A DNA stretch of 20,000 bases from the NCBI GenBank assembly GCA_964255285.1, contig CAXUUL010000017.1, forward strand, positions 44,508 through 64,507, written 5' to 3'. The notes beneath the pieces are model-generated. The model was not told where the DNA came from. It made no database searches and was given only the letters and a program-made list of their open reading frames with translations. Below, piece after piece: positions 1-20,000 of this stretch; the stretch's first letter is position 1; every line of letters starts with the position of its first letter. This stretch comes from Ionaspis alba. Taxonomy: Eukaryota. The position numbers were made by a program, and so were the translations under genes.

Positions 1-620
1 AGTCCACGATTTCACATGGAGCAATGACTAATGTCTTTCTTCTATGGAAGATTCGAGTCTGCACGTTTACCGTTGTTCCAAAAGCTATACGTTCTTTCCA
101 GTTCACTCCGCTAACACCCCATTCTGAACCACTACTGACTCATCGAGCAGATGGGAAATAGTCGATGGCTCCTCCAGAAAGGTCCAGTTTTCGATAATCC
201 ATCGATTGCTTCGACAGTAATATCAGTCTTGCCATCGACGTAGAACCTTTGCTCCTGCGCGGGTACTCACCCACCTACTTGTTTCCTGCTTCTTGCCCCT
301 GTGTGAACATGTGTATCGTATGATTATCTTGAAAGCGCAGTCGGTGGTGTATGACTTCTACCACCATCAACCTATGTAAATTTTCATATTCATCATTGCC
401 ATGTCGTCGCTCAAGGTTGTCGTTAGTGTCAAGCATGCTCACTTCTCCACAGATGTCTCAATCGTTTTCGCTGTCTCCTTGGCTAGACAGATCTGTCTCG
501 TTATGAGAATGAAATACTCCGTATTCCTCGCGTCCTGTCAGACAGTAAAGTTGAGGCTTCTTTGCTTCGTCGCTGTTGAAGGATCCTTGATGCAACATCT
601 ACTGAAGTTGACCGGGCAGC

Positions 621-830
621 CTCATGTTCTTCAGTTTGACTAGTCTGTCAACTTCGACATGATTATTCCTGTGAANNNNNNNNNNNNNNNNNNNNNNNNN
701 NNNNNNNNNNNNNNNNNNNNNNNNNNNNNNNNNNNNNNNNNNNNNNNNNNNNNNNNNNNNNNNNNNNNNNNNNNNCTCATGTTCTTCAGTTTGACTAGTC
801 TGTCAACTTCGACATGATTATTCCTGTGAA
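621..830. repeat. 55-bp direct repeat (621-675 = 776-830) flanking a 100-N scaffold gap (676-775); assembly overlap artefact
   Basis: Identical 55-mer CTCATGTTCTTCAG...TTCCTGTGAA lies immediately either side of the N run. Confidence 0.9.
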
Positions 831-1452
831 TTTCTGGGCCTTTCTAGCGAATCCTGAGAGGTAATCCTCTGACGCGAGCGGCGAAGACACCTTGTCCGAA
901 TAGTTCAGCATAGCCAGCTCGACGATTGTCGTCGACCTGAAAGACTTCAAGCTTCCGCGTCAGACCTGAACTCTTCACAAGCGAAACATCCACATGATAT
1001 TTTAATCCAAACGAGGGAGATAGTGGGGTCAAGAGGCACGCTGCCCTCTTCCGCGGACTTTCGGGACACATCTTCGGTTTCCTTAACGTCCTGGCATGCT
1101 TAGATGATATCCAAGGAAAATGGACATGTATCACTCGGGAAAAGGCATCATCTGAGTCTGCACCCACGGAACATAAGCACAGGCTTACTGCTGTGCCATA
1201 TCAGACACCATTGGCTGTACTCAAATTGCTTATACAGATACAGGGTAGGACAAAATTTAGGGCTCATATTGGAACAGTATGTACTGGATGTTAGTGCTGT
1301 AAGTAACAGTATCTTCGTGCTCTTATGCCACTGAAATGTTCTATGGAACTATTGCTATTGCCCAAACACCCTGTACAATGATATTCTCCAGTCCAAAAAG
1401 ACAACCTTCCCAATATGCAACACGAGAACAAGTAAAGACGAGAACTGGCTTC

Positions 1453-4117
1453 TCAATCGAGGAGATTATTGCTCGCCTTCAACAATATACTGGATATTTT
1501 CTTCACCTGCTCCTGCGCCAGCTTCCAATCATCAGCATCCAGAGCATCTCGGATGCCTGGGAAATACGCTTCGTCGTAACCCGACCAAGCCTGCGGGGCA
1601 AATATTACATGCTTGAATTGCTCACGACCAGGAAGCTGGTACAAATTAGTCTCAATGCTCGGGCAACACAAATGAGAATAGAGTAGTACTCACACCGCCA
1701 CCAATGTCAAGCAAATCGGTCTCAAAGTTCGCCATCTTGGTGTTGTGAGCCATACGCTCAAGTGCCATGACTCGGCTCTCGAAGCCTCCCATCCCATACA
1801 CAATCGAGTCCCACTCGGAATCCCAATCGTGAAACGTGCGCGCGTTCCGGACGAAAGTGTCCGCGGCGTCATGAAGAGACTTCAGGTCAAGCCCAGATTC
1901 TCCGCCTTTACGGGACGCGGCTTTCTTCGCGACGTATTTCTCCAGATCGTCGACATAAACCTTGATGGCTGCAGCATAAGCTTCCAAGTCGAATGGCAGT
2001 AGAGGCCGATCGGCCAATTCCAGAATAAGCAGAGCCATGACCTGACCCATGAGTTTATGATATTGGAAATTGGGGTCGCCAAATTTGCTCATCCAGTCGA
2101 AGTTGTCGTAGCAGCTATGATACGGGAACTGCTTGCCTTTGAAGAACATGTCGATCGACGACATCCCAACTATATCCTGAAAGGCAACGTAATCACTTCC
2201 CGCGCCGAGGCCTTTGAGCTTTCGATTCTTCTCATTCCAGATGGCCCGTAACGTCTTGTTAGCGACAGGGTCAGCAGTACGGTCGAGGACGTGAAACAAT
2301 GCTTTTTGGAGTATGGGAGAGGCCGCTGCGGTGAAGTCGTCGCCTTGAACGGCTACATCTACATTGACGTAAGCAAACCCATCACGCCGGAGATCTTCCA
2401 TGCGAGCTTCAACATGCTCGGTAGAACCGATGAGGTTGTACTCTTCTCCGTCCCAAGAAGCAAATTCGATGCTTCGAAGCGGCCTCCAGCCTCTGGCTGT
2501 GAGCTCGCCGAATACTCGAACAACCTCGAGTAGGACAGCTGTGCCACTACCAGGGTCAACGGCTCCAAAGCACCAGGCATCACGATGGTTCCCAACAACG
2601 ATCGATTTCTCAGACTGCTCAGCACCAGTGATCTTGCCGACCACGTTGTAGATCGGCTGTCGCGCTTCTTCGTCTTGCTCGTTTTTCAGCTGAACGACTG
2701 GTGATTTTTGATCGCCAGACCACCATTCAACATCTGGCACACCGCCAACCCAGTCCTTCACATCCTTCAGGTCTTCGCCATGGCCTTTGAGTGCTTGAAG
2801 CAGCCTCTGCACATCTCTCCAAGAAAGAGGTATGCTCGGAATGTTGTTCAGACCAGGATTGTTGTCTTTGGAGATCCGCTTTTGCTCAGCCGGTAAAGAA
2901 GCGAATCCAGGGGATAGGACGTCCCCAACGATCCAACTCATCAGACTAACAGCCCCACGCTGTACGCCGTCTGCGGGTCGGTACCGTCCATCAGGAAACG
3001 GCTTCCCCTTGACAAAGCCATCCTCGTTTGGATCGCTGTAAATAATGCACCCAGAAGCTCCAGCTAATTCAGCGGCCTTGACTTTGAGGGCACGGTCGCC
3101 TTGGCTCCCGTAGTATCGTACCAAAGCGATCGCTCCCGTCAAGTCAATTCCTTTGTCTTGCAACATCTTGAAGTCTTCGCGAGATCCGTAATTGGCGTAG
3201 ATTAGAGGGCCAGTGACAGTCCCAGATCTTGAATGACCATGAAACACCAGTGTCTGCTCACGAGATGGGCCTACATACGCACTCTCCTCCTCGATTTTTG
3301 CTTCCCAAGCCATCTTAGGTGGATCGATGATTGCTACCCTTCGGCCTCCCTTTTTTGGATAATTGAGGTAAACATCGAATCTTTCCAATCCGACATTCTC
3401 CAATCTAGCCCCTTTGAACGCCGATTCCACCCACTTAGCCAATACATAGCTCCCCTCCGTTCCCGCGATATGATCAAACATTGTTAAATGCTCCAGATTT
3501 TGCCGGATGAGCGTCTCGTCGATATGGTCCTGTGCAAACATCTTGACAGACTCTGGCTCGTATGTGTGACCACTCCCACCTCTGGATCGAAACCTAAACA
3601 CATCGGATAAAAATACAACATATGCTAGTGAGAGAACGAAGAGGAGTGCGAAAAAGCGTCCGGCCAGTATCCATCCTGGTTGCAGCAGATGAGGAAGGCT
3701 TGGAAGCTTTGACCGAATGTTGTCCAAGGAAGGCAACCACCGTCGAAACGGCAAATTCAGCGACGAGAGACCGCTTCTCAAGCTAATGATCCGTTTTGAG
3801 AACGTAGTTCCTCCTCTTTGATTCCCCTCCTCCCCAGGCTCAAGTATATCCATCTCCAATATCTCATGCCTGAGGCCGTCCACAGAGTCTCTGGCAGAGC
3901 CATCCGCAGAGTCTTGACTGGATCTGACCGATTCGACCGTTGGAGGAACATAGCTATTGTTACGGCCCAAAAGCGTTTGCCGTTCGGCATCGTGACTGAC
4001 TTCTGTCGGGCCGAGAAACGACTGTGAGGAGGGAGGTCGAGAGGATGTGGCTTCGTCATAAGTTGGTATAGGGAGCGACTCGAGCCGTTCATACTTATTG
4101 GGCTTCTCGTCCGCCAT
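1453..4117 (-). CDS. Transferrin-receptor-like M28 glutamate carboxypeptidase (Tre1/Tre2/Vps70 family), type II membrane protein, ~868 aa; exons 4117-1694, 1635-1453
   Basis: Long ORF with one TM segment (GWILAGRFFALLFVLSLAYVVFLSDVF) and a PA domain (GPLIYANYGSREDF...GCIIYSDP). GCPII-type metal/catalytic motifs are present: GNHRDAW, DPGSG, WDGEEY, NVDV, YHSCYD. A 58-nt phase-0 intron 1693-1636 (GTGAGT...CTAAT...CAG) joins the TfR-dimerisation-domain exon LPGREQFKHVIFAPQAWSGY. Confidence 0.93.
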
Positions 4118-4170
4118 TGCGGCGGCGAGGAATGGCTTCGAACACCAGGACGGGACAGATGGCCAGAGTA

Positions 4171-4179
4171 CTATTGCAT
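4171..4179 (-). promoter_or_regulatory. Minimal uORF (Met-Gln-stop) in strong Kozak context upstream of the Tre/Vps70-like gene
   Basis: The minus strand reads GCCACC-ATG-CAA-TAG, ending 53 nt before the main ATG at 4117. Confidence 0.35.
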
Positions 4180-4696
4180 GGTGGCTAATTGATAGTAGTG
4201 ACTATAGAGGAGTCTCATCGGGAAAGCAACTCTCCTTAGGACCTGCTGCAGTCGGCCCTGATTGATCAAGCAGTTGCTGTCGAACAAATGGATTAAGGCT
4301 GACGCACCCTAAAGCAGTCCTGAGTCTTAGAAATGCAATAGGCGAGCTCGGCGACAGATCGTGTTTGATGACTGCTTGGCAGTAGACTCGCATACGTAGT
4401 ACGCGGACAGTTCCCCTAAAGCCAACAATAGCCTACCACCTAACCTGGCGAATAGGTGGCTCATATTAGGGGAATTAGCGGAATTTGTCCGGGTACTATG
4501 TACAACCCTCGACTTGGATTTGCAAGAACAACTTCACCTTCTGTACTGTTTGGATGTTGAGATTTGCGACGATTGTTGCATCTACTGAATCCATGTGCTG
4601 CGCGTCAAATCTACACTTCATAGTCTTCATAAGCTCTAAGGAAGCACATTTTAGAGCTCGATTGTGATCTTTGATTCGAAAGCGTCTCTACAGCAT

Positions 4697-5692
4697 TTAT
4701 GGACTCGAATCAATTCTTTTGACGAAGCGAACAACTCTTGATATGAAATCCTTCAACACATCCGCTGTCGCTCCATTCAAGTTATGATCCGCCCCATCGA
4801 GCACTCCACTGTCCTCGTCCACTACTCCTCCCCCTTCCTTGATGATAGTCGTCCATCGCTTCACCAATGACTCTTTGTCCACACTCTCCGGCACATATTG
4901 ATCCTTTTCCCCATAGAGAATCTGGATAGGTGTCTTCGTAGCCCCGATTTTCCCAAACGTACTTCTCAGCCTCTCATCACTGAAGTCGGAACTGAAGTAG
5001 TCGTCCTCGCCGGTGTGGTTCGGCGACGGGCTTGCCAGACTGAGCCAGCGGATAGCAGAGATAGGGGCAGGTAAGATGTCAGAGGTGACCGTCATGGGTA
5101 GTACGTCGGCCCCTCGTCCCTCGCAAATGTAGGTCTCAGCAAGCTTCACGCTTGCATCATAAGCTTCAGAGGAAAGAAACATGGCTATTGCCTCCCTATC
5201 ACTGACACATGCTTGCATTATTGCCCCGGAAAGCCCTGGGCGAGAGGAGTCGTCTGTCTTCTCCGGTGACAAGAGGTAGTGTATAGTATCCTGGCAACCA
5301 GTCGAGTGACCCATCAAGATGACTTTGCCCTGAGGTCGAATTCTGTGAATGTAATTTATACATTGAGCGATCTCATCAACATCTTTGTCGAGGCTCGAAG
5401 TGCCCCAGCCGATGTACGACGAGGAGAGAATTGGTTGGATGAGACGCCATCGGGGTGGTAGTGCAGCTGCAAGTGGAATTGCGTAAGGGACTGTGAGTAA
5501 TCCATCGAAGAGGCCTCCGACAAACACAGCGGTATGGAGAGCGGAGGTACTTGGGGCAGGTAGAGCGAACTCGAAAGCTACCAGTTTCGAGGTCTACGCA
5601 AGAATCAGCAGGTCTCTGCTGCTATCAAATGGAAGTGACAAGCTCACGTAATGATGCAGCGATCCAGGGTACGAAGCCGGCTTATATGCCAT
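4697..5692 (-). CDS. DUF1749 (UPF0613) alpha/beta hydrolase, same family as the fusarinine C esterase SidJ, ~313 aa; exons 5692-5648, 5593-4697
   Basis: Spliced N-terminus MAYKPASYPGSLHHY|TSKLVAFEF...FVGGLFDGLLTVPY via a 54-nt intron 5647-5594 (GTGAGC...CTGAT...TAG). Family motifs: nucleophile elbow GHSTGCQD, SSYIGWGTSSLDKDV, DDYFSSD, YGEKDQYVP, GADH. Confidence 0.88.
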
Positions 5693-6243
5693 GATTCACT
5701 ACCAAGTATCAAGGGTCTTCGGCGGAGGGCATGCCCAAGCAAGAATCTCGCTCTTCCGCTTAGAGGCATAGTCAACACACATGCTAAAGGAACCCCAGAT
5801 GGATTACAGACTCGTAAGGCATTTTCGACTAATTATGAGAGTGAGCCACCAATAGTGCGCGAAAGCACTTCCCGAAGGATGCCCTTGCAAATCTACGCCG
5901 CAACCGATGCGGCTCAGACTGTCTCAGCAAATCTATCCGCTTTCCATTGGCTACTTCTCCAGGATCCTCCCAAGGCGTATCAGGCTGAGTAGGAGGCATG
6001 GTAGGCGAACAGCAAATCCTCCTGTCCCTCCTTGTCATGTCTCTGCCAGATTCCGGTCTCTGATCCTGGAGCTACTGCTCCTTCACTGTGTTGAATTCTG
6101 TTCATATCTTGCTCATCTCTCTCTCTTTTCTACTTGTTCGCAACTTCGCTATAATTTGCACTATCAGCCCACTATCCACGAATCCCCCTTTCCAAACCAC
6201 CCATTCACGAGTTTGTTTTTCTTTCCCTTCAATTTGAAAAGAC

Positions 6244-7049
6244 ATGGACGACTCTTCCTCCCCACCTGAATATAGGATACTACATCCCGAGTCGAGCGAG
6301 ACCCTACGAGCAGATCCTCTCCTTACCTCAGCTTTGCGCAGGACCGATGGCAAGGACAGAAAGAACAGAACCTGCGTGTTTAGCCTGAGCACCATTCCGC
6401 GTCTCCTCACCTTTACCTTCGCCCTCGTCGCCATAACCTGCCTTCTCGCGGAACCGCCGCGCTGTGCCAGTTGGCGCTACTCTCGCTGTGACACAAACAT
6501 CATTGCCTTCCCACTGGTCCTCCTTTTCCTATCCCTAGTTGGCCACTTCCTTGCCGCTATCTATTTTGTCTTTACGTCGCTTCTTTATTTCGAATGGAAA
6601 GGAGAAGGTTGGACACGACCGGGAGCACAGAGAGCTGCTCAATTTGAGTCGAACGAATCTCGTACAAATAACGAGAATTACACGCAAGGATTGCTTCTCG
6701 TCTGGGACGTGGTACTTGCCTTCTTGATGACAACAGGCATAAGCATCTTTATCAATAACAACGACACCTGGTGGTCAAGCACCACTGCCGGTATTGTGTT
6801 TACTTATTTTACCGCGTAACGTAACCTGATCCTATGTATGGATGTTCTTTCGCTGACAATAATGGCGGCTACAGTGTGGTGCAAATCGTCTCAACTGTCG
6901 TATCGTTCAGTCATCGACGCTTCAAGATCACTGCGTCGTGCGTCGCTAATGACATTGAACTCGATGACGAGCCGGCAGACCAAGATCTTTATCGAGACCT
7001 GCCAACTTCTAAGGATGCTGTGAATGTGGATTTGAATTTGGTAGTGTAG
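6244..7049 (+). CDS. Hypothetical four-transmembrane protein (MARVEL/tetraspan-like topology), ~248 aa; exons 6244-6815, 6875-7049
   Basis: A 191-codon ORF joins in frame to the downstream ORF through a 59-nt phase-2 intron 6816-6874 (GTAACG...CTGAC...CAG). Four hydrophobic segments, a Cys pair in loop 1, N-terminal PPEY and an acidic C-tail. Confidence 0.7.
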
Positions 7050-7704
7050 ATAGAGATATGATTGAAACATGTATCCGGTTGTTTGGGGAGTCAATGGTCA
7101 AATCTTTCTTATCTCATGGCGGCCAACTCATCAAGATGGTCTTGTCCTGTTTCTATCGACCCAACCACGGTAAGAGCATGTGGATAATTAAGGCTCATTG
7201 ATAAAATCACACTATAGATTGCAAAAGTCTGCTATTCAGCGTTGATCAACGTTTGCTCGAGAGATTGAGTTCACGGGCGAAATATTAGAGGATTTGCGAT
7301 TGTACGTTAAAATGATTGGCACGCTCATATTGGCGGTTTGGAGATACAACCGTCTGTTTTAAATACCTTCAGTCCACAAATCAACTGCAATGGCTGTAGC
7401 GTGTTGACCACCCGATCTGTACCTATGAGACCCTCCAGTATAAGGTAAATCGGCACTTATCATGTCATGACACATGTGACCATTGACGGTTCAATGTTGC
7501 TCCTGAGCTATCAAACCATCTTTGACCTGGAAAAACACAACACGCCATTCCTAACTTCAAGATCCGTGAGCCCATGTCTAGAGATGGAATCCATTTAGGA
7601 CCATGTTTTTTATCCGCATCCCCTAAGGTTCACCCGATCTCGAAGCGGTCACAGATATGGAATCTTTAGATAGTTGAGTTCGGCCTGCGCTTGTAGCATA
7701 GAAT

Positions 7705-7834
7705 ACGCGCGCGCTTCTGTTGAAGAGGTCCATCATGAATCTAATAGCCCCGCGTAAAGGCCGGTTGCAAACTCGTTTTACGCGCTGACCATTCAAATCT
7801 TGATTTCAATGCAACAATCGTAAAATCCCACGTG
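7705..7834 (+). promoter_or_regulatory. Cluster of MCB/SCB-like CGCG elements and an E-box upstream of DUO1
   Basis: ACGCG at 7705; inverted pair CGCGTAAA (7751-7758) / TTTACGCG (7777-7784); CACGTG at 7829-7834. All lie within 170 bp of the ATG. Confidence 0.4.
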
Positions 7835-7870
7835 TCACTTCTCGCGCTCCATGCCAACCTGGCCGCCAAA

Positions 7871-8554
7871 ATGGCCCAGAAACCCCCATCCTCTCCATCC
7901 AATCCCGACGACCTCTTTGCCTCGCCCGACACCAATCCACAGGCCTCCAGAACCTCGACATCCAAACCTCCAGTGACTCCAGCGCCAGCGAATAACTTTC
8001 CAAATCCATCCTCTCCTGCGTCCCGCGAATCTGCTCTTCGTGCCGAACTCAGTCACCTCCGCAATATCAATTCCACACTCTCCACTGTTATCTCTTCCCT
8101 CGCTGGCGCTCAATCGCACATGCAAACAATCAACAACACCGTGAACACCTCCACTACATTGTTAGAAACATGGACGCGAATACTGTCACAGACAGAGCAC
8201 AATCAGCGACTAATACTGAATCCGAATTGGCAAGGGGCAGGGCAGGATGTTCGAGATGCGGAGCTGGAGGTTGAGAGGAGAGAGGATGAGGAAAAGAAGA
8301 AAGAGGATCAAAGGAGGAAAGAAGATAGGCGGAGGGCCGAGGAAGCCGAGCGAAAAACCGAGGGGCAGGCTGCTGGGGCTTCGACTGTGGGCCGAGGCAC
8401 AGGGACCGGAAGACGAAGGACAGGACGAGGCGTCGGTGTTGGCGGCACTGGGAGAGGGATATCGAGAGGCGGTGGGACTGCACCAGGGAGAGGTGGAACT
8501 GGGATCGGGCGGGGTACGGGAGTCGGGAGAGGAAGAGGACGAGGCGTTTCATGA
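7871..8554 (+). CDS. DUO1: DASH/Dam1 kinetochore complex subunit Duo1, 227 aa, single exon
   Basis: ATG at 7871 in good context (GCCAAAATGG). DASH_Duo1 signature RESALRAELSHLRNIN...LLETWTRILSQTEHNQRLILNPNWQGAGQD, followed by a charged helix and an RG-rich tail. Confidence 0.92.
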   Translation: MAQKPPSSPSNPDDLFASPDTNPQASRTSTSKPPVTPAPANNFPNPSSPASRESALRAELSHLRNINSTLSTVISSLAGAQSHMQTINNTVNTSTTLLETWTRILSQTEHNQRLILNPNWQGAGQDVRDAELEVERREDEEKKKEDQRRKEDRRRAEEAERKTEGQAAGASTVGRGTGTGRRRTGRGVGVGGTGRGISRGGGTAPGRGGTGIGRGTGVGRGRGRGVS

Positions 8555-8956
8555 TGGCATGGAACACGTCAAAAAGCGAAATCGGGAGCGGCCTACGAGA
8601 CGTCGTGGCGGCTCACCACGCGCGCCTTGAGGGCGGCATGGACGACGGGCGTGGAGAAGAATGGGCAGATTATGATAACGACACGACTATACCCCGAGAG
8701 CACGAGATGGATTTCAAATTCTCAAAAAGCAATTGCTTTCTCGATGACTTGAGCTGTTTTACTGCTACAGCACAGGAGCAATACCGAGATGCAGCAATGC
8801 AAGGCCGTAGCCCTAGGCTAGCTGCAAGATACCCCGTAAGAATACAGAAGAGGACGAATGTTCAGTCAGCAGCAGCAGTCATCGCTAGAAATTCGCACAC
8901 GTGACACCCTTTGTCGTACACAGCTGTTAATGCTGATAAAAGCGATTCTCTGTGAC

Positions 8957-11900
8957 TCAAAAGCCGGGTGAGGTGATACCTCCACCAGGTGCTTGGAAGC
9001 CCCGAGGTCCTCCATAGGCAAGGCCGGCGCTAGAAGGCATAGGGCTGCCTATGTCTCCTGATACCAAGACGCCCCTAGGTCCCATCGACGAGTTGTGGTC
9101 GGGTTCGTACTTAACACAAATGCCCAGTCCAGCTTTCTCTGTGATATCGAACGATCCACCTCCGTTCTGTGAATTGCCCTCGGTCTCGCAGATAGTGAGA
9201 AGCTCTCTCAACTGAATCGGAGCCTCGTGGGCAGGCTTGAGTAGATCGATTTGACGCAAAAGAGTGTCGATATTATGGTATCCATAACTGTCACCGCTCT
9301 TGACCGGGCTGCTGTTGGTAAGCTGTTTGCATGCCTGGCACATCAACAGTCGAATTGTCCCTGATCGACGATTGGGAGCACCAATGATTCCGAATGCGTT
9401 GTTATTTGACCATCCGGAACCTTGCAATCATTAGCTCATCCTCTAAGAAACACGCTTTAGGTTGAGTATTTACTAGGTGCAGTCGACCAGGTTGGCTGGT
9501 TCGACAGCGAGGGAGTACCAAATGGCATCGATGGCGCGCCCCAAGACATCCCACCTTGATTTCCGCGAGGAAAGTTTTCCATTTTCGCGGCTTAAGATGA
9601 AAATCAGCACACTAATGCACAGGGCAGTGAGTAGACTTACATCCAATGGGTTCGGGGAACATTGGCGACGCGCCATAGCCAAGTCTACCTGATCTAGGTC
9701 CACCGGGTGCCATATTGGTTCGTCTGTCGTCGATGTTGGAGTTGAGCGGGTCATCAGTGTCGTCAAGTAGAGCACTACTTCCAAGGTGATTGCTAAGGTC
9801 GTCGATATCAGAATGCTTTGCTGGGTAGTCGTCTTGATGGGGTATACTGGAGGGTCTCTGAATTGGAGCAGGGCGAGCAATAGGCTGCGTTTGTGTCGTA
9901 CCCGGCGCTTCAAAGCTATGCTTGTCGAAGGATGCAGACGTGTTTCTAGAATGAGAATGCGAAGGCATCGTGCCATGAACAGGCCCATGTTGGGGGCCAC
10001 TATTACCGACGGCTCCGGAGCCGATTGGAGATTGAGCAGAGGCAAAATCCATAGGAGAGCCTCTTCCGGGAGGAGTGTGTCTGATCGCATTGATACCGGG
10101 AGGAAAGGCCAGTCCGCTTGGAGCGGCGTAATTCCTGTATTGCGGTCCACTGAAAGATGGCTGTTGGGGATACAATGGGGGCTCGTGACCTACAGGCATT
10201 CGTGACATCATTCCGGGCATGTTCTGCGGATAGCTGATAGGAAAAGCATTGCCTGTTATTGCAGGAGAGGTCAAGCTTCCTGGTAGCGATGCAAGACTTA
10301 CACCTGGCGGAGGGCCAATGGGCAGATTCGGCGCTGTGGTCGGTAGTCCTTGACCAACCTTGACTGGCATAGGTGCATTGCTTTGCTGCTGAGATATGGA
10401 GCTTGTTGGGGAGGTCGCCGAGCTTCCAGAAGGTATGGGAGCAGACTTTGGAGAAGACTGATGTGAATCTTGGAAGGACGTTTGCCGTGGCCGGACAGGT
10501 GTGGGAGCTTTGGGAATAGCAGGAGTTGCGACCTGTAAATGAGGAGAAGCATGGTTGCTGGAGGTAGGTTGGAGGCCAGGAGGATGTGATACGGTCGTGG
10601 AAGGCTTGCTGCGTGGAAGTGTGGGTACTGAGACTGGGACTGGCTGGGTAGCTTGTTTCGAAGCCTGCTCTTCTTTTTTGGCACGATCTTTTGCCTCCTT
10701 CTCAGCCTTCGCCTTCAATTCCCTATCTCGGCGCTCAGCCGCTTCACGCTCCTTTCTATCCTTGGCATCTCGTTCCTTCGCTTCCCGCTCCTCCCGTTCC
10801 CTTTTCTTGACCTCCTCCCGTTTCTTTCTCTCCTTCTCCTTCTGCTCCCGCTGCCTTCTCTCTAACTCTGCTTGCTGCTCCCGAGCCTCCTGTATCTTCT
10901 TCTGTTTCTCGGCTTCTTTCCGTTGCCGCTCTTCGTCTTGTGCCTTCTTCTCTGCCTCTCGCTTCTTCCGCTGCTCTTCCTTCTTCTGCCGTTGTTCTTC
11001 GAGCTTCTGTTCCTCGATGATCTTTGCAGCAGCTTCTTCCTGGGCCTTTTCAGCCTCACGTTTGGCTTTTTCTTCGTCCTTGGCTTGTTTCTGTTTCTGT
11101 TTCTTCTCTTTCTTCTTCTGCGCTTCTTTTGCCTTCTTGGCCTCTCGTTGGGCATCCAAACGAGATTCGTCAGCCAGTTCCTCGAGAAGCTTTTCCTGAC
11201 GTTCTCTCGCTACCTTCTCTCGATAAGCTGTGAGGACACGCTGTTCAAACATTCGGGCAGCAAATATTTGAAACATCCGACGTCCTTCCTCCATCCGCTG
11301 CTCCTCAGTCATGGTCTCCTAATCTCCGTGAGCATTTATTCAGGGTTCATTCTAGGAGATCGGAGTACGCACCATCTCATCCTCATCATAGTCTTCATCC
11401 TCCTGACTATCATATTCGTCATCCTCGTCATCGTCGTAGTCCTCTTCGTCCGAAGGCGGGTTTGCATCATGATTCTGAGCGGATTGATGTCTTCCTGATG
11501 ATGCATATTGTGCTTCTTCTTCCCGTTGCATACGACGTTCAGCCAGCTGTTCCATCATCTCAATGAACTTCTTCCCATCGTTCTTGAGAAGATCGTCAGC
11601 CACCGTAAGTATGCCACCTAAACAGTGTCAGCAATTCTATAAGCATACCTGGAAACTCCATGGACTACCTTGCACGGTCAGACTATTCCCGAAATTGAAG
11701 AAATCAGCTGCAGGACCCCTCGCTTGCTCTAACGGCTCGTCTTCGCTGTAGTCACCGTCTTCCTCATCTTCATCTTCTTCGCTGTAATCATCTTCCTCTT
11801 CAGCTTCATCGCCATGCTCCACGATCTCCTGTATCCGACCTCTCGCTGGACGTTGAGGATTTATTGGAGGACCTAGGTGACTAGGAGCTAATCTCGGAAT

Positions 11901-12841
11901 TGAACGAGCGTAAGTTCCAGGCGAAGGCATGATGGGGGTCCCGTCTTCTAAGCTATATTGTTGATGATTCGCATATTGTTCCAGTTCTTCATAGTAAGCA
12001 TCATACAACACCTCAAGCTCTTCCTCGATTGCTGTTCGCTTGCGGCCGCATACGGTACAACTGCAGGAATGTTTCTGTTGCTCCTTCATCTTCTTTAGAA
12101 CCATATCCTTTTCCACTTTGACCAAAGACCGCCTTTCCGTCTCTTCCAGGGATAACCAGAACTCTTTGATTCTTTCCCGCTCCTCCGCCGTGGAGGTATT
12201 CCAGATCCGATCTTTCGATACCCTGTGTGCGGCGCGCACCGCCGCAGCGGACGTTGGAGCAGTCGACTGTAAAGGTGGTGGCGGAGGGGGAGGAGGTGGA
12301 TGGAAGGCAGATGACGTTGGCAATTGCCCATGGCGGTGGTTGTATGCAGAGTGGTATTCATGTTGAGAATTTGACCTGGATTTGGTCTTCTTTTTCCTCT
12401 TTGACTTCCCATTTTGACCACCATTTGGAGCATGATCGGCACTTGGAGAATCAGTGAATAGACCGAGCAACAAAGGGACAAGGTTGCTCACTACCGGCTA
12501 TTTTCGTCGCTGTAATACTGGTCGTCTCCACCCCTGGTTTCGTAGAGGTCGTCCGCAACAGAAGGACCATACTCTAAGCCGTTCAAAGGTATCTGATCCA
12601 GAGACTCTGAACGGTTGTGGTTTGGATGAGGATGTGAGAGGTGACCATTCGGCGCAGGTGTTGGCCTCGAGGTTTGTTCTGCAGCGAGCCGGGCTGCCTG
12701 TTTTTCTCGTCTCTTCTGCTTCTTGCGATTGACCGCGTTTCCTTCAGAATTATTCGCGCCAGCAGTAGGTTCCGTCGGTGCACCCTTGTTATCCTGGTTC
12801 TGAGGAGCCGAAGGGGCAGAACGTTGAGTCGTTGGAGGCAT
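8957..12841 (-). CDS. NST1: Stress response protein Nst1, ~1208 aa; exons 12841-12492, 12441-11669, 11617-11373, 11318-9641, 9590-9474, 9420-8957
   Basis: Nst1 motifs [30 protein letters not shown]...[75 protein letters not shown] and [35 protein letters not shown], then a long K/E/R coiled coil. Five 50-54 nt introns give consistent phases (total 3627 nt). Confidence 0.93.
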
Positions 12842-13435
12842 GATAGAATGTTCAGTGTCCAAATAAATTGGAATATGGTGAGAATGAGGAGGCTCTTAGG
12901 CGAACTCCAGGAACAGCTTGAGTCGGTAAGCTACGGTGTGTCATGAACAGTTGGGGGAGTGTTGAAGGTGAGCCCCTCTAGGTTATGCTTCCCCACCAGC
13001 GGAACGCGACGTTCTTTCTCGGACGAGTCCAGAACTGGCAATGCAAGCTACTAGGATCCACATGAAAGTCGGACAAGCATATGTAAATCTGCTCTGTAAG
13101 TACTGGAAGTCGAAGACGGTTGTTGTGGTTTACAGCGTGAGACTTTGCCAGGTACCGCAAGTACACCCATAAGTCAAAAAGCGAGCGTCGTTTGGGGGAA
13201 GGTGGCGTGATGATTGGTTCGGTTTCCACGGCTCATTATGCAGGGTTATGCAAGCTAGTGCGACATGGAACTTAATCACAACCAGCGCCTTGTGGCAGTT
13301 CTGTATCGCTCTCCTCTTTACCCGTTTGCTCCTTACATCTTTCCACCGACATCTGTTTTTCTCCGGCCATTCGTCCAAATTAGCAATTCGACTCAACTGA
13401 ATAATCACCACTCTTCCTACTGAAGCCGCAGCTCG

Positions 13436-13442
13436 ATGACGT
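13436..13442. promoter_or_regulatory. ATF/CREB (Atf1/M26-type) site ATGACGT in the NST1-RHO2 divergent intergenic region
   Basis: Exact ATGACGT roughly midway between the two start codons. Confidence 0.3.
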
Positions 13443-13899
13443 GAGCACTGATCGAGCTTTGCTCAGACCTACCACGACGTTGTGGACACTGCAGGCGGAG
13501 GTGGCTGATTGGCACTGGTGTCACCTTCACCAGCTGGCAACGAAGTGCTGGAAATCTCCAATCTTTGCGTTACGTTAAAGGAACCATCGTTGTCCTGCAA
13601 TCCACACGACAGTCGTATTATTGGAGAGGTCAAGGTCTCAGCATCTATATTACCGAGACAAGCTTGCAGTCTCACTAAAAGCATCAAAATAGCGAATCGA
13701 CTTGGCCTCGGACTTCTCTGTTTTCCTCTCCACATCTCGCCATACGCTTCAGACAAGGCATACAGACTTTCCCCTTCGGTCAAGGCGGTCTCTTCTCCTC
13801 CACTTCTCATTCCTTACCGAATCGGCGTTTAAGGTCCTTTCCGCTGTGCTCGATCATTCTACGAGAAGAGAGAAAGAGTCTGTACATAGGCGTTGAGCA

Positions 13900-14926
13900 A
13901 TGGCGCAGCAACAAGCTCAGAATGTCATGCGACGGTGAGTGGGACAGGCTATTTGAGGTCAAGGTCGCGTCTGTGTAGGACCGTGGCAATATTGCAACCC
14001 TATTTGCGGAAGAACATTGGCCGGACAAGTCAATTCCTATACTTCTCGTTCCATTTCTATAGCATTCGAGCCTCACGCAACAGTGCATGCAGAGCGAAAT
14101 CCTCTCCCATTGTGCTATTCATCCACGATCGACATGAACTCATGGAACTAACGTTTCATACCATCAAGGAAACTGGTCATAATAGGTGATGGTGCCTGCG
14201 GCAAGACCTCTCTTCTCAGCGTATTTACATTGGGTTATTTTCCTACAGTATGTCATACCTTAGCCGTGGACTGAGGGAAAAGCTAATTGTCTCCAGCATT
14301 ACGTGAGGCCATCCTTTCTAATGGATCTTGTGGATTCTTACTCCCATCCCATTCGATCTTGAACAATTCTTACAAAGGCATTTTTCAGGTTCCAACTGTA
14401 TTCGAAAACTATGTCACAGATTGTCGTGTGGATGGCAAATCTGTTCAACTAGCTCTATGGGATACAGCTGGTCAAGAAGACTACGAACGACTAAGGCCAC
14501 TGGCCTACTCAAAAGCACATGTCATTCTCATCGGCTTTTCGATAGACACACCAGATTCGCTCGACAATGTGAAACACAAGGTATGTACAAGTCCCTTGCC
14601 TCCTCTGAAACAAGGAGCTTAGTCCAGACCAATAGTGGGTCGAGGAGGCGACCGACCGATGTCCGAATGTCCCAATAATTCTCGTCGGTCTCAAGAAGGA
14701 TACCAGAGAAGACCCTCTGGTTCAAGAAGAAATGCGAAAGAAATCGCTTCGTTTCACATCTACAAAGGACGGTAATGATGTCGCCCATGAGATCGGAGCG
14801 AGGAAATACCTAGAGTGCTCGTCACTCACAGGCGAGGGTGTTGACGACGTCTTCGAGGCCGCTACCCGAGCTGCCCTTTTAACGTTTGAGAAGGGCGAGC
14901 GGGGTGGTTGCTGTGTGATTCTATAA
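13900..14926 (+). CDS. RHO2: Rho-family GTPase Rho2, 200 aa; exons 13900-13934, 14169-14247, 14297-14302 (6-nt microexon), 14389-14580, 14636-14926
   Basis: Spliced protein [85 protein letters not shown]...YLECSSLTGEGVDDVFEAATRAALL...GGCCVIL. The FTLG and ERLRPLAYS motifs and the CCxx prenylation/palmitoylation end are Rho2-type. Confidence 0.96.
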
Positions 14927-15866
14927 GCTGGGATGTCTGCGATGATTGCGATGTGTACGAAGCGAAAAATTCGACATAGGACTGGGTTTTGGGCCGTCCT
15001 TGTATTCCAGCTAATTTTTGTTTTTCTGCTTTCCTTGCTCTGCATTCGTGGCGTTAGACGTGGGCCTTAGTGATCTCAAGGAGGCCTTGATTGTGCCTGG
15101 ATGGTTGCCATCCGGAGGGGTAGCAAGATAATCAGTCGGTGCTTTCCGTAGTAGCAGAGACTCAAATACAATGACATAGACTTATTTAAACCATACTCAT
15201 GTGCTGCATATTCTGGAAGAAGGAACTTGGCCGAGCTTGCTGTCATCTAGGAGCTGTCATCCAGGAGCTGGAGTCCTACAGATCATGTGATTGGCAAACA
15301 CAGCCATGCCAGCCATGCCGTCTGATGAATGATCTCTTCACAGCGAAACGAATGGACCAGATCTTAGTGCCACGTTCGGACATCACATAGAAGAACCAAA
15401 TCTGTTTTCGGGTTCTGGTTTGCTACTTCCACTGTGTTGTCGAATGAGCTAGGCTCAAAAGCGCTGAGTTTTGCAGTTAAATCTAGTCATGCTCCACCCT
15501 TCACGAGAATAGTACTGAGAGCTTGTACCAGTGAATCGAAGCTCATCGTGACAACCATCGCCTCCAATGCGAGAACTCGGCCTGCATTTAACGCTTGATC
15601 TAGTTCTTTCCTTCGGAAGTGGTCAAATGACCTGCTGTCAGCAGAATCGACTGCAAAGGTGCGTTTCCTTGCATATAAAGTGTTGATGAGAACTACAGAG
15701 CGGAAGAAAATGACTCCTCCACCACCAATTAGGCTTACAAGCCTGTAAATGTTGTTAAACAAGTTCTCCATTTGAAAAGCTTTCCTCGACGCTTCCTGAA
15801 TCAATTCACTTGAGACAGCTTCCTTCCGAGCGTCGACATCCAGGTTTCTGATCAAGAAAAGTAACC

Positions 15867-15994
15867 CATGAGGCGTGAAATCAACGCCAGCCGGCTAGGA
15901 ACGGATTCCAGTCTAGGCTTCAAATCTCCTCGTCGCTCATCTCGCTCGAGGTGATTAGGAGATACTTTGGATTTCGACCCGAAGCTCTCACATG
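15867..15994 (+). ncRNA. Candidate structured RNA element (four consecutive hairpins with a possible closing stem), identity unknown
   Basis: Stems found by eye: GGCGT/ACGCC; AGCC-GGCT-GGAA/TTCC-AGTC-GGCT; ATCTCCT/AGGAGAT enclosing TCATCTC/GAGGTGA; CTTTGG/CCGAAG. Confidence 0.25.
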
Positions 15995-16036
15995 CCCTTG
16001 AGGAGGAGCAAGGAGCTCAATCAAAGGTGCCTAGCA

Positions 16037-16246
16037 GCTTCTCTTTCATAACTCAGAAGATCAAGAAACATGCCAATGAAGTTCTGTCGTTNNNNNNNNN
16101 NNNNNNNNNNNNNNNNNNNNNNNNNNNNNNNNNNNNNNNNNNNNNNNNNNNNNNNNNNNNNNNNNNNNNNNNNNNNNNNNNNNNNNNNNNNGCTTCTCTT
16201 TCATAACTCAGAAGATCAAGAAACATGCCAATGAAGTTCTGTCGTT
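16037..16246. repeat. 55-bp direct repeat (16037-16091 = 16192-16246) flanking a 100-N scaffold gap (16092-16191); assembly overlap artefact
   Basis: Identical 55-mer GCTTCTCTTTCATAAC...TTCTGTCGTT lies either side of the N run, the same length as at the first gap. Confidence 0.9.
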
Positions 16247-16251
16247 TTCAT

Positions 16252-17700
16252 CTAAAGCTTGAAATCCACATTGTTCCTTTCCCAGCCCACATCGGTCCCT
16301 CCGGTGCCTGCAACCTTCGTTGCTAGTTCCATCTTTAGGCTCTTCGCCCGATCCGTACAGAGCTCAAATACTGTGGACAGATTGAATAGCAAAGTGTGAA
16401 AGGAGTAGCCTTTGGAGACCAGCGAATCCAGCGTTAAGCGTGCTGCGTCAAGTTTGCCCGTATACAGAAGACATACTGCCAAATTCTGAGTAACTAAAGG
16501 ATCCAGCATATGGGTCTTGGTTTCCTTCGAAGCAGCAAACTGTGACGCAGCACTTTCATAGTCCCCTTCAGCCATGCTGAGTAATGGTATCAGAGCCTCC
16601 GCATACTTCTCCTGATTGGAACCCTCCTTAGCCACGATGTATCTCCTTGCCTTTTCTAAGTTTCCAATCCGCAGCCACAGCAGACCTAGTCTCCCTCGCA
16701 TCATCTCTCCTTCTTCTCCTTCAGCCGCTAGAGTTTCTAAGTGTCGGCACGCTCCTACCAAGTCTCCCATCTCGACAAGCGCATTGGCAACCCTGGTGCC
16801 CAGATCTCTCAGTCGATCTTTCCATATCGATCTTTCTTCTCCCTTTGTTCTTCCAACCTCGCCTCTTGCATCACGCGCCAGTTCATAGTATGCCATCACA
16901 GCTCTTGCATCTTGCTTCTCTGCCAATAGCAGCCGGACGGCCAATACGCGCAACTCCCAAGGCACCAGATGTGTGCCCGTCTCCGGGTGACGATAAAAGG
17001 TTGAGTTGAGGTCTTCAAGACATTTCGCTTCTTGTGCCGCAAGTGGAGTGGCGTTGATGAGGGTCAAACAGGCGAGTCGAGTGTAGAGGAGGGAGAAAAT
17101 TTCAGACTCGGTGGGAGGCGCTGGCTGACGCGTCAGGAGAGCAGCAGCTTTAGTGGCGGCGAGGCGGAATTGACCTGAGCCAAGGAGTGTGGAAAGAGGA
17201 GCTGTGATATCGGGGATCTGTGGAGCGGTACGGAAAGGCAGAGGGACATCCTAATTCATGAAAATGAGGATTGGGACTGAAACGCAGAGAAAGAACGTAC
17301 GTATTGAGTGAGGGGATGATAGATTTCTGGGCGAAGGAGGTAGCTGTAGTCTCTGGGTGGAGGTGAGAGCACCGCCAAGCTGGCTGTGGGTGATGACTGC
17401 TTTGTGGCATCCGGTGATATAGGTAACGGTGACTTCGGCCTATGTTTGACTGGAGCTGCAGCGTCATCTACTGCTAGTGGACTGCGGACATCAATTGGTG
17501 TGCTTGTGGACCGTGGAAGTGAGATGCGGCTTACTCGTCTGCTTCTAGCGGTCCTGTCGTTATCTTCCTTGTGAGAGCAGCTGTGTCAGTCATCAGCCAC
17601 TGAGATATAGGTCTATATGTGATGCCATCGTCGAACCTCGATTATGCGATACATGTCTACTGTCTCTCTTGGAGCCGACTTGGCTCTCTTGCTGCTCCAT
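16252..17700 (-). CDS. TRAPPC12: TPR-repeat protein, TRAPPC12/TTC15-like, ~429 aa; exons 17700-17637, 17580-17535, 17481-17301, 17250-16252
   Basis: Three 50-56 nt introns give a continuous frame with TGPLEADDP, DYSYLLRPEIYHPL, IFSLLYTRLACLTL, HLVPWELRVLAVRL and QNLAVCLLYTGKL...LLFNLSTVFELCTD...DFKL. These are the motifs I recall from fungal TTC15/TRAPPC12-like proteins. Confidence 0.78.
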
Positions 17701-17938
17701 CACTCGCCCAGGGCGTGTTATATGATGTGGATGACAGTGGACGAGAGAAGACACATAAATCGCTCCTCGGACCGTTGAGATAGACAGCTCACTCGCATAT
17801 GCTTTCGCTACCAAATCTATACCTATGCATGCTCCAGTCAATGCCACGGAATACGATTGGACTACATGAAATAGGCATCAGCCTAGCAATGCTCTGTAGC
17901 ACAATCAAGCATTTGTAGCCGGTGGAGAAGAGTCTCTC

Positions 17939-18038
17939 NNNNNNNNNNNNNNNNNNNNNNNNNNNNNNNNNNNNNNNNNNNNNNNNNNNNNNNNNNNNNN
18001 NNNNNNNNNNNNNNNNNNNNNNNNNNNNNNNNNNNNNN
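17939..18038. other. 100-N scaffold gap without flanking overlap, inside the divergent TRAPPC12-like / rum1-like promoter
   Basis: N run; the flanks are not duplicated. Confidence 0.95.
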
Positions 18039-18339
18039 GAGGCATGTGCTGGGGTATGCCATCGCTAATTACCCGCCACGCCGAAGACCTCGACAACACA
18101 CTTCTGCGACTCCCATCTCTCAATCCACGGCCTTCCTTATTGCATTGGCACCTTTTGTCCAAAGTGCTGTACGGTTTGTTGCTGCAGGCTCATTCAACTG
18201 GCACACAAACGTAACTTGAACGTTACCTTACGACCAACGCCTGGTCCTATCCATTACATCCACATAAACATTGCAATTCATACCTTCTTGTACATTACTG
18301 CAACACTATCCTCGAGAAACGTTCTCTGATTCTGCCAGT

Positions 18340-19784
18340 ATGGCAACCACCCCACCTCTCCGCTCTTCAGCGCGAACACCTCCGGCCCCTTTGTACGGCG
18401 CCAAATACGATTCGTACGAACCCTACACCATTCGTAAGAGTACGCGATTCTCAGCACAACGCGCCGCGAGAACACCCTCTCCAAATGGCCATCGCCTTCA
18501 TCCACAATCCAAAAGCTCTTCAAGATCAGGAAAATCAGCTACAGTAGTGCCGACAACAAATCCTTATTCACCACCGTCTTCGGCCCAGGCCTCACCTCAG
18601 AAGAAGACCCGCAAGACCGCATATCTAGGGTTGGAAAACAAGCCAATTAGCACCACCCAAGACCGTGGCCACAAAAAACCTGAAATCCCGCAGGCCGCCA
18701 ACTCCACTCTCAAATCAAACCAAACCAACCTCGTACCAAACATGCTTCCAACACCAGTGAAGACGCCTCGCAAGAAGCAGGCACAAACGACTGTCACCTC
18801 AACCGCTCGAATCCTCTTTCCAAATCGTCCTGATAATGTCGATGAAGCGATGCCAACACCCCACAAGCGAAAGAGCAAGAGACATGTGGGATTCTCTCTG
18901 GGCAGCTTCTGTGAAGATGACGACGCAAGTTCGGATGGAAAGATTGAGATATACACAGATTCGAAAGACAAGCTCCCGGAGATAGATGAGGCTGAGGACA
19001 ACCCTTTCTATGAGAAGCCCTCCGGACAACCCCCTTCAACGAATCGAAGCACCAAGCGAAGAAAGGTTAGCAACAAGATCGACCACAGCGAGGAGGTTCA
19101 GGAGGCTCTTGCCCGTAACGAAGGCATGGTCTACGTATTGTAAGCATTGCTAGTAACTGTTTGCCTCGACGACGTCACGAGCTAACCATCCGTAGTCGTG
19201 GTAAAAGGATCTTTCGCAAATTCGCAGTCTCGCCTGACGGGTCAGGGTCGTCACCCATCGGTCTTGACACTGGTGCTTCTACTTCTATTCACATCGAAGC
19301 CGACGAGTCTCCTCATTCAAAGCACTTCACTCGCTCGTCCATCAAGCCACGTCTTCTCTTTCCAAGCACCAAACAATCTCGGAACGACGAGCCCGACATG
19401 GAGAACACCGATGAGGAAGCTGTCACAGACATCGAAGATCGCCATCCGGCACACGGCGGGATCACAGAAGTCGCGCCAGATACCGAAGAAGAGCCTTTGG
19501 TCACTCCGGTCAAGACCACGTTCACACCCTCCACTCCTCCTACAACAGGCCATGCAACTAGAGCTTCAACTAAGAAAGCGGCTCTCGATAGCTCTCCTCT
19601 TGCGCCCGAGCCAGTTGAAATGCTGCCGCACGTCTTGCCCAAGGCTAGGAAGCCAAGTCCGTTCGACGCTTGGAGGCGTACCAAAGGTCGATCTGAGCCT
19701 GCTGGCAAGGGCAAGAAAAGAGCAGCTGAGGTCACTGACGGAGACGTGGAAGGCAGTAAGAGAATTAGAGGTCATGTCAATTGA
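18340..19784 (+). CDS. rum1: Rum1/Sic1-like cyclin-dependent kinase inhibitor (putative), ~462 aa, disordered, S/T-P rich; exons 18340-19139, 19196-19784
   Basis: A 56-nt phase-2 intron 19140-19195 (GTAAGC...GCTAAC...TAG) yields EGMVYVF|RGKRIFRKF. The ordered motifs LPTPVKTPRKK, EDNPF, GMVYVFRGKRI and IKPRLLF parallel S. pombe Rum1 as recalled (PPTPAKTPKK, EHNPF, GLYYVFRGKRI, FKPKLLF). The gene model is solid; the orthology is inferred. Confidence 0.75.
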
Positions 19785-20000
19785 AACCGTTTCTACCTTG
19801 TGCCAAGAACGGGAACACGGCCAGTGTTACGAATGAACTTCGTTCGTGGCTATCTTCCTCGCGAGAAGTCTCATTGAGAGTTTCGTAGGGGTAGTCGCGC
19901 TCCTCTGTTTGTCTACCTTACGATTATGATTGAAACGAAAATGCAGAGGATACGGTGCTTGTGTACTTGGTCATTCAGCTGTAGCGCTTGCAAGGTGCAT

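What the first reader, a model, noticed from the sequence alone, without database searches (positions are those of the whole stretch)
18340..19784. Hidden Rum1/Sic1-type CDK inhibitor in a filamentous ascomycete
Seen: after removing the 19140-19195 intron, the protein has in order MATTPP, LPTPVKTPRKK (~18745-18777), EDNPFY (18994-19011), EGMVYVFRGKRIFRKF (19120-19223) and IKPRLLF (19341-19361). The background is low-complexity with about 17 S/T-P sites, 5 of them full CDK consensus (SPQK, TPVK x2, TPRK, TPHK). Knowledge (recalled): S. pombe Rum1 has the same ordered motifs (PPTPAKTPKK with the T58/T62 phosphodegron, EHNPF, GLYYVFRGKRI, FKPKLLF), and Sic1 ends NPF...KPKALF. Inference: this is the Pezizomycotina G1 CDK inhibitor, with an SCF(Cdc4/Pop)-type diphosphodegron and a cyclin-docking RxL-like motif. 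It is about twice Rum1's length. As far as I know such proteins are usually annotated as hypothetical and are little studied in hyphal fungi.
Basis: partly seen in the sequence, partly recalled or inferred. Interest (0 to 1): 0.8.

Follow-up and report, generated by a model that had tools for sequence, protein, structure and literature searches.

The report
Likely CDK inhibitor of filamentous ascomycetes
A two-exon gene in a lichen-forming fungus encodes a disordered protein rich in phosphorylation sites; it is conserved but unnamed across filamentous ascomycetes and is most likely their counterpart of the yeast cell-cycle brakes Rum1 and Sic1.

Summary
ATG 18340, a 56-nt intron at 19140-19195 and a stop at 19782-19784 give a 462-aa protein. 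It has the five motifs in the stated order, 17 S/T-P sites and 5 full CDK sites. The gene is real and old. A profile of 13 lichen-fungus orthologues finds 938 sequence clusters, spanning Lecanoro-, Eurotio-, Dothideo-, Leotio-, Sordario- and Geoglossomycetes. PTPxKTP, NPF and FRG are invariant in 39 of 39 aligned proteins. The protein is predicted disordered except for a short helix and a beta-hairpin on YVFRGKKIY. It matches no Pfam family or PDB chain. Of 120 listed relatives, 117 are named "hypothetical/uncharacterized".

The Rum1/Sic1 reading is the best explanation, but it is only partly tested. No tool could bring a Rum1 or Sic1 sequence into the session, so the domain match rests on recall. 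Papers read here independently give Rum1's two CDK sites as T58 and T62, the same TPxxTP spacing, and put a Sic1 priming site at T5.

Verdict: a probable new member of a known kind, unannotated family-wide. Confidence 0.7, interest 0.5.

The parts
18340..19139 (+). Exon 1 (codons 1-266 plus 2 nt of codon 267)
   Evidence: Translation is 67% identical to the best database relative and 56% to Xylographa full-length proteins.
19140..19195 (+). Intron, 56 nt, phase 2, GTAAGC...GCTAAC...TAG, splitting the V-F of YVFRGK
   Evidence: Removing it restores the motif YVFRGK found in annotated orthologues and in intronless metagenome ORFs. Unspliced read-through ends in ...MVYVL-stop, as do the prokaryote-style gene calls of relatives.
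19196..19784 (+). Exon 2 (last nt of codon 267, codons 268-462, TGA at 19782-19784)
   Evidence: Colinear with orthologues to the C-terminus.
18340..18390 (+). N-terminal TP cluster (MATTPP...TPPAP; T4, T13), candidate Cks1-priming sites
   Evidence: T4-P and T13-P are each kept in 11 of 13 orthologues. P5, P14 and P17 are invariant in 39 sequences. Sic1's N-terminal priming site is T5.
18745..18777 (+). LPTPVKTPRKK: paired TP sites T138/T142, candidate Cdc4/Pop1-type diphosphodegron followed by a basic run
   Evidence: P-T-P-x-x-T-P is invariant in 39 of 39 sequences. The spacing equals that of Rum1 T58/T62.
18805..18822 (+).
   Evidence: A, R, L, F and P are invariant in 13 sequences. R and L are at least 90% conserved in 39. 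R[VIL]LF occurs in 130 of 150 representatives.
18943..19011 (+). IEIYTDSKD..PE.D..EDNPFY block with the invariant NPF
   Evidence: D199, P205, N213, P214, F215 invariant in 39 sequences; NPF in 144 of 150.
19054..19065 (+). KRRK basic run (NLS-like)
   Evidence: K/R-rich in all of A1.
19120..19223 (+). EGMVYVFRGKRIFRKF core (includes the intron): predicted beta-hairpin, candidate CDK-binding inhibitory element
   Evidence: F-R-G is invariant and Y, V, K, K, R, F are at least 90% conserved in 39 sequences. AlphaFold2 places strands 256-259 and 262-265 of the Xylographa orthologue on this motif, after helix 243-250.
19341..19364 (+). IKPRLLFP: second RxL-F cyclin-docking-type motif
   Evidence: K and L are invariant and P, R, F at least 90% conserved in 39 sequences.
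19410..19436 (+). DEEAVTDIE acidic block
   Evidence: E323, E324, A325, T327, E330 invariant in A1.
19500..19568 (+). C-terminal TP/SP cluster (VTPVK..TPSTPP..TR)
   Evidence: T370-P and T380-P are kept in 13 of 13 orthologues.
19656..19721 (+). SPFDAWRRTK and KGKKR: conserved C-terminal motif and basic run
   Evidence: (F407, W410, K414, K425, R426 at least 90% conserved in 39 sequences).

Best explanation
The gene encodes the filamentous-ascomycete (Pezizomycotina) counterpart of the fission-yeast Rum1 / budding-yeast Sic1 class of stoichiometric inhibitors of B-cyclin-CDK1.

Shown here: it is an intrinsically disordered 462-aa protein whose only strongly conserved parts are short linear motifs in a fixed order. 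These are N-terminal TP sites; an invariant PTPxKTP pair of CDK sites followed by basic residues; two RxL-F motifs (AR[IV]LFP and KPRLLFP); an invariant NPF; and an invariant FRG inside a predicted beta-hairpin (YVFRGK+I.RKF).

Inferred mechanism:
- The RxL-F motifs dock on the hydrophobic patch of a B-type cyclin.
- The helix, the hairpin and NPF contact CDK1 and block it, holding nuclei in G1.
- Rising G1-CDK activity phosphorylates the TP sites, N-terminal sites priming through Cks1.
- The doubly phosphorylated PTPxKTP is then read by the SCF F-box protein Cdc4/Pop1, and the inhibitor is destroyed.

The protein is twice Rum1's length because it carries extra modules conserved in Pezizomycotina: the N-terminal TPPTP.HG...D, the I.I.TDSKD block, and the C-terminal TP cluster and SPFD.W.
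For: - The gene model and motifs are exact.
- The family is large and under constraint: 938 clusters at E<=1e-3 and 320 at E<=1e-30, and 789 proteins in a second database.
- It spans six classes of Pezizomycotina.
- In 39 aligned proteins with mean column identity 31%, the invariant columns fall on PTPxxTP, NPF, FRG and K..L of KPRLLF.
- All four motifs are in the same order in 111 of 111 proteins that have them.
- The protein is disordered: mean pLDDT 45.3, with 332 of 446 residues below 50. The only regular elements near the core are helix 243-250 and a hairpin at 256-265 on YVFRGKKIY. CKIs are described as disordered proteins sharing only a short inhibitory domain.
- S/T-P sites are enriched (17 against 10.4 expected) and mostly conserved.
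- Papers read here: Rum1's main CDK sites are T58 and T62, the same TPxxTP spacing. Sic1's priming site is T5 and it uses RXL docking. Rum1 and Sic1 inhibit B-cyclin CDK and are destroyed after CDK phosphorylation.
- Recalled, not from a call: Rum1 carries PPTPAKTPKK, EHNPF, GLYYVFRGKRI and FKPKLLF in this order, and Sic1 ends with NPF...KPKALF. My recollection of Rum1's first 86 residues reproduces all four coordinates printed (IDEIPE 39-44, T58, T62, LERCMEE 80-86), which speaks for the reliability of the recall.
Against: - No Rum1 or Sic1 sequence was compared with this protein by any tool; the domain-level match is recollection.
- The profile found no PDB chain and no Pfam family, including the Cip/Kip CDI domain.
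- Conserved CDK sites, RxL motifs and a phosphodegron are also what a CDK substrate looks like, so they do not prove inhibition.
- The RxL-F motif lies C-terminal to the hairpin, the reverse of p27 as described.
- One relative is named 'base excision DNA repair protein' by its depositor, though without Pfam support.
Confidence: 0.7

Rival explanations
1. A conserved CDK substrate rather than an inhibitor. This would be a nuclear regulator, for example of replication, mitosis or repair, that docks on cyclins through its RxL-F motifs, is phosphorylated at many sites and is degraded through PTPxKTP, without blocking the kinase.
For: Every feature tested here fits substrates as well as inhibitors: enriched and conserved S/T-P sites, RxL-type motifs, the TPxxTP pair, disorder and basic runs. 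No binding or inhibition data exist. One depositor's name is 'base excision DNA repair protein'.
Against: The most conserved element is not a phosphosite. It is the hairpin YVFRGK+I.RKF with invariant FRG, which by recollection is nearly identical in Rum1. The five motifs are colinear with those recalled for Rum1. The repair name has no domain support.
Confidence: 0.2
2. A scaffold or adaptor unrelated to CDK inhibition whose invariant NPF binds EH-domain proteins of the endocytic machinery, with the phosphosites serving other proline-directed kinases (MAPK).
For: NPF is invariant in 39 of 39 sequences. From general knowledge, NPF is the classical EH-domain ligand. S/T-P sites are also MAPK sites.
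Against: The NLS-like basic runs, the two RxL-F motifs and the TPxxTP pair point to a nuclear cyclin-CDK context. By recollection, NPF is also present in Rum1 and Sic1.
Confidence: 0.05
3. Not a real gene: a chance ORF pair in low-complexity DNA.
For: The composition is low-complexity (P, S, T, K, A and R make up 55% of residues). Long ORFs also occur in other frames of the region.
Against: There are 938 related clusters and colinear full-length orthologues at 42-56% identity. The intron position is conserved, and intronless homologues exist.
Confidence: 0.01

Closest known systems
Schizosaccharomyces pombe Rum1 (p25rum1), inhibitor of Cdc2-Cdc13 and Cdc2-Cig2
   Same: Both are disordered. Both have two CDK threonines four residues apart: Rum1 T58/T62, and T138/T142 here. 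Both act, or are proposed to act, on B-cyclin CDK and to be destroyed after CDK phosphorylation. By recollection only, Rum1 has the same ordered motifs: N-terminal STPP, PTPAKTP+K, NPF, YVFRGKRI and KP+LLF.
   Different: This protein is about twice as long (462 aa against the recalled 230 aa). It has extra conserved modules: a second RxL-F (AR[IV]LFP), I.I.TDSKD, a C-terminal TP cluster and SPFD.W. It has a phase-2 intron inside the core motif. Rum1's functional B56-binding LxxIxE motif at 39-44 has no conserved counterpart: the window has LPEIDE, but only P-E-x-D is conserved. Homology was not tested with a tool.
Saccharomyces cerevisiae Sic1 (and Candida albicans Sol1, recalled)
   Same: Both are disordered CKIs with multisite CDK phosphorylation, an N-terminal TP priming site (T5), RXL docking motifs and SCF-dependent destruction. 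The inhibitory segment is short, the last 70 of 284 residues. By recollection, that segment contains NPF and ends with KPKALF.
   Different: In Sic1 the inhibitory domain is C-terminal. Here it is central (aa 219-322 of 462) and is followed by 140 further residues with conserved motifs. By recollection, Sic1 lacks the YVFRGK core. No alignment could be made here.
Metazoan Cip/Kip (p21, p27, p57) and plant KRP inhibitors (Pfam CDI, PF02234)
   Same: Both are disordered inhibitors built from an RxL-F cyclin-docking motif plus a helix and beta-hairpin that fold on cyclin-CDK. Both are controlled by phosphorylation and SCF.
   Different: No Pfam CDI match at E<=10 in 2 exon translations, 13 orthologues and 5 further relatives. 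The order is reversed: here the hairpin comes before the RxL-F.

Membership tests
Rum1/Sic1-type fungal CDK inhibitors | Intrinsically disordered protein without a globular domain | tested here: met
   AlphaFold2 with a 13-sequence alignment gives mean pLDDT 45.3 and pTM 0.14, with 332 of 446 residues below 50. No Pfam domain was found. Sic1 is described as disordered throughout.
Rum1/Sic1-type fungal CDK inhibitors | Multiple conserved CDK consensus (S/T-P) sites | tested here: met
   17 S/T-P sites, 5 of them full consensus. This exceeds shuffles (p 0.015 and 0.025), and 12 of the 17 sites are kept in at least 9 of 13 orthologues.
Rum1/Sic1-type fungal CDK inhibitors | Pair of threonine-proline CDK sites four residues apart that governs stability (Rum1 T58/T62) | tested here: met
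   Sequence pattern only. T138-P-V-K-T142-P lies in a P-T-P-x-x-T-P stretch invariant in 39 of 39 sequences. Rum1's sites are T58 and T62 (passages read). The effect on stability was not tested.
Rum1/Sic1-type fungal CDK inhibitors | N-terminal TP priming site within the first few residues (Sic1 T2/T5) | tested here: met
   Sequence pattern only. MATTPP has T4-P5, kept in 11 of 13 orthologues. Sic1 T5 is the Cks1-dependent priming site.
Rum1/Sic1-type fungal CDK inhibitors | Inhibitory domain alignable with Rum1's central region or Sic1 residues 215-284 | not testable with these tools
   No Rum1 or Sic1 sequence could be obtained. The search listings stop at 120 or 150 rows and are filled by closer relatives. 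PDB holds no matching chain. The papers print the sequences only in figures or in supplements that are not held. The match of NPF, YVFRGKRI and KP+LLF is recalled.
Rum1/Sic1-type fungal CDK inhibitors | Reciprocal profile search recovers Rum1/Sic1 | tested here: inconclusive
   The forward profile search found 938 clusters, but only the best 150 (all E<=2e-50) are shown and none of them carries a name. Whether Rum1 or Sic1 are among the other 788 is unknown. The reverse search was impossible.
Rum1/Sic1-type fungal CDK inhibitors | Binds and inhibits B-cyclin-Cdk1 stoichiometrically | not testable with these tools
   This needs biochemistry.
Rum1/Sic1-type fungal CDK inhibitors | Phosphorylation-dependent destruction through SCF-Cdc4/Pop1 | not testable with these tools
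   Only the motif fit is known: L-P-T-P-x-K-T-P, a hydrophobic residue then TPxxT.
Cip/Kip/KRP inhibitors | CDI domain (Pfam PF02234) | tested here: not met
   No match at E<=10 in the two exon translations or in the 13 orthologues, and none at E<=1 in 5 further relatives.
Whi5/Nrm1 G1/S transcriptional inhibitors | Whi5/GTB motif family in Pfam | tested here: not met
   No Pfam family of any kind above noise. The only hits were KIF1B (E 0.063) and DUF1199 (E 2.4), each in 1 of 13 orthologues.

The most novel reading that the evidence does not exclude
The family is the so far unrecognised G1 CDK inhibitor of all Pezizomycotina. It is also more than a long Rum1. Its Pezizomycotina-specific conserved modules are a second RxL-F motif, the N-terminal TPPTP.HG...D, I.I.TDSKD, and the C-terminal TP cluster with SPFD.W. 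These would make it a multi-input hub that lets individual nuclei in a multinucleate hypha set their own CDK threshold.
Probability: 0.3. Interest if true: 0.7.

Novelty: new member of a known kind. Interest (0 to 1): 0.5.

Why it matters
Filamentous ascomycetes include the main model moulds, most plant pathogens and the lichen fungi. In the library searched here, no paper describes a Rum1/Sic1-type inhibitor in these fungi. The family has no Pfam model, and 117 of 120 listed relatives are named only "hypothetical/uncharacterized".

If the reading is right, one named gene per genome becomes available for testing how G1 length, quiescence and nuclear-division timing are set in hyphae. Examples are ACLA_038140 in Aspergillus clavatus and its relatives in Aspergillus, Trichoderma, Paracoccidioides and Trichophyton. 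The family also provides a deep alignment for studying how a disordered inhibitor keeps five short motifs while everything between them drifts.

Tried and rejected
**Fetching Rum1 or Sic1 for a direct comparison failed by every route.**
- Listings are capped and filled by closer relatives.
I dropped it, since the expected E-value of such a short match is far above 10.
- The profile found no PDB chain.
- ESM Atlas gave only unnamed clusters at 0.84-0.85, or nothing.
- This scan's earlier findings held nothing relevant.
- No whole genome is held for the window, and the control genomes of the genome search held no cyclin.
- A metagenome scan for an uninterrupted G..YVFRG...F coding pattern gave 17 loci. 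Six were family members (three distinct sequences, two of which have ORFs of 443 aa or more) and 11 were unrelated. None was Rum1-sized.

**Papers.**
- Motif strings as full-text terms found nothing relevant.
- Supplements of PMC5161751, PMC6057490, PMC11750111 and PMC7160111 hold no Rum1 or Sic1 sequence as text. In PMC11750111 files 13 and 14 were not searched.
- PMC1170399 and PMC1134993 are not held.
- 'Rum1' in PMC7773993 appears only in a strain table.

**Other checks.**
- No RNA holder was listed for the region, so the intron rests on sequence signals and homology.
- Complex prediction was not run, for lack of Cdk1 and cyclin sequences.
- The 301 nt between the upstream gap and the ATG contain no MCB, SCB, Swi5/Ace2, forkhead or TATA consensus.
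- A search for fused forms gave only 4 long proteins that look like merged neighbouring gene models.
Full report
**The observation**

The + strand carries an ATG at 18340 and an open frame to 19139. A 56-nt intron follows at 19140-19195, with a GTAAGC donor, a GCTAAC branch site and a TAG acceptor. A second frame then runs to TGA at 19782-19784. Unspliced, these are two separate ORFs, the first ending ...EGMVYVL-stop.

Joining the exons in a script gives 1389 nt and 462 aa with no internal stop. The protein has MATTPP at aa 1, LPTPVKTPRKK at 136, EDNPFY at 219, EGMVYVFRGKRIFRKF at 261 (split by the intron between V266 and F267) and IKPRLLF at 316. It has 17 S/T-P sites, five of them [ST]Px[KR]. 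Every coordinate and count in the finding is right.

Against 20000 shuffles of the same composition, the S/T-P count (17 against a mean of 10.4) and the full-site count (5 against 1.66) are reached in 1.5% and 2.5% of shuffles. This enrichment is real but modest.

**Is it a real, constrained gene?**

The exon 1 translation finds 282 proteins at E<=1e-3 among 735 candidates. The best hit is 67% identical. All 17 of the 120 listed rows that carry a name read 'hypothetical' or 'uncharacterized' and come from lichen-forming Lecanoromycetes (Xylographa, Lambiella, Agyrium, Lecanora, Pleopsidium and others) or Xylona.

The window therefore comes from a lecanoromycete near Xylographaceae, in Baeomycetales, Ostropomycetidae. 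Its own protein is not in the database.

Thirteen full-length orthologues (429-466 aa) align colinearly from MATTPP to the C-terminus and are 42-56% identical to the spliced protein. This confirms the two-exon model.

Only 16 of the 120 stored hits contain the intact core. The other 104 have 47 distinct C-termini, and the 15 that were printed all end in VYVL. These are prokaryote-style gene calls that ran into the same intron, so the intron position is conserved among lichen fungi.

A metagenome scan for an uninterrupted coding pattern of the core found 17 loci. Six are family members (three distinct sequences) that lack the intron and read ...YVFRGKKIF... continuously. Eleven are unrelated.

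**Breadth of the family**

A profile of the 13 orthologues, run against 1.84 billion cluster representatives, finds 938 proteins at E<=1e-3, 771 at E<=1e-10 and 320 at E<=1e-30.

Ten representatives that I looked up belong to Pycnora, Glutinoglossum, Bogoriella, Pyrenula, Erysiphe, Parascedosporium, a Teratosphaeriaceae species, Sporormia, Aureobasidium and Polychaeton. All are 'hypothetical', 'uncharacterized' or 'unnamed'.

A 39-sequence profile finds 789 proteins in the second database. The 120 listed include many Aspergillus species, Trichoderma, Xylariales, Onygenales (Paracoccidioides, Trichophyton, Emmonsia) and Leotiomycetes. Of these, 117 are hypothetical or uncharacterized, 2 are unnamed and 1 is called 'base excision DNA repair protein'. 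That one has no Pfam domain.

**What is conserved**

In the 39-sequence alignment (mean column identity 31%), the invariant columns include P-T-P-x-x-T-P of the degron-like motif, N-P-F, F-R-G of the core, and K and L of KPRLLF. L, K, K of MLPTPAKTPRK, R and L of AR.LF, Y, V, K, K, R, F of the core and P, R, F of KPRLLF are at least 90% conserved.

Among the 150 listed representatives:

| Motif | Present in |
|---|---|
| NPF | 144 of 150 |
| PTP.[KR][ST]P | 132 of 150 |
| R[VIL]LF | 130 of 150 |
| Core | 69 of 150 |
| KP.LLF type | 76 of 150 |

The core and KP.LLF counts are low because many rows are exon fragments or mis-spliced models. Among the 87 proteins newly listed, the core is present in 86 and NPF in 87. 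All four motifs are in the same order in 111 of the 111 proteins that have them.

Of the window's 17 S/T-P sites, 12 are kept in at least 9 of 13 orthologues. The three in the variable linker after the core are kept in none.

**Structure and known families**

AlphaFold2 on the Xylographa orthologue with the 13-sequence alignment gives mean pLDDT 45.3 and pTM 0.14. Near the core, the only regular elements are helix 243-250 and two short strands at 256-259 and 262-265, lying exactly on IYVF-RG-KKIY; one further short helix (408-411) is predicted near the C-terminus.

No Pfam family matches the exon translations, the 13 orthologues or five further relatives. The profile matches no PDB chain at E<=10. 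The ESM Atlas returns only unnamed clusters below 0.9.

The protein is therefore a chain of short linear motifs in disorder, not a fold.

**Working out the function**

The motif grammar is that of a cyclin-CDK partner:
- conserved proline-directed sites;
- two RxL-F motifs of the p21/p27 type (general knowledge);
- a hydrophobic-P-T-P-x-K-T-P stretch that fits the Cdc4/Fbw7 pattern of a TP with a second phospho-acceptor at +4 (for the pattern; the consensus is from general knowledge);
- NLS-like basic runs.

Papers read here give the comparison points:
- CKIs are disordered proteins that share only a short inhibitory domain, which folds on cyclin-CDK.
- Sic1 is 284 aa, and its last 70 residues suffice for inhibition.
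- Sic1 is phosphorylated from an N-terminal priming site, T5, through Cks1 toward di-phosphodegrons read by SCF-Cdc4, and it uses RXL docking.
- Rum1 is Sic1's counterpart in fission yeast. It inhibits Cdc13- and Cig2-CDK and is degraded after CDK phosphorylation.
- Rum1's two main CDK sites are T58 and T62.

The window's T4-P5 and T138-P...T142-P reproduce the Sic1 T5 and Rum1 T58/T62 arrangements.

**The step that could not be taken**

The decisive test is aligning the NPF-to-KPRLLF segment with real Rum1 and Sic1 sequences.
- Listings stop at 120 or 150 rows and are filled by closer relatives and exon fragments.
- The papers print the sequences only in figures or in supplements that are not held.
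- No yeast genome is reachable.

One check on that recollection is possible. Rum1's first 86 residues as I recall them place IDEIPE at 39-44, threonines at 58 and 62, and LERCMEE at 80-86. These are exactly the coordinates printed in PMC7195536. The recalled core motif is beyond residue 86 and remains unverified.

**Verdict**

The family-wide conservation, the disorder, the phosphosite architecture, the docking motifs and the lack of annotation are shown. Homology to Rum1/Sic1 is very likely but recalled. Inhibition, SCF targeting and a G1 role are inferred.

The main rival is a CDK substrate with the same motif grammar. It cannot be excluded without biochemistry.

I file this as a probable new member of a known kind, an expanded Rum1-type inhibitor. 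It has Pezizomycotina-specific conserved modules whose roles are unknown.

**Surroundings**

The rest of the window holds ordinary fungal genes:

| Coordinates | Strand | Pfam match |
|---|---|---|
| 1655-4201 | − | M28 peptidase with PA and TFR-dimer domains |
| 4700-5593 | − | DUF1749 hydrolase |
| 7748-8551 | + | DASH subunit Duo1 |
| 11640-12497 | − | NST1 |
| 16255-17250 | − | TPR protein |

There are three 100-N assembly gaps. One, at 17939-18038, lies 301 nt upstream of the ATG, so the promoter is incomplete.

Noticed in passing
window 676-775, 16092-16191, 17939-18038: Three runs of exactly 100 N (assembly gaps). The last lies 301 nt upstream of the start codon, so the promoter of the gene is truncated in this assembly.
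   Followed up: partly
P0350-P0353: Four proteins of 1219-1266 aa join this family to tubulin-tyrosine-ligase (PF03133) and SurE nucleotidase (PF01975) domains. They come from Scytalidium, Chlorociboria, a Naviculisporaceae species and Rutstroemia. They are most likely merged gene models of neighbouring genes, which hints at conserved synteny. The window ends 216 nt after the stop codon, so this could not be checked here.
   Followed up: no
P0304: One relative (Purpureocillium lavendulum, 489 aa) is named 'base excision DNA repair protein' by its source. It covers 98% of the query and has no Pfam domain, so the name looks unfounded.
   Followed up: partly
window 18973-18990 (aa 212-217): LPEIDE fits the PP2A-B56 LxxIxE pattern, and Rum1 has a functional B56 motif. 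In the family, however, only P-E-x-D is conserved, so the full motif may be chance in this species.
   Followed up: partly
L121/L126, L129/L132/L134, L136 (metagenome loci): Three distinct family members lack the intron inside the YVFRGK codons, and one is a complete 443-aa single-exon ORF. The intron has therefore been lost, or was never gained, in some lineages.
   Followed up: partly
representatives of 400 aa or more: Only 47 of the 76 long representatives contain the intact core motif, although 75 of 76 have NPF. Several deposited gene models probably mis-splice the short phase-2 intron and lose the most conserved element.
   Followed up: no
window 9615-11318 (-) and 11640-12497 (-): A 568-aa open frame without any Pfam match lies directly downstream (on the minus strand) of the NST1-domain ORF. 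It may be the disordered remainder of the same NST1-like gene.
   Followed up: no
window 7748-8551 (+): A DASH complex subunit Duo1 homologue (PF08651, E 1.7e-28) is present in the window.
   Followed up: no
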